Source of the DNA: a virus
Direction: 5' to 3' (one strand)
DNA length: 64,000 nucleotides
IMG/VR virus record: IMGVR_UViG_3300022752_000021
In this document: positions 1 through 64,000 of the stretch, one piece after another
How the letters are laid out: the number at the start of each line of letters is the position of its first letter
Numbering within the stretch: position 1 is the stretch's first letter
Notes under the pieces: model-generated
What the model was told of the DNA's origin: nothing
The model's database searches: none
The model's input: only the letters and a program-made list of their open reading frames with translations
Program-made: the position numbers and the translations under genes

Positions 1-1
1 T

Positions 2-1309
2 GAGAAGAGGAAGGCAGCAGATGTCCACAAGGCATATGGTTCAAAAACCTATTCATCCGACAAGGTGGTGAAGAGAAAGAATCTTGGGCAGATTCATCCA
101 GGATATGATTTGCATCAACATTCTGTCGAGATAAACACAGGTCGTGGCGACCAAAGGGCAGTCAAGCACAAGTTCACAATCGTGCATAGGGCAAGCGGAG
201 ATGTCGCTGGTGAAATGCACGCTTGGGGCGGAAAGTTGCACCCGACAAAAGGAATTGTATATGGAACCAAGGGTAAAGGTCTGAAAGTATCGCACCTTGA
301 AGTTCATCCAGATCACCGCGAAAAGAAGATAGGCACATCATTGCCAGTAGAGATGTATCGTCATCTTCATCGCCGTGGTCATGCCATTCAGTCCGATGCC
401 ATACAAAGCCATGGTGCTGCTAATGTGTGGAACACCATGCGTCATGATCGTGAACTAAAGAAGCATATGATGATTCATGACAGCGGTGGTGAGAAGAATA
501 GTAGGGGAAATGCATTTGAACCTCGCGCACACAAAAGACCAGAAAGCCATATCTGGTATCAACACAGCAGATCGTGGAGTCGCGGTGGCGAAAAAGTCGA
601 GGGATCGGGTGGTGATGAACCAGAAACCGTCAAGACACTCATTCTCTCTGGCAAGAAGCGCAAGAAGAAGACCGTCAAGGAAGACATTGAAATGGCAGAT
701 GTGTCACAGAAACCAACAACTAGCAAACATGCTCTTCGTTGGAAAACGAGAGCAGACCTACCAAAGTCAAAAGCATCAAGGTTGACAAAGGGATACACAA
801 TACACACTTTTCATGGACCACACGATTCACCAAAGAATCCCGTAACACAATACCACACCATAGTTCATGATGCATCAGGAGATGTTGTTGGTGAACTTGA
901 GACTGCTAGACGTGAACGTGGTGGTAATATGGAACATGCCGTGACTAGCACAAGAATACATGCCGATCACACACAAAAGAAGATTGGAAAGTCTCTTGCT
1001 TTAGCAGCATACAAGCATCTCGCAAAGACAAGAATTTTGTCAAGTTCAATATTGCAGAGTCCTGGTGGAGCCTCTGTGTGGAATAGATTGAGAAAAGATC
1101 CAAAACTAAAGGGTAGAGTGTTTCACCATAGCACAAGTGGAGTAGTACCCGCACATGATATTCCAGATAAAATGATCTGGGCGCATGAGACAAAAGTCAC
1201 AAAGAGCAAGGGAACCCCCGAATCTCTTCCCCCATCCAAACGCCATGCATCCGAGCATAGCAAGGTTCTTGGTTCACGCCTCACAATTCGACCTTTGCAG
1301 AAATCATAA
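2..1309 (+). CDS. Basic, His-rich protein with two GNAT-like acetyltransferase domains; 5'-truncated, probable head-packaged protein
   Basis: Frame is open from position 2. Two motif-A-like segments (VSHLEVHPDHREKKIGTSL; VTSTRIHADHTQKKIGKSL), each followed by QSxGxAxVWNxx. Confidence 0.55.
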   Translation, partial: EKRKAADVHKAYGSKTYSSDKVVKRKNLGQIHPGYDLHQHSVEINTGRGDQRAVKHKFTIVHRASGDVAGEMHAWGGKLHPTKGIVYGTKGKGLKVSHLEVHPDHREKKIGTSLPVEMYRHLHRRGHAIQSDAIQSHGAANVWNTMRHDRELKKHMMIHDSGGEKNSRGNAFEPRAHKRPESHIWYQHSRSWSRGGEKVEGSGGDEPETVKTLILSGKKRKKKTVKEDIEMADVSQKPTTSKHALRWKTRADLPKSKASRLTKGYTIHTFHGPHDSPKNPVTQYHTIVHDASGDVVGELETARRERGGNMEHAVTSTRIHADHTQKKIGKSLALAAYKHLAKTRILSSSILQSPGGASVWNRLRKDPKLKGRVFHHSTSGVVPAHDIPDKMIWAHETKVTKSKGTPESLPPSKRHASEHSKVLGSRLTIRPLQKS

Positions 1310-1312
1310 ATA
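1305..1312 (+). promoter_or_regulatory. T4-like late promoter (CATAAATA)
   Basis: One mismatch to TATAAATA, 30 nt upstream of the ATG at 1342. Confidence 0.55.
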
Positions 1313-1341
1313 ATAGAAGCGTTCTAAAATAGGAAACAAAT

Positions 1342-2367
1342 ATGAACTCACCAAATCTGCAACAGAGAATCTATCTTGCGAAGGCACTCAACGAGAACAC
1401 CGATACACTTTTCGATCATCCTGAGATGAACGAAGCAGTGACTCGCAAGCACTTTCAACAAGTCGCTGACCTCATCAAGGCACACCCAGATGCAAAGAAG
1501 AGGGCAGAACTAGCCGCTCACCATGCTGAAATCTTCAAGAAGCAGAATCCAAGATTCGATCATGAACGATTCTTCAAGGCAGCAAATGCCGAGAAGCCGA
1601 TGAATGAAGAAGAAATGGGTGAAGAGTCCATCACCGAAGGTGCAAAGCGCAAGGCTCGACTCCTTCGTGCGATGACGAGTGGAAAAAATTTCGGCAATCT
1701 AGAAATTGCTAAGAAACGAGAAACTGCTTATGATTCAGAGTTGGGTCGTAGAGTTGCTCGCAAACTCCGCAAGGGTGGCGCACCAAAGAGAACCATAGCA
1801 AAGTTCTTCAACAAAGACACGAAGACATCTCCTGCGGTTGACAAGGCAATTGCCAAGTTCAATGAAAAGGAACTTGCAATACAACAAAAACTACGCGCAA
1901 TGGGCAAGAATATTTCTGAAGGTATGGATCTTGATGAGGGTTCCTATGTCCACTCAAAGGGTCAACTCAAGAAGTCAATCAAGGGATCGAAGCGTGAAAT
2001 CGTTAAAGCAATGAAGAAGGGCAACAAGAAGGAAGCCTCATTCTGGATGCAGAACAAGAAGGATGCAGAGGAGCAACTCAATGAAGGTTCCCTTGGTCAG
2101 AAGCGTGTTAAGCGTGTTTTCAAATCTAAGCGCGACGATAGGAAATTTCGAAACTCTGCCATGGCAAAGGTTCTGAATTTGACTACAAGAAAAGTCTTGC
2201 GTGCTGGTGCTGATCCGCGAGACGTTGCTACACGAATGAAGGATTCATCGGCTAATCTACGCACTTTGAATGCTCTTCAGCGATTCAATGACCTAGCAAG
2301 AATTAAGAAGTCACAGGGACTTGTGAGAACTATTTCTGCCAAAAGAGCGAAGTCTGCACAAAAGTAA
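1342..2367 (+). CDS. Basic putative internal head protein with multiple prohead-protease-type sites
   Basis: LNE, MNE, ITEG, ISEG, LDEG and LNEG motifs separate K/R-rich blocks; TRKHF...NPRFDHERF small phage domain. Confidence 0.55.
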   Translation: MNSPNLQQRIYLAKALNENTDTLFDHPEMNEAVTRKHFQQVADLIKAHPDAKKRAELAAHHAEIFKKQNPRFDHERFFKAANAEKPMNEEEMGEESITEGAKRKARLLRAMTSGKNFGNLEIAKKRETAYDSELGRRVARKLRKGGAPKRTIAKFFNKDTKTSPAVDKAIAKFNEKELAIQQKLRAMGKNISEGMDLDEGSYVHSKGQLKKSIKGSKREIVKAMKKGNKKEASFWMQNKKDAEEQLNEGSLGQKRVKRVFKSKRDDRKFRNSAMAKVLNLTTRKVLRAGADPRDVATRMKDSSANLRTLNALQRFNDLARIKKSQGLVRTISAKRAKSAQK

Positions 2368-2379
2368 GAAATAACCAAC

Positions 2380-3069
2380 ATGAACAATCAATTCCTACAA
2401 CATCTCAACTCCATCACTCCACAAGGTAGAGCAAAAGACACCAAGATCTTTATTCCTGCTGAAGAAATTCAAGAAGGATCGCGTGGTACGGCTAGACATG
2501 AACGCCGTATCAAGTCACTAGAGCGCAAGAAGAAAGCCCTTTATGGTTACTTGGAAAATAGACCAAGAGGAATACGGATGAGTCCAGAACAAGAAAAAGA
2601 AGGCGAAAGAGTACGGTCACAACCTGGCTACGAAGCAAAGAAAGAAAAATATCGCAAGTTGTCTAAAGGTTTGTTTTCAGCAGACTATGCACAGATCGCT
2701 CGCGAACGCCGTCGTGCGGGACTTCACCCAGAACCACCTACCCGAACTCTGAAGACTACTATAGACAGAACAGGTTCATCCCGCATAACATCACAACCAA
2801 CATTCAAGCCAGACGTAGACTCTGGTTATGTTGCACCCCGCGTACCAAAGAAGGTTCTCAAGTACCGTGAAACAAGCAAATTCAAGGGACAAGTGGGAAG
2901 AGCCGCAAAAAAGATGAACGAAGAAGTTAAGAAGAAGTCTGCGAAGAAGGTGGTTCGCAAATTGAAGAAGACTGGTCGTTCGATCAAAAGAGCAATAAAG
3001 GGTCTATCAAACATTCTTTCCACACCACAAGATAACGTCGATTACATGATGACAGGTAGAAAGTTCTAA
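2380..3069 (+). CDS. Basic putative internal head protein
   Basis: IQEG and MNEE motifs followed by K/R-rich segments; same operon. Confidence 0.5.
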   Translation: MNNQFLQHLNSITPQGRAKDTKIFIPAEEIQEGSRGTARHERRIKSLERKKKALYGYLENRPRGIRMSPEQEKEGERVRSQPGYEAKKEKYRKLSKGLFSADYAQIARERRRAGLHPEPPTRTLKTTIDRTGSSRITSQPTFKPDVDSGYVAPRVPKKVLKYRETSKFKGQVGRAAKKMNEEVKKKSAKKVVRKLKKTGRSIKRAIKGLSNILSTPQDNVDYMMTGRKF

Positions 3070-3084
3070 AAAGGAAAATCAAAA

Positions 3085-4230
3085 ATGCGTACAAGAGATA
3101 TCAAGGCACTCACCGAAACAATCGCATCTGTAGTCGATCCCGTCGATGCTGATCGTGCAAAGGCTCTCCAAGAGGGCTACCTCAACTCACTCACAGAGAA
3201 GGCTCGTCAGGTTATATCTGAGGCAGTTGAAACGAAGAATGAAGATGAAGTAGAAGCCATAATGAAGCGTCTTGCTGCCAAGGCACTCAAGAAAGCAAAG
3301 AAGAAGGCAAGAAGATCATCTGGTGATGCTGCCTATGCTGGCATTAATCCTTCGGCAGCAAAAACTGATCCCGATATGAAGAACCCAGGCAGAGTTGCAG
3401 AAGAACTCATTAATGAAGTCGCAGCACCTGGCATGGAAGATTGGGCATCCGATCCCAAGGTCAAGGCATCCTTCAAGAAGCAATACGGCAAGAGGTGGAA
3501 GGAAGTCATGTACGGTCGCTCATGGAACCTTGCCAAGAAGGAAAAGGAATTGGGCGTTAATGAGGAAGCCGAACTCGACCTCGCAGAGGGAGTCAGTGCA
3601 AAGCGTATGCGAATCATTCGCAAGCATCATGTGTCGGGGAAGCCCATCAAAGGCGAAGTCGCAGACTTCATGCAGCGTTCCTTCAAGAAGAAGTTCTACA
3701 AGGACAAGGAAAAGTTCGGTGGAGCAACATCAGCAGTTCTTGGAAGAGCAAGGCTCAAGCACTCTGCTATGAAGGCAAAGGGTCTTGCTGAAGCCGAGCA
3801 GTTGGATGAGGCTGGTTACAAGAAGTTGATGCGTCTCAAGAAGAAGGCATACAACACAAGAAATCCAAAACTCGTAAGAGCAGCAGCAGAACAAGAAGCC
3901 AAGGTTGCCGCAAACATGGCTAGACGTGGTGGAGCATCTGCTGAGGCAGTCAAGGCTGGTGGAAGTCGCATTGGCAAGAGTGGCAAGTACACTCAGAAGG
4001 CAGGACAACTTGCCAATCAGCGCGACCGTGCATTTAGAAAGTTCCGTGGTAGAGCCGCAGGAGCAGAAGTATTCAATGCACCTGGTCCTGAAAAGAGAAA
4101 GCGTCAACAGGCTCAGGCTGAATTCAGCAACCGCGCTCGTAGCGGTGACTTCGGACAGAACAACCAAGAGGGTATGCGTCCTCGCTATAACTATCTCAAG
4201 AGAACTGGTAAACTCAAGACATACAAGTAA
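3085..4230 (+). CDS. Basic putative internal head/scaffold-like protein
   Basis: LTE, LQEG, ISEA, INEV, LAEG and LDEA motifs; FKKQYGKRWKEVMY motif; AAGGA SD. Confidence 0.55.
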   Translation: MRTRDIKALTETIASVVDPVDADRAKALQEGYLNSLTEKARQVISEAVETKNEDEVEAIMKRLAAKALKKAKKKARRSSGDAAYAGINPSAAKTDPDMKNPGRVAEELINEVAAPGMEDWASDPKVKASFKKQYGKRWKEVMYGRSWNLAKKEKELGVNEEAELDLAEGVSAKRMRIIRKHHVSGKPIKGEVADFMQRSFKKKFYKDKEKFGGATSAVLGRARLKHSAMKAKGLAEAEQLDEAGYKKLMRLKKKAYNTRNPKLVRAAAEQEAKVAANMARRGGASAEAVKAGGSRIGKSGKYTQKAGQLANQRDRAFRKFRGRAAGAEVFNAPGPEKRKRQQAQAEFSNRARSGDFGQNNQEGMRPRYNYLKRTGKLKTYK

Positions 4231-4244
4231 AAGGAGACTATATC

Positions 4245-4379
4245 ATGGCAAAAGTGAAGACACCAGCAAGACCAAGAATCCGTGACCTCAAGCATCAGTT
4301 GTTTATCAAGACACTGAACCGAAAGAAGAACCTTGAGGGTTGCACTTTAAGAAATGCTAAATATTCAAACAAGTGTTGA
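4245..4379 (+). CDS. Small basic protein, 44 aa (MAKVKTPARPRIRDLKH...), not in the ORF track
   Basis: AAGGAG SD at 4231-4236, ATG at 4245, TGA at 4377-4379. Confidence 0.6.
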   Translation: MAKVKTPARPRIRDLKHQLFIKTLNRKKNLEGCTLRNAKYSNKC

Positions 4380-4436
4380 TATTCTAGAACCTATCAGCAC
4401 AATCACATAGTTTCGAAACTACGAAAGGTAAGAACA

Positions 4437-4946
4437 ATGGCAATCAATCGCAAGGGATACACATCACTCATCGAATCTGTTCAAGAAGCAGTTTCACAAC
4501 CAGTAACCGAAGCAACTCGCTCCAAGGCTATGAAGACCTATCGCATGAACAAGGCTGCAAGGGCTGCTGGAAAAGCAGTTCCATCACTAAGGGAAGCACG
4601 ATGGGCAAGTGGTGAAGCACTCTCACACCAATTAAATAATATGCAGAATAATGCTCCAACACCAACCGCTTCAGACTCAGGAAAGGGCAAAGTTCGTAGT
4701 CGCAAGAATCCACTAGCAAGAACTTCTAGTGGAACTAGTTCAAGCACTAATGCTTCTTCAAGCCCAAAAGGTCCAGCAGCATCAAGTGCATCTTCAGTCG
4801 TTTCTGAAGATTGGGACATCCTTGACGAGATTCTTGCAGAGGGAATGGAACTCTATGGTGAAGACGGTCTTGCAGAGATCCTTGCTGATTTCGCGGAGAC
4901 TGGCGAGATCTCAGACGAACTCGCACTTCTTCTCAGCGACGAATAA
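4437..4946 (+). CDS. Putative internal head protein with acidic C-terminus
   Basis: VQEA, VTEA, LREA and VSED motifs; last gene before the terminator. Confidence 0.5.
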   Translation: MAINRKGYTSLIESVQEAVSQPVTEATRSKAMKTYRMNKAARAAGKAVPSLREARWASGEALSHQLNNMQNNAPTPTASDSGKGKVRSRKNPLARTSSGTSSSTNASSSPKGPAASSASSVVSEDWDILDEILAEGMELYGEDGLAEILADFAETGEISDELALLLSDE

Positions 4947-4970
4947 ACCTTAGGCTACAAGGTGGTATGC

Positions 4971-5005
4971 AAACAAGGGAGAGGGAAACCTCTCTCTTGT
5001 TTTTT
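4971..5005. terminator. Bidirectional intrinsic terminator
   Basis: AAACAAGGGAGAGG-GAAA-CCTCTCTCTTGTTTTTT between convergent genes. Confidence 0.8.
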
Positions 5006-5570
5006 AAGCGGATTCAGCCTTCGCTTTATTGGCTTCATACCAAGCCTTGCTGGAAGTCTTCATCTTGTCCTTGTTGACTTGGTAATAATCCTTGTGATAA
5101 TCCTTCCTCTTGTCTCTATTTCTTTCATACCAAATCTTGTTCACAGCCTTCCTCTTGACCTTATTGACTTCGTAATATTTCTTGTGATAATCCTTGTTCT
5201 TGTCCTTGTTGGCTTCGCGGTAAGCCTTCCAATAAACCTTCCGTCGTTCTTTCCGTTCCTTCTCAGTCAATCCCTTCGAACTCCCATCTCCACCCATGGT
5301 CACATTGTATTCACCCAGACTACAATGTGTCCTATACAACCAAATGTAATGGTGTTCCATATAGTTCAATGTATGTTCACCATCCTCAGACTCATATAAA
5401 GTCTCTATGGTAAATGAGTCAACACCATACTTTTTTATGGCATGGTGTAATGGGTATTTTGGTTTTTTAAAGTTCTTTAGGTGTTCTTTCCAGCGTTCTT
5501 TGACAGACTTACTGGTATACCCAACATAAACTGGTTTAGAGTCCTTGCGGACAAGATAAATAGTATGCAT
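5004..5570 (-). CDS. GIY-YIG homing-endonuclease-like protein with C-terminal YYExNKxK repeats
   Basis: TIY...YVGYT..SV..RW.EH, LNYMEHHYI, YNVTMGGDG; paralog of 11770..12327. Confidence 0.85.
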   Translation of the reverse strand: MHTIYLVRKDSKPVYVGYTSKSVKERWKEHLKNFKKPKYPLHHAIKKYGVDSFTIETLYESEDGEHTLNYMEHHYIWLYRTHCSLGEYNVTMGGDGSSKGLTEKERKERRKVYWKAYREANKDKNKDYHKKYYEVNKVKRKAVNKIWYERNRDKRKDYHKDYYQVNKDKMKTSSKAWYEANKAKAESA

Positions 5571-5588
5571 TCGATCCTCCTAAGATCA

Positions 5589-5628
5589 GTGCCATGCCCC
5601 TGGATGCTCCAACATCGCAGGGGGTTTC
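5589..5628 (-). promoter_or_regulatory. Conserved hairpin element upstream of GIY-YIG gene (copy 1)
   Basis: CCCCTG-C-GATGT-TGGA-GCATC-CAGGGG-CATGGCAC; matches 11711..11751 with a compensatory change. Confidence 0.7.
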
Positions 5629-5705
5629 TTTTCTACATATTATGTATTGATTATGACTATTTGGAACAAACCTTTTATTTCATAAATGCTCATTGGAGGT
5701 TTATT

Positions 5706-6275
5706 ATGGGGAACTCTTCAAACTCCCTGTACACTAGCATCACTCGCGTTCTTATGGAGAGCAATGACCCTGATTTATCAGGGAAATATACATTGTTTAC
5801 TCTTTATGCAGACAACACTTCTGTATTGCACATTTTTGAGGATAGGGAAACCTTTGAAGCCATGAAATACAAGTTTACATCAAACGACGGCATCAAGCGT
5901 CTTGGCGCATCAAAACTACCAGAGAACACAACTTTCAAGAAACTCTCAGAATCAATAGAGCGCAAGTTCAATGTGCCAAAGGAAACAATCTCAGTCCGCA
6001 CACATGAACCCGCAAGACGAGAAGAGCCACAGCCTAGACAGGTTGTGAATGAAATGCCGACCGCTCCAAAGCCACAACAGAAGAAGCCCAAGAGTGGATC
6101 GGTTCTAGAGGGCGTTCTGAACGGCAGAGAAAGATTCAGAAACCAACCGATGCAAGGGATGCCAATGGCACAGCCAGAGAGGACAGAGCCTACAATCAAC
6201 TCTTTCCGCCCTGCAACGAATCAAAAGATTGACCTATCAAAACTCAACAATGGCGATAGACCATTGCTAGGATGA
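5706..6275 (+). CDS. Hypothetical protein
   Basis: GGAGG SD before the ATG at 5706; the longer ORF-track start overlaps the GIY-YIG gene. Confidence 0.6.
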   Translation: MGNSSNSLYTSITRVLMESNDPDLSGKYTLFTLYADNTSVLHIFEDRETFEAMKYKFTSNDGIKRLGASKLPENTTFKKLSESIERKFNVPKETISVRTHEPARREEPQPRQVVNEMPTAPKPQQKKPKSGSVLEGVLNGRERFRNQPMQGMPMAQPERTEPTINSFRPATNQKIDLSKLNNGDRPLLG

Positions 6276-6279
6276 CCAC

Positions 6280-6744
6280 ATGGCAGAAAAGAAAGAACCA
6301 AAATCATCAAACGAAAAAACATACCTTGTTCGGTATAGACTTCCTGGTGAAAAAGGAAGAAATCCGCGCAAGGTTGTGATTCAAGCACTGAATCAGTCTG
6401 ATGCAAAGAAGACTGCCATTGCAACCATACCAAGCGCAGAGATCGTCGGTGGTCCAAAAGAACTTGATGAAAATGTTCTTGATTTTGCCAAACGTGTGGG
6501 ACAGTTTGCTGCAAGATGTGCGGGAAAAGTTTGCCATGCTTATGCAAAGACTCCCGTCAATGCCAAGGCAGGAACAGTATCACAGATTCGTAAGCAGATG
6601 ACGCGAGAAATAGCGCGTGGAACTGGTGATAAACTCATCACTGCTGGTGGTGGAGTACCAGAAAGAATCAGGATTCAAATAAAGAATCCAAAGAAGCAAA
6701 AGAGTTCAAGATCACCAAAGAGAAAACTTCGTAAGAAGAAGTGA
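6280..6744 (+). CDS. Hypothetical basic protein
   Basis: Coupled to the upstream gene; LDE motif and K/R-rich tail. Confidence 0.55.
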   Translation: MAEKKEPKSSNEKTYLVRYRLPGEKGRNPRKVVIQALNQSDAKKTAIATIPSAEIVGGPKELDENVLDFAKRVGQFAARCAGKVCHAYAKTPVNAKAGTVSQIRKQMTREIARGTGDKLITAGGGVPERIRIQIKNPKKQKSSRSPKRKLRKKK

Positions 6745-7500
6745 TCAAATAAACGGATTGGAAAAGTTGTTCTCCAATACAGTCACATCTCCCTTTTTTC
6801 CGCTGAGTGGAGCAATGTTGTATGGGGATTTGGAATTCACCGGAATTCTAAACGATAATTCAAATGTGAATTGATATGTTTTGCCACCTGTGCTTTTGGG
6901 TTGAACCCTTACTCTATAGTCAAGAGTTGCCGATGTGCCAAATCTTGGAATTGGTTTCATTCCTGCCTTCTTAAGACGAGCATTGAGTCTATTTGGGTCT
7001 GCTCCACCCAGGAGAAAAAACCCATGAGAACCTATGTTCAAATAATAGGTTTTTTTCTTATTGTAATAGTCTTCCATGTTTGTTGCAGGAATGCTCTTTC
7101 TTATCTCACGGAACTTCTTTCTATCCACATCATAATTTGGCTTTACTGTTGGTCGTTGTGGATTTGTCTTCAATGGCAACAGTTTCCATTGCTTGTTTAT
7201 CTCTCGGAGTGCGCCGACTTCTGTCGCAAGATTTGCAAGGAACATCTTCTCTTCGTCTTCGGGTGAGATATCTCCAAACGACCATTTCTTTTCTGATAAA
7301 TCATACTTCAATGCAAGAGAACCACCAGATGCGGCGGAAATTTTGAGTTCTACATTCACTGCCGTTCCATTGCTTTTTATCACAAGATCTGGAACATCAG
7401 ATTTCGCAGATGCCGGTACAAATGATGCTTCCACAAGTTTCTTCTTTTTAAGAAACTTTACTGCATTGTTTTCATACATGAACCCTTGTTGTGTTGCCAT
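6745..7500 (-). CDS. PD-(D/E)xK restriction-endonuclease-like nuclease
   Basis: N-terminal GFMYE helix, VPDL...VELK catalytic motif; GGAG SD. Confidence 0.6.
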   Translation of the reverse strand: MATQQGFMYENNAVKFLKKKKLVEASFVPASAKSDVPDLVIKSNGTAVNVELKISAASGGSLALKYDLSEKKWSFGDISPEDEEKMFLANLATEVGALREINKQWKLLPLKTNPQRPTVKPNYDVDRKKFREIRKSIPATNMEDYYNKKKTYYLNIGSHGFFLLGGADPNRLNARLKKAGMKPIPRFGTSATLDYRVRVQPKSTGGKTYQFTFELSFRIPVNSKSPYNIAPLSGKKGDVTVLENNFSNPFI

Positions 7501-7563
7501 GTTTTATTCTCCGTTGAAATATCTAGGAATCTAAAGAACATCAAAATAGCCATACATATTCAC

Positions 7564-8139
7564 ATGACCCATACACTTCACAAGATCGCAGGAATCGACT
7601 ATTCTCTCTGTGGTCCTTGCATCTGCGTCTTCGAAGGCGGTGGAAGATTCTCGTTCGATGACTGCTGCTTCTACTTCCTCAGCGATACAAAGAAGTATGC
7701 CAAGGTCTTCATGGGAAACATTCATGGAGAGTTGTTCTCCGAATGGGAAGAGGACATGGAGAGGTATCAGAGCATCGCTGATTGGGCAATAGACATCCTC
7801 AAGGATGTCAAGCAAGTCGCCCTAGAAGGCTATGCGTACTCGGCAACTGGCAAGGTGTTTCATATCGCTGAGAACACTGGTGTGCTGAAGTACAAGTTGT
7901 TTCAAGAAGGTATTCCCGTTACCATCATTCCACCCACAGAAGTAAAGAAGTTTGGTTGTGGTAAGGGCAACGGAGACAAGACTGCTATGCACGAAGCATT
8001 TCTCAAGGAAACTGGCATAGATCTCAAGTCAATCATGACACCCGACAAGAAGGACATTACATCACCAGTATCAGATGTGATAGATGCCTATTACATCTGC
8101 AAGAAGATGCATGGCGAGATTCTTCTCGCCACTATTTGA
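7564..8139 (+). CDS. RuvC-like Holliday junction resolvase
   Basis: IAGIDYS, ALEGYAY, HIAENTG, PTEVKK..GKGN..K and DVIDAY motifs. Confidence 0.8.
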   Translation: MTHTLHKIAGIDYSLCGPCICVFEGGGRFSFDDCCFYFLSDTKKYAKVFMGNIHGELFSEWEEDMERYQSIADWAIDILKDVKQVALEGYAYSATGKVFHIAENTGVLKYKLFQEGIPVTIIPPTEVKKFGCGKGNGDKTAMHEAFLKETGIDLKSIMTPDKKDITSPVSDVIDAYYICKKMHGEILLATI

Positions 8140-9001
8140 CCAACTTTGATCGAATCTCCTTGACGATTCTCTGTGTAGATTGCTTCTGCACTTTTGTTGC
8201 AAGACCACCATCACCAAAGATCTTGACCTTTGCCTCTTCGGGAATCTCAGTCTTGATGTCCTCAAGCAACTTGACATTGTCTGCTACTGCCTCTTCCGTC
8301 TTCTTGTTCTTGAAGATAAAGTATCCTACTGAAATCGCAGACGCGAGGAATCCGATTATGAATACAACAAGACCAACCGTGGCAATCTCCTGATAGTAGT
8401 ATTGGTTTGCTGCTGCAAGACCAACTGAAACAAATCCCGCACACAGAATAATTCCACCAATGACCTTGTGGAAATATGCCACGATCATTCCAGCGACAAT
8501 CATTGCAAATCCAACCATCCAAAAGATTCTCACGATCTTCTGAATCTCGGCAGTGGATGCTGCAACAAGATCATCGTACTTCTTTTTCCAATCGCTGTTG
8601 GTGTTCTCAAGTTTCTCAATCTGCTCAAGAAGAGGTTGAACATTCTCCGCAGAAAGATCCTTCTGCACCATGTCAACTTCCTTTTGTATTGAGATGGCAG
8701 CATTCTCTACCTTGTTGCTCTCAACTACAATCTTGTTTGCCTCTTCAGCAACAACAGGATCTTCAGTCTTGTCTTTTATGACAGTAGCAGATTGCGTGAT
8801 TGCAATAGATGAATTCTGAATCTCTTCTGCGTTTGCTTTTACAACCGCATTTGATTCTGTTACTTTCTTGACATCATCGTATACAACTGTTGCTACAGGA
8901 GTTTCTGGTTTTATGATAGATGGTGTTGATGTGCATTTTGCACCAATCATCATGATTCCCATTGAAAGGATTGCCGCAACTCTAGTCACAATACTATTCA
9001 T
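8132..9001 (-). CDS. Membrane protein: signal/lipobox-like N-terminus, coiled coil, three TM helices
   Basis: Hydrophobic N-terminus ending GAKC, heptad-rich middle, three hydrophobic segments. Confidence 0.6.
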   Translation of the reverse strand: MNSIVTRVAAILSMGIMMIGAKCTSTPSIIKPETPVATVVYDDVKKVTESNAVVKANAEEIQNSSIAITQSATVIKDKTEDPVVAEEANKIVVESNKVENAAISIQKEVDMVQKDLSAENVQPLLEQIEKLENTNSDWKKKYDDLVAASTAEIQKIVRIFWMVGFAMIVAGMIVAYFHKVIGGIILCAGFVSVGLAAANQYYYQEIATVGLVVFIIGFLASAISVGYFIFKNKKTEEAVADNVKLLEDIKTEIPEEAKVKIFGDGGLATKVQKQSTQRIVKEIRSKLVK

Positions 9002-10011
9002 CTTCGCACCATCGACTTTCTTTTCTTCAGGGACTTTGCTCTCTTACGATTTGCTGCTGCTCTGTTCTTCTTTGCTTTTCGTGCGGCTTTCTTTGCTTGC
9101 TTTGAGCGGCGAGCCTTTTCTGCTCCACCCATCTTCACACAAGCCTTCCCACCCTTCTTAGCAAGTTTCTGTCCTGCTGGACACTTGAACACGATTTTCT
9201 TCTTTCCACCACGAATGACAATCTTGCGCTTTGCTCCTTCAGCAAGCATCTCAAGTTCTTCTGATGGAATGAGCGAGAGAACTTGATCAACACTGATGGT
9301 ATCAACACCATAAATCACATAATGCGTTTCCATCAATGATGTGTTTGCGATGTCAAGAGATAGTTTCATTTCAACATCCTCATTCGTCGGCTGTGGTGCC
9401 TTAGCAAACTTTGGATTTGCATAATTCTTTGATGGGAATCCACCTGGTCCTTCACGAACCAACTTCACTTGAACTTGCTTCTTTCCTTTTCCTATAGTAG
9501 AGACAAGACCTTCATGTTCCTCACCACCATGGGTATCGATGTCGAACTGATGCTGATGCTTCTTGAACTGATCAAGCATATGATGCTTTGCCATGTTGAT
9601 GTGGTGGTGTGCCTGAAACATGGCATGAAGATGGTGTGCATTCGAATCTATCTCACCATGCACAGCAGCGAGTGCATTGGCACGACCTTTCTCGCTCTTG
9701 TTTGTCTTTTCCACGAACTTTGTGGCATGTGCCTTGAGTCCTTCTACGCTTCTCTTGCCGGTTGTTCGTGCTGCCGTGTTGGAATACTGCCTGACTATGT
9801 CGTGAAGTCTCTTGTTGCCAACCAACTTGCGGGAGAACTCATGAACCTCTGGTGTAAGATGCTTCTGTGCAGCAGCAAGATGCTTCGTGATCGCGGCATC
9901 TCTCTTTGGAGACAGAGATAGTTTGGTCTTCTTACTGATGGCAAGATCTGGGGCATGAATGCCTTCTCCCTGCAACTGAGAAACATCTGGATGGTTAGTG
10001 ATCTTCTTCAT
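8998..10011 (-). CDS. C-terminal half of a ligase/nucleotidyltransferase-like (DUF6267-like) protein fused to a basic prohead-core-like tail
   Basis: EHEGLV and VKLV motifs; LAEG followed by KIVIRGGKKK..C...C...AARKAKK; AGGAG SD and ATGA overlap with the upstream gene. Confidence 0.5.
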   Translation of the reverse strand: MKKITNHPDVSQLQGEGIHAPDLAISKKTKLSLSPKRDAAITKHLAAAQKHLTPEVHEFSRKLVGNKRLHDIVRQYSNTAARTTGKRSVEGLKAHATKFVEKTNKSEKGRANALAAVHGEIDSNAHHLHAMFQAHHHINMAKHHMLDQFKKHQHQFDIDTHGGEEHEGLVSTIGKGKKQVQVKLVREGPGGFPSKNYANPKFAKAPQPTNEDVEMKLSLDIANTSLMETHYVIYGVDTISVDQVLSLIPSEELEMLAEGAKRKIVIRGGKKKIVFKCPAGQKLAKKGGKACVKMGGAEKARRSKQAKKAARKAKKNRAAANRKRAKSLKKRKSMVRR

Positions 10012-10769
10012 GCCTTTGCTCCTGGCTTTGGAAGAGCATACTGCGAATGTGCAGCCAGAGTCAGTTTCTTTCCGCTCTTCACCTTGTATGTGATTGTGTT
10101 TGGCTTTGCCGTTGTCTGATTCTCACCATCTGCCTCATGATGCACAAGATCTGCCTGAAACGCATGACCAGGCTTGATGTTCATGGTCTTGACATGATGA
10201 AGGAGAGGGACAAGGTGCTTTACATAGTGTTCCTTGCCAGTTGCATGAACATCCTCTGGAGTCTTGAAGACATGCTCGACCTGTCCATGCTTTGACTTGA
10301 CAAAATGGGTTCCATCATGCTCTCTGCCTACCACCACGCTCATTCCACCATCGACCTTGAGCGAAGGCTCATGCCCCTTGGTGTGCTTTCCCTTGAACCT
10401 TTGATGCATGGCAGTCATGTGCCTGATTGCCTCGCTTGGGTTTCCGTGGTAGATCATGTCCCCGACATGCTCAAGGTGTCCCGTGAATGGCTTCGGCTTC
10501 TTTTTCTGCGTTGCTTCGAAGATTGGTGCCTTCTTCTTCTTTCTTCGCCAGATTCCCTTGCCAAACTGCTTTTGGCTATACTTCGGTGATACAGGCTCTC
10601 CGTCCGAAACCACTGCAATGCCAGGAGCAGATGCCGTATTTGCAACCTCTTCGTTGAGTATTAGTTCTAGGATGTCCATCTTGTCCTGATCCTCAAGTGC
10701 CTCGGACATGAGTCTACGGGCTTCTTCGTTCAGGTTTTTTCGCATGAAGTTTTGGTATGTTTCTTTCAT
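10008..10769 (-). CDS. N-terminal half of a ligase/nucleotidyltransferase-like (DUF6267-like) protein
   Basis: HLEH, SLKVDGG (KxDG), FQADL and PNTITY motifs after LNE/IFE motifs. Confidence 0.5.
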   Translation of the reverse strand: MKETYQNFMRKNLNEEARRLMSEALEDQDKMDILELILNEEVANTASAPGIAVVSDGEPVSPKYSQKQFGKGIWRRKKKKAPIFEATQKKKPKPFTGHLEHVGDMIYHGNPSEAIRHMTAMHQRFKGKHTKGHEPSLKVDGGMSVVVGREHDGTHFVKSKHGQVEHVFKTPEDVHATGKEHYVKHLVPLLHHVKTMNIKPGHAFQADLVHHEADGENQTTAKPNTITYKVKSGKKLTLAAHSQYALPKPGAKA

Positions 10770-11143
10770 ATCTTCCTCAGTTCTTGCAAAAGAGAATCTT
10801 CCATTGGTATTACTGCAAGATCTGCCTCTGGTATTTCGTGACGAAGCACATTGAGATAGTAGAGGAATGTCTTGAGTCTCGGATGGAACTTCTCCTCCAT
10901 CCTATAGAACAATATTCTATTTCCAACCTCTATTCCAAACACATTCGTAAGGACAATGAGGTGGTTTATGATCAATCGGTTTCGTTGTGCAATATCCCCA
11001 TCATCACGATTCATCAATCTCTTCAAATACTTGATTCTGTCTATATCTTCATAGAACTCTTCAAGAGAAGAGCATTGTGGGTTATCATAGTTTTCAAGTG
11101 CGAAGGTCAAAAAGTCTTCATCACGAATACGGTTGTCCGACAT
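10766..11143 (-). CDS. Conserved T4-like phage hypothetical protein
   Basis: FALENYDNPQC..EEFYED..RIKYLKRL...RLIINHLIVL.NVFG pattern typical of T4-like aquatic phages. Confidence 0.7.
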   Translation of the reverse strand: MSDNRIRDEDFLTFALENYDNPQCSSLEEFYEDIDRIKYLKRLMNRDDGDIAQRNRLIINHLIVLTNVFGIEVGNRILFYRMEEKFHPRLKTFLYYLNVLRHEIPEADLAVIPMEDSLLQELRKI

Positions 11144-11150
11144 TAGAAAC

Positions 11151-11669
11151 TCAGTCGTGGTTCTTCTTTTCTGATGTCATGTAGAGTTCTGCATCGATCA
11201 TGTAGAGTCCACCAGGAACCATAGATGTGTTGATCTTCAACTTACCATGCATACGAGAACGAAGGAAGATTTCATCGTCAACATATGGATCACCAGAGAT
11301 TGGGTTATCGCTTTCGCGTCTTCCATACTGATAGACATTGAATGTGCCGTTTGTGGCATCCTTGACACCGAAATTCATGTCACCATCATCCACATGAAGA
11401 CCGATTGTTTGCAACTGAAGGAATAGGCGGTTCAAACGATCCATTGGGTCGAGGTGCTGACCAGTGAGGAACCTCTTGATGAATGCATTGATGACTTGCA
11501 TGTTCTCTGGCTTCTCGACATAGAACAAGGCTCTATCATCCAACGCAGAGCGGTGGTTTGTGTTATATGTGGATTCCAATAGTGCTTCGACAAGTGTCTG
11601 ATTCTTGCTCTTGTCAAGAGTATTTGCGGCAACATTGGATAATGAGTCTCTGCGAGTGAATGGGTTCAT
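11151..11669 (-). CDS. Hypothetical protein
   Basis: GGAG SD before the ATG at 11669. Confidence 0.6.
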   Translation of the reverse strand: MNPFTRRDSLSNVAANTLDKSKNQTLVEALLESTYNTNHRSALDDRALFYVEKPENMQVINAFIKRFLTGQHLDPMDRLNRLFLQLQTIGLHVDDGDMNFGVKDATNGTFNVYQYGRRESDNPISGDPYVDDEIFLRSRMHGKLKINTSMVPGGLYMIDAELYMTSEKKNHD

Positions 11670-11710
11670 TTGAATCTCCAAATTGTTATGGAAATATATA
11701 TAAAGATATA

Positions 11711-11751
11711 GAAAACCCCTGCGGTGTATCCAGCACCCAGGGGCATGGCAC
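11711..11751 (+). promoter_or_regulatory. Conserved hairpin element upstream of GIY-YIG gene (copy 2)
   Basis: CCCCTG-C-GGTGT-ATCCA-GCACC-CAGGGG-CATGGCAC. Confidence 0.7.
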
Positions 11752-11769
11752 AGAGAGAAAGGACAATCT

Positions 11770-12327
11770 ATGCACACTATTTATCTCGTCTGTAAGGACT
11801 CCAAGCCTGTATATGTTGGATATACCGGCAGATCCGTTCGCCACAGATGGTATGAACATATTCACGATTCCAAAAAACGCCCCAAAAATCCGCTTCATCG
11901 CGCTATAAGCAAGTATGGGGCTAAATCCTTTCATGTAGAAATCCTCTACGAGAGTGAGGATGAAAATCACACAAAAAACTTTATGGAGCATCATTTTATT
12001 TGGCTTCACAAAACACACATTAGTAATGGGGGATACAACTTAACCTTTGGGGGAGAAGGAAATCCTAGAACACGAACCGAAAAAGAAAAAAAGGATAGGG
12101 CAAAAATATGGTATGAAACTAACAAAGAGAAATGTAAAGACAGGAGAAGAGATTACAATAAAATGTGGCGGAACCTTAATAAAGACCGAAATCGAGAAAT
12201 GAAAAAGAAATATTATGAAGAGAATAAGGAAAAAGTTAGTGCTTACCATAAGGCGTATTATGAATCCCACAAAGAGCAGAAAAGAGAGTATAGTAATGCT
12301 CATTACAAAAGAAAATCTATAGAGTAA
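11770..12327 (+). CDS. GIY-YIG homing-endonuclease-like protein with C-terminal YYExNKEK repeats
   Basis: MHTIYLVCKDSKPVYVGYT, RWYEH, GYNLTFGGEG; paralog of 5004..5570. Confidence 0.85.
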   Translation: MHTIYLVCKDSKPVYVGYTGRSVRHRWYEHIHDSKKRPKNPLHRAISKYGAKSFHVEILYESEDENHTKNFMEHHFIWLHKTHISNGGYNLTFGGEGNPRTRTEKEKKDRAKIWYETNKEKCKDRRRDYNKMWRNLNKDRNREMKKKYYEENKEKVSAYHKAYYESHKEQKREYSNAHYKRKSIE

Positions 12328-12330
12328 ACA

Positions 12331-12360
12331 AAACATCGGCAATTTTGATTGCCGATGTTT
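12331..12360. terminator. Bidirectional intrinsic terminator
   Basis: AAACATCGGCAAT-TTTG-ATTGCCGATGTTT perfect inverted repeat between convergent genes. Confidence 0.8.
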
Positions 12361-12387
12361 CGTGTGGTTGGTACTACCCAGGTCAGT

Positions 12388-12504
12388 TTATTGACGGGAC
12401 CAAGGGAACTTCTTGGAAACCCAATTCCAAAGTGGGGTGCCGATTGCAGCACCAGCGACAAACATGAGAATGCTCCACCAAGTTGTCCCTAAAAAATCTG
12501 CCAT
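12388..12504 (-). CDS. Small single-pass membrane protein, 38 aa (MADFLGTTWWSILMFVAGAAIGTPLWNWVSKKFPWSRQ), not in the ORF track
   Basis: AAAGGAG SD; hydrophobic helix with Trp belt and basic C-terminus. Confidence 0.7.
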   Translation of the reverse strand: MADFLGTTWWSILMFVAGAAIGTPLWNWVSKKFPWSRQ

Positions 12505-12604
12505 TTGGTTCTCCTTTATAAAATGAAACCATGTAACTCTATATATCGACCCATTTCAAGATTTCCCAAATCGTTGCTTTGCTAAATATGACAGGAGGAT
12601 TACT

Positions 12605-12829
12605 ATGGACAGACAATATTCAGAATCATTTTCCATCCCAACGGGTGGATGGACGGGTGGGGCAAATGCGATTATGTGTACAGCAACTGCTCTAACAACA
12701 GGCATAACCGCAGATGTCAAATTGTGGAGAGATAGCGCAACCACGCGCATTGTCATGGCACCAGGAGAGATCCTACCACTCAAGGTTCGTTACATCAATC
12801 ACAACTCGACAGTAATCGGATTCAACTGA
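12605..12829 (+). CDS. Small hypothetical (probably virion) protein
   Basis: CTAAATA late-type promoter at 12582-12588 and AGGAGG SD; GEILPLKV motif. Confidence 0.6.
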   Translation: MDRQYSESFSIPTGGWTGGANAIMCTATALTTGITADVKLWRDSATTRIVMAPGEILPLKVRYINHNSTVIGFN

Positions 12830-13476
12830 TACCACTGGTTGTACAACTGAAGAGAACTAAGAAGCCCGGGGACATATTCCACGGGCTTTTTTACGAACTC
12901 CTGTAAAACTCCCGTCTCGCAAGCCACAAGAATCACAATCTGCTCGACCTTTCGACCAGTGAGTTCTTGGAACATCAAAGAGTATGCCGTGGCTTGCTGA
13001 AAGTAGTTCTTGATTCCTCCTGAATACTTCTCTCGCGTTGAACCTTTGAAGTCCACCACAGAAAGTTTACCATCGTAATCACAGATGCAGTCAACTCTGC
13101 CAGCAAGTCCTACACTCTCACTCCACATGTGTTGTTCAAGTGCATAGACATTGTCGATCTTTGTCTCGACATGGTTCTTCAGCATTTCGTAGAGTTCATT
13201 GACATCAGAATGTTCGCAAAGAACAACATCCTCATTCTTGAGAAGATGCTCCATCATTGAGTGGATGATGTTTCCGCGATCACAGACTCGCTGTGCCTCG
13301 CGAGGATTTGCCCTACGCCAAATCTCTATGCCGTCCTTACCTTCGAAGCCTGTTACCGTCGTAACAGACGGCAGATGCTTTCCTGAAGGTGTAACGTAGA
13401 CTCTCCCATGCTTGCTCTCAAGCACACGGAGTTCGGGAAGGTTTAGTTGTACAGGTTGGTAGTTGTATGTTTTCAA
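12799..13476 (-). CDS. PD-(D/E)xK exonuclease (Cas4/lambda-exonuclease-like)
   Basis: YVTPSG..LPSVTTV, RGNIIH, LAGRVDC, VVDFKGS and YFQQATAY motifs. Confidence 0.85.
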   Translation of the reverse strand: MKTYNYQPVQLNLPELRVLESKHGRVYVTPSGKHLPSVTTVTGFEGKDGIEIWRRANPREAQRVCDRGNIIHSMMEHLLKNEDVVLCEHSDVNELYEMLKNHVETKIDNVYALEQHMWSESVGLAGRVDCICDYDGKLSVVDFKGSTREKYSGGIKNYFQQATAYSLMFQELTGRKVEQIVILVACETGVLQEFVKKPVEYVPGLLSSLQLYNQWYQLNPITVEL

Positions 13477-13779
13477 TCATCTATCTATTTCACAGGGAGG
13501 AGTTGGAAAGTCCTTGCTCCTCTTTGATATATCCATGGTTTGACCAGGTGTTTTCACTCTAGTCTTCTTTTCTACATCTTTCTTCTCGGAAATAACTTCC
13601 TTGAAGTAAGCCACGGTTTCACTCACACTCATATTAGTATAACGTGCTTCTCTGATGATGTCAACATACTTCTGATTAGAAACTATTGCTTGCCACGGAA
13701 GATTCATTCTATCGGCACAGCGACGAGCAAACTGATAGTCTGACTCATGCTTCTCGGTCAATTTCTTCTTTTGTGCCAT
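13477..13779 (-). CDS. Hypothetical protein
   Basis: ORF with AAGGA upstream, contiguous with its neighbours. Confidence 0.55.
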   Translation of the reverse strand: MAQKKKLTEKHESDYQFARRCADRMNLPWQAIVSNQKYVDIIREARYTNMSVSETVAYFKEVISEKKDVEKKTRVKTPGQTMDISKRSKDFPTPPCEIDR

Positions 13780-13951
13780 TTGTAGTCTTCCTTTTCGTGG
13801 GTTTTGGGTTGAACAAAGATTCTTTTTCTTTTTCATTCAAACCAAAAAATCCAATATCAATGAGCAACTTTGCTCTTTCTTTCTTCAACTCATCGGTTGA
13901 TGAAAGGATTGTTTTCAATGATTCAATCAATGCTTTGTTGCTCTTCTTCAT
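13745..13951 (-). CDS. Small hypothetical protein
   Basis: ATG at 13951 lies just downstream of the terminator; the longer ORF-track start runs through the structured RNA region. Confidence 0.45.
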   Translation of the reverse strand: MKKSNKALIESLKTILSSTDELKKERAKLLIDIGFFGLNEKEKESLFNPKPTKRKTTNGTKEEIDREA

Positions 13952-13980
13952 ACCACTATTTATCCTTATCATGTTCTGAA

Positions 13981-14014
13981 ATAAAACAAGGGTCTGCAAT
14001 GAAGCAGACCCTTG
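13981..14014 (-). terminator. Intrinsic terminator of the candidate ncRNA
   Basis: CAAGGGTCTGC-TTCATT-GCAGACCCTTG-TTTTAT on the minus strand. Confidence 0.8.
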
Positions 14015-14130
14015 GGTAGCGAAACCCCTTGTCAGGAACGAGTAAGTTACTCTCGTCCGATGTGCGATGAACAGCGTAATGACTTGCCCTGTCATCCACG
14101 ACCGACTCGGTAAACGAACGGTTGGGGCAT
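13981..14130 (-). ncRNA. Candidate structured non-coding RNA (about 150 nt including its terminator)
   Basis: Perfect TATAAATA immediately upstream, four hairpins, a possible pseudoknot and an 11-bp terminator stem with U tract; no SD-led ORF. Confidence 0.6.
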
Positions 14131-14133
14131 TAC

Positions 14134-14141
14134 TATTTATA
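14134..14141 (-). promoter_or_regulatory. T4 late promoter TATAAATA
   Basis: Exact consensus on the minus strand. Confidence 0.75.
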
Positions 14142-14174
14142 AAAAAGAAAATCCCCGATCTCTCGGGGACTTCT
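14141..14174 (-). terminator. Intrinsic terminator after gp32
   Basis: TCCCCGA-GAGA-TCGGGGA followed by TTTTCTTTTTT on the minus strand. Confidence 0.75.
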
Positions 14175-14200
14175 CAAGACCATAACAAATAAATCAAAAC

Positions 14201-15139
14201 TCACTCATTTGCCAACTTCTTGAAGTACGACAATGCATCATCCTCATCGTCATCTTCACTTACCTTGGTCTTTGGCTTTGCTTCCCGACCAGGAGCCTTC
14301 GCTTCGGCAGTTGGGAACTTCGGGGTGAACTTCTTCTCCGAAACATCCTCTTCTTCCTCTGAAATATCCATGTCCTCTGCCTTCTGAGACTGAGAACCAT
14401 TGATGACTGATTGGAACTTCGTCTTGAGTTCCCCGTAAGCCTTGAACTGATCTGGCTTCACGAAGTCAAGCAATGAGTATTCCTTGCGCCACAGAGCCTC
14501 AAGTGCCTTGTCATCTCCGTCGAGGAGAGGTGAAGATGCAGAGAACTCCGACTTGTCGTAGTTGCGATATCCATCGACATTGCGAATCTTGATCTTGAAG
14601 TTCGCTCCCTGCCAGAAGTCGAATGGATTCACAGCATCCTCGTCCTTGTACTGAGGATTCATCTTGTCATTGATCTTGTCGAAGATCTTCTTACCATAGC
14701 GGTAGAGGAAAACCTTTCCATTGTTGGCAGGATTGACAGGATCTTCAATCACAAGGACATTGCTGATGTAGGACAACTTACGCTTGCGATCCCGTGCAAT
14801 GTTCTTGTCATCGTCATTTCCGCTGTTCCACAACTCATTGTTTGCTTCACAGACAGGACACTTCTGACCGATTGTAGTGGGGCAGTTCTCAATGTACCAA
14901 CCGCCCTTTGCTTGAAATCCGTGGCTGAAGACACGAACCCAAGGAAGATCCTCATTTGGAGGTGCGGGGAGGAAACGGATGACTGCATATCCGTTGCCAG
15001 TCTTGTCAACTTCAGGTTGCCAGAGGCGATCATCCTTATAGGAGTTTTCGCCTCCACCCTTTGTGACCTTCTCTAGTTCCTTGGCAATCTTGCCAAGGTT
15101 GTTCTTTGAACTCTTCTTGAAACTTGCGAAATCTGACAT
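14201..15139 (-). CDS. gp32: Single-stranded DNA-binding protein (T4 gp32)
   Basis: DDRLWQPEVDKTGNGYAVIRFLPAP, WYIENC.TT...CPVC, YGKKIFDKI, acidic tail; AAGGAG SD. Confidence 0.95.
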   Translation of the reverse strand: MSDFASFKKSSKNNLGKIAKELEKVTKGGGENSYKDDRLWQPEVDKTGNGYAVIRFLPAPPNEDLPWVRVFSHGFQAKGGWYIENCPTTIGQKCPVCEANNELWNSGNDDDKNIARDRKRKLSYISNVLVIEDPVNPANNGKVFLYRYGKKIFDKINDKMNPQYKDEDAVNPFDFWQGANFKIKIRNVDGYRNYDKSEFSASSPLLDGDDKALEALWRKEYSLLDFVKPDQFKAYGELKTKFQSVINGSQSQKAEDMDISEEEEDVSEKKFTPKFPTAEAKAPGREAKPKTKVSEDDDEDDALSYFKKLANE

Positions 15140-15186
15140 CGTATTGCTCCTTTTGCTAGGTGTACTGAGTATCTGACAATGTGCTG

Positions 15187-15214
15187 AGTATACAGCGTGT
15201 ACGGCGTATGTCAA
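15187..15214 (-). promoter_or_regulatory. Sigma70-type promoter TTGACA-N16-TATACT for gp32
   Basis: Consensus -35 and near-consensus -10. Confidence 0.6.
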
Positions 15215-15426
15215 GCGAATGGTAGCGACTTCTTGCGTGGTAATAGATTCACTTGTCGTGCTTCGTTCTCAATGTTTTCAATGATGGGACGAGACAAGTG
15301 CTTTGCCACAAGTGAAGCATCAATCGAATGCTCTTCGCAAATTTCCAAAACTGCCTCCATGTAGGAGATCTTTCTATTGGAAACCATTCGTTCTATGAGA
15401 TTTGATATTTGTGTTGGGTCAATCAT
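15211..15426 (-). CDS. gp33: Late-promoter transcription coactivator (T4 gp33)
   Basis: IERMV....SYMEAVLEICEE..ID......L...I...IENEA...NLL; adjacent to gp32. Confidence 0.85.
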   Translation of the reverse strand: MIDPTQISNLIERMVSNRKISYMEAVLEICEEHSIDASLVAKHLSRPIIENIENEARQVNLLPRKKSLPFA

Positions 15427-15433
15427 GATGAGG

Positions 15434-15460
15434 ATTATACTCTATGTATTGTGATGTCAA
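15434..15460 (-). promoter_or_regulatory. Sigma70-type promoter TTGACA-N15-TATAAT for gp33
   Basis: Perfect hexamers with a short spacer; -10 is 7 nt from the ATG. Confidence 0.55.
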
Positions 15461-15464
15461 GCCA

Positions 15465-15472
15465 TATAAATA
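15465..15472 (+). promoter_or_regulatory. T4 late promoter TATAAATA
   Basis: Exact consensus upstream of the structural gene block. Confidence 0.8.
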
Positions 15473-15505
15473 ATCAAGATCACAGAATCATAAAAAGGAA
15501 CTAAA

Positions 15506-17101
15506 ATGGCTTTTGACACAGACAACAATGTAGCAGTATCAGGATTTTCGGGAGAAGCAGTAATAGCAACAGATTACTCTGCATCAGAGGGTAATCATTT
15601 TCAAGTAATGAAGATTGCTTATGGTGCTACTGGTGAAGGTGGCACAAGAGTCACATCATCAAACGGTTTGCCAGTTGCTATCGTAAACACTCCAACGGTT
15701 GCTGTGTCGAGTGTTGGTGGAACTGTAACTGTAACAGGAACTGTGAGTGTAACTCAACCCGTTGGAGTCACAGCAACAGATCTTGATATTAGAACACTAA
15801 CCGCAGGAGATCCAACAACTGCTGGTGCAATCACTCAAGATGTTGTTCGTGTGGTTGGATACTCTGGTGGTTGGGCAGTTGGAGTCACAGCAACAAACTT
15901 TGGAATTCGTGCATTGACAGCAGGAGATCCCACGACTGCTGGTGCAGCGGGTCAAGATGTTGTCAGAATCGTCGGATACTCTGGTGGTTGGGCAGTTGGA
16001 GTTACTGCTGTTGACCTCGATATTCGATCTTTGACTGGAACCTCAGACAGTGTTGCTATATACGGCACAGTATCGGTTCAGGCTGTAACAGGACCATTTG
16101 ATGCAACAGATCCAAATGTTGGATTTCAAACACGACTTCTCAGGGCAACAAGAGATGCTACTGGAGCAATCAGTGATTTAGATTTGAGTGGTCGATTGAG
16201 CGCACAAGGAATAGTAGAAGATAGTGTCCGCGTCATTGGTCTTTCTGGTGCCTGGCCCGTTTCAGTCTTCTCACATGGTCTTACAAACATCACCAACTAC
16301 GATACCAAAATCCCATTCCATGTTGACAGTACTGGTGCGTTGTTTGTGAACCTTGCGAGTGGGTCGATTGGTGTCACTGCAAATATTGCAAGTGTTACCG
16401 TTGGTGCTGTAACAATAAGTGGATTATCTCTAGCAAGTGCAACAGCAGCAAGCGAAGTATTGCAAATTAATGGGTATACGGGTGCTGGTTCTATACCAGT
16501 TACTGTTGGAGGAACGGTTAATATTGGTGGAACAGGTCTTTCGTATATTAATAACATAAAAGATATACTTTTTGGATCTACGGGATCTGGCATACTTGTT
16601 GATGCCACAGGCGACTTAGAGACGAAATTTATTGATAAGATTTCATTCCATGAAGAGACGAATGAAAAATGGCTACGAGTCGCTGGCTATAAAGATGCGA
16701 GTATGAATGATGCACTTGGTTCTATACAGACTGATGTAGATGATCTGCGTAAGATATTTCTTACTAACACATCAGCAACATCTGTGGTATCATCCAATGG
16801 ATTGTTGAAAGTTGATGTTCAGGCAATAGCACAACCAACAGGTGGAACTTCAAATAGGGTTGCGGTTTCTAACAGTTCACCAACCACATTCGCATCTGTT
16901 GCTCTATCAAGTGGTATACACTTCCGCAGTGATCTAAACAATAGTGGAACTATATTTGTTGGATTCTCTTCCGCAGTTTCGTCTCAGAATGGATTCCCAT
17001 TGTATGCGGGAGATCAAATCTTCATCGAAACAGACAACTTGAATAGACTTCAGACATGGTCAACAATCAACGGTGCTACTCTCTATTACATAGGAACCTA
17101 A
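15506..17101 (+). CDS. Virion structural protein (fibre/decoration-like) with 39-aa repeats
   Basis: Late promoter; G/T/V/S-rich; C-terminal NSGTIFVG...NGFPLYAGDQIFIE motif. Confidence 0.6.
   Translation: MAFDTDNNVAVSGFSGEAVIATDYSASEGNHFQVMKIAYGATGEGGTRVTSSNGLPVAIVNTPTVAVSSVGGTVTVTGTVSVTQPVGVTATDLDIRTLTAGDPTTAGAITQDVVRVVGYSGGWAVGVTATNFGIRALTAGDPTTAGAAGQDVVRIVGYSGGWAVGVTAVDLDIRSLTGTSDSVAIYGTVSVQAVTGPFDATDPNVGFQTRLLRATRDATGAISDLDLSGRLSAQGIVEDSVRVIGLSGAWPVSVFSHGLTNITNYDTKIPFHVDSTGALFVNLASGSIGVTANIASVTVGAVTISGLSLASATAASEVLQINGYTGAGSIPVTVGGTVNIGGTGLSYINNIKDILFGSTGSGILVDATGDLETKFIDKISFHEETNEKWLRVAGYKDASMNDALGSIQTDVDDLRKIFLTNTSATSVVSSNGLLKVDVQAIAQPTGGTSNRVAVSNSSPTTFASVALSSGIHFRSDLNNSGTIFVGFSSAVSSQNGFPLYAGDQIFIETDNLNRLQTWSTINGATLYYIGT
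15761..16030 (+). repeat. About 2.3 copies of a 117-bp (39-aa) coding tandem repeat
   Basis: VGVTAT..IR.LTAGDPTTAGA..QDVVR.VGYSGGWA units start at 15761, 15878 and 15995. Confidence 0.85.
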
Positions 17102-17104
17102 TAC

Positions 17105-17488
17105 ATGCGTAGTGACTTTATAAACAAACGATTCATCAGCAATAAAAGACTATTATCTCAAACGCAGTTTGTTGATACTGAAATCATAGTCATACCAGAG
17201 TTTGATACTTTCTATTACCACAATCCACCATCAGCCTTTGTAGATAAATGGGGTGGAATTATTAGTGGAAATTTTGAAGAAGCAACACAAATTCCAATCG
17301 GACTATTGAATCCGTGGAATGATGGAGACGATGCCCCAGCAGAGGGTGGAATGCTTGGCGCATCCATTCCAGTGAGAACACCAACAAGAACAGCAATGGC
17401 TTTTAACTTGTCATCGCTTCCAGCAAATGCAAATATAACTGACGCAAAACTTATCCTTACAGTATCAAGTAAAAGAGATTGGGATTAA
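17105..17488 (+). CDS. Small protein carrying the N-terminal strands of a DNRLRE-like beta-sandwich; in frame with the next gene
   Basis: RTAMAFNLSSLPANANITDAKLILTV; a single TAA plus 7 sense codons separate it from the ATG at 17510. Confidence 0.55.
   Translation: MRSDFINKRFISNKRLLSQTQFVDTEIIVIPEFDTFYYHNPPSAFVDKWGGIISGNFEEATQIPIGLLNPWNDGDDAPAEGGMLGASIPVRTPTRTAMAFNLSSLPANANITDAKLILTVSSKRDWD
17459..17488 (+). repeat. 30-bp exact direct repeat, copy 1 (ACAGTATCAAGTAAAAGAGATTGGGATTAA)
   Basis: Identical to 22310..22339. Confidence 0.9.
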
Positions 17489-17509
17489 AAATCAAAAGGT
17501 ACTTTAGTA

Positions 17510-20500
17510 ATGTTCAATCCACCCGTCATAGTTCCGTCAAGTCTGATCAATCAGTTTACCACAACATCACAACCATACATGGTGGACGACAATGGTGTTT
17601 GGAGAGGAGTAACTGAGCCTCTAATAGCAGATAAATTGACAGAAAATGGTATACTGCCTGATATGATCGACGATATTGATCCTATTCACTATCCTCTTCG
17701 TACACCAGGTTTAAATAAAAATGTAATTTGCAGATGGCTAACACCATCATATCAGACTATTGGTGGAGAAAGAAACCCATCATATCTTGATGTTGGGGTT
17801 ATCGCGTTTCATCATAGTGGAATAGATAAGGTTGTTTTTTATCTCAATGGAATATCAAATCCAATAATAGTTACAGAAGTAACATATAATCCAGAGCAGG
17901 ATGTAAGTGCCTATTGGGTGCGTTTAGATTCCTCTTTGTTTCCGATTGATAGTGGTGATATAATTTCTAGAGGAGAAACGACCTCTGCTTTGCCAAAACC
18001 AACATCAATAGAAATAAAACCACACCATGAATTGCAAGCCGTGATATATCCAAAAAATGGAAAACCAAGAATACTTGTTGGAAAGCATAACAACAATAAA
18101 AATACTTTAGCATACAATGCAATATCTGAATATACAGATCCAGATACTGGTCTAATGGTGGGGACATCAGAAAATACTGGAATACGATCTTTCTATTTTT
18201 CGACAAACACATCAAATACATTATTCAATAAAGCCGTTTATGTTGATGCAACTTCAAATGGCATTGATGATATTTCTAGATCTGGTTCATCTGATCAGCC
18301 ATTTAAAACCATTGAATTTGCCATCAAGCGGCTGATGGCTTTTAAGCATAAACACTACAATCCATTTTCAACTACAGAAATTAAAACTATGGGAGATGTT
18401 GGTGGAGGGACAATATATCTCAAAGATCTTGGTGAAGGATCAGAATTATACAATGGTCACAAATGGGGAGCCATTTCTTGGACAGGATCCCCACAATATA
18501 AATCTTTTGCGAGAATGCGTTGGTTGACTATTGAGCGAGATCCAATGGTTGCTGATGGTAAACATGCCAAAATAAAAGGGTGTCATCTTCAAAGCACAGG
18601 GAAACTCACAAAAGAAAATATGGGCAAAGGTATTTGTGTCCAACTAATAAAACTAAACAATTGTGTCGTGGAGATGGACTGGCCCTGGTCGGAATATGCG
18701 TTTGGTATTGGTCCGGAACTAGATTATTCTCATATAAATCAAGGCGTTGCACCAGATGCTAATTTACAGAATAATTTTAAAATATGGAAGATTAAAAGAG
18801 GAACATCAAATTTCAACACCCCAACTATAAGTGCAACAGATCAAGAATTTCCAGTACTCTCATTTAATGAAACATCACTAAATTCATTTGAATATGATTC
18901 ATCACTTGAAATATTAGTGTCATCAGCATTGGGGTTTGTGCCACCATATCAATGGTTGAACCACACTGTAGTTGATGGTGGGGAAAGAAATAGGCATAAA
19001 ATATACGAATGGGCTAAAGCAAATGGAATGACCTATTCCACCACTATGGTACCAGTACCAGATTTTAAAACCAATCTTTCGGTTCAATTTTCAGAAAATA
19101 AGAAAGGTGTATTTGCTTCAGACGGTATCACGCCAATACCAAGTGGGTTGTCTCTCAGCAGTGTTCCAGCCATATTTGTAAAGGCTCAATCAGATATGGT
19201 TGGGTTCACAACATCTATGGGATATACATTTGAATTTCCGTGGACAGATCCAGAAGGGTCAAGCCCAAATGCCCAGATATGGAACAATACTGCTCTGTAT
19301 GCATTTATAACAAACTCGGTAATTAAGCATGTGCAAGAACCAGCAAAATTGGCGATTGATATCTTGGTTAATTCTACCATAGATCAATGGGAAGCAGACA
19401 TTATTAGAGCAAGTGGAGTTTATTATCAACTGTTTACCATAAACGGATTTAGAACTCACAACTATGTTAATGCTTCTGGTGCGCCCCTGTTTAGAATACA
19501 CTCAGATTTATTTCAAACGAATAGTGGCTATTATTCGTTCAAATCAAAAATTGCTGGTATAAACAATCTAATAATCCACAGATTCAATAACCCAAGCCCA
19601 AGAAGCAAAAGATATTACGATATAGATGCTAGACATGGAGTTTCTGGAGAAGGACCATTAGTTGATATAAGACAAGAAGGACAATGGTCTATTTCAGGAA
19701 GAATAATAAATGCGCTGTCAGACAGATTGCATAACTATTCTATAGCCGAAGGTGGAGATGGACTAACTTATGAATTTTTCGGAGGTAGATATGTTAGAGA
19801 TATAGTGTTTTCTGATTGCCTTTTGAAGACATCAGATGGATCTCAACAAATAGTTCTAACATGTCCACAGGAAAATGTTCTGTTTTATAACACACAGATT
19901 GTGTCTGGTGTATCAACTCGACCAATACCCAACAACAGTTTTCTTGGACAAAGCACCTTTGGGGGTAGCGTATATCGTTATAAAGATGCAGTTCCATCAG
20001 CACCATCTTTGAATTATCCAAGTGGAGGAAATAATTTAAATAATGATGATTGTCTACACTATGATCTAGTTGTTTTTGATAATGTTCAACAATACTGCAT
20101 GTCAGACATAGATGAAAGTCTTTTAGATCCTTATGAAAGGCAACTGATTATATTTGTTGGTGATGGAACATCAAATCCAAATAATTTGAAAAGTGTTAAT
20201 ATAGATTTTAGAGGTAGACCAGATGGTAGCAGACCGAAATACATGCGAGAGGCTAGAACTCTTCTTTCCGATTTGAATTATCCATTTGAAAGAGTGAATG
20301 GTCAGGCTGGACCAAACCAATCAGTAGGAACGAATGCAAATATATTCTTCCCCGTTCTAGCAACAGATAAAGATCATGCAATAGCAAATAATATTGGATT
20401 AGTTGAAAACCAACCAAATAGTACTACAAGAGGTATTTGGTATCAAAATACATTAGAGGGAGATTTTGTCGGGGCAAATTATGGGTGGATGCCATCAGCA

Positions 20501-22234
20501 ATAACTTATGAAAACTTCATTCTTCCGAAAAATCCAAGCACTGGAATAACTCTTTCTAAAACGAATGCAGAAATATTAAATCTAGATCCAAACAATCAAT
20601 TTTTAAATAAGCAAAAACTTGGTTGGCAAGAAAATCCTAATCAAAGAGGATTCAAAAACAATCTACAGTATAGATTCACAAACTTTGATTACGATGGTAC
20701 TAGATCTGAGTTTGGAGAAATTCTTCAGAGAAGTGCATTCGAAGAAGATCAAACAGGAACCATAACCAATCCACCACCTATTTCAAACCATCCCATCACT
20801 ATCAGCCTCACCACAACAGACATACAAAAAGACATCTCATGGGCAAGTAAAGACACGTTCAATGGTATAACTCACGGAAAAGATTCTTTCTACACCCAAA
20901 CACTACAGATACCAAACTACCTAGAAAGAATTGAAGACATCACGGATCCAGCAGATGATCCTGAAATTGGTCCTAGTAGAAGCAATGAAATATCAGGAAA
21001 CAGTGACATAACACCAAATCAAGGTGGTGTTTATGTTACGGGTGGATCGGTTGACATAACACTAAATACAACTATTGGTGCTGTAAACTCAATCGACGTA
21101 AAGAACCTTGCAACTAAATTTCAATCTGTAGTCAGAACTGCTAATGGAAATACCTTTGCAGTTATTCTTCATGGCAAGACTATACCAAACACGGAATTTG
21201 GTGAGTACAAATATGTTGCACCACAATCTATGTCAAGAGAAGAATGGGAGCAACTAGGTAGTCCACCCGATATAGATCCAGACGGGCTTCACTATCAAAA
21301 TTTCTACAAAGAGTTTGCGTACATTGCATTCAACAGTAAAGAATCACCAATAACCTCATCTATAACAAGCAATCAGATATCATTCCGTAAATCACCACAC
21401 CACACTTATATCAATTTTTCACAACCGGAAATGGACGGGCTTTCATTGTCAAGTGGTGCTACGGGTCTTTCTTATGTTGATCTTGTGACGGGATCGCCAT
21501 TTGTGGCAACAAAGATTACTAAACTACAAGCACTTCTCAAGGGTATAACTTGTAACATTAATTCTTATGGCGAATTTACAAGCGCAAGTAAAACAAATAC
21601 TGCGGGAACAAACCCACAAGTTATAACTTGTACAAATAAGACAAGAAAGTTTGTGGATTTGATAGAGAATGGAAACAAGATTGTTTTTCAGGGTATTCTT
21701 GCGAGCGGTAGTAGTTCCATTTTCAATTCAACTACTCCGAGATATGAACACAATGGTTCAATGGGATCGGTCAATGCAGCATATCAACAAAATCCACTCA
21801 ACCAAGCAACACCACACTATGTTATACCGCCACCAATAATTGATCAAGATGGCAATATCTCATCACCAATAACTATTCATTTCAGATTCCTAAACCCCAT
21901 ATCGTTTGGAAATAAGAATCTTCTTGCATATAAAGTTCCAGTCGGTGGAACAAGATTGTTTGGTGGAACATCAAATTTAGGAATCACTGCTGGTTCTTAT
22001 GTAAGAATAAGCAACTCTACATCAAATAATGGAATCTATCAAGTACTCTCTGTTGCTGATGGTATTGAAGGTGATACTGCTTCAAATACCAAGACGGGTG
22101 GTTCAACCGAATATCAATATCTTGAGTTGAGTAGAACAATAGTTCCCGAAGAACAGGCTGGTAGTAACAGTATAAAAATTGAAAATGTGTCTCATCTGCC
22201 TATACTACACATCAAGTATAGACAACCAGTATAA
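17510..22234 (+). CDS. Giant virion protein, putative beta-helix depolymerase/receptor-binding protein (paralog A)
   Basis: GVIAFHHSGIDKV, GSSDQPFKTIEFAI (DUF1565-like) and HSDLFQ motifs; C-terminal ~480 aa shared with paralog B. Confidence 0.55.
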   Translation: MFNPPVIVPSSLINQFTTTSQPYMVDDNGVWRGVTEPLIADKLTENGILPDMIDDIDPIHYPLRTPGLNKNVICRWLTPSYQTIGGERNPSYLDVGVIAFHHSGIDKVVFYLNGISNPIIVTEVTYNPEQDVSAYWVRLDSSLFPIDSGDIISRGETTSALPKPTSIEIKPHHELQAVIYPKNGKPRILVGKHNNNKNTLAYNAISEYTDPDTGLMVGTSENTGIRSFYFSTNTSNTLFNKAVYVDATSNGIDDISRSGSSDQPFKTIEFAIKRLMAFKHKHYNPFSTTEIKTMGDVGGGTIYLKDLGEGSELYNGHKWGAISWTGSPQYKSFARMRWLTIERDPMVADGKHAKIKGCHLQSTGKLTKENMGKGICVQLIKLNNCVVEMDWPWSEYAFGIGPELDYSHINQGVAPDANLQNNFKIWKIKRGTSNFNTPTISATDQEFPVLSFNETSLNSFEYDSSLEILVSSALGFVPPYQWLNHTVVDGGERNRHKIYEWAKANGMTYSTTMVPVPDFKTNLSVQFSENKKGVFASDGITPIPSGLSLSSVPAIFVKAQSDMVGFTTSMGYTFEFPWTDPEGSSPNAQIWNNTALYAFITNSVIKHVQEPAKLAIDILVNSTIDQWEADIIRASGVYYQLFTINGFRTHNYVNASGAPLFRIHSDLFQTNSGYYSFKSKIAGINNLIIHRFNNPSPRSKRYYDIDARHGVSGEGPLVDIRQEGQWSISGRIINALSDRLHNYSIAEGGDGLTYEFFGGRYVRDIVFSDCLLKTSDGSQQIVLTCPQENVLFYNTQIVSGVSTRPIPNNSFLGQSTFGGSVYRYKDAVPSAPSLNYPSGGNNLNNDDCLHYDLVVFDNVQQYCMSDIDESLLDPYERQLIIFVGDGTSNPNNLKSVNIDFRGRPDGSRPKYMREARTLLSDLNYPFERVNGQAGPNQSVGTNANIFFPVLATDKDHAIANNIGLVENQPNSTTRGIWYQNTLEGDFVGANYGWMPSAITYENFILPKNPSTGITLSKTNAEILNLDPNNQFLNKQKLGWQENPNQRGFKNNLQYRFTNFDYDGTRSEFGEILQRSAFEEDQTGTITNPPPISNHPITISLTTTDIQKDISWASKDTFNGITHGKDSFYTQTLQIPNYLERIEDITDPADDPEIGPSRSNEISGNSDITPNQGGVYVTGGSVDITLNTTIGAVNSIDVKNLATKFQSVVRTANGNTFAVILHGKTIPNTEFGEYKYVAPQSMSREEWEQLGSPPDIDPDGLHYQNFYKEFAYIAFNSKESPITSSITSNQISFRKSPHHTYINFSQPEMDGLSLSSGATGLSYVDLVTGSPFVATKITKLQALLKGITCNINSYGEFTSASKTNTAGTNPQVITCTNKTRKFVDLIENGNKIVFQGILASGSSSIFNSTTPRYEHNGSMGSVNAAYQQNPLNQATPHYVIPPPIIDQDGNISSPITIHFRFLNPISFGNKNLLAYKVPVGGTRLFGGTSNLGITAGSYVRISNSTSNNGIYQVLSVADGIEGDTASNTKTGGSTEYQYLELSRTIVPEEQAGSNSIKIENVSHLPILHIKYRQPV

Positions 22235-22241
22235 AGCAAAA
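20783..22241 (+). repeat. About 1.45-kb duplicated coding segment, copy 1
   Basis: Highly similar to 24146..25598; last 78 bp identical. Confidence 0.9.
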
Positions 22242-22252
22242 GGGCATAAATC

Positions 22253-22339
22253 ATGCAATTATTTTCACCACCAATTATTGAAGCGCATTCTAGCAGAAAC
22301 ACTTTCACAACAGTATCAAGTAAAAGAGATTGGGATTAA
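22253..22339 (+). CDS. 28-aa upstream ORF (MQLFSPPIIEAHSSRNTFTTVSSKRDWD), in frame with paralog B
   Basis: Ends in the 30-bp repeat; junction reads TAA-GAA-ATG; translation unproven. Confidence 0.35.
   Translation: MQLFSPPIIEAHSSRNTFTTVSSKRDWD
22310..22339 (+). repeat. 30-bp exact direct repeat, copy 2
   Basis: Identical to 17459..17488. Confidence 0.9.
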
Positions 22340-22342
22340 GAA

Positions 22343-25300
22343 ATGGCATTACCAAATATTCCGATTGGTCAAAATTTTGAATCTCTTATCAGTGCTTTTG
22401 AAGCAATAGGAGGATCGACTGCATCTGCAATCGCTCGTTGGGTTGATGTTCCGTTTCAAATGGCAGCAGGAAAGTTTGAAATAGGAGTAGTTGCTTTTCA
22501 TGCGGATGGAATTGATAAAGTAGAGTTTTCTGCCAACGGTGGTACTTTTATACCCGTAACAGAACCAACATTCAGTGAAAAGTTCAATCTACCTTGTTAT
22601 CGCGCGGAGATTGATCTCGACACAGTTGCAGAAGGGAAGCAGATAGAAATAAGAGCAGTTGTTACCCCCATACAGGGAATACCTCTTATTTTACAAAATT
22701 CGGAAGGACTCACGGGGTTCACGGCGAATACTGGAAAGCATTCATTTTATGTAACTCGTAGAACAAGCAATCCCCGTGAAATATTCGTAGCAAATAGTGG
22801 CTCTTCAACAAATAGTGGATTGACCACCGCATCTCCAAAACAAACTATTCTGCAAGCACTACAAACACTTCGTGGGTCAAATGCTGCACAGATTGGTGGT
22901 GATTTCATCACCATCACCGAACCAGGAATTTACACCATACCAAACGACAAAGGTTCTGCCTGTAGTAACTCAACTTGGACCACTATAAGAATATCGGATG
23001 GATTGACCACTGGCGATGTTTCTATTTCTGCCATTCCATTTGGAATGACTTCACCCGATGGATTTACTGGAGAGATTACTACTAATGATAGAGATGGTAG
23101 AGGAATAATAAGAACAAAGTGGACAAGACTTTGTTTTACAAACATGTTGTTTGATATGAAGAATTTGAACACTTATTATTTGTCTCCTGGTCAAAATCTT
23201 TGGTTTGATAAGTGTATTCTCAATGATAGCAATGGTCCTGGCAATCATTATCTTGATAGAACATATACTAGTAGACAACAACACCTACATAAAGGCTCGT
23301 TTGCAACCGATTCAATCGCAGCAAATCTGCCGTATGCATTTTGTGGAATATCTCTCGTTCGTGGGTGCCACACTGTTAAAATATTTGGAGATAACTATGC
23401 AAATAGCCCTTGTGTTCTTGCTTGCTCTATGCAAGATACACTTGGTTCTTTGACCGACAATCCACACAGTGACATATTTCAATATTTTGTTCCGCTTAGT
23501 AATGCTGTTGTCTATAAATTTCATGCGTGGAATGTAGAACACGAAACTCAAAATTTTTATTGGGATGATCTTCCAGCGGCTGGATTTTTTGATTCGGCAT
23601 GGGTGGATATTGTTATTCAAAATAATCACACCCTCAGCCCATCAGTTCCAAAATCTCAATTCAGCAACGAACATGATAATGTTTTATTTTTCAATATTAC
23701 TGCCCCAAACCAATACTGGACTTTACGAGATGATTGGTTAGATCCAGAAAAACAATTCCGTGTAGTCGGAAACAAGGTTATCATTAGAAACTGTGTGCTT
23801 GAGTATATTTCAAGAGGAGGCGCACAACCAGGTCTGCCACCAGGAGTTTCTGTTGAGTACACACATTTTTCAAATCCAAATTCAATAACAGAAATGGGTG
23901 TAGACACCCCTGGTCTTATTGAACCCACCAGTGGTAAAGTTTTAGTTTCTGTTTCAGATTCACCAACATCAGAGATGTGGGGTATTGTTGGGGATGGAGC
24001 AGCAGCAACGATAGCCAGCGGCATAGAGATCCCAAAACTAACATCACCAAACCCAAATAGAGGATTTGTATCAGAGGAAGGATTTGTAACTCCAGGATAT
24101 TTGCTTCTACCAAAAGTTACAAATATCTCAAATCCACAACCAACCTCTAATCACCCCATCACCATAAGTCTTACCACAACCGATATCAAAAAGGATATTA
24201 GTTGGGCAAGTAAAGACACGTCCAATGGTATAACTCATGGTGCAGATTCTTTCTACACCCAAACACTACAGATACCAAACTACCTAGAAAGAATTGAGGA
24301 TGTCACGGATCCAGCAGATGATCCTGATATTGGACCAAGTAGAAGCAATGAAATATCAGGAAATACTGCGGCAATACCAAATCAAGGTGGGGTTTACATT
24401 TCAGGCGGAACAGTTGATATAACATTGAATACAACTATCGGTGCTGTAAACTCAATCGACGTAAAGAACCTTGCAACAAAGTTCCAAACATCAGTTCGAA
24501 GTGCCAATGGAAATACCTTTGCAGTCATTCTTCATGGTAAATCTGTACCAAATCCATTTTTGGGTGAGTACAAATATGTTGCACCACAATCTATGTCAAG
24601 AGATGAGTGGGAAGAGTTGGGTCGCCCATCCAATGTAGATCCAGACGGAGTTCACTATGAAAATTTCTACAAAGAGTTTGCGTACATTGCATTCAACAGT
24701 AAAGAATCACCAATAACCTCATCTATAACAAGTAATCAAATATCATTCCGTAAATCACCACACCACACTTATATCAACTTCCCAAGATCGGAAATGGATG
24801 GCTTGTCCTTGTCCAATGGAGCAACTGGCTTATCGTATATTGATCTTGTAACAGGAACATCGTCCGTAGCAACGAAGATTGCTAAACTACAAGCACTTCC
24901 AACAGGAATAACATGCAATATAAATTCCTATAGTGGTGAGTTTACAAATGCTGGAAAAAGAAATGCAGCAGGAACAAATCCACCTTCAATCACATGCACA
25001 AATAAGCCAAGAAAATTCGTTGGAGTTGTAGAAAATGGAAACAAAATTGTAATACAGGGAATTGCTGCAAGTGGAAGTAATTCTATTTTCAGTGGTGTAA
25101 ACAGATACGAACATAATGGGGGAGTGGGATCAGTAAATCCAAATTATCAACTATTTACACTAGATGATCCAACCATTCCACACTATGCTCTTGCAGAACC
25201 ATCAATAGATCCACCAGGTCCACAAGAAACTATTCACTTCAGATTCCTAAATCCTGTATCGTTTGGAAATAAGAATCTTCTTGCGTATAAAGTTCCAGTC

Positions 25301-25591
25301 GGTGGAACAAGATTGTTTGGTGCTTCACCGAATATAGGAATCACTGCTGGTTCTTATGTAAGAATAAGTGGTTCTGCGTCGAACAGTGGAATCTATCAAG
25401 TACTCTCTGTTGCAGATGGTATTGAAGGTGATACTGCTTCAAATATCAAGACAAATGGATCGACCGAGTATCAGTATCTTGAACTAAGTAGAGGGATTAC
25501 ACCTGTAGAACAGGCTGTTGGTAACAGTATAAAAATTGAAAATGTGTCTCATCTGCCTATACTACACATCAAGTATAGACAACCAGTATAA
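22343..25591 (+). CDS. Giant virion protein, putative beta-helix depolymerase/receptor-binding protein (paralog B)
   Basis: AIARWVDVPFQ...GVVAFHADGIDKVEFSANGG, SGLTTASPKQTILQAL and HSDIFQ motifs; shared C-terminus. Confidence 0.55.
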   Translation: MALPNIPIGQNFESLISAFEAIGGSTASAIARWVDVPFQMAAGKFEIGVVAFHADGIDKVEFSANGGTFIPVTEPTFSEKFNLPCYRAEIDLDTVAEGKQIEIRAVVTPIQGIPLILQNSEGLTGFTANTGKHSFYVTRRTSNPREIFVANSGSSTNSGLTTASPKQTILQALQTLRGSNAAQIGGDFITITEPGIYTIPNDKGSACSNSTWTTIRISDGLTTGDVSISAIPFGMTSPDGFTGEITTNDRDGRGIIRTKWTRLCFTNMLFDMKNLNTYYLSPGQNLWFDKCILNDSNGPGNHYLDRTYTSRQQHLHKGSFATDSIAANLPYAFCGISLVRGCHTVKIFGDNYANSPCVLACSMQDTLGSLTDNPHSDIFQYFVPLSNAVVYKFHAWNVEHETQNFYWDDLPAAGFFDSAWVDIVIQNNHTLSPSVPKSQFSNEHDNVLFFNITAPNQYWTLRDDWLDPEKQFRVVGNKVIIRNCVLEYISRGGAQPGLPPGVSVEYTHFSNPNSITEMGVDTPGLIEPTSGKVLVSVSDSPTSEMWGIVGDGAAATIASGIEIPKLTSPNPNRGFVSEEGFVTPGYLLLPKVTNISNPQPTSNHPITISLTTTDIKKDISWASKDTSNGITHGADSFYTQTLQIPNYLERIEDVTDPADDPDIGPSRSNEISGNTAAIPNQGGVYISGGTVDITLNTTIGAVNSIDVKNLATKFQTSVRSANGNTFAVILHGKSVPNPFLGEYKYVAPQSMSRDEWEELGRPSNVDPDGVHYENFYKEFAYIAFNSKESPITSSITSNQISFRKSPHHTYINFPRSEMDGLSLSNGATGLSYIDLVTGTSSVATKIAKLQALPTGITCNINSYSGEFTNAGKRNAAGTNPPSITCTNKPRKFVGVVENGNKIVIQGIAASGSNSIFSGVNRYEHNGGVGSVNPNYQLFTLDDPTIPHYALAEPSIDPPGPQETIHFRFLNPVSFGNKNLLAYKVPVGGTRLFGASPNIGITAGSYVRISGSASNSGIYQVLSVADGIEGDTASNIKTNGSTEYQYLELSRGITPVEQAVGNSIKIENVSHLPILHIKYRQPV

Positions 25592-25598
25592 AGCAAAA
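24146..25598 (+). repeat. About 1.45-kb duplicated coding segment, copy 2
   Basis: Highly similar to 20783..22241. Confidence 0.9.
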
Positions 25599-25624
25599 CC
25601 CCCCGTGTGAAGAGCGGGGGGTTT
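25595..25624. terminator. Intrinsic terminator (bidirectional-type)
   Basis: AAAACCCCCCG-TGTGAAGAG-CGGGGGGTTT. Confidence 0.75.
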
Positions 25625-25669
25625 GCACATGTGGGTGTCAAATCATAACCCACTCGACAGTATTTATGG

Positions 25670-25701
25670 AAAGAAACAACCCCCGAGAAATCGGGGGTTG
25701 T
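25670..25701 (-). terminator. Intrinsic terminator after the PEP-CTERM-like gene
   Basis: ACAACCCCCGA-TTTC-TCGGGGGTTGT-TTCTTT on the minus strand. Confidence 0.75.
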
Positions 25702-25742
25702 CGGGCAAGAGATGCTATCTCAAGCGGGGTTGTTGTGTATAT

Positions 25743-26408
25743 TTAGCGACGGCGGCGACCGATCAGACCAGCCATACCAAGAAGAGCAATCGCTCCTGGA
25801 GTTGGTGCAGAAAGGACAAATGCTCCACCCGCTGTATTGCCGATGAATGTTGGAAGTTGTCGCCAATCTCCCCAATCATACTGACCATTATCGTCTGTGA
25901 ACCAGAAGTCTTGGACATTTTGACCTTGTGACCAAACAAATTGATCGCCAGCAGAATCGTTGAGGTAAGCACCAATGTTCATGTAATATGAACCAGCAGC
26001 GAGTTGAGTCACAAATGGTACATAAAATTCATAAACTGGTTCACCAAAGAAGTTGAATTCGCCTGTATCAACAACAGAAATGTTGCTGATGTTGATATTG
26101 GTTGAACTAACTGGCGAACTAAAGTCTGAATTCCACACAATGACTTGGAATCCAGTAATGTTTCCGATACCTTGACCATTGAAACCATTCGAAGAACCCC
26201 ACCACCTCAAAGAAGAAGTTGTGTATGAATCTTCAAGATCAAATCCTTGCGCTCCGCTTTGTGCATAAGTGTATGAACCACTCGACTTGTATGCATCAGA
26301 GTAGAAGCCAACCGTGTCAACTACTGGATTGTTCACGACGATGAAATCTGCACTTGCGACTGAGCCACACGACACGGCTGCTACCAAACCAACGATAAAG
26401 TTTCTCAT
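25743..26408 (-). CDS. Secreted protein with PEP-CTERM-like sorting signal (Phycisphaerae-type P[AT]PG variant)
   Basis: Signal peptide ending ASA-D; C-terminus APTPGAIALLGMAGLIGRRRR; AAGGAG SD. Confidence 0.85.
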   Translation of the reverse strand: MRNFIVGLVAAVSCGSVASADFIVVNNPVVDTVGFYSDAYKSSGSYTYAQSGAQGFDLEDSYTTSSLRWWGSSNGFNGQGIGNITGFQVIVWNSDFSSPVSSTNINISNISVVDTGEFNFFGEPVYEFYVPFVTQLAAGSYYMNIGAYLNDSAGDQFVWSQGQNVQDFWFTDDNGQYDWGDWRQLPTFIGNTAGGAFVLSAPTPGAIALLGMAGLIGRRRR

Positions 26409-26461
26409 TCTATCTCCTTTTTTTAGATATCACAGCAACCACCATGGTTCCTGATATGGAC

Positions 26462-26488
26462 ATTGTATCATATTTATGTCACTGTCAA
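26462..26488 (-). promoter_or_regulatory. Nested promoters: TTGACA-N15-TACAAT with a CATAAATA late motif inside the spacer
   Basis: Read directly upstream of the PEP-CTERM-like gene. Confidence 0.55.
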
Positions 26489-28428
26489 GTGGTAAGATCA
26501 ACGATTTCACATTTATCACCAGAGCAAGCAAATGTTTGTGAACTCTTGGTACTATCTGTCTTTTCGTAATTCTTCAACAGTGACCAATCTACATTTTTAG
26601 GCATTTCTACAGCCAAAGCGGTGTATGCAATCTTGGTGCATTCCTGATATGGTGCTTGCTGATACGAGTGATCTGAATGTGGCAAGAACGAAATGCCACT
26701 GATCTCATCGAAATGCTTATACACGAATGCTCCTACCTCCATCCATTCATGTTCACGCACGGTAATGGTGATGGATGGCTTGTGTTCGCACCAATGACGC
26801 TGATACTCAAGCCACAACTGAAGATGCTGAATTGCAGTAAGATCGTTACGAGTAATAGATCCTTCTGCCTTCATTGGGAACGAGAAAACCATTGTGTGGT
26901 CTGGCTTCATCACGCAAGGCTCTGCGGGGAATCCCATGTCGATCATCATCTGACACAGAGGATCTTTGCGATCTGCACGAACAGTGCGAATGTAATATTC
27001 ACTATGTCGTGGGTGAATTCCCGATGCAGAGTCTGTTAGTTGTGAAACAGTTCCACTTGGCTTGATGCATGTGATTGCCGCAGCAGGATTGATTCCAATC
27101 TTTGCTGCCCATTCTTTATTTGTATTGATTGCTTCTTCTTTTAGAGAAGTCAAAATTTCTGATAGTGGTGCTGTAGAAACTACAGTTTCTCCACGCATCA
27201 TCTTATTATCAAGAATGCCTGTGAGAGAAACACCTAGAAGTGCTTCTTCTTCACAGTTCTTCTGCCACGATGATGAGAGATATGGGAAATGTGTAAGAGA
27301 TGCTTGCCATGTTCCCAGAATTGATGCAAGTCGAACCTTACGGCATAGTGATTCATAGGTGTCTTCAGGACGAACAACAACTTCCGTGAGGTTGCAGAAC
27401 TCGCAATCACGAAGGATGATCTCGCTGCATGGATTCGTTCCAAACTCATAGTTTGGATCGCGACGATCACCCAACTTCGCAACAGTCTTCTGTGCTGCCG
27501 CACGATTGAAGATTCCACGCTCTCCGCTCTTGGACTTGTAGAGCGAAACCCACTCGTCCATGAACACGCCGATCTCAGGCTTCTCCTTGTATGCAACTGA
27601 GTTGTTTGCAAGTGCGCGTTGCGGATTGTCATTCCACCATGCACCTGTCTTTGCATCTCTCATTCTTTCATCTGTGAGATTTGAGAGTGAGATAAGAGCA
27701 GAACGTCGGACTCCTCCAACAACGACAATCTCCGCAATCTTGCAGACGATATCATGGCATTCGATGCTAGTAAGTTTTCGTCCTGCTGCGCGTCTAAAGG
27801 TGTCAACGGTGAATCTAAACAGATCCTCCAATGGCTTTGGTCCGCTCGCGCGACCTCCAAAAGTCTTAAGTCTTGCTCCCGCAGGACGAATCTTTGACAG
27901 ATCCCATTGGGGTACTTGACCTCCAATAAGAAGAGAGACGAGTTCCCTGAAAGCCTTTGCCCAACCCGCCTTCGAATCCTGCACCACAATCGTGGTATCA
28001 GAGTCAGTGAATGCTTCAGCGATTGTAGGAAGTTTCTCGACATATTGCCTCTCCACGGAAAAGCCTACGCCTGTGCCGCACATCAATATGTAGAGGATCT
28101 CATCAAATGCACGAACACGGTTTACGGCAACATATGAACAGTTGTAGCCAGCGGTATTATCTCGCTTGAGTGCCTCTCCTGCGGTCATGAGAGAACGCAT
28201 GGAAGGCATGATCTCAAGGTTGAGGACAGCGGTCTTGAGTTCCTGACGAAGTGCAGGATCAAGGTTGTACTTCCTATTGTTCACAAGGTGTTCATCGAAG
28301 AACTTGAAGTAGCGTTCCACAGTCTCTTCCCATGTCTCTCGCCTACCCTCCTTTTCTAGCCATCTTGAATACCTTGAGATGAAAATAAAGTGTTGATATG
28401 GGGTAGGAAGCATTTGGAAAGAACTCAT
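26485..28428 (-). CDS. nrdJ: Class II (adenosylcobalamin-dependent) ribonucleotide reductase
   Basis: RRETWEETV.RY, MPSMR, YNCSY, GGVRRSA, TNPCSEI, CNLTEV, KPSGTVS, C-terminal ACSGDKCE; no small subunit nearby. Confidence 0.9.
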   Translation of the reverse strand: MSSFQMLPTPYQHFIFISRYSRWLEKEGRRETWEETVERYFKFFDEHLVNNRKYNLDPALRQELKTAVLNLEIMPSMRSLMTAGEALKRDNTAGYNCSYVAVNRVRAFDEILYILMCGTGVGFSVERQYVEKLPTIAEAFTDSDTTIVVQDSKAGWAKAFRELVSLLIGGQVPQWDLSKIRPAGARLKTFGGRASGPKPLEDLFRFTVDTFRRAAGRKLTSIECHDIVCKIAEIVVVGGVRRSALISLSNLTDERMRDAKTGAWWNDNPQRALANNSVAYKEKPEIGVFMDEWVSLYKSKSGERGIFNRAAAQKTVAKLGDRRDPNYEFGTNPCSEIILRDCEFCNLTEVVVRPEDTYESLCRKVRLASILGTWQASLTHFPYLSSSWQKNCEEEALLGVSLTGILDNKMMRGETVVSTAPLSEILTSLKEEAINTNKEWAAKIGINPAAAITCIKPSGTVSQLTDSASGIHPRHSEYYIRTVRADRKDPLCQMMIDMGFPAEPCVMKPDHTMVFSFPMKAEGSITRNDLTAIQHLQLWLEYQRHWCEHKPSITITVREHEWMEVGAFVYKHFDEISGISFLPHSDHSYQQAPYQECTKIAYTALAVEMPKNVDWSLLKNYEKTDSTKSSQTFACSGDKCEIVDLTT

Positions 28429-28578
28429 GTGAAACTGTACTCCTTGGTTTTGTTGTGCTGTCTATTTAGCGTCGAGCGATGGATATCGTACACCGAATCC
28501 ATCTGGATTCAAGCATACTAAAATATTGTTTGATAGAAAGTTATTTGTGGTCAGACATTCTCAGCAAAGATGAAATCA

Positions 28579-28986
28579 TCAACCCATTACCTCAAGTTTC
28601 CTCTGCTCAGTCAAAATACCAATCGAAACAAGGTAATTCATACCAGCGATTGTTGTTGGATCATCCGTGTAGATTTCCTGTGCAGCACCAGCCAATTGCT
28701 GAAAATCTGCCACTAGAGAATCCGTGATTGCCTCAGCACGAAATGCTGCTCGTTCCTCTGCTGTAAATCTGAGCAGAAACTGATATGAAGTATAGACTCG
28801 TTGGATTGGCGTTGGTGTCCCTGTAAACCTAGGAGAACCCCTGTCGTTGTAAAGTTGTCCCAACAGACATTCTTCATCATCGACAAGAGGAACCAGGAAA
28901 AACCCCAAGCCAGGATCCCAAGATGGTTCGGCTATTGCAATGGTTTCAACGATGTTTGTTTCTGAATTTATGACTGCACAGCGCAT
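28579..28986 (-). CDS. Tail-fibre-associated hypothetical protein
   Basis: MRCAVI...IVE.I start, FLLRFTAEER motif; follows Gly-rich fibre genes. Confidence 0.5.
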   Translation of the reverse strand: MRCAVINSETNIVETIAIAEPSWDPGLGFFLVPLVDDEECLLGQLYNDRGSPRFTGTPTPIQRVYTSYQFLLRFTAEERAAFRAEAITDSLVADFQQLAGAAQEIYTDDPTTIAGMNYLVSIGILTEQRKLEVMG

Positions 28987-28990
28987 TTTA

Positions 28991-29932
28991 TTACCTCGCC
29001 CAGATGATTACATATCCGTTTCCACCTCTACCACCAGCACCAGCATTGATGGTGTTCAACGAACCACCGCCACCGCCGCCACCGCCGCCACGATAGCCAG
29101 CACCACCGGCATTTGCCGATGTTGTTTGACCACCACCCCCGCCAGGACCACCATGCCCCGGTCCCATTTGACCTCCCCACCAAATTGAGTTGATAGTATT
29201 TGCATCCAATGGGTTTGTGGCAGAGTTAATAACTCCACCAGCAAGGGCATTTCCTGCTCTTGCTATATCTGAATTTGTCACTGTGGTGGTAGTTGATGTA
29301 GGATACGATATTGCTCCTCCCGAACCAGCCGTTGGAGTGGTGGAGACTCCTCCACCACCAGCACCACCATTTGTGAATGGCGTTGAAATTGTTATCGAAG
29401 TTCCTCCAAGGTTTGTTCCTCCAGCACCTCCACCACCAGAGGAAACAACCAGACCTTTCATCATTCTGTTTCCAGCACCACCCGCTGTTCCCGCTGTGTT
29501 TGACCCACCAGAGCCGAATGCTCCTCCAGCAGCGACCATGAGTATTCCAGGTTTTCCTGGAATTGTTATGGTTGTAGCACTACCAGGACTTCCGTTTGAT
29601 CCGCTATTAGTATCGGATGAACTAGCAGCACCACCCGCTCCTCCAGCACCAATCGTTATGAGAAGCGTGTTTCCTGCCTTAAGACCCATCGTGTGAATGT
29701 CAAAATCCTCGTAGCACATTGCGCCACCCGCGCCACCCCCACCCCCAAAGGAGTTAACACCGCTTGCTCTACGACCTCCTCCACCTCCACCCCCTCCTCC
29801 ACCAACTGCGAGGATGGAGAGGATTTTAGTTCCAGGCGGAATTGCAAAGGAACCGCTTGAATCGAATTCCTGCACACTGAGGTACGAGTTCGAACCATTG
29901 CCAATAGGAAAAGCAAAAAAGCCATTGTTCAT
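28991..29932 (-). CDS. Glycine-rich tail-fibre-type protein
   Basis: F.SSGSF..P.G......AVGGGGGGG...GG.GG.GYVII glycine-rich domain. Confidence 0.7.
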   Translation of the reverse strand: MNNGFFAFPIGNGSNSYLSVQEFDSSGSFAIPPGTKILSILAVGGGGGGGGGGRRASGVNSFGGGGGAGGAMCYEDFDIHTMGLKAGNTLLITIGAGGAGGAASSSDTNSGSNGSPGSATTITIPGKPGILMVAAGGAFGSGGSNTAGTAGGAGNRMMKGLVVSSGGGGAGGTNLGGTSITISTPFTNGGAGGGGVSTTPTAGSGGAISYPTSTTTTVTNSDIARAGNALAGGVINSATNPLDANTINSIWWGGQMGPGHGGPGGGGGQTTSANAGGAGYRGGGGGGGGGSLNTINAGAGGRGGNGYVIIWAR

Positions 29933-30342
29933 AGAAGACCCGACTCCACAAGGATATTGAATGTTTCGGTGTTATTTGTGGATGCACGAAGAAGTGCCTG
30001 ACCACCACCAGGCAACATGGTTCCAACCAACTCGGAAACTTCCATTCTAAATGCAGCGACCGATGTGCTTGGTGTGATTGCAGGAACTAGTTTTTCACAA
30101 ATCAAACGGTTTGTTGTTCCGTTGTCCAAGGAAATGAAGAAACGGATAACGCCAGCAGTGGTTGTGCCTGTTGCACAAACTGTTACTCTTATTATTCGTT
30201 CACCGACTCCATCAGCGGCTGCTGCGGCTGGTCCTGTCGCTATGGTTACCAGAGTTCCTGTTCCATCACGATTGGTATTTGCAGTTGTTACTTGACTGAT
30301 CTCTAGATTTGGTTGTGCTGTATATTGTGCTGTCGTTGCCAT
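29929..30342 (-). CDS. Small virion/tail-fibre-associated protein
   Basis: TANTNRDGTGTLVT..TG motif; lies in the fibre operon; GGAG SD. Confidence 0.55.
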   Translation of the reverse strand: MATTAQYTAQPNLEISQVTTANTNRDGTGTLVTIATGPAAAAADGVGERIIRVTVCATGTTTAGVIRFFISLDNGTTNRLICEKLVPAITPSTSVAAFRMEVSELVGTMLPGGGQALLRASTNNTETFNILVESGLL

Positions 30343-30351
30343 TTTGTACTC

Positions 30352-32676
30352 CTATATTATTCCCATTGCCATCAAAACAAAATCCGGAACACGGCTGGAA
30401 ACTGTGAGTGTGTTTCCACTTTGTGTGATTGTAACATTTGTTCCAGCCGTAATTCCTATCGCACCAGTCTTCCCATTCACCGAATTCACAATGTTTGGTG
30501 CAAAAACATTGACCCCAAAGTTTGCCTCTATATTGCTGATGCTGAATAGATTTGTGCCAGTATTATCAACTCCGTTGTATATTGTAAAAACACCAATATT
30601 GTTCTCAAGGTAAGTATTGGTTGCTGTCGTTCCACTTCTGCCTAGTCTTATACCACCAACTCTACTCGCACCACCAGATGCTGCCTGTGCAATGCGTAAA
30701 CCTGCTCCATCGGTGGAAGCAATGATATCCACCGTGTTTGTCGTTGATGTGGCAGCAATCGTTGAATCGAATGTCGCACCGCTTGTCACATACAGATTCG
30801 AAGCAGTCAAACCACCATCAATAACAACAACAGAATTTGCTGGATCTAGTATTATAGATCCATCACCAGTTGCTATCGTTGCATTCGATGTATCGTGGTT
30901 AATTCTAACATAGTCATTAGCAGTGCTGCCACCAGCATAAATGTATAAAGTTGGATGTGCATGATCTGTTGTTGGTATTCTATTAGAACTTGTTCTTTGA
31001 TTATTTTGAACTAAAACCAAAGAACCACTTGATGATGAATTTTGATCCCCTGTCAATAGACCAATGGACAAACATTGTTGTCCGCCACTACTTCTCTGTG
31101 AAAGTGTGTAATATGATGATGCACCAAAAGTAAAATCTTTGCCGTCGCTAATATTACAATTGGTATCATATAAAAAACTACCAGCATTTAGTGTGCCATC
31201 GGAAGATCTAACAGTTCCTAATTTTACACCATATGTCCATGTTGTCGTATCAATATACATTCCATAAGCACTAGCACTGGTCGGTGCTGGCATGATGTCA
31301 ACTCTACCATTTGTTGAATTTTGTATATACTCATCATTTGGTAGTATCAAAGTTCCAGTAGTTAAATCCACATTTCCGCTAACGATTACTGAATCAGATG
31401 GATTGGATAAAAATAGTTGATTGGAACCATCATTAACAAATATGTAAGTGCTATTTCCATCACCATTGTAATCGCCTATGGAAGTTGTGTTAAATGCATC
31501 ACCAATGTTTAAATTTGATATTGAAGTCAAATTACCACTGCCATTAAACTTTATCGTTGATCCAGAACTAAATGTTGCACCAGAAGCAGAAATACCAGCA
31601 GAAAAAGATTGTAATTGTGTAAAGGTTTGTGCTATATTTGTTTTCGCAACATTCGTAACAGCACCAGTTGCACCATTGACTGAAGTAACATAATCCGTTG
31701 GAATAGCACCTGTTGCACCTGTGTTGCCTTGAATTCCTTGAGAACCTGTTGCACCTGTTGCACCTGTTGCTCCTTGAGAACCTGTAGCACCTATTGCACC
31801 TGTGGCTCCAGTTGGTCCAAGTTGAGTATACATTACCTGATGAGCAGTAAGAATTACCGATGGGATTGCTGGTCTAGTAGGACTAGTTCCCGCTGGATCT
31901 GCAATAAGTTCTAAACGAGTATCTGATGTTCGCCACATCAATTCAACATAATCGTTAGCACTAACTTGGAGCATATAGTTCCAAGCAGCAACGGTTTTTG
32001 CTGCTAACGCGCTACCAGAAACAGTGACAATAGTATTACTATCTGGAACATCTGTTCCATTTTTACGGAACCATATATCAATAGTATCTGTGCCAGATCC
32101 CGAAACTCTATCTGCCTGTGCAGAAAATTCAATGTTGTATACACCAGCATGACTAAATGTAATTTGTGAGTTAGAAACTATACTTACACCATTAGAATTT
32201 GGATCTGTGTTGTTGTAAGTAATAGGATAAGCAAGTGTAGTTCCTGCTGCCACTTGATCTTGAGTTGACCAAAAACTACCCCAATATCCTAATGCTCCTC
32301 CTGCACCAGTATTTCCCTGAATTCCTTGCGGACCAGTAGCACCTGTGGCTCCAGTGTTGCCTTGGATTCCTTGAGAACCTGTAGCACCTGTGGCTCCAGT
32401 GTTGCCTTGGATTCCTTGAGAACCTGTAGCACCCGTAGCACCTGTTGCACCTTGAGAACCTGTAGCACCTGTAGCACCTGTATTTCCTTGAGAACCTGTA
32501 GCACCTGTCGCTCCAGAACCACCGCCACCACCAACAATCTGTATTGTTTCTCCAGTTGTACCACCAACATACAAAATGGCATCAGTCACATTGACGGCAA
32601 GTTCGCCGTATGTGAGTCCAGAGGGAACAACCCCCGCAGTTAAGCCTCTCTTGATCTTGATGGTAGTATCTGCCAT
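30352..32676 (-). CDS. Tail fibre protein with collagen-like repeats
   Basis: IKIKRG...[15 protein letters not shown]-terminus, [10 protein letters not shown] repeats, [11 protein letters not shown] motifs; ATAAATA at 32695-32701. Confidence 0.8.
32330..32520 (-). repeat. Collagen-like Gly-X-Y coding repeats ([15 protein letters not shown])
   Basis: Tandem 9-bp/45-bp units; a second block lies at about 31700-31815. Confidence 0.85.
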
Positions 32677-32706
32677 TTTTATCCTTTATTTACATATTTA
32701 TTTCTT

Positions 32707-33885
32707 CTAGAAGACACCGCCATCAAGAACATTTGGTATTGATCCAGTAGCACCAGTGATGTTGACAACAACACCACCACCAGCCTGTGTAACACTAACA
32801 CCACTTCCACGGAAGTCTATGTCGTTGATGGTGGATCGAATGTACTTGCCATTCAACTTTACGCCGACACCACCACCCGAAGCAGCAAGCCAGTCAAGTT
32901 TGGAGATATCGAAGTTCTTGTTTGCAAGAGGAGCAAAGATCTTCTCCATCTTGTCTAAAAGGTTCTTGCTGTCGAGCGTGACTATCTTCTTGGTCTTGTC
33001 ATAGACGAGTGGATACTGAACATCAATGATGGCATCCTCACCAGCATCTCCTTTGTCACCCTTGTCGCCCTTTGGACCTTGGATTCCCTGTTCACCGCGA
33101 CTACCTACCTCGCCCCTCTCGCCTTTCTCGCCCTTTGAACCTTGGAGTCCCTGCGGACCGCGTTCACCTTTTTGACCTTTGATTCCGCGTTCGCCTTGGA
33201 TTCCTTGTTCTCCGCGCTCTCCTTGGATTCCTTGGATTCCCTGCGGTCCTTGGTCGCCTTTTTCACCGCGTTCACCTTTTTCACCTTTTTCACCACGTTC
33301 GCCTTTTTCGCCGCGTTCGCCTTGGATTCCTTGCTCCCCACGCTCTCCTTGGATTCCTTGCTCGCCCCGTTCACCTCTTTGACCAGGTTCGCCAGTATCT
33401 CCCTTTTCGCCTTTCTCGCCGCGTTCGCCCTTCTCCCCTTGCTGTCCCTGCGCCCCAACTGGACCTCTTTCTCCAGGAAAGCCAGTATAGCCTCGCTCTC
33501 CGCGCTCACCTTTTTCCCCTTTTGGACCCTGTATTCCACCAACTGCTTTACTTTGTTCCGTAATCGCTTTAGGCTTTTCTTTCCGAGTCTTCTCAAGGGG
33601 TATCTCCTTTGGAATGCATCTCTCCACAAGTGAGAACATCATGTCTATCTTGAGGGGATCTCCCACAAGAACAACATGTCCGACATCTTCATTGAAGAGA
33701 CAGATTCTGTGATTGCCTTCACCTTTTCGGTAGACGAATGGGTGTACGGCTTCTGATTCAGAAACTACGTTGAAGTTTATTCCACGGGGGATATCCTTTA
33801 GGTTTGACTTCAACGAGAAAACATCGCCAAGGTTTCCCTTGGAGATGCTTCCTGAGCCAATGAAGCCGCTAAAGTTGTCAACCAT
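32707..33885 (-). CDS. Collagen triple-helix repeat protein
   Basis: Long charged Gly-X-Y run (GERGEKGEQGIQ) at about 33040-33535; CTAAATA at 33916-33922. Confidence 0.8.
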   Translation of the reverse strand: MVDNFSGFIGSGSISKGNLGDVFSLKSNLKDIPRGINFNVVSESEAVHPFVYRKGEGNHRICLFNEDVGHVVLVGDPLKIDMMFSLVERCIPKEIPLEKTRKEKPKAITEQSKAVGGIQGPKGEKGERGERGYTGFPGERGPVGAQGQQGEKGERGEKGEKGDTGEPGQRGERGEQGIQGERGEQGIQGERGEKGERGEKGEKGERGEKGDQGPQGIQGIQGERGEQGIQGERGIKGQKGERGPQGLQGSKGEKGERGEVGSRGEQGIQGPKGDKGDKGDAGEDAIIDVQYPLVYDKTKKIVTLDSKNLLDKMEKIFAPLANKNFDISKLDWLAASGGGVGVKLNGKYIRSTINDIDFRGSGVSVTQAGGGVVVNITGATGSIPNVLDGGVF

Positions 33886-33924
33886 CCTGTGAAATCCTCA
33901 TCTACAATACACCTGTATTTAGGT

Positions 33925-34623
33925 TTACTTGTAGATTGCCTTCCACGAATATGGGAATAGTGGTTCAATGAGTTTAGCAATGGCTGCTGCATATTCCCTA
34001 ACTTCCCATTGTGCATGATCATCAGATCGTAGCGAACAAACTCTTGCATATCCCGCAAGAGAACCAGTCCACCACCATTCGGTGTACATGGATTGAGGAA
34101 GAGCAAATCTAGCCTGTTCTGGTGCTACACCAGCGGCTAGGAGTTCCTTGTAGGTGTCAAGAGCATCATCACAGAGATTCTTGTACGATTCGTCCTGCAT
34201 CGTGGTACCAGTCATAAATTCTGAACTACCTTGCTTGGCTCCATTGGTTGGCGCACCACGCCAGAACGGAGTGTAGTACTCAGGTTCTTCTTTGACATAG
34301 CGACGAGAAACCTCATTCTCGACAAATCCAACCTTATGCTTGAACAATTGTGTTCGAATGGAAATTGGTGCTTTGATATGCAAGCAAATTTGTGGGTGTG
34401 CGAATGGAGTCCAATGTTTATTGTTTGCAAGGTACTTGATCAGATTTCCATCTTCCTTTTCGCGGAATTTAGAAACTTCTTTTGCAAAAGACACACGGGC
34501 AGCATTGACCACCATGAGATCGTTTCCCATGTGATCGATGTATCTGACGAAACCCTTGTCGAGTACATTTATCTTTTGCGGATCACTAGGCTTGTTCTGC
34601 TGTATTCCCTGAAAGATCAACAT
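33925..34623 (-). CDS. thyX: FAD-dependent thymidylate synthase ThyX
   Basis: VVNAARVSF, HWTPFAH, KHKVGFVENEVSRRY, PEQARFALP and HAQWEVR motifs. Confidence 0.95.
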   Translation of the reverse strand: MLIFQGIQQNKPSDPQKINVLDKGFVRYIDHMGNDLMVVNAARVSFAKEVSKFREKEDGNLIKYLANNKHWTPFAHPQICLHIKAPISIRTQLFKHKVGFVENEVSRRYVKEEPEYYTPFWRGAPTNGAKQGSSEFMTGTTMQDESYKNLCDDALDTYKELLAAGVAPEQARFALPQSMYTEWWWTGSLAGYARVCSLRSDDHAQWEVREYAAAIAKLIEPLFPYSWKAIYK

Positions 34624-34804
34624 ATGTAAACTCCACTCCTTCTATATCCGTAAATGTTTTTGCGTAGTCAACGGCTCTTTTCCAAAGTTCAGGATTTACT
34701 TCTTTGATGTATTCCTGAAAATGATGTGTGAATTCAAGAAATGCCTGTGTCAACTTTTCGGCTTCTTCTCGTTCATCGTCGTTTAGATCGTCACTTTCTT
34801 CCAT
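34586..34804 (-). CDS. Small acidic hypothetical protein
   Basis: Fills the gap between primase and thyX. Confidence 0.55.
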   Translation of the reverse strand: MEESDDLNDDEREEAEKLTQAFLEFTHHFQEYIKEVNPELWKRAVDYAKTFTDIEGVEFTYVDLSGNTAEQA

Positions 34805-35841
34805 CGGGCAAACCTCAACTTTGCTTCTGCGCCACTGCATATACAGTTCTTCATGGCTTTTTGTATACTAGCGACGCTCATACCAGCAACAACCATGTCA
34901 TTGATATCTTTTTGTGTGATTCCACTATCCCACACCACAACTTCATGCCCAAGGTCGATGTGCTTCTTCAACTGAGAAACAACGGCAATGTTTCTAGGCT
35001 CATTATCTAGTGCGAATATCAATCGTCTTCCCAACAAAGGCTTTGGAATATTTGAACCATCATTGATTCCAATCATTGCAACTGCATTTGGAATGAAGAG
35101 TGAGTCCAATGGACCTTCGAAGACATAGACATCTCCATCTGAATCCAATCGTTCCATTCCATACCACAACTTCTCAATGGTCTTGTCTCCCTTGAGAGTA
35201 ATGTATCGTGCAGTTCTTCGTGCATTTCGATCATCCACAATCGACAATGCCCTTCCCTGAGCAGCGACCATGCTGCCATGCTTGTCGAAGATTGGAATGA
35301 CAAGTCTTGGAGTGGATTCAACTGCTGCCTCTGGATCAACAAGTTTTGCCCACTTTGCAAAATCACTTGAATAGTAGAGTATGTCCCAATGCTTTCTTGG
35401 TATCTGCCTCAACTCCACAAACTGCCTACAGACATGATTATCTGGAAGATCAGAAACCTTCTTCAGTTTGTCGAGTGGTGTGCCTTCTTTTGCTTCAAAA
35501 GGCTTTTTGAAAAGCCCGAACATCTCTTCCTCCTTTGGTTTGGTGTAGTTTGAATGCCCCATCTCACCGTTTCTCCACCGTTCAAGGGAGTACTCCTTGC
35601 ACATTGCTGGTGCAAAGAGTTCAAGAAACTTATACATCGTGTGGCTTGCACCGCAGTTATGACATCTGAAAAACATGTCATTTTGCTTTTGGTAGAAATA
35701 TCCACGCGCCTTTGCCTTATTCTTCTTTGAGTCCCCACAAAGAGGACATCGAAAGTTGGCGAGATCCTGCTTCTTCCAAGCGAATCTATCAAGACGCGGT
35801 GAGAGAAGATTTATGTACTTCTTGTCGATGAAAAGTGACAT
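34783..35841 (-). CDS. gp61: DNA primase (T4 gp61)
   Basis: NFRCPLCGDS...RCHNCG zinc finger, EGPLDS, DNEPRN, KDINDM. Confidence 0.95.
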   Translation of the reverse strand: MSLFIDKKYINLLSPRLDRFAWKKQDLANFRCPLCGDSKKNKAKARGYFYQKQNDMFFRCHNCGASHTMYKFLELFAPAMCKEYSLERWRNGEMGHSNYTKPKEEEMFGLFKKPFEAKEGTPLDKLKKVSDLPDNHVCRQFVELRQIPRKHWDILYYSSDFAKWAKLVDPEAAVESTPRLVIPIFDKHGSMVAAQGRALSIVDDRNARRTARYITLKGDKTIEKLWYGMERLDSDGDVYVFEGPLDSLFIPNAVAMIGINDGSNIPKPLLGRRLIFALDNEPRNIAVVSQLKKHIDLGHEVVVWDSGITQKDINDMVVAGMSVASIQKAMKNCICSGAEAKLRFARWKKVTI

Positions 35842-37235
35842 TAGTCGAAGTTCCAGTCATCGTATTTATCGTTTGCGGAAGGTACTCCGTTTCCCTTTCC
35901 GTTGTTCTTAACACCATCTTCACTCTTCCCAAAACCCTCGTCCCCGACGATTGGGCTGTCCACATCAAGCAACTTCATTTTAGATCTGTCAATTCCAACC
36001 ACAAACTTCTTGTTACGGGAGACATCATTGTAGCGATTCTTCAATTGCTTGACCATGACCTGACCCTGCTCCTCAAGTTCCTCCGTAGAGATCAGAGCAA
36101 ACATGAGATCGGCAGTCGCAGGAAGTCCAAATGATTCCGATGTATTCTCAAGCCCCACATCGGTATTGTTGAACCCACCTCGGTTGACCTGAGTTGCTGA
36201 GAAGATAGGAACATCGAACTCCACCGCAAGACCACGAAGTTCCTCTGCGATTGCCTTGACGAATGTGTAGGAATTCACACTTGCATTCATCTTCAGTCGA
36301 GCAGAAGCACAGATGTTCAGATAGTCGATGAAGATGATGTCTGGCTCAAAGTTCTTCTTCATCTTCAAGTCATTCAGCAATGCACGAAAATGATTCGCAT
36401 TTGCAGTTGCCGTTGGATACTCCTTGATGATGAGCCTACCCGTGTACTTCTTCCGAATCTGCTGCATCTTCTTGTTGTATAGATCGGCAGGAAGTTTCTT
36501 TAGATCCTCCATCGGAAGATCCATAAGATTGGCATCTATGCGCTCTGCAATTCGTTCTTCTGCCATCTCACAGGTGATGTAGAGGACATCAAGGTTCTGT
36601 GTCAGACAAGCCGATGCATGGTGACACATGAACAGGGACTTGCCCACGCCCGTACCAGCCATGATGATGTTGAGAGTCTTGCGAGGAACACCACCATTCG
36701 TGATGGTGTTGAACTGCTCAATGTCAAATGGAATCTTATTCTCTACTCTGTGGTAGAACTCGTATCGCTTTCCATAGTCTTCGATGTAATCGTGACCGAT
36801 GTTTGTATCGAAGGAGACTGCCAAGGCATCGGAAAGCATCTTTGGTAAAAATCCAACATCTTTGTCCTTGGACTTTCCATCAATGATATGAATCGACTCA
36901 AGGATGGCATTGTAGATTGCCTTATCCTTGCAGAACTTTTCTGTGTGGTCAACAAGCCACTCAAGATCGGGACTCTTGCTGTCATCGAACATCTTGTCGA
37001 GATTCTGAATACATTGCTTCATTACCTCTGGTTCGACATTCGTCTTGGCATCAAGAATGATTTCTAATGCCCCGCGAGTAGGCATGGAGTTGTACTTGTC
37101 GAGATAGTCAGACACCATTCTGAAGATAATCTTGGTGTCCCTATCAGCGAAATAGTCCTCCTTGAGAAAGGGGAGGACTTTTCGGAAGTACTGGTCGTTG
37201 CGTGTTAGTTCACGCAGGATGGTCAGTTCGATCAT
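35841..37235 (-). CDS. gp41: Replicative helicase (T4 gp41, DnaB-like)
   Basis: AGTGVGKS, EMAEERIAERIDAN, IDYLNIC, SESFGLPATAD and QLKNRY motifs. Confidence 0.95.
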   Translation of the reverse strand: MIELTILRELTRNDQYFRKVLPFLKEDYFADRDTKIIFRMVSDYLDKYNSMPTRGALEIILDAKTNVEPEVMKQCIQNLDKMFDDSKSPDLEWLVDHTEKFCKDKAIYNAILESIHIIDGKSKDKDVGFLPKMLSDALAVSFDTNIGHDYIEDYGKRYEFYHRVENKIPFDIEQFNTITNGGVPRKTLNIIMAGTGVGKSLFMCHHASACLTQNLDVLYITCEMAEERIAERIDANLMDLPMEDLKKLPADLYNKKMQQIRKKYTGRLIIKEYPTATANANHFRALLNDLKMKKNFEPDIIFIDYLNICASARLKMNASVNSYTFVKAIAEELRGLAVEFDVPIFSATQVNRGGFNNTDVGLENTSESFGLPATADLMFALISTEELEEQGQVMVKQLKNRYNDVSRNKKFVVGIDRSKMKLLDVDSPIVGDEGFGKSEDGVKNNGKGNGVPSANDKYDDWNFD

Positions 37236-37242
37236 GTAGGTA

Positions 37243-37270
37243 AGTATAGTGTCGGATCAGGTGATGTCAA
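37243..37270 (-). promoter_or_regulatory. Sigma70-type promoter TTGACA-N16-TATACT, 7 nt from the gp41 ATG
   Basis: Read directly; no SD, which suggests a leaderless mRNA. Confidence 0.6.
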
Positions 37271-38177
37271 GGTTGCTTATCCAATCATCGACAGATATTT
37301 TAGGTTCCCATTTCAACTTGTCTTTTATTCTTTGAATGTTTGCCTGTGTTATCATTGCCTCTCCTTGTCGAGCAGGAAGAAACTCAAATGGAAGTTTACT
37401 ATCCCACCTATCACGCATCAGTTCGGCAATCATTTTGATTGTTATGCTCTTTCCAGTTCCCACATTGTAAATGCACCCACATTGCAGATCAGAAGATTCT
37501 GCACCAGCAATCAATGCCCGACAGACATCATCAACATGGACGAAATCCCTACTTTGATTGCCATTTCCAGTTATGGTCAAAGCCTTACCTTCTCGTAATA
37601 ACCGTTGAAAGATTCCAAGAACAAGTGCATACTGTCCTTTCTTTGGCATCCTGTTTCCATAGATGTTGAACCCACGAAAACATGCTGTATCCAAGCCATA
37701 GTTGGTAGAATACATCTTGCAAAGATTCTCACCAAAAAACTTAGAATAAGAGTAGGCATTTAGACAATCTTGAACATCCCATTCTAGATTCGGAGGCTCG
37801 CGCATTCCGTAGATTGCGGATGTACTCATGAAGATGAATCTATTAGCAGAATGCTTCTTGGCAAGAGAAAGCATGGTTTCCGTGCCAAGAACATTTGTCT
37901 CCATGCACTTACCAGGATCATTTATGCAGTTCTGAATACGAGCCTCTGCTGCTAAATGAAACACCACATCTGGTCTGTGTCGCCCAAAAACATCAGAACA
38001 CATCACATAATCGGTGATGTTGTATTGATAGTAGGTTGCCCTGTCGTTGTAGTAAAAGTGGTCGTGAGCATCGGAAGATAGGTTGTCGATGCCTACTACA
38101 GTATGTCCTTGCGATACGAGCATATCAACAAGGTTTGACCCGATAAATCCACAAGAACCTGTTATCAAACATTTCAC
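37257..38177 (-). CDS. NAD-dependent nucleotide-sugar epimerase/dehydratase
   Basis: TGSCGFIGS, HLAA, YSYSK and RDFVHVDD motifs. Confidence 0.9.
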   Translation of the reverse strand: MKCLITGSCGFIGSNLVDMLVSQGHTVVGIDNLSSDAHDHFYYNDRATYYQYNITDYVMCSDVFGRHRPDVVFHLAAEARIQNCINDPGKCMETNVLGTETMLSLAKKHSANRFIFMSTSAIYGMREPPNLEWDVQDCLNAYSYSKFFGENLCKMYSTNYGLDTACFRGFNIYGNRMPKKGQYALVLGIFQRLLREGKALTITGNGNQSRDFVHVDDVCRALIAGAESSDLQCGCIYNVGTGKSITIKMIAELMRDRWDSKLPFEFLPARQGEAMITQANIQRIKDKLKWEPKISVDDWISNLDIT

Positions 38178-38878
38178 GATATAAAGTCCTTATTTGGGTC
38201 GGTATCTGGATGAGGGGAATAATCAACCACACCATTAAACATTTTTTCTTTTAATAGTTTTACTGAAGAAAATTTATTAAGTTTATATTTCCAAACAGAT
38301 CTACATCTGAAAGACCATTCTATGTCTTCACCCTCTCCCCACCCACGCCTCTCATCAAGAGGATGTGTTTGCATAAAATATTTTTTTGCACACCAATATG
38401 TTCCAGAAATATACATTTGATCAGTTTTTTTATTTTCTTCGTATGAAATGAATTCTGGTCCGCCCCACCAATTAGTAGAAATAATCCAATCTCTAAATCT
38501 TCTACCATCAATTCGTCTAATTGGATTCATACACACATCCCAATCAGAACCAAAGTTTTGATATCCCTTGTACCAACCTTTGCATAAACTAACATAATCA
38601 TGCATGTAGCAGATATTTTCATGTAGAGCAACATGTGTTATTATATTTTTCTTTCGTGTTATCCATGCTGGTTTTTGACTTTCATCAAAGTCAACAAATA
38701 CAATTCGTACACCCATGTTCGCTTTATCTTGTAAGATGTCTATGACTTCTTTATTTCGCTGTCCGACCAATAACAATTCGTAGTCGGAAACTGCCATGTC
38801 ATCTTGATTGCAAATTGAATCCACAAGTGATTTCAAATAAGTGGCAGATCCCAAGCATATCCCGAATGTCCACTTCAT
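38174..38878 (-). CDS. GT-A fold glycosyltransferase-like protein
   Basis: WITRKKN, MHDY and GEGEDIEWS motifs. Confidence 0.65.
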   Translation of the reverse strand: MKWTFGICLGSATYLKSLVDSICNQDDMAVSDYELLLVGQRNKEVIDILQDKANMGVRIVFVDFDESQKPAWITRKKNIITHVALHENICYMHDYVSLCKGWYKGYQNFGSDWDVCMNPIRRIDGRRFRDWIISTNWWGGPEFISYEENKKTDQMYISGTYWCAKKYFMQTHPLDERRGWGEGEDIEWSFRCRSVWKYKLNKFSSVKLLKEKMFNGVVDYSPHPDTDPNKDFIS

Positions 38879-39309
38879 TTATTTCTCCAAAGATTTGGAT
38901 AATCTGTACATATACCCCAAACAGTTGGTATAGTTTTTGGTTCACCCAATTCCACAGTTACCGCTTTATGGTTATAGTTACCAGGATACATCCATAAAAT
39001 TCCGCCACTTGTTAGTGTCATCTTGTCTGTTTCATGCCAAAAACAAATCACACCATCCATGAGTAGTAGTTGTTCCATCGCTTCGATATTCTTGGCATGA
39101 CACCACAATGCAGCAGCGCGAACTAAGATCCAACTAGAATCTACATGATATGTCGGCGCGTCATGTCCTAAGAAGAACTCACCATCGACAAACCAAACAT
39201 CAATTTCAACATCAAAACCAAGATCCAATGCCTGTTGAATGTATGTTGGATTGTTCTCGCAGTCGGGCTTTCTACCATCAATATTGCCTCGGTGAGATAT
39301 GATTTTCAT
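38875..39309 (-). CDS. GDPD/PLC-like phosphodiesterase-domain protein
   Basis: ISHRGN, EN, DVEIDVW, LGHD, HAKN and GICTDY motifs. Confidence 0.75.
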   Translation of the reverse strand: MKIISHRGNIDGRKPDCENNPTYIQQALDLGFDVEIDVWFVDGEFFLGHDAPTYHVDSSWILVRAAALWCHAKNIEAMEQLLLMDGVICFWHETDKMTLTSGGILWMYPGNYNHKAVTVELGEPKTIPTVWGICTDYPNLWRNK

Positions 39310-40025
39310 CTATACTTCCTGTTCGTATAGGCATTAAGGTCTTCGGGCGTTCCTATCCCATGCATTTTATCAACAAAGAACGGAATTAGGGTTCCACCCC
39401 AACCAATCAATTCGTTGTAGACAGGAGCAATGTAGAACTCATTGTTCACACGGATGTTCTTTTCAATCATCTGTTCTGCTGCCTTCACAAAGTCAGACCC
39501 CCTGCGATACCAATAGATGCCACAAGTGGCAATATCGGATATGGGATTCTTTTCAGCAACCTCCGTAATAACCCCGCGAGCATTCGTCTTCACAAACGAC
39601 CACTTTGGGTGTACTGCACGGAAGCAGAATACCAAGGCATCAACAGTGGAGAAGTTCTTGATGTACTGGAAGTTCTCTGGACTATATTCGATGATCTGAT
39701 CTGAGTTAGCAATCAAAAGATCATCGTCGTTATTGATATGATCTTTGGCAAGCAGTGCGGTGCAAGCAGCACCCTCAGTCAAACCATCAACCTCCACCAC
39801 CTTGTACTTGCCATTGGTGATTCGATCTAGGGTGGATTGTAGACCAGCATACTTGTCGAGGTGTTCCTTGCGAACAAGAAAGATGTATGTCGCATCAAAA
39901 TCTAGGTTCTCGACGACACGCTGAATCATTGGCTTGCCTTCAACATCAATCAGAGGCTTGGGGAAAGTATAGCCTTCCTTTGCAAACCTGCTTCCCTCCC
40001 CTGCCATTGGTATCAGAATCTTCAT
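39306..40025 (-). CDS. Sugar nucleotidyltransferase (NTP_transferase family)
   Basis: IPMAGEGSRF...PKPLI, TEGAACT, EKNPIS and GTPEDL motifs. Confidence 0.85.
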   Translation of the reverse strand: MKILIPMAGEGSRFAKEGYTFPKPLIDVEGKPMIQRVVENLDFDATYIFLVRKEHLDKYAGLQSTLDRITNGKYKVVEVDGLTEGAACTALLAKDHINNDDDLLIANSDQIIEYSPENFQYIKNFSTVDALVFCFRAVHPKWSFVKTNARGVITEVAEKNPISDIATCGIYWYRRGSDFVKAAEQMIEKNIRVNNEFYIAPVYNELIGWGGTLIPFFVDKMHGIGTPEDLNAYTNRKYR

Positions 40026-40663
40026 AGTTCGTTCTCCATAAACCTCAAGTATCCATCAAGAGTCACCTTCCTGTGATCGGTCACAGCCCAAAGATGCCCT
40101 GCCACGCTGTTCACCACTGCCATGATTCCCTTCGGGGAGTCTTCCACGCATAGACATGAGATCGGATTCACCCCAAGTTTGGCAATCGCCAGGTTGTAGC
40201 AATCAGGATGGGGTTTGTTACTCTTCACCATCTCGTTGGTCACAAGTAAGTCGATGTATTCCATCTGTCCCGTTGCCGTGAGCATTTTCCTAGCCGTCTC
40301 CTCTATGGAGTTGGTCACACAGGCTATCTTGATTCCCCGCTCCCTGAGATACCTGTGAAGTTCGATCTTCTCAGGCATGATCTTAGCCGACTTCCATATG
40401 ATGTCAAGGGTGTGCCTCTGCTTTTGCTCGTTGATCCTAGATGCTGCATCGTCGGGAATGCCCAGCATCTGCAACTTTACCCGAGTGGGAAGCCCATTGT
40501 ATGTGGAGAGATGCGACTCGCGGTTGATTGCCTTGTACCCAGCCTCGACCAATGCCGAGTTCAGGGCATCGTAGTGCCAATCACATGCATCGACAAGCAC
40601 CCCATCCAGATCGAAGAGAACTGCACTAATGTATGGCGGTAATATCTTGATAGTTTTCACCAT
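40022..40663 (-). CDS. HAD-family phosphatase
   Basis: FDLDGVL, VTNS, KPHPD and VEDS motifs. Confidence 0.9.
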   Translation of the reverse strand: MVKTIKILPPYISAVLFDLDGVLVDACDWHYDALNSALVEAGYKAINRESHLSTYNGLPTRVKLQMLGIPDDAASRINEQKQRHTLDIIWKSAKIMPEKIELHRYLRERGIKIACVTNSIEETARKMLTATGQMEYIDLLVTNEMVKSNKPHPDCYNLAIAKLGVNPISCLCVEDSPKGIMAVVNSVAGHLWAVTDHRKVTLDGYLRFMENEL

Positions 40664-40665
40664 TG

Positions 40666-41304
40666 TTAATCTTTGTGAGATAGTCTGTAGAAGTGATTTT
40701 TGTCTACCTTCTGTTCATCATGTGAAACAATTTTTACATTGTGTTCACCGACCAGAAGTTTCACCTGATGAAACAGACCATGCAATCCGTATACAGACGA
40801 GCCTGTATACGGCTTGACCCGTTTCCAATTTTCGAGTGACGAGATTACCGCATTCAACATAGAATATGGAAACACGAAGATGTTATCATCTGTGAACTCA
40901 TATGCCTTCCACCCACTTTCTTCAAAAAGGACATTGAATTTGTCATAATCAAACCCGATGGTACTAACCTTTTTTTTGAAGAGAATGTCGAATCTAGTAC
41001 TCACTACCAAGTCAAGATCCTCGCCTCGTAAAAGCATCAAAGACTCCAGGTATGTGTCTAACTGATTCGTTCCGACAATTGGTTTGATGGAAGCCTTTGT
41101 GGGCTTGTAAAAGCCGACAACTTCATCTATACCTTTATGGTCGTATGTGCTGATATATGTCTTCAGTTTGCCTTCTTCTACGAGAGGATCAATGAGCATC
41201 TCTTGGTTGTTTTTCGCGCATTCGTGGCATCTTCTTTTCTTTCCATCAAATGGATCGTAATCATGGGATATACCAACAATAGACAGACCGATTTTCACAT
41301 TCAC
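40666..41304 (-). CDS. Hypothetical glycan-related protein
   Basis: STRFD and DD motifs resemble GT-like proteins; lies inside the glycan island. Confidence 0.5.
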   Translation of the reverse strand: MNVKIGLSIVGISHDYDPFDGKKRRCHECAKNNQEMLIDPLVEEGKLKTYISTYDHKGIDEVVGFYKPTKASIKPIVGTNQLDTYLESLMLLRGEDLDLVVSTRFDILFKKKVSTIGFDYDKFNVLFEESGWKAYEFTDDNIFVFPYSMLNAVISSLENWKRVKPYTGSSVYGLHGLFHQVKLLVGEHNVKIVSHDEQKVDKNHFYRLSHKD

Positions 41305-41921
41305 CAACCTTTCTTCAATGAGGTAATCATCAATTCCATCGGCATCAAGTTCAAGATATATTTTCTATTGCTGTTGAATGTGTTCCAGTCGCTGCCGTTT
41401 AGCGGAACTACACTTCTACTTGACTTTTTCACCACACAACATCCCTCGTCTTCAAAAGAAGTCATCCATTGATATTCGGTGCTGTGCTGATACAACTCCA
41501 TGATTAGGCGATATCCACCATCTCCATTCCATGCTTCACCATTTATGAATTGCGAGATCGGTCTGCATCTCCACTCATTGGGGGGATTGCAGTCATGCAG
41601 GATAACATATCCTCCCTCATTTATTGAGTTCATGGCGTTGAAGAAGTCTCTACGAACATAATCATATTCGTGGTGTCCATCTATGAACACCACATCAAAT
41701 GTTTTCTTGTTTTGTGCAAAGAAATCATCACTGCTCAACAACACACAATTCTTGTTTGCATGAAACCGTTCAGCACATTGCGACCAAGGAGATGGATCAC
41801 AACAGGTTTTATCTATTGCATTTGCTCCATCAAACACATGTCCCTCACCGTATCCAATTTCAAGATATGATGGATTTGTCTTAGTTGCTAACAGTTCGTT
41901 GATCATTATTAGTCTATTCAT
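41301..41921 (-). CDS. Class I SAM-dependent methyltransferase (Methyltransf_24-like)
   Basis: YLEIG, SDDFF, FDVVFIDGHH and ILHDC motifs. Confidence 0.85.
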   Translation of the reverse strand: MNRLIMINELLATKTNPSYLEIGYGEGHVFDGANAIDKTCCDPSPWSQCAERFHANKNCVLLSSDDFFAQNKKTFDVVFIDGHHEYDYVRRDFFNAMNSINEGGYVILHDCNPPNEWRCRPISQFINGEAWNGDGGYRLIMELYQHSTEYQWMTSFEDEGCCVVKKSSRSVVPLNGSDWNTFNSNRKYILNLMPMELMITSLKKGW

Positions 41922-41939
41922 AGTTCAGTCCTTTTTTAC

Positions 41940-42632
41940 TTAGATTGTTATGTAGTTTCCCGACGAATACAAATTGGAGTAATGACCCGCTTCCCCAAAA
42001 TTAGAGCAATGTATTTCCTTTGCCTTGGTGACTGGGTTGGATCCAATCCAGAATTCTTTGTTTAGTACATTTATCAGAGGAGACAAATTGGGTTGATTTT
42101 CTAGATACGAGTTGTCTAGCGTATTGATATGCCGCGCAGTCGCCCACCAGAAATTTCCGGAGAAATGAGGTTTCCTTCCGACGAATGTATCGGTCAACCA
42201 GTTGACTCCAACACAATCATATTCTCTTAGATACTCTACACAATCTTTCCATCTATGAATTGTGAAATACTCCATCATTAGCCTCCAGTGTCTGGATGCT
42301 AAGTTGATGATATCCTTCAGTCCTTTTTGGTGAATATAAAGTATATTGAAGTCCTGCGATTCTTCTTTGGAGCAGAAGTCACGAATAGCCTTCAGCGTAG
42401 CAGTTTCTCCCATAGACCATTCTGATCTTGGGTGAAGAACAACATTAGCCTTTGGAGTCCACTCAGGAACAACTTCTCCATTTATTCCAATGTGGATGAA
42501 CTCACACACACCCAACAAACCAGATATAGCCAACGACCTCATTTGATCTTCATACATCATGTGCCAATACTCTATTGGAATGTTGGGATGATTGTTTAGT
42601 TGATAGTTGTGGTAAAATATCGCAATTTTCAT
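41940..42632 (-). CDS. Putative glycosyltransferase-like protein
   Basis: ILYIHQKG, WR..MEYF, HFSGNFWWA and EFWIG motifs. Confidence 0.55.
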   Translation of the reverse strand: MKIAIFYHNYQLNNHPNIPIEYWHMMYEDQMRSLAISGLLGVCEFIHIGINGEVVPEWTPKANVVLHPRSEWSMGETATLKAIRDFCSKEESQDFNILYIHQKGLKDIINLASRHWRLMMEYFTIHRWKDCVEYLREYDCVGVNWLTDTFVGRKPHFSGNFWWATARHINTLDNSYLENQPNLSPLINVLNKEFWIGSNPVTKAKEIHCSNFGEAGHYSNLYSSGNYITI

Positions 42633-42644
42633 AGAGATCTCCAA

Positions 42645-43322
42645 TCAGTTACAATTCACTTCACCATGAACGGCGATTCTTCCACACACACCGATTCTAT
42701 CTAGGTTTTGGATTTTCAACTCTCCTTGGTGTGATGCCAAAAAGTTGTATAACACATGTTCTGCTGAGATGAAGGGATACTTATCAAACAACAATTTACC
42801 ATGTGCGATATATCTGCGAAAGATGTCTTTGCTCGCCATTCTATAGAATGTGGTTAAACATACATTGTTTGCATGAGAAAAGCCTCTAGCCTTGCAGTTG
42901 ATATCCGCAGTCTTATCCAAGATATTGAAGTCAAATGTAGGATCCAGATAGTATCTTCCACTTATCTTGTAGATGTCCGATTCAAAATTTCCATTCTCAA
43001 TCATCCAATCAAGCATGTATAGTTCACCCGCCCCTTTGTTGGGGGAGGATACGATGTCAGCAACCGACAAAACTTCTCTAATGTCATGGAATTGATCTGA
43101 TGCAGACAACAAATTCTTTATCGGAGATAAATCGGGCAGTTCTCCATGACTACAATCAACCAACAATATCCGCGTGGCATCTCCCAAAAGGCTGCGAATA
43201 GACTTTATGGTATCTACCGTCTGCATTATCCGCTGTGATGGATCGAATACAGATCTGATTGGGGAATAGTCCAGAGGAGTGGAGGTGGGAGAAATAACGG
43301 ATGTGATTATTATAGATGTCAT
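42645..43322 (-). CDS. Hypothetical glycan-related protein
   Basis: IITSVI, R..QT..TI.SIR, KGAGE and KISGRY motifs. Confidence 0.5.
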   Translation of the reverse strand: MTSIIITSVISPTSTPLDYSPIRSVFDPSQRIMQTVDTIKSIRSLLGDATRILLVDCSHGELPDLSPIKNLLSASDQFHDIREVLSVADIVSSPNKGAGELYMLDWMIENGNFESDIYKISGRYYLDPTFDFNILDKTADINCKARGFSHANNVCLTTFYRMASKDIFRRYIAHGKLLFDKYPFISAEHVLYNFLASHQGELKIQNLDRIGVCGRIAVHGEVNCN

Positions 43323-43330
43323 AGTTTTAA

Positions 43331-44065
43331 TCAATAATATTTTTTGTAGTGATGAAGTATTGAATGCTTCTCTCGCAATGCATCCTCTATACCATCGTAG
43401 TTCCTGCCTCGGTGATCCTGACCCCATATCCCCAATTCATGCAACTGCGGATTTACCTTATGAATCTTACCAGCAGCCATCATTGAAAGAGATATGATGC
43501 AATCTGTCCACCCCATAGAAGGGTAGATGTTATGCATCACTTTGAAGTTCTCTTCTATAAACCCACGAAATGATGGATATACATCTAAGAAAGTGGCTCT
43601 CCTGAAAATACTACCACCACCCATACCATAATGATTATCAATCTGTGAGTTTCCTGAAATCTGCCTAAACACATCTAGTATCTGTGGGTGTATAAAATTC
43701 TGTAGACAATTTGCGGTGACGAGCATTTCGTCGCTATCACAAACATCTATATTGTTTATCACATGCACATCATCCTCCATCACCATGACATGGGATGACT
43801 TACAAAGAGAAACTGCCGCACCAAATCTACGCAGATATTCCATCATTGCATCGTATTCAAACCCTCTGTTACCCTGTGGGTATCCTATGCGAATTGGACT
43901 ATGAATGTAAATGCAGTTATACTTTTTACACACATCAGAAAAATCTTCTCCACCATCACAAATGACCACATAAGTGGTATCGGGATTATAGCATCTAAAA
44001 CTACCTATCGCTGCATCAGTAGCAACTTTGTTTGCATACACAAAATGTAATGCATCGACTGCCAT
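43331..44065 (-). CDS. GT-A fold glycosyltransferase-like protein
   Basis: ICDGG, VMEDDV, GGGSIF and WTD motifs. Confidence 0.6.
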   Translation of the reverse strand: MAVDALHFVYANKVATDAAIGSFRCYNPDTTYVVICDGGEDFSDVCKKYNCIYIHSPIRIGYPQGNRGFEYDAMMEYLRRFGAAVSLCKSSHVMVMEDDVHVINNIDVCDSDEMLVTANCLQNFIHPQILDVFRQISGNSQIDNHYGMGGGSIFRRATFLDVYPSFRGFIEENFKVMHNIYPSMGWTDCIISLSMMAAGKIHKVNPQLHELGIWGQDHRGRNYDGIEDALREKHSILHHYKKYY

Positions 44066-44844
44066 CAGAATCTCCACTTACTAGTATCAATACGATCATA
44101 TTGATGAATGATTGGAATGACCTGTCCATTTACACTGGGCAATCCCACCTCATCCCATGTTGGCTTCTCTACTAATTTGTCACGAAACTGCTGTACACCG
44201 ACCGTGCCAAGATGCACCATCAATCCATCTGAAGGACGAACCATGCGTATCGACTTACGCCCAAACTCTGTTCCCATCAGGATATTGAATGAAGACTGAT
44301 CAGAAACACTCGCAGGATTGTGAAAGCACATCGTGAAGATCATGAGACAAAGTTGAGCCACTGCCTCTGTTTTACCACACAGAACTCCAACATTGCATAT
44401 CTCTTGCTTCTTGTATTCATCATAGACATAACCAAAGCCTTCCATCAGGTTGCCATTTCCCCAATGCTCATCTTCGTAGGCAATACACTCACTGCCACAC
44501 ACAATGTCCTTATCATCAAGGAGTTCGATCAGACGAGGAAATGGGTCAGAATGAAAATAGACATCCCTGCTGTCTGTGAGAACAACATGTGAATAGACAT
44601 CCTTAACTGACATGAGATACTTGTATTGAAGAAGAAATCGTAGATTGTGTGGTGGCTTGTTGTTCTGTTGTAGGCTATATCCCACAACAGAAACTTCATG
44701 CTCGTTGCACGAATCAACAAGTTCCTTAGTTGGATTTATGAGTAGATTGCAGACATCATGACCTGTCTTCTTGGCAGACAAATTCCATGTCTTTACTTGA
44801 TCCCACTTGTAACCCGATGATGATGACAAAAATAGTTTTTTCAC
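44065..44844 (-). CDS. GT-A fold glycosyltransferase-like protein
   Basis: LRF, TDSRDVYF, NVGV, SDQ..FN and HQYDR motifs. Confidence 0.65.
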   Translation of the reverse strand: MKKLFLSSSSGYKWDQVKTWNLSAKKTGHDVCNLLINPTKELVDSCNEHEVSVVGYSLQQNNKPPHNLRFLLQYKYLMSVKDVYSHVVLTDSRDVYFHSDPFPRLIELLDDKDIVCGSECIAYEDEHWGNGNLMEGFGYVYDEYKKQEICNVGVLCGKTEAVAQLCLMIFTMCFHNPASVSDQSSFNILMGTEFGRKSIRMVRPSDGLMVHLGTVGVQQFRDKLVEKPTWDEVGLPSVNGQVIPIIHQYDRIDTSKWRF

Positions 44845-45743
44845 TTGGTATCCAATACGCTCATAATAAAGTTCTTTAGGATGTTCTTCCCATCCCTGAT
44901 GTATCTCTCGGAACGGAATCCGCTAATGGGATCTACTTTCGACATACTATTTATTCGCTCTTCATCGGATAGAAGCGACAAGATATTCATGAATGATTTA
45001 TTTGCTGATTCATTGCTACTTGCATCAAACACGATGTAGGAGTCGGGATTGAATTCTTCTGCAATATCTTCTGCCCCCCAATAGACAGGCACAGCATTTA
45101 CCACAAATGCTTCGTATATCTTCTCGGTGATGTAAGACTTTCGCGAAAGATTCTCAAATGCTAAAGCAACCCCATATTCCGAAGTGAACTTCAACTTATC
45201 TTCAACTTCTCCAACATTATTGTGAACTCTGCCGCCCGACATGCAAAGCCCATGTCGAACCAAATGTTCAATCAAAGATGTTCGCAAACCATTACTTGGA
45301 TTTGAAACAACTGCCGACACCTTTGGTTTTTTTTGGCTCTTGTATCTCGCACGAAGTTCTTCAAACGACGAACAGCCATGTTTGTCCATATAGTCTTGGT
45401 GATAAAGTGCATAGAGAGGATAACGCAAAGACATGACATCAGTGGGCATGTCTTGCTCAAGATCAAATCCTATGTAAGCCTTACAACCAGGTGTTGTGGA
45501 AACAATGTCATAACTCTCACCAGTGAAACAAATAGTATTTCCCTTCACAGTCCTCATATCTGCAAAATATGGATTTCCAGCCATTGGTCTGTAGAGAGAA
45601 ATTATCAAATCAACACTAGAATCTAAACCAAGTTGTATCTCACACTTCGAATCAATCTCACGAAGAAGTTTGCTTATATAAAATCCATTTGTAGCAAAAT
45701 CTATATCAAATCCACCCCATGGATTTACATAAGCGATCTTCAT
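44841..45743 (-). CDS. GT10 (alpha-1,3-fucosyltransferase-like) glycosyltransferase
   Basis: FTGE, VVSNP and AFEN....YITEKI..AF....VPVYWG motifs. Confidence 0.85.
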   Translation of the reverse strand: MKIAYVNPWGGFDIDFATNGFYISKLLREIDSKCEIQLGLDSSVDLIISLYRPMAGNPYFADMRTVKGNTICFTGESYDIVSTTPGCKAYIGFDLEQDMPTDVMSLRYPLYALYHQDYMDKHGCSSFEELRARYKSQKKPKVSAVVSNPSNGLRTSLIEHLVRHGLCMSGGRVHNNVGEVEDKLKFTSEYGVALAFENLSRKSYITEKIYEAFVVNAVPVYWGAEDIAEEFNPDSYIVFDASSNESANKSFMNILSLLSDEERINSMSKVDPISGFRSERYIRDGKNILKNFIMSVLDTK

Positions 45744-46405
45744 ATGCTCACCTTTATCATGATTCTTTCTGGTGTTTCATTTCTATCCACGACGCTATAC
45801 TTGCAGGAGTTCAAACCTTCGTTCTCCCAATCCAACTTCTTTGACCACATCTCACGAATGCGTTCGATGTTCTTCTTATAGTCCTGCTCGTCTATCTGTC
45901 TATCGTGATTCAATGACTTCAGGATACCTGGTGTTTGTCTCTGCACCTTTACTTCAGCCAAATGGCAGCGATAGAGAACATCGTCATCTTCAGCACCCCA
46001 TCCCCAATACTCATTGGAGTAGCCATTTATCTTGTTCATTGCCCAACGACTGAACATCGTCACACCACCGAAGTATCCATCATACGGAAGAGCAAAATTG
46101 AACTGACTTGCTGCTGCTGCGAGATGCGTTGGTAGATCCTGATAGTTGTAGTCAACATTCTGTGGCAACATGTCAACATCATGAAACACGAAGTAGTCGC
46201 AGTCTGTATCTGCCTCAAGAAAGCCAATGTTGAGCAACTTGGCTCTGTTGAAAGGCTTTCCCACCTCTTGCTCAATGATGTAGATGTTGTGAACAATATT
46301 TTGCTTCTCAAGATATGCCTTCATGTGTGGAAGGAACTGCTTGAGATGCTCTGCTCTGTCCCGATATGGAACAACGACTGCCAACTTATGAACTTGCTGT
46401 TCCAT
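45740..46405 (-). CDS. GT7 (beta-1,4-galactosyltransferase-like) glycosyltransferase
   Basis: [22 protein letters not shown] and [16 protein letters not shown] motifs. Confidence 0.9.
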
Positions 46406-47411
46406 ACTTGAACTCCTTTCCAACCGCTTCCTCAAGACGCTTCATCACCTCTGCGGTGAAGTACTTCTCGGGATTCTCGTTGATGTTCTTCTCAAATGCT
46501 GTGGTGCCATCTGGAAGTTCGATGCGAGTCGATACCTTCTTGAAGATACCATGATTCAATGCGATATCTGTAAGACCATAGTAACGATTCAAACCACTGT
46601 CGTAGTTCAACTGAACATCGACCATTTGATTTTCTTTAGTCAAACGAGACTTGTACAACTTGCAATGAATGATGTTTCCAATGACATCTCCATCCGCATT
46701 CTTCTCCTTCTTCTTTGAAAGGTAGACGATGGTGGATGCGGCATACTTCAGACCGCTACCACCACCCATCTCCTTTGTTGGGACATACGCGCCCACGACA
46801 TCATATGTGTGGTTCGTCATGACAAGAGGAATTCTTGCCTTGCCCAACTTCATCGTGAGGACTCTGAATGTTGCCTTCACTCCCTGCGCCCGTGTCATAT
46901 CCCTAACATTCTTGCCCTCTGCTGAATCGTTCATTTCCTTCTCTGTTGACAACATTCCAAGAGAATCAAGAACGATCATCATAGGCTTGCGCTCTGACTC
47001 GTCCATCTCAAGAATCTTGTCAACAATCGACACACATTGAGTCTTGAACTCCTCAATGGTGGCAACAGGAAACACAGCAACTCTCTTGGAGTCAACACCA
47101 CGACCTTCGAACATGTCGGATGTGACCGCTTGCTCTGAGTCGAAGTAAAGAACCATGCCCTCGGGATTGTTCTTGAGGAACTGCGCGACAATCCCAAGGG
47201 TAAAGTAGGTCTTTCCCGTGGCAGATTCACCCGCAAGGGCAATGATCTTGTTGTCCGCTACTCCTCCGTACAATGAACCAGAAAGAAGCGCATTGAAAGC
47301 ATACGAACCAGTATCGACAAATCCTGCGACATCTGCTCCGTCGATTCCATCCTCAACTATGCTGGCAAACTTGTTGCCAGACTCTTTCACAATCTGCTTT
47401 AGGAAATTCAA
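46386..47411 (-). CDS. uvsX: RecA-like recombinase UvsX
   Basis: [26 protein letters not shown] and [12 protein letters not shown] motifs; TTG start. Confidence 0.95.
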
Positions 47412-47414
47412 GGT

Positions 47415-47720
47415 TTATTCTCCAGAGAGTTTGAGCGAAACGGGCTTCACGCCACCAGTTGGCATGACAAGACCTGAACCAAAGCCTGTGCTGTATTCGT
47501 TTGCTGTATTGTCTTCTGGATCGACGCAATACAGAACCTTGTCTGTTGCAATCGTAACGCTTTCTTCCTTAGCAAATGGAATCCAAGGAACAAGACCGAC
47601 TTCTCCCTTGTTGATCATCACAATCATCGCTGGCTTCTTCAGCGTGAGTGTGCTTCCGTTATCCGTGACATTTGCGAGAAGATTTTCACCCGTAACCAAT
47701 CTAACCAATTTTGTAGCCAT
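47415..47720 (-). CDS. Conserved T4-like hypothetical protein (Sm-like fold suspected)
   Basis: KLVRLVTGE..., LVPWIPF and Y...FGSGLV motifs; AAGGAG SD; TTGACA-N16-TACAAT upstream. Confidence 0.6.
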   Translation of the reverse strand: MATKLVRLVTGENLLANVTDNGSTLTLKKPAMIVMINKGEVGLVPWIPFAKEESVTIATDKVLYCVDPEDNTANEYSTGFGSGLVMPTGGVKPVSLKLSGE

Positions 47721-47773
47721 GATATTCTCCTTATGTTAGGCTTCACTTCATTGTACTATAGGTATACACTATG

Positions 47774-48451
47774 TCAACACTCTTCGTCATTATTTGTATC
47801 GTAGATAAAATTTGTTGCACCCGACGCACTCCACCGATCTTGGTTCTCACAGAACCATTTGCGCGTGGAAAATTTGAAGTATGGAATCTTGAGATCGGAT
47901 GATGGAGTTTGTGATTGATGCCTCCATATGATTCTGTTGTTGGGTTGTGCTGCAAATTGACCATTATCCAACTTTATGATGTTGAAAGATTTATGTTCAT
48001 TCGGTGTCTCTGACCACCCAACATCAACTTCATTTGGATCAGATGCACATGGATCGACGGTGAACAGATAGTAACCAGGTGCGCGAGACTTGTCTTTCAT
48101 TACAACTTCACATCTTGCGTTTCTCAAACGCTCCTTGCGAATTACAGAAATGTTGTATGACATGCAATCCCAAAGTTGCAACCAATCTAGCGGATATAGT
48201 TTTTTTGGATCAACATCTTTTCTCCACACAAAGGCATGAAGTGGTAACTTGTCGTATACAGCACCATAATCATGAATCAATGATTCAAAATAAAGTGCCT
48301 GATTGGGGATCGACTTGGCGGTTAGCCAATGTGCCGATTCGTATTCTCCATCTCCAAGTAGTTTGCCAGTTTTGTCTGTAAGAAAATCGTACAGAAATTC
48401 CTTACGAACAAAAACCTCAATCGGGGGTATGTTTGCTATCAGATAAGCCAT
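47774..48451 (-). CDS. Conserved phage hypothetical protein
   Basis: MAYLIANIPP...RKEFLYD, LQLWDC and EHKSFN...NGQFAAQPNNR; TAATG coupling to gp43. Confidence 0.65.
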   Translation of the reverse strand: MAYLIANIPPIEVFVRKEFLYDFLTDKTGKLLGDGEYESAHWLTAKSIPNQALYFESLIHDYGAVYDKLPLHAFVWRKDVDPKKLYPLDWLQLWDCMSYNISVIRKERLRNARCEVVMKDKSRAPGYYLFTVDPCASDPNEVDVGWSETPNEHKSFNIIKLDNGQFAAQPNNRIIWRHQSQTPSSDLKIPYFKFSTRKWFCENQDRWSASGATNFIYDTNNDEEC

Positions 48452-50988
48452 TATCCGAACAATCCTTCCAATGTATGCACTACTTCTTCCTTCCATCCAA
48501 GAACGCCAAGAATGTTTCTCATCGGCTCAAGGAATGTCTTCTCAAACTGCAAATCGTAATCCACAAACCCATCAAGATTGAACTCATCTGGAATCTTTGA
48601 TGTGAATGCAATCACCTTTTCGCACAATGGATTCGGTGTCTTGAGATAAAGAAACTTTATCTTGTCGCCTTCACGAATCTCCTGATACTTCCCACCCAAC
48701 TTGTTCTTTTTGATGTTGTAGTTGAACAACAAGGAACCCTTTGTTGCGATTGGTGTTCCTTTCTTGTAGATCATAGTTGGATCACCATACTCCTTCAGCC
48801 CATTGCAACTTCTTGGGAATGCAATCTTCTCTGGCGGAAGGCTCTTGAATACATTCCTAAAGGTCGAAACGAACTGCTGCACATGAGTCTCGTCCTTGTT
48901 CATGACGATTGAGATGGCTTCCTTGAGGGCATTACGGACAACCTCTGGTGTGGAGGAACGCGCAGTCTCAATGCCCATGATCTTGAGTTCTGGAACCTTT
49001 AGATAAACATTCTCTTCACCCATGCGAACATTCAACATGTATCGCTTCTTCGCAGTCCAAATGCCCGATGACGCAATCGACTCGCGCTTCATACGCATCT
49101 TATTGTCATACGCATTCATATATTCAGCAAGACGATCATAAGACTTATTGATCACCTTCTGAATTGCTTCGTTGGATGCCTTGTCAATGAACTGCGTGAT
49201 CTTCTGCTCATCCTTCTCATTTGGCATCACCTTGGAAACAAGAGGACCAAGGTTCAGATAGACGGAGTCTGTGTCGATTGCAATCACATAATCGACACCT
49301 TCTGTGCTGTTTGCTTTGTTGAGATACTGATTCAGATCTTTCTCAACCCATTGCACCGACAACTGACCAGACAAGGTTATAGCCTCAGCAATTGCCTCAT
49401 CGTAGTAACGAAACCATTCGTTTCCAACGGCACCGAAGGCGGAATTGAGTTGAATCTTGCGGACGAGTTGGAAGTTGTGAAACTTCGAAATGGCGAGTCG
49501 TAGATTCTCTCTATCTTCTTCAGTCGCGTCCACAGGTAGTTGTTTGAGAGCAGCCTTGGCTTCAAGCATGAGCCTCTTGTAGTTCTTACGCTCCTCATAC
49601 ATCCGTTCCATGAGTTCAGGAAGAAATCCCCGAACATCCCTTCGATAAGTCGTACCATTGGCAGCAAGGCACACTCCTCTGCGGACGGCTTTCTCTCGTT
49701 CGGATAATGCAAGAGGTGAAGCCTTGATGAACGACTGAGGCGTAACCACTCGTCTGATCCCGTCTTCTGTCTTAGTTTCCGGCGACAGATTGTATTGCAT
49801 GATGAGGTGGGGATATAGTGAGTCGAGGTCAAAGGATACGACCCACTTATGATGTCCCGCTTGCGGATCCTTGACATACGCACCTTCAAATGAGGCATCT
49901 TTCTTTCCTTTCTTCTTTGGGGGAATGACTATGTTCTTACTATGCAAATGATGATAGATGATCTGCTCCCATGTTCTTACTTGAGAGAAGACATCGTTGA
50001 GATTCACCTTTGCAGAGTAAGCCAATGAAACTGCAAGTTCAAGAAGCCTGAGTTTTGCCTCAAGTTTCTGAACAAGAATGGTATCCTGAATGTTGTATTG
50101 AACGAACTTGGTGAAATCGTTCTTGTAGAAATCAGAAAAGTTGTCGTACTCCACATACGCAACCTTTGTCTCTCCAAGTTCGACAGAAGTGATGTGACCC
50201 AACTTGTAGGATTCTCGCGTCACATAAGTGAACTTCCTATAGAGGTCAAAGTAGTCGAGCGTGTTGATACCCACGATCTCATAGGCAATGCTCTCCTTGC
50301 CCATCATCTCCACCTTGCGTTCCTTGAGTTTGCCCCAAGGAGAAAACTTCTTGGCAAACTTCTCACCAAACAAACGAGTCATTCTATTGACGAGATATGG
50401 AATGTCGAAGAACTGAACATTCCATCCCGTGATGATGTCGATTCCAAGAGTCTGCCATGTGAGCATGAAGTCGCCAAGCATCTGCTCTTCGTTGTCATAC
50501 ACATTCACATGGAAATCATTTGGCATCTTTGATACATCAATATTGCCCAATGTGTATGTGTATTTCTTCTCACCAACGATTAGCGTGATGACATTGATGC
50601 GCTCGTTTGCAGTCTCAATGTTTGGAAAGCCTTCTTCCGATTCCGTTTCAATGTCGATATAGGCAATCCGCATCAACTTCATGTCATAGTTGATCTCATA
50701 CTTGTATTCATCACCGATGAACTGATAGAGATAGTCCGTGTTCCCGTAGATGGGATATGCATGGACATCCCTGTACTTCTCCACAAACTCCCGTGCTGAG
50801 TCGATGTCATCGAACACTATAGGCTCAACGCTTTTGCCATCAAGCGTGTGCCATGCAGATCCCTTCTTTCCTAATACAAACAAAGTTGGTTGAAAAGACT
50901 GCTCCTCGGCAAAGGCAACTCCATTCTCATAGCCGCGATGCAGAATGCGATTGCCGCGAATGGCAACATTCGTGTAGAACTTCTTCAT
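48451..50988 (-). CDS. gp43: Family B DNA polymerase (T4 gp43)
   Basis: DIET exonuclease motif, SFDLDSLYP, KIQLNSAFG, IDTDS and KKRY. Confidence 0.97.
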   Translation of the reverse strand: MKKFYTNVAIRGNRILHRGYENGVAFAEEQSFQPTLFVLGKKGSAWHTLDGKSVEPIVFDDIDSAREFVEKYRDVHAYPIYGNTDYLYQFIGDEYKYEINYDMKLMRIAYIDIETESEEGFPNIETANERINVITLIVGEKKYTYTLGNIDVSKMPNDFHVNVYDNEEQMLGDFMLTWQTLGIDIITGWNVQFFDIPYLVNRMTRLFGEKFAKKFSPWGKLKERKVEMMGKESIAYEIVGINTLDYFDLYRKFTYVTRESYKLGHITSVELGETKVAYVEYDNFSDFYKNDFTKFVQYNIQDTILVQKLEAKLRLLELAVSLAYSAKVNLNDVFSQVRTWEQIIYHHLHSKNIVIPPKKKGKKDASFEGAYVKDPQAGHHKWVVSFDLDSLYPHLIMQYNLSPETKTEDGIRRVVTPQSFIKASPLALSEREKAVRRGVCLAANGTTYRRDVRGFLPELMERMYEERKNYKRLMLEAKAALKQLPVDATEEDRENLRLAISKFHNFQLVRKIQLNSAFGAVGNEWFRYYDEAIAEAITLSGQLSVQWVEKDLNQYLNKANSTEGVDYVIAIDTDSVYLNLGPLVSKVMPNEKDEQKITQFIDKASNEAIQKVINKSYDRLAEYMNAYDNKMRMKRESIASSGIWTAKKRYMLNVRMGEENVYLKVPELKIMGIETARSSTPEVVRNALKEAISIVMNKDETHVQQFVSTFRNVFKSLPPEKIAFPRSCNGLKEYGDPTMIYKKGTPIATKGSLLFNYNIKKNKLGGKYQEIREGDKIKFLYLKTPNPLCEKVIAFTSKIPDEFNLDGFVDYDLQFEKTFLEPMRNILGVLGWKEEVVHTLEGLFG

Positions 50989-51003
50989 AGAGGTAAGTAT
51001 ATC

Positions 51004-51873
51004 TCATTGCATCACAGATGCAAGAGTTGATGGGATTTCTTCTTTGATTCTATTCTCTGCCACCTGAATGTATTCGGGATTCAGTTCAGTTCCCACAAAG
51101 TTTCTATTGTTCTCAAGAGCAACAACTGCTGTGGTTCCCGATCCCGTGAATGGATCAAGCACTGTGCCACCTTCAGGACATCCTGCAAGAATGCAGGGAA
51201 GAATAAGATTCTTTGGATAAACCGCGAAGTGCGCTCCCTTATATCCCTTGGTATTCACAGTCCACACAGAACGCTTGTTCTTCATGGGATTTTCTTCATC
51301 GACAGCACCACCCAACCCATGATGCTTCAACTTTGGATCGGTTGTGCCACCTCGCATGTTGGAACGGTCGCGAGGTCCCCAGTTCTGTGCTGGCTCCTTG
51401 ATTGCCTCATGGTCATAGTAGTAATGAGCCTTCTTGGAGAGAAGGAAGATGTACTCATGACTCTTTGTACAACGATCCGTGACAGATTCAGGCATAGGGT
51501 TTGGCTTTGACCAAATGATGTCCTGACGCAGCCACCAACCATCTGCTTGGAGAGCGAAGGCTACACGCCAGGGGATGCCGATGAGATCCTTGTGCTTCAG
51601 ACCCTTCTGTTCCCTGCGATTACCAGGAATGACTGTGGGCATGTCTCGCTGTCCTCCGATTGTTTGTGGTGGAGGAGCAACATTCTTCTGTGCCATGTAT
51701 GAATCACCAAGATTCAACCATAGAGTGCCATCAGGACGCAGACAGCGGCGAACTTCACGAAAGACATCAACGAGTGCTTGGACATATTCGTTGACTTCCT
51801 GTTCGGATCCGATCTCAGCAGGTTCAAAATATTGTTGTAGTTCATTTGGGATGTCTTCTTTGTTGTATATCAT
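51004..51873 (-). CDS. C-terminal part of a split beta-class N4/N6 DNA methyltransferase
   Basis: EIG.E...EYV..LV.VFREV, WLNLGDSY, KPNPMPESV.DRC, HFAVYP and DPFTGSGTT; ATG overlaps the HNH stop (ATGA). Confidence 0.85.
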   Translation of the reverse strand: MIYNKEDIPNELQQYFEPAEIGSEQEVNEYVQALVDVFREVRRCLRPDGTLWLNLGDSYMAQKNVAPPPQTIGGQRDMPTVIPGNRREQKGLKHKDLIGIPWRVAFALQADGWWLRQDIIWSKPNPMPESVTDRCTKSHEYIFLLSKKAHYYYDHEAIKEPAQNWGPRDRSNMRGGTTDPKLKHHGLGGAVDEENPMKNKRSVWTVNTKGYKGAHFAVYPKNLILPCILAGCPEGGTVLDPFTGSGTTAVVALENNRNFVGTELNPEYIQVAENRIKEEIPSTLASVMQ

Positions 51874-52430
51874 TTTAGGTATTCTTGATCCACATTTTTC
51901 TTGGAGTGTATCCAATGATGGCAGATTGAACACACCAATAACAGATTATCAATATCAGCACGCAACTCAACAGACTCACTAAACGATTTTATATGATGTA
52001 TGTGAAATGGAACAGATTTATCTTCGACATGGTTCAAACCACACCTCCTACAGATAGCAGCATCTCGTTTCCAAACAGCCTTCACTGCGTCTTTCCATTC
52101 CCGAGACTCATAAAAACTCTGTCGTTCTGGCGTTGACCCATCTTTCCAGTTTGGAGAAAGTTCTCCGCGCTTGTTCCACATAGGATTGTCTTCCCCATAT
52201 GCCCCCCAGTGTTTCACCTTCCTTGCTTCAGAAACATTTCTACTTTGAATCCCATGTTTGCGTATCCAATGTCTTACGGCTGGCTCACTAACAGAAAAGT
52301 CTGCGGCTATATCCGCCATACTTCTTTTTTTCACCAAGTATTCAGTCTCTAACCAACCCTTGTCCCACAATAGAGAAGGTTCTCTCCAATGTGTACCTTT
52401 TTCAAATCTTCCCAATTGATCTCGTTCCAT
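51870..52430 (-). CDS. HNH homing endonuclease with N-terminal HTH
   Basis: CRRCG...HIHHI...NL..VCSICHHWIH, PNWKDG; GGAGG SD. Confidence 0.9.
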   Translation of the reverse strand: MERDQLGRFEKGTHWREPSLLWDKGWLETEYLVKKRSMADIAADFSVSEPAVRHWIRKHGIQSRNVSEARKVKHWGAYGEDNPMWNKRGELSPNWKDGSTPERQSFYESREWKDAVKAVWKRDAAICRRCGLNHVEDKSVPFHIHHIKSFSESVELRADIDNLLLVCSICHHWIHSKKNVDQEYLK

Positions 52431-52480
52431 AGAATACCTCCATACTATGTATATGGAAAAATATTCCAAAGTACGGACAA

Positions 52481-52690
52481 TCAGCAGATAGGTTTTATCC
52501 CAAGGCGGTTGAGTTCAGATAATATCATCGTTACCTGTTCTTCGGTTAGATTTGGTTTCATTCGAACCCCCGTTTCAAAATATGATCTTAAGCCGAAGTA
52601 AGGCGGCGATGTGACGCAAGTATGAACAGAATCTGCATCAATTTGCTTGAGTGCTTCACGACAATCGCCTTGTATGATCTTGTAGTTCAT
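52481..52690 (-). CDS. N-terminal part of the split DNA methyltransferase (catalytic SPPY motif)
   Basis: IIQGDCREALK....SVHTCVTSPPYFGLRSY plus a 32-aa non-MTase tail. Confidence 0.85.
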   Translation of the reverse strand: MNYKIIQGDCREALKQIDADSVHTCVTSPPYFGLRSYFETGVRMKPNLTEEQVTMILSELNRLGIKPIC

Positions 52691-52692
52691 AT

Positions 52693-53070
52693 TCAGTAGC
52701 CTTTGCCACGAACGAAATAGTTTTCCTCAAAAGAAGCGAAACCGAAACATTCCCGCGCATAGTCGAGAATGATATTTTTGTCGAACTTGTTACAGGAATA
52801 AACATCTAGCGTGATGAAGTGGGTGGGTTCGATTGAGTGGATTTGAATGCCACTTTCAATCAGAGGAACCCACCCACTTACACCAGCCTTTGCTGGATAG
52901 AGTTCCCTGCCAAGGTGAGTTGGTCCATGAATGACGATTGGTTGGCTCATTCGGGTCATCCCGATCTTGTCAACCACTCGCTCCAAAAATCTGTATGTAA
53001 GTTCCATGTCATCTGCTGCACCAGTCTTGCAGTTGTACATGTCTAGGTAATATGAATATCCAAACGGCAT
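52693..53070 (-). CDS. speD: S-adenosylmethionine decarboxylase-family proenzyme
   Basis: LDMYNC, GVSGWVPLIES (self-cleavage site), IHS and LDVYSC motifs. Confidence 0.75.
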   Translation of the reverse strand: MPFGYSYYLDMYNCKTGAADDMELTYRFLERVVDKIGMTRMSQPIVIHGPTHLGRELYPAKAGVSGWVPLIESGIQIHSIEPTHFITLDVYSCNKFDKNIILDYARECFGFASFEENYFVRGKGY

Positions 53071-53337
53071 TTACTCGCGCTCCACCATGTAGATGTGGTC
53101 TTGATGAATAAGATCAAACTCTTTGAAATGATTTCCTTTGATCTTGGTGATATCCCAAAGAGCCTTGTCGCCAACCTTGATGTCTTCGGTGACACCATCA
53201 CCAACAGCAACAACTCTTGACCAAACCAACCGCGAGTTCACCTTCTCTGTGTAGATGATACCAGCATCAGTAGTCTTCTGACCACCAAACTCTGCCTTCA
53301 GAGCAACAAACTTTCCAACGGGACGAAACCCACTCAT
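53071..53337 (-). CDS. groES: GroES-like co-chaperonin (functional analogue of T4 gp31)
   Basis: FRPVGKFV, TDAGII and VVAVGDGV..IKVGD motifs. Confidence 0.8.
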   Translation of the reverse strand: MSGFRPVGKFVALKAEFGGQKTTDAGIIYTEKVNSRLVWSRVVAVGDGVTEDIKVGDKALWDITKIKGNHFKEFDLIHQDHIYMVERE

Positions 53338-53702
53338 GAGAGTTCCCTTGTGGTGCAGTTAAACAAAGAGTCGCCATACTGAGCCTTGAGTCTCTTCTCT
53401 TGACGATATGCGGAGAGGAGAACAATATAGTTGATGACATCAACCATTGTGTCCTCAAACGATTCATCCTTTACATGTTGCTTACCCGATGCGAGAATGG
53501 AAGACAAGCGACTCATCTTGTCTGTGAGACGAACCATGAAACCCTGTTCCGTAGAACAGATGCCCATTGCCTCAACTCGGGTGAAGTTTGCGAATGGCTC
53601 CTTGCCATCATTGCCAGCATAGTCTCGGTTCTTCTTGTCCATGAGTTCCCGTGCTTGCTTGCAGAGAACTTCGTGGTGCTTCAACAGTTCTTCGCGTGTC
53701 AT
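53334..53702 (-). CDS. All-alpha nucleotide-modification-associated (DUF1599/MazG-like) protein
   Basis: KKNRDYA...FANF, RLTDKMSRL and ESFEDTMVDVINY motifs. Confidence 0.7.
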   Translation of the reverse strand: MTREELLKHHEVLCKQARELMDKKNRDYAGNDGKEPFANFTRVEAMGICSTEQGFMVRLTDKMSRLSSILASGKQHVKDESFEDTMVDVINYIVLLSAYRQEKRLKAQYGDSLFNCTTRELS

Positions 53703-53716
53703 GTCACCTCCGTACA

Positions 53717-54214
53717 TTATTTGACTCCTGTGCTTCCAAATCCACCATCTCTTGAGGTCTTCTTGCTAGGTCTTTCACCACATTCAACGAGAATGTAGTC
53801 AAGGTTACAAACCATTTCTGCCTGAGCAATACGCATTCCATGCTCAATCGTGATTCTTGAAAGAGAATCGTTCTTGAGCATGACGAAGCATTCCTCCACA
53901 TAGTCTGCATCGATTATACCTTCTGCATTCTGTGTGACAAGCCCATTCTTAAAAGAAAGACCAGATCGTGGGTGAACACGAACAGAATGATTTTCAGGAA
54001 TATCGAATATTAATCCTGTGGGGATAAGAACACGAAACTCTGCTGGAATTTCAACTTTATCTGTGCAATAAAGTTCCATAGGCTCATTCATACGAGTATA
54101 AGCCTTTACCTTTTCTACCCCCATGAGACAGGCAGTTAGATCAAAACATGCAGATTGCTCAGTCGCAAAAGATGGAACGATAGCGTTCGGGTTCACTTTG
54201 AACACTTTCAGCAT
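53717..54214 (-). CDS. dut: Trimeric dUTPase
   Basis: ACFDL, PRSGLS, GIIDADY, RIAQ and RDGGFGSTG motifs. Confidence 0.95.
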   Translation of the reverse strand: MLKVFKVNPNAIVPSFATEQSACFDLTACLMGVEKVKAYTRMNEPMELYCTDKVEIPAEFRVLIPTGLIFDIPENHSVRVHPRSGLSFKNGLVTQNAEGIIDADYVEECFVMLKNDSLSRITIEHGMRIAQAEMVCNLDYILVECGERPSKKTSRDGGFGSTGVK

Positions 54215-54232
54215 AATATAAATCTCCCTTGT

Positions 54233-55513
54233 TTATCGTCGGGTTTTGAACTTTTTCTTGTTCTTATTGCGATCAAGAAGCATTTCAAGCCGCTTACGCT
54301 TTGCAATTTCCTCGTCCTGTTGCTTTAGCATAGTTTCTGTGGGGCTTGGTACTGCGACCGGCTTTTGTCCTTCCATATCTCGCATGGCTTGAAGAACACC
54401 GCCCATTTCTTGCATCTTTGTCTTGTAGTTTGCAAGATTTGCTTCCATACGAGGACGCTCTGTATCGGGGAAGGTTGGATTCTTCAACAAGGATTCACAT
54501 GCAGCAATACCCTCATCATACTTGTGGAGATAGAAAGAAGTTGCTGCAATCTCATCATCACATTGCCAACGATAGACATCCTCATCAATGAATAGAATAT
54601 CAAACTTCGGATAAGGCATTGTTTTTGCCATGGACGCATACAGATATGCAAGCCTTGGTTGATTTACCAACCGATACATCTTTGCAATTTGGTAGAGGGG
54701 TTCTGCGCGAATGGGGCGATAGTTCCATGCCATGAGGAACTTCTCCTTGATCTCACCAAATGTCTTGTTAGTAATTGCCGCAATCATTGCAATTCGGTAA
54801 AGAGAATAGAAGACTTCTTCTTCCCAACCACCCATCTCTACACGCCTACGATATGCTTCATCGGACTTTTCCCACTGCTGTGAATCGAAATATGATTGTG
54901 CAAGGTAGAACTGATGTCGAGTATTCGTTGGATCCTCAAGCATTGCCTTCTCAAGGACTTCGGCATCTCTACTATACTTCTCAATAGGAGAGATACCAAC
55001 ATTTCTTGCTCCACCCATGGTACGGGCGCAGATGTTGTAGTTACCTTCCAACTTGATGATCTTCGCATTCTGCTTTTCACAAGCCGCATATTCGTGCAGA
55101 ACACCCTTGTATTCCCACTTGGAATCCAACTTGAATACTTGATTGCGCCACCAGAAGAACGATCCACGCTTGATGCGAAGAGCATAACTATCGATCTCTG
55201 TTGTGGGCGGAAGAATTAGTTCACCCTCAAGGTAATCGTCTGCATCGATCACCCATGCGTAGTCTGCCTTGCCCTCAGCAGCCTTGAACGCAAGGGTTCT
55301 GTTGTGACCGAAGTCCTTCCATTCGTGGTCATGAATCTCACCAGGAATACCCTTCTCCTTGAAGAAGTTGATGATGATCTCCTTGGTATTGTCGGTGGAA
55401 CCTGTGTCGCAGATGACCCAATAGTCAATGTACTTGTATACTGAGTTGAGGCACTCAAGTATGATATGCGACTCGTTTTTCACAATCATGCACAGCGTAA
55501 GCATGGGCTTCAT
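54233..55513 (-). CDS. GT2 glycosyltransferase with TPR repeats
   Basis: LCMIVKNE, DTGSTD, IDADD, GVLHEY, then TPR-like FYLAQSY helices. Confidence 0.85.
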   Translation of the reverse strand: MKPMLTLCMIVKNESHIILECLNSVYKYIDYWVICDTGSTDNTKEIIINFFKEKGIPGEIHDHEWKDFGHNRTLAFKAAEGKADYAWVIDADDYLEGELILPPTTEIDSYALRIKRGSFFWWRNQVFKLDSKWEYKGVLHEYAACEKQNAKIIKLEGNYNICARTMGGARNVGISPIEKYSRDAEVLEKAMLEDPTNTRHQFYLAQSYFDSQQWEKSDEAYRRRVEMGGWEEEVFYSLYRIAMIAAITNKTFGEIKEKFLMAWNYRPIRAEPLYQIAKMYRLVNQPRLAYLYASMAKTMPYPKFDILFIDEDVYRWQCDDEIAATSFYLHKYDEGIAACESLLKNPTFPDTERPRMEANLANYKTKMQEMGGVLQAMRDMEGQKPVAVPSPTETMLKQQDEEIAKRKRLEMLLDRNKNKKKFKTRR

Positions 55514-55532
55514 AATAAAGACTCCTTGATGT

Positions 55533-55949
55533 TCAGTTCTTCTTCTTACCTATATGGTATTTAGGTACTAGTTCCCAGTTCTGTTTATCTTTATGGGGGA
55601 TTATTTTCATCTGAGCAAGAGAAACAATTGGATCTCCTGCCTTCTTCTTGTCAACTATGTCAACAAGACCCCATTCCTCAAGGAGGTTTGCGATTGTGTT
55701 CCTGCGACCGATGTCCGTATCATCAATGTCCGTAGGTAGACCATCAAGGGCAAATAGTTCCTTAAAATGTACTATGTAGAACTTGCCACGTTTGTGTAGT
55801 ATATGGCAACTCTGATACAACTTGTTTTCTTTCTTAGAGGAAACTCCTATTCTCGTAAGAGTTTCCCGCACCTTAAGAAAGTCGTCGTCTGCTTTCAATG
55901 TTACCTCAAGTAAATCTTCTGCCTTGAGGCTTAATGTCCTTTTTTCCAT
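55533..55949 (-). CDS. regA: Translational repressor RegA
   Basis: DDFLKVRETLTRIG, LYQSCHILHK.G..YIVHFKELF.LDG; CTAAATA upstream. Confidence 0.95.
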   Translation of the reverse strand: MEKRTLSLKAEDLLEVTLKADDDFLKVRETLTRIGVSSKKENKLYQSCHILHKRGKFYIVHFKELFALDGLPTDIDDTDIGRRNTIANLLEEWGLVDIVDKKKAGDPIVSLAQMKIIPHKDKQNWELVPKYHIGKKKN

Positions 55950-56002
55950 ATCGACCTCGCCAATCAATCAAACATTTGCGAATATCGATAATATTTAGCA
56001 TT

Positions 56003-56392
56003 TCAAACTCCTCCACGCATCTCAGATTCACGCTTGACGATCTTGGCAATGGTCTTCTTGTCCAAGGTTGCCTTGATCTCCTCTGCCTTACGCACAGAAC
56101 ACCCGAAGATGTCCACGATCTTCTGTGTGACCTCGGCATCTTCCTTCTTTGCCCACTTCCCAACCCGCTTGCGCGGTCTAATGCTATGGAGCAAGAACTC
56201 ATACTGCATCTGCTTGTCGAGATGACCACGCATATTCATCTCATTTGAGTGCATTATGCTGTCTGGAAATTGTGAAAGACCTCTATTCATGAGATAGGGG
56301 GCATACTCAGATGCCCCTCTACCTTCCTCACGAATAAGATTCTTCTTGGTGAGATTGATACTGTTTAGAAAGTCAAATGGTGAATCATTCAT
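56003..56392 (-). CDS. gp62: Clamp loader small subunit (gp62)
   Basis: PFDFLNSIN, Y.PYLMNRGLS and QYEFL motifs; synteny. Confidence 0.9.
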   Translation of the reverse strand: MNDSPFDFLNSINLTKKNLIREEGRGASEYAPYLMNRGLSQFPDSIMHSNEMNMRGHLDKQMQYEFLLHSIRPRKRVGKWAKKEDAEVTQKIVDIFGCSVRKAEEIKATLDKKTIAKIVKRESEMRGGV

Positions 56393-57336
56393 TTCTTGAA
56401 CTCACAAGAAACCATCAGTTCGCTGAGGCAAGCCATCGTATTGATTTCTTGATCTGCGACAAAGGCAGACTTGTATTGGTAATCTGCAAGAGTGAGGATA
56501 GCCTGAGGAATAGACTGAGGCTCAAGGATTTCATAGATCGAATCATAGATGCTGCGGAACAATCCGACATGGTCGTTGTCAATATTACTGGCAACCCACT
56601 TTCGAATGGATCCAAACTCCTTCTTCTTCATATATCCGACTAGGTCATTTACCTTATCCGTGGCAGTAGTGCCAAGAATACCAACGTCAATCTTCCCACC
56701 AAGGGCGTACTTCTGAAGATCATTGATGAGTCTTCGGAAGTCAGGAAAACGCCTCATGACCAATTCAGCAATGACTTTCTGATCATACTGAATCTCCTCC
56801 GAATCAAGAATAGCACACACCCTCTTCATCATCTGCTTTGCCATCTTCGGCTTTTCGGTCGAAGGAATGCGGAAGTCGATGATTGTGCATCGGGAATGAA
56901 GAGGCTGAATGATTCTATTCTTGTAGTTGCAAGTCAGAATAAACCGACAGTTCTTTGAGAACTCCTCCATGAAGCCACGAAGTGCTGGCTGCATGGATTG
57001 TGGATTGGAATAATCGAACTCGTCTAGGATGACTACCTTGGCACCACCACTAAAAGAAACAGAACTTGCAAAGTCCCGAATCCTAGTCCTCAGGGTGTCA
57101 ATGTTTCCATCTTCGGAGCAGTTGATCAAAATCCAATCGCACCCAAGTTCATCACACAGAGCCTTTGCAACCGTGGTCTTTCCAACACCAGGACCACCAG
57201 CAAGGAGCATATTTTGAATCTGACCACGATCTATCGTTTCTTCAAATGTCTTGAGAATGTCTTGCGGAAGGACGCAATCTGCAATACGGGTGGGACGGTA
57301 TTTTTCCGACCACAGATATTCGTCTGTAGCGAGCAT
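56389..57336 (-). CDS. gp44: Clamp loader large subunit (gp44)
   Basis: LWSEKYRP, GPGVGKTT, DEFD and PLHSRC motifs. Confidence 0.95.
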   Translation of the reverse strand: MLATDEYLWSEKYRPTRIADCVLPQDILKTFEETIDRGQIQNMLLAGGPGVGKTTVAKALCDELGCDWILINCSEDGNIDTLRTRIRDFASSVSFSGGAKVVILDEFDYSNPQSMQPALRGFMEEFSKNCRFILTCNYKNRIIQPLHSRCTIIDFRIPSTEKPKMAKQMMKRVCAILDSEEIQYDQKVIAELVMRRFPDFRRLINDLQKYALGGKIDVGILGTTATDKVNDLVGYMKKKEFGSIRKWVASNIDNDHVGLFRSIYDSIYEILEPQSIPQAILTLADYQYKSAFVADQEINTMACLSELMVSCEFKK

Positions 57337-57348
57337 TATTCACTCCAT

Positions 57349-58023
57349 TCACTTAGTTTCGGGACGAAGAGCAATCCAATAGGTAACGCCATTCTTTGTG
57401 CCAGTGAACTTAGCCACAGCACTACCACCGATCTCCACAACATAATCATCGGTGAGCATCTTGAGCAGTTCAATATCGATGTATACAGAACCACTTGTAT
57501 TCACAGACTTGGCTTTGATAGGAACCTTGTATGTGTTCGACGCACTGTTGAGTCCAATCTTCCTGTCAAATGCAACAATCTCAATACCACTAGCAGCATT
57601 TGGCTTGATGCAAAGTGTATCAAGTTGCAGTACAGAAGCAGCCTTCTGAACCTCTGCAATTTGATTAGACGATAGTTCAAACTCAGCACTGAGTTCTGGC
57701 ATCTTGATAGTACGGGTTGCCTTCTCAATCAACTTCTCATCTGCATAGAAGTATTGGATCTCTCCACCCTTCTGTGAGTTGACAACCACACACTTGTCAT
57801 CGAAGTTGTAGTCTGCTTCCGAAAACAGACTTGTGGTGGCAATGAACTTTCCAAGATCGAAAATCGCGAATGGCTTGGGGAAGTTCTCATCCACCTTGGC
57901 TTCTGCCATGATGTTCTTTGCTGTTGACACGGTGCGAATCACACTACCCTTGTCAACATAGATTGATGAACGAATGCCAGAAAAGTTTTTAAGGATGTCA
58001 AATGTCTTCTTACTGATCTTCAT
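57349..58023 (-). CDS. gp45: Sliding clamp (gp45)
   Basis: MKISKKT..ILKNFS.I, FAIFDL..F and YWIALR; synteny. Confidence 0.92.
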   Translation of the reverse strand: MKISKKTFDILKNFSGIRSSIYVDKGSVIRTVSTAKNIMAEAKVDENFPKPFAIFDLGKFIATTSLFSEADYNFDDKCVVVNSQKGGEIQYFYADEKLIEKATRTIKMPELSAEFELSSNQIAEVQKAASVLQLDTLCIKPNAASGIEIVAFDRKIGLNSASNTYKVPIKAKSVNTSGSVYIDIELLKMLTDDYVVEIGGSAVAKFTGTKNGVTYWIALRPETK

Positions 58024-58026
58024 AAT

Positions 58027-58221
58027 TTAGTCCTCCTCCTCAAGGTTATCCATGAGGTCTTCGTCAATTTCTTCGCCGCCATTTACCATGTCCTTGAGAT
58101 CTCTCAAGTGGTGTTTGCTTTCGTGTCGATGTCCTCTACGTTCATGCTTCCGTCCGCGAGAAGATGAATGTCCCTTATCGAAGGGATCTGATCCACCAAC
58201 ATCTTTCCAGTTCTTGCTCAC
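58027..58221 (-). CDS. Small hypothetical protein (basic then acidic)
   Basis: GTG start coupled to the upstream stop; AAGGAG SD. Confidence 0.55.
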   Translation of the reverse strand: MSKNWKDVGGSDPFDKGHSSSRGRKHERRGHRHESKHHLRDLKDMVNGGEEIDEDLMDNLEEED

Positions 58222-58655
58222 TTCTCTGTCTCCTTCTTCTCTACTAAGAGTTGAGATAGGTAATCTATACCAAATGTGTCCTCAATCAACTTCTTTCTCA
58301 TATTATTCTCTGATATTGTCAAAGGAATGTAATTGCTGAACCCTGGCATATTCTTGGGACAATGAACGCGAGGATAATCCAACTTAGAATAATGATTCTC
58401 ATCAAGATTTGTGAGTTGGGTGTGTGAAAAGTCCCCGCAGTTGCAAGCCTCGCAAATGAATGAATTTGGATGCTTCTTGCTTTCCAATCTGCTCTCACAT
58501 GGAGCAAGACCTAAAGTTTCTGAACCGTGACACGATATGTCTCGCATATCACGAATTTCTTCAGAGACTTTAGCACCAACCAAACCGCGAGATGCAAGAG
58601 AGTCTGCCACTTGCCATGCTTTTGCAAATCTGCTTCTGAGAAAATAGTTTTTCAT
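58218..58655 (-). CDS. Cys-rich hypothetical protein
   Basis: C...C...CEACNC...HCP; ATGA coupling to gp46. Confidence 0.6.
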   Translation of the reverse strand: MKNYFLRSRFAKAWQVADSLASRGLVGAKVSEEIRDMRDISCHGSETLGLAPCESRLESKKHPNSFICEACNCGDFSHTQLTNLDENHYSKLDYPRVHCPKNMPGFSNYIPLTISENNMRKKLIEDTFGIDYLSQLLVEKKETEK

Positions 58656-60379
58656 CGATTGATCCTACTAAAATTGTTTTTCTTACTGAACGTGAGAACT
58701 TCTTGAAACTTATCTGTGAGTTGATCTGTCTTGTGTGAGATGACGAATATGTTGCATCTCTTGCCAAGACTCTTGATAAGTTTCATAAACTCATCCATCC
58801 CTGTTGAGTCAAGGCTTGAATCAAATACCTCATCAAGAACTAAAAGGTTGCAGTTGGTACTGTTCTTCAGCCTTGCAACCTCTCTCCATGCAAGCAATAG
58901 TGCCAAATCAATACGCATCTTCTCACCTTCACTGAAGGAAGCGTATGTGAACTCATCACGATGCCTCGACTTAATCGTCTCTCCAAAGTTTTCATCAAGA
59001 TTGAACTGCACGAAGAAGTCCATACACGCAAGGTAGTGATTTATCAACTTATTCATGATAGGAAGATAGTGCTTGATGATCCGTGTCTTGATTCCACTAT
59101 CCTTCAAGACTGTCTGTGCGGAGGAAAGAAGTTTCTGTTCTTCTTGTTTCTCATCATAATGCTTTTTACTGTCTTCCCACTTTTGTTCAAGTTCATCAAG
59201 AATATCTTGTTCGGTCGTAAGGCTTTGCTGCGACTTCTTGATTTTTTCTATATCAGCATTGAGTCGCTCAATCATCTTCTCTGCAACGGCTAGTTTTTGT
59301 CTGTGTTCATTTAGAACAGACAGAAACTTTTCATATTCATTCTCGACGTTATCCAACTTGTTATCTGTGATGAACTTTCTTTCAGAAGCAATACGAGATT
59401 CTACATCAAGAAGTGCCTTTCGAATCTCCTCTGTCTTTTCCTTCTTGACCACAATCTCTTTCTGACGATGTTCTTCTGTGAGAGACTGTCCGCAGGATGG
59501 ACAGGGAACATCTTTTGTAGTCACAAGAATAGATGTTTCTTCAACAAGAATATTGAACTTATTTTCAAGAGTGTTTTTGATCTTGGTCATGTCGCTGATG
59601 GCTTGTTCCTTCTTGCGACGAAGATCTCGGTTCTTTCCAAGCACAGACAATACATTTCCACCCTTGGCGACAATCGCTGAAAGCGAATCCCGAACCTTTT
59701 CGTTATTTCGGATCTCTTCTTCAAGACCCTCAAGTGAAGATCGACTCTTCTCCTCAAGTACTTCAAGATACTTTCTCTGCGTCTCTTTCTTGTTCTCAAG
59801 GATTTCGACAGATGTCTCACATGTACGCAAATCATCCTTGTTGGATGAAATCCTATCCTTCAAAACAACATTCATCGAAGAAAACACACCGATGTCCAAT
59901 AGTGATTCGACAATGGCTCGTCTATCTGCCGCTGGTAATCTCATGAAAGGAACATAGTTTGTTGAGCCAAGAATCACAACTTGGCAGAAAGCCTTGTAGG
60001 ACATCTTGAGGATTTGTTCCTCAAACATTTTCTGATAGTCCTTTGACTTCGAATCTTGATCCAAAAGTTTGTCGTCTTTATGGATCTCAAATATCTTTGG
60101 GTTCAAACCACGACGAACAAGATATTTGGTATTGCCAACATGGAACTCACACTCAACAAGACAATCCTTGTTGTTGATGCTGTTTGGCAGTTGTGGGATG
60201 TTTATGTTGCGAAACGGCTTACCGAATAAACAAAAGGTAAGTGCGTCGAGGAATGTGGTCTTACCCGCGCCGTTCTCACCACAGATCAGAGTCATCTCTG
60301 TTTTGGCGAGGTTCAACTGCGTGAAGTAATTGCCGTATGAAAGAAAGTTTTTCCAACGAATGCTATCAAAGACTAACAT
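58652..60379 (-). CDS. gp46: SbcC/Rad50-like recombination ATPase (gp46)
   Basis: WKNFLSYGN, GENGAGKTT, CPSCGQ hook, SFSEGEK and LDEVFDSSLD motifs. Confidence 0.95.
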   Translation of the reverse strand: MLVFDSIRWKNFLSYGNYFTQLNLAKTEMTLICGENGAGKTTFLDALTFCLFGKPFRNINIPQLPNSINNKDCLVECEFHVGNTKYLVRRGLNPKIFEIHKDDKLLDQDSKSKDYQKMFEEQILKMSYKAFCQVVILGSTNYVPFMRLPAADRRAIVESLLDIGVFSSMNVVLKDRISSNKDDLRTCETSVEILENKKETQRKYLEVLEEKSRSSLEGLEEEIRNNEKVRDSLSAIVAKGGNVLSVLGKNRDLRRKKEQAISDMTKIKNTLENKFNILVEETSILVTTKDVPCPSCGQSLTEEHRQKEIVVKKEKTEEIRKALLDVESRIASERKFITDNKLDNVENEYEKFLSVLNEHRQKLAVAEKMIERLNADIEKIKKSQQSLTTEQDILDELEQKWEDSKKHYDEKQEEQKLLSSAQTVLKDSGIKTRIIKHYLPIMNKLINHYLACMDFFVQFNLDENFGETIKSRHRDEFTYASFSEGEKMRIDLALLLAWREVARLKNSTNCNLLVLDEVFDSSLDSTGMDEFMKLIKSLGKRCNIFVISHKTDQLTDKFQEVLTFSKKNNFSRINR

Positions 60380-60394
60380 TGCTCACTCCATCTG

Positions 60395-60402
60395 TATTTA
60401 TA
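60395..60402 (-). promoter_or_regulatory. T4 late promoter TATAAATA upstream of gp46
   Basis: Exact consensus overlapping the stop of the upstream gene. Confidence 0.6.
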
Positions 60403-60919
60403 CAGCCACTTCAAGACCAATCATCGGATTTTTTTGTTCAAACCAAGCAGGAACATTTCCAAACTTCCACTTGGCAAATCTAGCCTTCTCACCAAGGTAA
60501 TATTGGCGATAAGCAACAACAGCATCCTCATGCTTGTACTGATCAGGCATTGCCTGTGCAAATGGAGTCAGTTTGTTGTTGTGAATGATGTTTGTAGGAA
60601 CGTGTTTACAGAACCAACAAGTCATCTCAAATGCCTTGTGGGTCTTTTTGTATCGGTTTGTGTATTCACAAGAAAGTGCATGTGTATGATGTGCAAGCCA
60701 CATGTAGTTTTCAACTGAATGTCTTGCCCACACCGTGCATGGGTGATTCATGAATGACATTTTATAGAGATCGACGGGAGCGTAAACAACATGACTCCCT
60801 GCCATGCGGTGGATTGTAGAGAGCATCTGACAACCCTCTACAATCATCTTGACTACATGTTTGTCGCACATATTAATTGCTGCGAGCAGTGGATCACGAT
60901 TCAATACGAAGATGTTCAT
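60398..60919 (-). CDS. denV: Pyrimidine-dimer DNA glycosylase family protein (DenV-like)
   Basis: MNIFVL..DP..AA...CDKHVVKM..E..QMLST, NHPC..W, QAMPDQY and AYRQYY motifs. Confidence 0.8.
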   Translation of the reverse strand: MNIFVLNRDPLLAAINMCDKHVVKMIVEGCQMLSTIHRMAGSHVVYAPVDLYKMSFMNHPCTVWARHSVENYMWLAHHTHALSCEYTNRYKKTHKAFEMTCWFCKHVPTNIIHNNKLTPFAQAMPDQYKHEDAVVAYRQYYLGEKARFAKWKFGNVPAWFEQKNPMIGLEVAV

Positions 60920-60925
60920 ACTGAA

Positions 60926-60954
60926 AATGTACTACAATATAACCACGCTGTCAA
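60926..60954 (-). promoter_or_regulatory. Sigma70-type promoter TTGACA-N17-TACATT, 6 nt from the ATG
   Basis: Read directly. Confidence 0.5.
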
Positions 60955-60957
60955 GAT

Positions 60958-63900
60958 TTATGATGGAGAAATTTTAAATCTTACATCAGCGTGCATTCCT
61001 ATATTATTCACATAAACTTTCCAACGATCAGATACAGAATCGTATCTGAACGCAATGTGTTCAGCATTCAAACCATCAGCCTCTGATGCTATTGGAGTTG
61101 TTGCTATTTCCTCATGAGCAAGATCATTTGGTTCATTTTCTTGATCGATGTAGAACTTGTGTGCCGATTCAATTTTGAACGTGGATGGAAGTTCTATAGA
61201 CAACATGCAAGACCAGTATCTTCCATTATAGCCACCAACCAAAGGCTTGCCCCAATAAAATTCTCTTTCAGGATAGAACATACTGGCAGTAGCACCAGTT
61301 GCACCACCAAGGGGCCAGGGAACGCCGCTGTTTGGATCTGGATTGCTTGGCAATGCATTGTATTCGGATCTCCAGTTTGGTCCATATCCCCAAAGATCAA
61401 TATCCAACACACCATTCAATTTTGGATTTGTGCTTTGTAGATTTGGAACTGTAGTTGGATCAAGTTCATTAAATCTTTTTGAGTAATTAGCACCTTGCCC
61501 ACCAATACCATTCTTTCTGTCATCCAGCCAATTCATATCATTGAGTAAATGAACCCCTATAACAAACGAATCGTTTTTATCAACATTAGAATAACGCCAC
61601 CACGACGAGCATTTTGCTTTGGTCAAGTCAAACGTAGGCTTTTCCGCTGGATTATTTGCATCATATTCATAACTTGTTATGGTTCCAAACGCAGGAGGTA
61701 TTCCACCAACTTCTAATATCTTATTAAGCAACTTTTGCTTTTCAGAATCTCGCGAATCTAAATCATAAAACCGACCCTTCAATCTTGGATCATCCGCATC
61801 ATATTGAGCGGTTCCTCCAAATACTTCGTCCATATACAGTACCTTACCACCCGATGCTTCAAACTCAGCAAGTTTTGTTGCAAGACTTTCTGTTATAAAT
61901 TCTCGGTGAGGAATAACAATTATACCTAGACCCGTCAACTCATTATTTTCTAGTTGAATATTTTGCAATAATGAGTATGGAATCATATTACTCTCACACA
62001 CCTCAACACAACCAGCGATGGGGTGATAGTATTGACCAAAATTTTGACCAATGCTGTTTGTTTTATAGGTGTAATTACTGCCAGCCCCATTAGTTAATTC
62101 TGGTTCTAAATGCTGTTTGATATATCTAAATCCAGCATCAGCAAAATTACCCATGTAATTAGTTGTGGGTAATATAGTTCCTCTTGGCGGCATGTGTATA
62201 CCAAGCCAACAGTATGGTTTCTTAAACTCAAACGGCAGTTGGCTATTTTGTATAATTTCCTTATACTTTCTATGGTGATACATCATTTTTCTATACCAAC
62301 TATAGTTTGGTCGTGGAACCTGACCACCTCCAATACGAACTGGATTATAGTATGCGTCACCTGTTGTCCCTGCATCATTTCTGCTTACATCCCCCAGCCA
62401 TCCAATACTTGATAACGCGAATGTGGTAAATGAATTACCAACCACTAAATTCTTTTGATACTTACCCCTCAAATATCCAACAATACAATCTTCGCGTCCC
62501 CATCCTGATGTGAGGAAGAAGTATCCACCACTTGGATATTTGAGATAATCTAGAGTATTGAATGTTTCAGCATCATTGACAGCACCCGTACTCCCAACAG
62601 GAAGTTGGTTTATAAAAGCAGAAGTCATTTCATGCCAACTATAAGATGCCTTAAAATCAGCCATGTAGTCTGTTTTATACTGAATATTAAACATAGTGTT
62701 TGCATCTGGCACATTTATATCAGCATATGCCTTCTCCGCATCTTTAGTTCCTGCAAGAACACTTATTGGTGGATTGTTCCCTTGATTTGCACCAGGTAAA
62801 GTCATGTCAAGATATTCTTGTGGACTGTAAAACGAACTTCGTGGACGAAGCCTATTCAAACTTCTAGGCTCAACCATATGTTCAGTTTTCTTACCCTGAG
62901 CGTAACGACCCAAAATTTCGTGTTGTGTTATTTGCGCTCTGTGTATTTGCAAATCGTTTGCTGGTAAGAACACACCATTGCCGTAACTTGCTGTCTCAAC
63001 TGCCAATGCCAATTCTTTTATGATGTTATTATATTCTTCTATAAGCACATCATTATATTCAAGAATGTTATTCTTTTGTGTGTCCGTAATATTTGGGTTG
63101 TTCATAAGATCAAATGTGGCAGTTCCTTCTTGATCACCATATCGATACATCCAAGTAGTTCCACGAAGAACACCCATTGTAAGACCAGAATCTGGGAATG
63201 GGAAATTATTTTCCGTGAATGCCCATGTGATGTAAGCGGCATCTGTGCGACCAGCATAACCTTTATGCTTTGCCCAAATGTCTATGGCATAATCAGAAAA
63301 ATCTATAGCCTCATCATGAACAAAATTATAATCCCATTGCAATGCATCAATACCAAGACCACCCTCGCTTTGAGGTCTTACAGTTTCTTCCATAACCTCT
63401 TTCAGCACCCTCTTATATTCAGGATTAAAAATTGTTCTCGGAACAATGTTATTGATATAGTATCTTTGTGGGTATCCCGTTATTGCCTTTGCTTCGGGAT
63501 AGAATGTTCTATTTAAACCAAGGAACATTGGTTTAAAATACGCCAACACCTTTATGCCACGTTCATGTGCGAGATTGACAGTTGGTCTTACCAAATCAAG
63601 ATTTGGACAACGATCAAGCATAACAGTATGACCAATTGCTGTCATACCAGAAGGAGTCATAATTTGAACATTCGATCTCCACAAAAGCGGTTGCTCTAAA
63701 ACTTCAAACAAAGAAAATTCTAGTATGTCTGGTTTGTATTTTGCATAAACATCATACTTTCTAGTACTAGCAAAATATTTGTTGAATGCTGCAATAACAC
63801 GTTGTTCTTCTGTAGCACCGTTTTCTCTATAGTAACTATTTGCTGGTCTATATTTAAATTCAGCGAGATCACTGACATATGTTATTCCAGGAGAGAAGTT

Positions 63901-63999
63901 AAACGGTCTTGAACCAGTAACAGTTCGTGGATTATTTGGTGGGTCGAGTGGGTAATCTTGGAACATGGTTGTTTCATAGAATACTTCCGAAGTATTACC
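60958..63999 (-). CDS. Large glycoside-hydrolase-like protein (TIM-barrel plus beta-galactosidase-trimerisation-like domain); 5'-truncated
   Basis: AHERGIKVLAYF, NPEY, GIDALQWD and IIVIP.......KLAEFEASGGKVL motifs; frame open to the window edge. Confidence 0.55.
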   Translation of the reverse strand, partial: GNTSEVFYETTMFQDYPLDPPNNPRTVTGSRPFNFSPGITYVSDLAEFKYRPANSYYRENGATEEQRVIAAFNKYFASTRKYDVYAKYKPDILEFSLFEVLEQPLLWRSNVQIMTPSGMTAIGHTVMLDRCPNLDLVRPTVNLAHERGIKVLAYFKPMFLGLNRTFYPEAKAITGYPQRYYINNIVPRTIFNPEYKRVLKEVMEETVRPQSEGGLGIDALQWDYNFVHDEAIDFSDYAIDIWAKHKGYAGRTDAAYITWAFTENNFPFPDSGLTMGVLRGTTWMYRYGDQEGTATFDLMNNPNITDTQKNNILEYNDVLIEEYNNIIKELALAVETASYGNGVFLPANDLQIHRAQITQHEILGRYAQGKKTEHMVEPRSLNRLRPRSSFYSPQEYLDMTLPGANQGNNPPISVLAGTKDAEKAYADINVPDANTMFNIQYKTDYMADFKASYSWHEMTSAFINQLPVGSTGAVNDAETFNTLDYLKYPSGGYFFLTSGWGREDCIVGYLRGKYQKNLVVGNSFTTFALSSIGWLGDVSRNDAGTTGDAYYNPVRIGGGQVPRPNYSWYRKMMYHHRKYKEIIQNSQLPFEFKKPYCWLGIHMPPRGTILPTTNYMGNFADAGFRYIKQHLEPELTNGAGSNYTYKTNSIGQNFGQYYHPIAGCVEVCESNMIPYSLLQNIQLENNELTGLGIIVIPHREFITESLATKLAEFEASGGKVLYMDEVFGGTAQYDADDPRLKGRFYDLDSRDSEKQKLLNKILEVGGIPPAFGTITSYEYDANNPAEKPTFDLTKAKCSSWWRYSNVDKNDSFVIGVHLLNDMNWLDDRKNGIGGQGANYSKRFNELDPTTVPNLQSTNPKLNGVLDIDLWGYGPNWRSEYNALPSNPDPNSGVPWPLGGATGATASMFYPEREFYWGKPLVGGYNGRYWSCMLSIELPSTFKIESAHKFYIDQENEPNDLAHEEIATTPIASEADGLNAEHIAFRYDSVSDRWKVYVNNIGMHADVRFKISPS

Positions 64000-64000
64000 C

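Follow-up and report, generated by a model that had tools for sequence, protein, structure and literature searches.

A structured RNA gene of T4-like phages that resembles inverted 23S rDNA, with a possible antisense action on the host ribosome

Gene Neighborhood and Anatomy of the RNA Gene

The window, by which we mean the whole 64,000-nt stretch of viral DNA that was analysed, is a piece of a T4-like phage with the relevant genes on the minus strand (Table 1). A gp33-like late-transcription coactivator gene is followed by the gene for the gp32 single-stranded-DNA-binding protein, whose closest named relatives in tblastn searches come from Synechococcus and Prochlorococcus phages (53-56% identity) and for which a search of viral contigs returned 503 relatives. 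Between gp32 and a 68-aa gene lies a phage gene for a structured, non-coding RNA that stands on its own; the RNA folds into a four-helix junction with P1 as the closing helix, and the gene is ~150 nt long as a whole, with a strongly folding core of ~115 nt. The 68-aa gene is not part of the RNA and marks its 3' boundary.

Table 1. Coordinates of the genes and RNA features at the gp32 locus, in window positions.
Feature	Position	Strand	Evidence or remark
gp33-like late-transcription coactivator gene	15214..15426	-	Pfam PF16805 Trans_coact, E 1.2e-19; PHROG 254
gp32 single-stranded-DNA-binding protein gene, including stop codon	14201..15139	-	tblastn; stop 14203-14201
gp32 intrinsic terminator	14142..14173 (stem 14173-14148, then T run)	-	terminator scan
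Late-promoter box TATAAATA, T4-type	14134..14141	-	directly after gp32 terminator, 5 nt before P1
GUAAUGCCCC	14133-14124	-	
Predicted sRNA transcript, inferred ends	13977..14129	-	start ~5-7 nt after box, end in U tract
P1 5' strand GCCCC	14124..14128	-	pairs with 14028-14024
Hairpin ACCGUUCG-UUUAC-CGAGUCGGU	14101..14122	-	3' half is the conserved GAGUCGGUCGU motif
Stretch homologous to antisense strand of 23S rRNA	14015..14114	-	E. coli ~1929-2018 (helix 70-72 region)
Central arm (family helix P3 and extension)	14066..14100	-	contains AUUACGCUGUUCA, antisense of 23S ~1967-1980
Hairpin CGUGGAUGAC-AGGGCAA-GUCAUUACG	14100-14075	-	
P4 hairpin GGACGAG-AGUAACUUA-CUCGUUCC	14035..14058	-	antisense counterpart of 23S helix 71
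P1 3' strand GGGGU	14024..14028	-	antisense of 23S ~1938-1942 (UUCC of helix/loop 70)
GGGU/ACCC	14027-14014	-	present in window letters
Single-stranded linker UUCGCUACC	14015..14023	-	exact complement of 23S GGUAGCGAA (~1929-1937, helix/loop 70)
sRNA intrinsic terminator	13977..14014 (11-bp stem 14014-13987, loop UUCAUU, U tract UUUUAUUU)	-	terminator scan
Next gene, 68 aa, no known family	13745..13964	-	own GATAAATA box 5 nt before ATG

The 159-nt RNA folds at -59.3 kcal/mol, compared with a mean of -41.1 (sd 4.1) for 200 dinucleotide shuffles, none of which folded as well (0/200; z = -4.46), and covariance model R1 scores 85.4 bits on the window (E 1.8e-20, over 14133-13984). The hairpin that follows the 5' strand of P1 is kept in the relatives L022 and L016 with U.G to C-G changes, and its GAGUCGGUCGU motif exactly matches the antisense sequence of a Planctomycetota-type 23S helix-72 region. 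The central arm is degenerate in the window, where 3/5 of the P3 pairs are left and CGUGGAUGAC/GUCAUUACG forms instead.

All of the minus-strand features listed in the preliminary description of this DNA (gp32 terminator, box, hairpins, and 11-bp terminator with U tract) are present, and the region is indeed richer in GC than other intergenic DNA (0.47-0.52, versus 0.32-0.41 in the flanking intergenic DNA), but several of its readings apply to the window more than to the family. A perfect late promoter was claimed, and the window does have the makings of a T4-type late unit, with a TATAAATA box (3 in 64 kb, where shuffles give 1.3) and the gp33 gene next door, but most relatives carry TATACATA. 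Insulation by terminators describes the window, which has both of them, but the upstream gp32 terminator, 95% identical between the window and L016, is absent from most other relatives. A GGGU/ACCC hairpin can be read in the window letters but is not kept in relatives, and a pseudoknot suggested between UGCCC near the 5' end and GGGCA in a loop gives way to P1, since the 5' GCCCC is used there and covaries with GGGGU (14028-24), while the loop is not conserved. Leaderless late genes were considered as a rationale and set aside: NTAAATA sites with an ATG no more than 8 nt away that opens at least 50 aa made up 3 of 28, which is too weak against the ~1.3 expected by chance.

Conservation, Covariation, and Absence of Coding

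Relatives were gathered from the DNA after the gp32 stop codon in viral contigs, then with nhmmer, a motif scan and a covariance model, and the element was found to be kept in 28 distinct sequences from uncultured viral contigs, including every close relative. In the main group the element directly follows gp32, with a TATACATA box and without an intervening terminator, while the window forms a small group with L022 and L016. A further group, designated B, has a T/CATAAATA box and a gp32 that is only 59% identical and lies ~5 kb away; since the PD-(D/E)XK exonuclease cluster that follows the element in the window also follows it in this group, the linkage to gp32 is secondary. The window copy is somewhat divergent, scoring ~85 bits with R1 where most other members score 106-160. 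No copy was found by nhmmer or R1 within 3 kb of gp32 at marine cyanophage-type loci (L030-L080), and no DNA similarity of the window region to cultured phages was found.

A box of the form [TCG]ATA[ACG]ATA lies 4-5 nt upstream of P1 in 27/28 members, and each member has its own terminator. T4-type initiation from a late box starts a few nucleotides downstream, which with this spacing would place the 5' end of the RNA at the first base pair of the fold.

RNAalifold, run on a plain MAFFT alignment, recovered the closing helix P1, the central helix P3 and the terminator. A hand-written five-part model (P1, P2, P3 with its extension, P4, and terminator) was then scored on two alignments. On the MAFFT alignment 80.8% of cells were paired, compared with 72.8% in shuffles and 38-57% when partners were slid, and the covariation score of 0.268 versus 0.140 was exceeded in 0/500 shuffles. 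On the alignment fitted to the model, which leans toward the structure but in which slid controls nonetheless stay at 40-52%, 88.6% of cells were paired versus 75.5% in shuffles, and the covariation score of 0.388 versus 0.146 was again exceeded in 0/500.

Compensatory changes were found in four helices of the family. P1 is 98-99% paired throughout, with two pairs changed on both sides (variants GUUC/GAAC and GUCC/GGAU, and GCCC(C)/(G)GGGU in the window), and P3 switches from A-U to G-C repeatedly among close relatives, one of its pairs being A-U in 13 members, G-C in 9 and G-U in 4, and another A-U in 23, G-C in 4 and C-G in 1. Pairing in P4 is kept despite changes of the stem (GGGAUUU/AAAUCCC, GGAU/AUCC, GGGGAG/CUCaCCCC), and the terminator is 100% paired, with both sides changed in 10/10 modelled pairs. 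The linker UUCGCUACC, by contrast with the whole RNA, is predicted to be largely open (mean unpaired probability of 0.65 versus 0.35 across the 28 members), and it is nearly invariant in the family.

No conserved open reading frame was found: 6/26 relatives have stops in all three frames, and close relatives differ by indels of 1 and 2 nt. Two starts in the window were considered as candidates for a small protein, one being an ATG at 14095, in a frame that crosses the element and continues into the next gene, the other an ATG at 14130, which opens 12 codons; this reading was rejected on account of those indels and stops, in keeping with the preliminary description, which had seen no SD-led ORF here.

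Known families do not account for the element. At the Rfam 15 gathering thresholds there were no matches in the whole window, an E-value scan of 13800-14300 gave chance-level matches only (the best on the element was Guanidine-III, with 13.8 bits against a threshold of 36), and ARAGORN found no tRNA or tmRNA gene in the window. The candidate novel phage ncRNA of the preliminary description is thus supported by its presence in 28 viral contigs, by conserved structure with covariation above all 500 shuffles, by the lack of a kept ORF, and by the lack of an Rfam, tRNA or tmRNA match; the statement that it bears no known RNA signature holds for the Rfam and ARAGORN searches, but the RNA does resemble an inverted piece of 23S rRNA.

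Origin From Inverted 23S rDNA and the Donor Lineage

This resemblance was seen in a scan of metagenomes for the degenerate core motif, in which the matches were mostly 23S rRNA genes, on the antisense strand. A typical member of the family matches nt 1928-2012 of the annotated E. coli 23S gene (rrl), with the match on the + strand and rrl on the - strand, and in the Phycisphaerales genome G002 the LSU gene identified by Rfam is on the + strand and the element match on the - strand. On the antisense strand of 23S, model R1 scored 50-57 bits for planctomycetes and 36 bits for E. coli. In the window the match to Phycisphaerales 23S has 71% identity over 107 nt (E 3e-8), and of the 102 aligned columns 73 could form Watson-Crick and 6 could form G.U pairs with 23S, the uninterrupted runs being 22, 20 and 14 nt long. 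The element is not a 23S rRNA gene as such, as only ~100 nt are homologous (14114-14015) and these are on the opposite strand; no other rRNA-like pieces were found in the window.

Judging from this homology, the RNA body descends from ~100-110 nt of a bacterial 23S gene in inverted orientation (~1929-2018/2040, helices 70-72), and after the capture mutations created new internal helices, P1, P2 and P3. P4 mirrors helix 71. Point changes together with a short insertion produced P1 and P3 as new helices. The homology runs 5' to ~nt 2040 in some relatives, so that the 5' strands of P1 and P2 too derive from the same rDNA fragment. The promoter box and the T tract indicate that the transcribed strand is the one antisense to rRNA; counts of G.U versus A.C point to this strand in P1 (12 vs 2) and in the terminator (19 vs 8) but not overall (72 vs 59). 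As an inverted and remodelled copy of 23S, the transcript could base-pair with the 23S rRNA of the host.

The segment GAGUCGGUCGUGG-GACAGUGC is variable and lineage-specific. An exact 26-mer of this variable part, in its rRNA version, occurred in 99 species-representative genome contigs, almost all of them Planctomycetota and mostly Phycisphaerales; a record that bears the name 'Cyanobacteria bacterium' appears to be misnamed, since its phylum sample was identical to that of a Phycisphaerales genome. Lake and ocean metagenomes contain 23S genes with the variable segment, and over ~2.5 kb these share 85-90% identity with planctomycete 23S. The phage core is 79-82% identical to Phycisphaerales 23S, and in a comparison that covered Planctomycetota, the phylum of genome G003 and E. 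coli, the best match was 79%/73 bits in 81 Planctomycetota genomes and 75%/51 bits in 31 genomes of the phylum of G003 (excepting one low-coverage, foreign-looking contig), and a typical member had 71-72% identity to E. coli 23S. The lineage-specific segment and these identities suggest that the fragment was taken from a planctomycete-like rRNA gene, which makes Planctomycetota the best guess for the host. It seems that the host of this phage is probably a planctomycete, against which stands the observation that the nearest named gp32 relatives are from cyanophages.

A Wider Set of Phage Elements

The 16-mer AAGGAAYTTCGCTACC, which is antisense to a universally conserved part of 23S (~1929-1944), was found in at least 115 stretches when viral contigs were scanned for it. 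Among the matches listed there were 93 new loci, comprising one true 23S gene, ~40 short elements, and for the rest chance matches inside genes. The short elements share a common build, in which a TATAAATA, CATAAATA or TATACATA-type box lies upstream, the 5' strand closes a stem with anti-helix-69 bases, one or two hairpins follow, and then come the invariant AAGGAAYUUCGCUACCUUUCGAYCGUCA and a terminator. In minimum free energy folds of 23 representatives the block is mostly a hairpin, with the stem AAGG/CCUU and a 10-nt loop AAYUUCGCUA that is the exact complement of the helix-70 loop. These elements are often found among tRNA arrays and permuted-tmRNA genes, and R1 detects several of them weakly, at up to 30 bits. 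Rfam, run on 12 loci of the wider set, gave only tRNA and tmRNA_permuted matches, away from the elements, and a search of ~50,000 cultured phage records with a wider-set member and the 33-mer block matched only contaminating 23S records. The abundant non-coding RNA of phage ICP1 (Barth et al., PMC7567579) did not prove to open with such a module: the 16-mer had 0 matches there with up to 2 mismatches allowed, and the best E in a BLAST with 161 nt of E. coli 23S antisense was 0.115. At three of the listed loci AGGUGAUCC, which is complementary to the 3' end of 16S rRNA, lies ~115 nt upstream.

The wider set and the window family are alike in having a late-type box, a closing stem derived from rRNA, a terminator, and a body antisense to 23S with Planctomycetota-type variable bases, in which AAGGAAYUUCGCUACC is kept and exposed (in the window, in part). 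On the helix-72 side the window family reaches further (to ~nt 2018-2040), the anti-helix-69 part of the wider set is missing from it, and the window element lies beside gp32, whereas those of the wider set are often in tRNA arrays. If a phage anti-23S small RNA class is provisionally defined, the window has the short non-coding gene antisense to the 23S helix 69-72 region, the late-type box before the first helix, and the intrinsic terminator after the rRNA-like block, but not the exposed AAGGAAYUUCGCUACC hairpin loop or the anti-helix-69 UUUCGAYCGUCA. Its block AAGGGGUUUCGCUACC has the first half bound up in P1 and is not followed by an anti-helix-69 stretch, which leaves UUCGCUACC as the sole exposed part and makes the window element a distinct sub-type; because P1 is closed by the anti-helix-70 bases themselves, the window family exposes a 9-nt linker and not a 10-nt hairpin loop. 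As far as can be told, the window family is thus the long sub-type of a much larger class that is undescribed in the literature, where no description of a phage RNA antisense to 23S rRNA was found (most subscription journals were outside the scope of the search).

Proposed Action on the Ribosome and Alternative Explanations

The reading that we prefer, to which we assign a probability of roughly 0.5, is that this late phage sRNA would act in trans as an antisense RNA on host 23S rRNA, with its seed at helix/loop 70 of the free 50S subunit. The linker UUCGCUACC, which belongs to the 16-mer common to the wider set of phage elements, would as the complement of GGUAGCGAA be the seed that pairs on the interface face of the 50S, either in free subunits or in intermediates late in assembly, where helix/loop 70 would be exposed as it would not be in 70S ribosomes. 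From the seed, pairing could extend into the complementary runs of 14-22 nt, and the outcome, late in infection, might be that subunit joining or 50S maturation is hindered or that a substrate for RNase III is created.

Several precedents make this target plausible and favor seed pairing with free 50S or late intermediates. The toxins MazF-mt6 and MazF-mt3 cut UU^CCU in single-stranded helix/loop 70 of 50S but not 70S particles, and this cleavage blocks translation (PMC5408214). A PNA antisense to helix 69, the neighbor of helix 70, inhibits growth of E. coli (PMC7038079), and in H. pylori an antisense RNA pairs with the 23S-5S rRNA precursor in a duplex that is cut by RNase III (PMC6582327).

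Other observations weigh against pairing with rRNA. The RNA is tightly folded, and most of the complementary stretches are therefore locked in its own helices; in the window family the 5' half of the anti-helix-70 block is in P1, and ~9-10 nt are left free. Compared with planctomycete 23S antisense, 28 transitions preserve pairing as wobbles and 20 break it, and there are 52 transversions, so that selection for complementarity outside the invariant blocks is unsupported, wobble-preserving changes being in no clear excess. The structure of the RNA itself, or a protein that partners it, could account for the conservation just as well, and an RNA directed at nascent rRNA would hardly be expected so late in infection.

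The main rival, which we consider rather unlikely, is a structured RNA of the same inverted-rDNA origin that works without pairing to rRNA, as a protein-binding or decoy RNA or as a 3' UTR module of gp32. The clear structural selection on the phage-specific helices P1-P3, the burial of most complementary bases, and the substitution counts given above are all what such an RNA would show. Since gp32 and the element are not separated by a terminator in most relatives, where the box is no more than the imperfect TATACATA, the RNA would in those phages be the 3' UTR of gp32, where it would stabilise or insulate a very abundant mRNA; against this, the phages with a 59% identical gp32 have the element ~5 kb away with a T/CATAAATA box of its own, indicating that the link to gp32 is not essential. 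Against any version without pairing, the sole part that is invariant across very different phages is the exact complement of the universally conserved helix 69-70 stretch, it is presented unpaired as a loop or linker, and the elements sit in clusters of translation-related RNA genes.

Two further explanations fit the data poorly. That the locus is an inert relic of rDNA, left by illegitimate recombination or a homing-endonuclease event, or a DNA-level target of recombination or of an endonuclease that imitates intron sites in rDNA, seems improbable to us. A GIY-YIG/NUMOD3 homing endonuclease gene is inserted directly beside the element in L016, and 23S positions ~1917-1951 are frequent sites of introns and homing, both of which would suit such an origin, but 75-80% identity is unexpected for non-coding DNA between phages whose gp32 is 59% identical, the compensatory changes include bases outside the rRNA-like part, and box and T-tract terminator are oriented alike in every member, as they are in the wider set. 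Less probable still is a cis-acting leader, a riboswitch or attenuator that controls read-through of the terminator into downstream genes. A multi-helix junction followed by an intrinsic terminator and then a gene resembles the layout of transcription-attenuating riboswitches, but the gene 3' of the element differs between relatives and is in one case in the opposite direction, the downstream genes have their own NATAAATA box just before the ATG, the terminators differ freely in sequence and share no alternative pairing with the core, and no riboswitch family matches.

Implications for Phage Biology

Taking antisense action on 23S rRNA together with the origin and host, a tentative picture emerges, which we regard as somewhat short of an even chance as a whole, of an undescribed class of late phage sRNAs that arose from inverted host 23S rDNA and may grip the helix 69-71 interface region of the free 50S subunit, thereby controlling how subunits join or ribosomes mature, and whose bases may point to Planctomycetota as the hosts of this whole clade of 'cyanophage-like' T4-type lake phages. 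Should pairing with 23S rRNA occur, a virus would be acting on ribosomal RNA directly by means of RNA; to our knowledge, phage take-over strategies use proteins, tRNAs, tmRNA and mRNA-targeting sRNAs, and direct action of RNA on rRNA is not among them. The presumed target, helix 69-71, is the universally conserved, bridge-forming face of the 50S subunit and has already been pursued with antisense oligomers, so that nature may have optimised a scaffold for reaching it. Because these RNAs are short, with a predicted seed of 9-16 nt, the class should be readily testable.

The element is also an example of a functional RNA gene apparently born from an inverted scrap of host rDNA, and its lineage-specific bases offer a rare clue to the host (Planctomycetota/Phycisphaerales) of abundant uncultured freshwater T4-like phages. 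We know of almost no cultured phages of Planctomycetota.

Comparison With Known Systems

Among the closest known systems is the bacterial large-subunit rRNA itself (Rfam LSU_rRNA_bacteria, RF02541), to which the window RNA is homologous over ~100 nt of domain IV/V, differing in that it is the opposite strand, spans 3-4% of the gene length, has remodelled helices, and has a promoter and terminator of its own. The box C/D and H/ACA guides found in archaea and eukaryotes resemble it as small RNAs with 10-20 nt of complementarity to conserved rRNA segments; unlike in these, no C/D or H/ACA motifs were noticed in the window RNA, and partner proteins of the C/D and H/ACA type are not known from bacteria and were not noticed in the window.

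In its architecture the RNA resembles CopA/CopT (plasmid R1), RNA I/RNA II (ColE1) and the phage sRNAs, which are likewise small and highly structured, with their own promoter and terminator. CopA/CopT, RNA I/RNA II and trans-acting sRNAs in general expose a short, perfectly complementary seed. The targets of CopA/CopT and RNA I/RNA II are an mRNA or a primer, whereas the presumed target of the window RNA is rRNA, and unlike CopA or RNA I the window RNA would have arisen from an inverted copy of its target gene that is carried on another genome.

The MazF-mt6 and MazF-mt3 toxins and the helix-69 PNA act on the same stretch of 23S as the one presumed for the window RNA; the former are protein nucleases and the latter a synthetic oligomer, neither being a natural RNA, and they bear on plausibility only. 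The antisense RNA of H. pylori is natural and pairs with a large-subunit rRNA precursor, much as is proposed here, but it is encoded by the host, in cis, and overlaps the leader of the precursor (PMC6582327), whereas the window RNA is encoded by a phage and is predicted to act in trans, on conserved helices of the mature rRNA.

Short anti-23S genes in other viral contigs

Short genes with a common layout, consisting of a late-type box, a closing stem, an invariant block and a terminator, were found in about 40 unrelated viral contigs among the matches listed. The block, AAGGAAYUUCGCUACCUUUCGAYCGUCA, is antisense to 23S rRNA helix 69-70, and when folded it is predicted to present a 10-nt loop that is the complement of the helix-70 loop. 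Searches of cultured phage records with one member and the 33-mer block returned no occurrence of these genes.

The second of the long sub-types spans about 160 nt; it has terminators flanking both ends and a closing stem that pairs the anti-helix-69 bases with a phage-specific 5' strand. The two representatives for which coordinates are tabulated differ from one another in this stem by compensatory changes. Proteins encoded next to this sub-type had no match to a known family.

Upstream of the anti-23S block in three loci (L389, L420 and L382) we observed AGGAGGUGAUCC or AGGUGAUCC. These stretches are the complement of the 16S rRNA 3' end and precede the 16-mer antisense to 23S positions ~1929-1944 by about 115 nt. 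The RNAs of these loci could be complementary to the rRNAs of both subunits.

Genomic neighborhoods and proposed host

Some members of the wider set lie within or adjoin long tRNA arrays and tmRNA_permuted genes, the latter scoring 54-78 bits against Rfam. A permuted tmRNA is unexpected for a planctomycete host. Planctomycete-type 23S sequence was present in two records named as cyanobacteria. The phylum sample drawn for one of these, genome G001, coincided with that of a Phycisphaerales genome, and this record is therefore probably misnamed; the other, contig C62 of genome G003, is probably contamination, since it is short and of low coverage.

Other features of the window

NATAAATA boxes lie 2-5 nt 5' of an ATG at several window sites, a placement that would leave some late mRNAs with almost no leader. 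The pattern is weak, because only 3 of 28 such sites open a reading frame of 50 aa or more, against ~1.3 expected by chance. A separate stretch of about 470 nt is without a convincing ORF and has raised G+C (0.45-0.51).

In the relative L016, the gp32 terminator and the sRNA element are separated by an inserted homing endonuclease gene. The window keeps a gp32 terminator 95% identical to that of L016 but lacks the endonuclease gene, which suggests that the endonuclease was gained or lost at this junction.

Locations of the features described
Feature	Location	Strand	Remarks
Wider-set short genes	L364, L401, L413, L430, L368, L376, L383, L388		box, stem, block, terminator
Wider-set short genes, further loci	L443, L415, L445, L455, L375, L365, L414, L394		box, stem, block, terminator
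Second long sub-type	L130:1336-1507	-	
Second long sub-type	L137:1370-1493	+	
Second long sub-type, further loci	L366, L369, L392, L403		
tRNA array / tmRNA_permuted neighborhood	L364:3042-4613		
tRNA array / tmRNA_permuted neighborhood	L455:807-4084		
tRNA array / tmRNA_permuted neighborhood	L394:6142-8763		
tRNA array / tmRNA_permuted neighborhood	L376:5318-7853		
Cyanobacteria-named record	RHKP01000011.1		L271, G001
Cyanobacteria-named record	PYER01000458.1		L267, contig C62 of G003
NATAAATA box before ATG	window 13957-13964, 5555-5562, 44948-44955, 35863-35870, and others		
Stretch without convincing ORF	window 12328-12798		
185-aa ORF, one flank of stretch	window 11770-12327	+	no Pfam match
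PD-(D/E)XK exonuclease gene, other flank	window 12799-13476	-	
GIY-YIG + NUMOD3 homing endonuclease gene	L016:3946-4509	-

Follow-up and report, generated by a model that had tools for sequence, protein, structure and literature searches.

A small protein of 127 aa and a C-terminal module common to two very large proteins encoded downstream of it appear to be complementary parts of a single structural unit put together in trans, a reading supported in silico by co-folding. The genes lie in the DNA studied here, the 64,000-nucleotide window of the IMG/VR virus record IMGVR_UViG_3300022752_000021, and we call the small protein the plug, the shared module the socket and the large proteins giants 1 and 2. 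As an explanation of the locus as a whole we consider it probable that a late operon encodes these proteins, that the plug gene ends at its natural stop codon, that plug and socket form their unit in trans and that the second copy of a 30-bp repeat is a recombination scar.

Gene layout and the 30-bp repeat

The plug gene is located at positions 17105..17488 of the + strand. Its product (P0001) starts with an invariant MRSDFINKR and has its natural C-terminus at KRDWD. It is followed on the same strand by giant 1 (17510..22234, 1574 aa), which consists of a cargo region (17510-20776) and the socket (20777-22234), and by giant 2 (22343..25591, 1082 aa), whose cargo (22343-24139) comprises an Ig-like region and a probable right-handed beta-helix and precedes the second socket (24140-25591). 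The initial annotation had described two giants with divergent cargo and a shared C-terminus, and we could confirm this: the cargo regions (1089 versus 599 aa) are unrelated, and the C-terminal 483-485 aa that form the sockets are common to both giants, with 80% amino acid identity over a 483-aa module and 83-85% nucleotide identity over the 300-nt stretches compared. Giant 1 shows 87% amino acid identity to giant B of a relative, IMGVR_UViG_3300032092_000040.

Upstream of the plug gene lies the gene for P0004 (15506..17101, + strand), a conserved, repeat-rich protein of 531 aa. The T4-type late-promoter-like sequence TATAAATA (15465..15472, + strand) precedes this gene by 34 nt and is the only such site on the + strand within 15000-25700. 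A G+C-rich hairpin followed by TTT (25599..25624, + strand), read from the sequence, resembles a terminator at the end of the operon, and the same terminator-like element follows the locus in the relative L005. The window also carries T4-like replication genes. In our view the locus belongs to an uncultured T4-like myovirus from freshwater and forms a single late operon, which would comprise P0004, the plug gene, giant 1, a 28-aa mini-ORF and giant 2; the single late-promoter-like motif would agree with a possible location of plug and giants in the virion. P0004 always heads the locus in the relatives, with a giant between P0004 and the plug gene in L005, and is 47% identical to its homolog in the distant L022. 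Searches of P0004 against Pfam and PHROG gave no match and the Atlas gave leads only; we regard it as a candidate fibre or anchor.

The window contains exactly two copies of a 30-bp sequence, ACAGTATCAAGTAAAAGAGATTGGGATTAA, located at 17459-17488 and 22310-22339 (both + strand), compared to 0 matches across 100 shuffles. In a wider alignment of the two copies 32 of 33 bases are identical. Both copies encode TVSSKRDWD-TAA and, as previously described, both precede a giant gene in frame: in copy 1 the TAA is followed by seven codons (KSKGTLV) and the ATG of giant 1, in copy 2 by GAA and the ATG of giant 2. Copy 1 represents the final nine codons of the plug gene and its stop. There is no second small gene 5' of copy 2, which instead closes the 28-aa mini-ORF at 22253-22339 (MQLFSPPIIEAHSSRNTFTTVSSKRDWD and stop). 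We compared the sequence at both TAAs to contigs from an independent study and found no difference, neither around copy 1 (run X2, 17212-18035) nor around copy 2 (run X3, 22164-22469). Thus the stops and the junction at copy 2 are not artefacts of one assembly.

The plug stop codon and the origin of the second copy

The initial annotation offered stop readthrough as one way of completing the domain. In an explanation of this kind the TAA is read through in a programmed manner, or is a recent nonsense mutation, and the small ORF is joined to each giant so as to complete the domain in cis. In favour of this, each TAA shares the frame of the ATG that follows it and no stop lies in between, an arrangement expected by chance in about 1 of 9 cases. 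The relatives, however, tell a different story. The plug family contains 45 proteins of 127-221 aa, down to 36% identity, and nearly all of them end in KRxWD followed by a stop, which is either TAA or TGA. An in-frame, stop-free arrangement is not conserved: the gene after the plug is out of frame in three lineages (L001/L002, L003/L004 and L006/L007), and a fourth (L008) has two additional in-frame TGAs after the plug stop. With readthrough, plug and socket would furthermore be separated by the entire cargo, but a natural fusion protein (P0096, see below) joins both directly. At copy 2 readthrough would lengthen only a 28-aa remnant that contains no plug. We found no tRNA genes in the window, and hence no suppressor tRNA, and a domain search of the readthrough translations added no match. 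Because the stop is conserved as the C-terminus of the family and the downstream frame varies among relatives, we reject readthrough. On the comparative data it is close to refuted and we rate it as extremely improbable; judged from the family alignment, the stop after KRxWD is the natural C-terminus of a conserved protein.

The origin of the second copy becomes apparent from the relative mentioned above, which carries a third giant (C) at the position of giant 2. Positions 17513-22311 of the window align colinearly with giant B of this relative, with the intergenic spacer behind it and with the start of giant C up to codon 20, and these 20 codons are all that the window retains of giant C. 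The homology stops exactly at the start of copy 2. The mini-ORF (22253..22339, + strand) is accordingly chimeric, consisting of the first 20 codons of a C-type giant joined in frame to the last 8 codons of the plug and its stop. The parental sequences at the junction have only ACA in common. All 30 bases of the repeat copies are identical compared to 83-85% in the socket copies; at 85% identity such a match would have a probability of 0.85^30 = 0.008. That the locus recombines can be seen from L005, where a giant has been reduced by internal deletion to 61 aa.

From these sequence comparisons we conclude that unequal recombination left the second copy behind as a scar with no docking role, and the earlier view of each giant standing behind its own cassette is not supported. 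The event would have been an unequal crossover of two related genomes, one with the order plug, giant B, giant C and the other with the plug directly before giant 2, with the joint at 3 nt of microhomology that codon 20 of giant C shares with codon 119 of the plug. The leftover leader now ends at an in-frame TAA, 3 nt before the ATG of giant 2, and this stop may couple translation. The locus would then be a snapshot of the gain of a second enzyme by a single unequal crossover, with the 30-bp scar and the leader remnant as datable traces.

The perfect identity of the two copies could instead reflect selection or gene conversion. One explanation of this kind is that the 30 bp form a selected functional cassette that is needed before each giant, either for translation initiation or coupling or as a recombination target for cargo exchange. 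The identity of 30/30 bases next to paralogous DNA with 83-85% agrees with this, as do the in-frame junction, the start of giant 2 at 3 nt behind the TAA and the lack of a good Shine-Dalgarno sequence belonging to giant 2 itself. The element before giant 1 is, however, simply the end of the plug gene, no such sequence precedes giant B or giant C in the closest relative, and the giants of L004, L006 and L008 follow divergent plug ends and different spacers. We consider a selected cassette highly unlikely.

We rejected an assembly artefact at the junction, as the parents share only the three bases ACA and the junction is unchanged in run X3. We found no donor genome in which giant 2 comes directly after the plug: a search of IMG/VR with the junction GATTGGGATTAAGAAATG returned five unrelated chance matches. 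None of the contigs examined joins 17488 to 22340, the product expected from a deletion of giant 1 between the repeats, although contigs drop rare variants. The run X3 contig also contains a join from 25520 to 22164, which passes through a 78-nt patch identical in both sockets and is ambiguous.

Predicted assembly of plug and socket

We predicted the complex of plug and socket and obtained a score of 0.87, a measure of model confidence based on alignments unpaired by genome, compared to 0.01 for the best of three controls. As a reference, 58 of 80 solved complexes and 2 of 110 mismatched pairs attained this mark, figures that apply only roughly here because the prediction used our own alignments. 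At least 84% of the contacts agreed between runs and the partner pLDDT was at least 67. In the predicted complex plug residues 20-127 pack against the socket with 365-391 contacts, and the strands of both chains are intercalated: plug strands 96-100 and 113-120 run antiparallel between socket strands 101-109, 127-131 and 474-478. The plug side of the interface includes RTAMAF...AKLILTV and the socket side includes DISW (19-22), IDVKNL (106-111), FNSKESP (185-191) and LPILHIKY (472-479). These are the motifs for which a domain split between the small ORF and the shared C-terminus had been proposed. The N-terminal MRSDFINKR of the plug lies outside the interface.

When modelled separately, neither partner folds well where the other is predicted to bind. 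The plug is disordered (pLDDT 55.7), and the socket is weak exactly at the interface (residues 50-80, 137-151, 170-188 and 476-483). Of 12 invariant socket columns 7 fall in the interface, which makes up 24% of the residues (p = 0.0099). The models thus favour the assembly in trans of the small protein with the C-terminus of the giants, as the initial annotation had suggested. Plug and each ~480-aa socket would co-fold into one composite unit, and a single plug gene would therefore serve every socket-bearing protein of the genome. Via its MRSDFINKR the plug may dock this unit to a further conserved component, for which P0004 and the virion are candidates.

Alternatively, the small protein might be a dedicated folding chaperone or a transient cap for the C-terminus of the giants and neither a permanent half nor an anchor. 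The predicted binding to the C-terminal module would suit this, as would the presence of a single small gene for several large fibre-like proteins, and PMC10579305 describes phage fibres that have cognate "chaperone caps" at the C-terminus. As in T4/T2 gp38, Tfa-type proteins and these caps, a small protein encoded beside a fibre gene would bind the C-terminal region of the fibre. In our case, however, the small gene is located upstream, is far more conserved than the fibres, serves one to three paralogous giants and sometimes carries large domains, which is unexpected for a transient chaperone. The interface in the model is very large and its intercalated strands resemble an obligate co-fold. 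In addition, the plug occurs naturally fused to the N-terminal side of the module (P0096), and it has no homology to the families named. We regard a chaperone or cap as quite unlikely. Membership of the gp38-type adhesins or fibre-assembly chaperones was rejected, since P0001 has no match in Pfam or PHROG, including known chaperone families, and its gene precedes the giants in every lineage except L005.

The initial annotation had also assigned the composite domain to the DNRLRE family. The plug stretch RTAMAFNLSSLPANANITDAKLILTV (residues 93-120) matched positions 30-57 of the DNRLRE model NF033679 (164 positions) with 19.8 bits (E = 6e-4), compared to a curated cutoff of 34 bits. A weak match recurred in six plug homologs, and in the homologs, including forms of 437 aa and 1001 aa, it ended at profile position 58-62. 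At E <= 10 we found no match to the model for the giants (P0002 and P0003) or for any of 28 socket sequences. The likeness of FNSKE and P.L.IKY in the socket to the end of the DNRLRE domain was seen by eye only, with FNSKE and LPILHIKY lying in the predicted interface. Unlike the known domain, the present arrangement has an insertion of ~280 residues ahead of the final strand and is distributed over two genes. With a match of only 28 residues below the cutoff and none in a socket, membership of the plug-socket unit is not established. The socket model alone gave no clear structural match, and PDB profile searches with the plug and socket alignments returned nothing significant (best: BMP9 prodomain, E = 0.59). 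Searching GenBank phages with the 10-kb region, the plug and the socket yielded no match.

A receptor-binding tip is normally the most variable part. Here, by contrast, conservation within the giants is highest in the socket, and the plug hardly varies at all. This argues against the idea that the plug-socket unit is a composite CBM96/DNRLRE-like receptor-binding tip and not a virion anchor, with the giants attached by their N-termini, as does a DNRLRE match that never extends past profile position 62. The match of DNRLRE_dom to the plug hairpin and its repetition in homologs would suit such a tip, as CBM96 is a DNRLRE-type alginate-binding module (PMC9971899). Several giants also have a common N-terminal leader (MQLFNPP...FTT.SQP) and an Ig-like region, which would suit N-terminal attachment as in known tailspikes. 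Overall we find a binding tip rather unlikely.

Relatives, known docking systems and cargo

Plug and socket co-occur on the same strand in 7/7 lineages with enough flank. An uninterrupted homolog exists as well: P0096, known from one 3.4-kb contig, is a single chain of plug, 4-aa linker and full socket, and a search for its relatives in IMG/VR and the JGI metagenomes found none. Other relatives have the variable part on the plug and free-standing sockets; in L022 the plug is extended by 870 aa, and two bare sockets come after it. Depending on the relative, the variable cargo is fused either to the socket or to the plug, or it is fused to neither of them.

Modular receptor-binding and depolymerase proteins determine the host range of tailed phages, and to our knowledge the known systems dock such proteins via N-terminal adaptors on the same chain. 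Branched or modular tailspike systems such as TSP1-4 of the Ackermannviridae and the anchor-branch RBPs of Klebsiella phages (PMC11414711, PMC6872550) resemble the present locus in having several large enzymatic spikes per phage and a conserved docking part with exchangeable enzymatic parts, whose cassettes are shuffled by recombination. Their docking domains are N-terminal and located on the spikes, whereas here the module is C-terminal and predicted to be completed by a separate 127-aa protein. Their adaptors show no sequence or family match to the present proteins.

As a tentative interpretation, which we hold as possible but still doubtful, the locus encodes a natural split-domain docking system in which plug and socket fold only together and provide the unchanging core for a family of surface proteins of phages, cargo can sit on either partner and the nonapeptide fixes the unit to the particle. 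The principle is that of donor-strand complementation in chaperone-usher pili and of engineered split-domain tags, where a beta-sandwich is completed by strands of another polypeptide. Families and context are unrelated, however, and here ~100 residues are supplied and not one strand, with phage late proteins as the partners. If true, a single small gene would suffice to display any cargo tagged with a socket. The system would be nature's equivalent of engineered plug-and-display tags and would offer a compact handle, made of two parts, by which enzymes could be attached to phage particles. Unequal crossovers at the 3' end of the plug gene and within the socket would be a route of cargo gain and loss. 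A C-terminal module apparently completed by a separate small protein, of which natural split, fused and permuted versions occur, would mean that an uncharacterised clade of T4-like phages from freshwater follows another logic of docking.

Pfam and PHROGs gave no significant match for the giants, and we found no relatives of the giant 2 cargo in IMG/VR. A PDB profile search of the cargo returned a weak match to rhamnogalacturonan lyase (E = 0.2). A homolog of the giant 2 cargo, P0052 (45% identity), matches DUF1565 weakly (E = 0.063) and lies within a bacterial cluster for polysaccharide synthesis. Among the named Atlas clusters, those nearest to this cargo are all beta-helix families (0.86-0.89, a lead only). 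As a lead, the cargo of giant 2 may be a beta-helix with polysaccharide-degrading activity.

Locus layout and the duplicated sequence

The window is T4-like myovirus DNA and its replication-type genes include a family-B DNA polymerase, a gp41-like helicase, a gp46-like nuclease and a class II ribonucleotide reductase. In the polymerase the nearest GenBank phages (cyanomyoviruses) reach only 50% identity, and matching DNA is present in lake and freshwater metagenomes. A single plus-strand block flanked by minus-strand genes contains the whole locus: a late-promoter-like site (TATAAATA, 15465-15472), P0004 (531 aa, 15506-17101), a small ORF of 127 aa that we call the plug (17105-17488), giant 1 (1574 aa, 17510-22234) and giant 2 (1082 aa, 22343-25591). 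The block is closed by a G+C-rich hairpin followed by TTT (25599-25624). A second G+C-rich hairpin comes next at 25679-25700, and the two, lying between giant 2 and a convergent gene (25743-26408), look like back-to-back terminators. P0004 is kept at 47% identity in distant relatives, has internal direct repeats of ~40 aa each (15761-16037; ...GVTAT(D/N)(L/F)(D/G)IR(T/A)LTAGDPTTAG...VVR(V/I)VGYSGGWAV) and gave no family match. The basis for a putative virion location of the plug and the giants is one late-promoter-like motif.

We confirmed the observation of a duplicated 30-bp sequence. It occurs exactly twice in the window (17459-17488 and 22310-22339; 0 matches in shuffles), and in both copies the TAA is in frame with the following ATG, for which the chance is about 1 in 9. 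Contigs of an independent study span both copies and show no difference. As initially annotated, both giants carry the same C-terminal module of 483-485 aa (the socket; 80% amino-acid identity) behind divergent cargo regions of 1089 aa (giant 1) and 599 aa (giant 2), which are unrelated except for a weakly similar Ig-like stretch. In an independent freshwater run (X3) a 713-nt contig joins window 25114-25520 to 22164-22469, leading from the giant 2 socket back to the end of the giant 1 socket via a 78-nt patch identical in both; it could have arisen from assembly across the repeat or reflect a genuine tandem variant.

Predicted pairing of plug and socket

The initial annotation proposed a domain split between plug and socket and completed either by stop readthrough or by binding in trans. 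Structure prediction, sequence conservation, the co-occurrence of the two parts and a naturally fused protein support the trans reading in silico. Folded alone (28-sequence alignment) the plug was unstructured (pLDDT 55.7). The socket alone reached a pLDDT of 78, with a confident middle (190-475) and weak parts at residues 50-80, 137-151, 170-188 and 476-483. Co-folding the two gave a score of 0.87 compared to 0.01 for the best of three controls. Among solved complexes 58 of 80 reach this mark, and among mismatched pairs 2 of 110; these counts apply only approximately here, since we used our own alignments. At least 84% of the contacts agreed between runs and the partner pLDDT was at least 67. 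These predictions support, rather than show, binding of the plug to the socket.

The predicted interface has 365-391 contacts and extends over residues 20-127 of the plug and residues 3-22, 45-74, 96-133, 143-148, 167-191 and 469-483 of the socket. It coincides with the parts that scored weakly in the socket-only model, and all motifs named beforehand (DISW, IDVKNL, FNSKESP and LPILHIKY) fall inside it. The lowest-error pairs form antiparallel strand pairings of plug 113-120 with socket 101-109 and 474-478, and of plug 96-100 with socket 127-131. The interface makes up 24% of the module and holds 7 of the 12 invariant socket columns (p = 0.0099); all invariant plug residues beyond position 9 except W49 are also predicted to lie in it. 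The first nine plug residues probably serve another contact, because they are invariant yet outside the predicted interface.

All seven lineages with sufficient flanking sequence encode plug and socket on the same strand. The socket is an autonomous unit: it occurs as stand-alone proteins of 440-530 aa, N-terminally in P0089 and internally in P0082. In the related contigs L022/L023 a plug with an 870-aa extension is followed by two bare sockets, starting MPIY(N/E)HPI.IRL and ending ...IKY, and in L006 a plug with a 300-aa extension precedes a giant. An uninterrupted homolog was also found. P0096 (650 aa), known from a single 3.4-kb contig only, is a single chain in which a linker of four residues connects the plug (HMM 1-137, E = 1.5e-37) to the full socket (139-649, E = 3.6e-69), directly and not via cargo. 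We rate the locus as a variant form of the modular phage receptor-binding systems.

Origin of the two stop codons

Sequence comparison excludes stop readthrough for practical purposes, and likewise a recent nonsense mutation, because the plug stop is conserved, the downstream frame varies in relatives and a search for tRNA genes in the window found none. The plug family comprises 45 proteins of 127-221 aa with an invariant N-terminus (MRSDFINKR). Nearly all members, down to 36% identity, end in ...KRxWD followed by a stop, which is TAA or TGA in related contigs. Copy 1 is the regular 3' end of this conserved gene. L001/L002, L003/L004 and L006/L007 have the gene after the plug in another frame. 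In L008 it is in frame, but two further TGAs intervene, and in L005 the plug gene lies after the giant, not before it.

The idea that each giant stands behind its own cassette did not hold for copy 2, which is explained as a recombination scar. In the closest relative (IMGVR_UViG_3300032092_000040) the genes run P0004 - small gene - giant A - giant B - giant C. Its giant B aligns colinearly with window 17513-22311 at 86% nucleotide identity, and the colinearity extends across the spacer into giant C, of which it still covers the first 20 codons (MQLFNPPKIQAHSGRNTFTT...). This homology ends exactly at the start of the second copy, and the window therefore holds a chimeric mini-ORF of 28 aa (22253-22339) with the giant C start (MQLFSPPIIEAHSSRNTFTT) fused in frame to VSSKRDWD-TAA of the plug gene. 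Only the bases ACA are common to both parents at the junction.

The simplest origin of copy 2 is a single unequal crossover involving two related genomes, of which one carried the small gene followed by B and C and the other had giant 2 right behind the small gene. No donor genome with the latter arrangement was found in searches including IMG/VR. Giant 2, whose start lies 3 nt past the TAA, has no MQLF leader and thereby resembles the giants directly after the plug (giant A and those in L003 and L006). The crossover would be recent, or between very close relatives, because the 30-bp copies are perfect (30/30) while the sockets are 83-85% identical; the chance of 30/30 at 85% identity is 0.85^30 = 0.008. 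Several giants (window 17510-17580, L011:1288-1360 and 6018-6090, L008:8460-8530) have in common a conserved leader at the N-terminus, M(Q)(L)F.PP.I...S..N.FTT.SQP(Y/F); it is missing from the giants directly after the plug, namely giant A, giant 2 and the L003 and L006 giants.

The locus is recombinogenic, with 1 to 3 giants per lineage. After the plug gene of L005 we observed a 61-aa ORF (8450-8635) that corresponds to a giant cut to its first 26 (MQAFNPPTVLTHSPSNSFTTLSQPF...) and last 14 residues (...SHLPILHIKYRQPS*). A terminator hairpin lies 3' of this ORF and the intact L005 giant lies upstream of the plug.

Domain identity and cargo

Membership of the DNRLRE family was not borne out: NF033679 matched 28 plug residues only, with 19.8 bits where the cutoff is 34. 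Longer plug forms did not extend the match, the socket sequences gave none, and a fold comparison returned no match for the socket fold. The beta-helix/DUF1565-like nature of the cargo stands as a lead only. The homolog P0052 matches DUF1565 at E = 0.063 and the nearest named Atlas clusters are beta-helix families (0.86-0.89). P0052 (672 aa, without socket) is the only close homolog of the giant 2 cargo (45% identity). Its 10.1-kb contig (JGI sample 3300059473) carries a bacterial (cellular) polysaccharide-synthesis cluster with glycosyltransferases, a pyruvyl transferase, a flippase and a sulfotransferase. That position is a third lead on the cargo's identity, and the cellular setting suggests that cargo is exchanged between phage and host. 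Elsewhere in the window a 774-aa collagen-repeat protein (30352-32676, minus strand) matches many tail-fibre PHROGs and is a candidate for a second, conventional fibre in the same genome.
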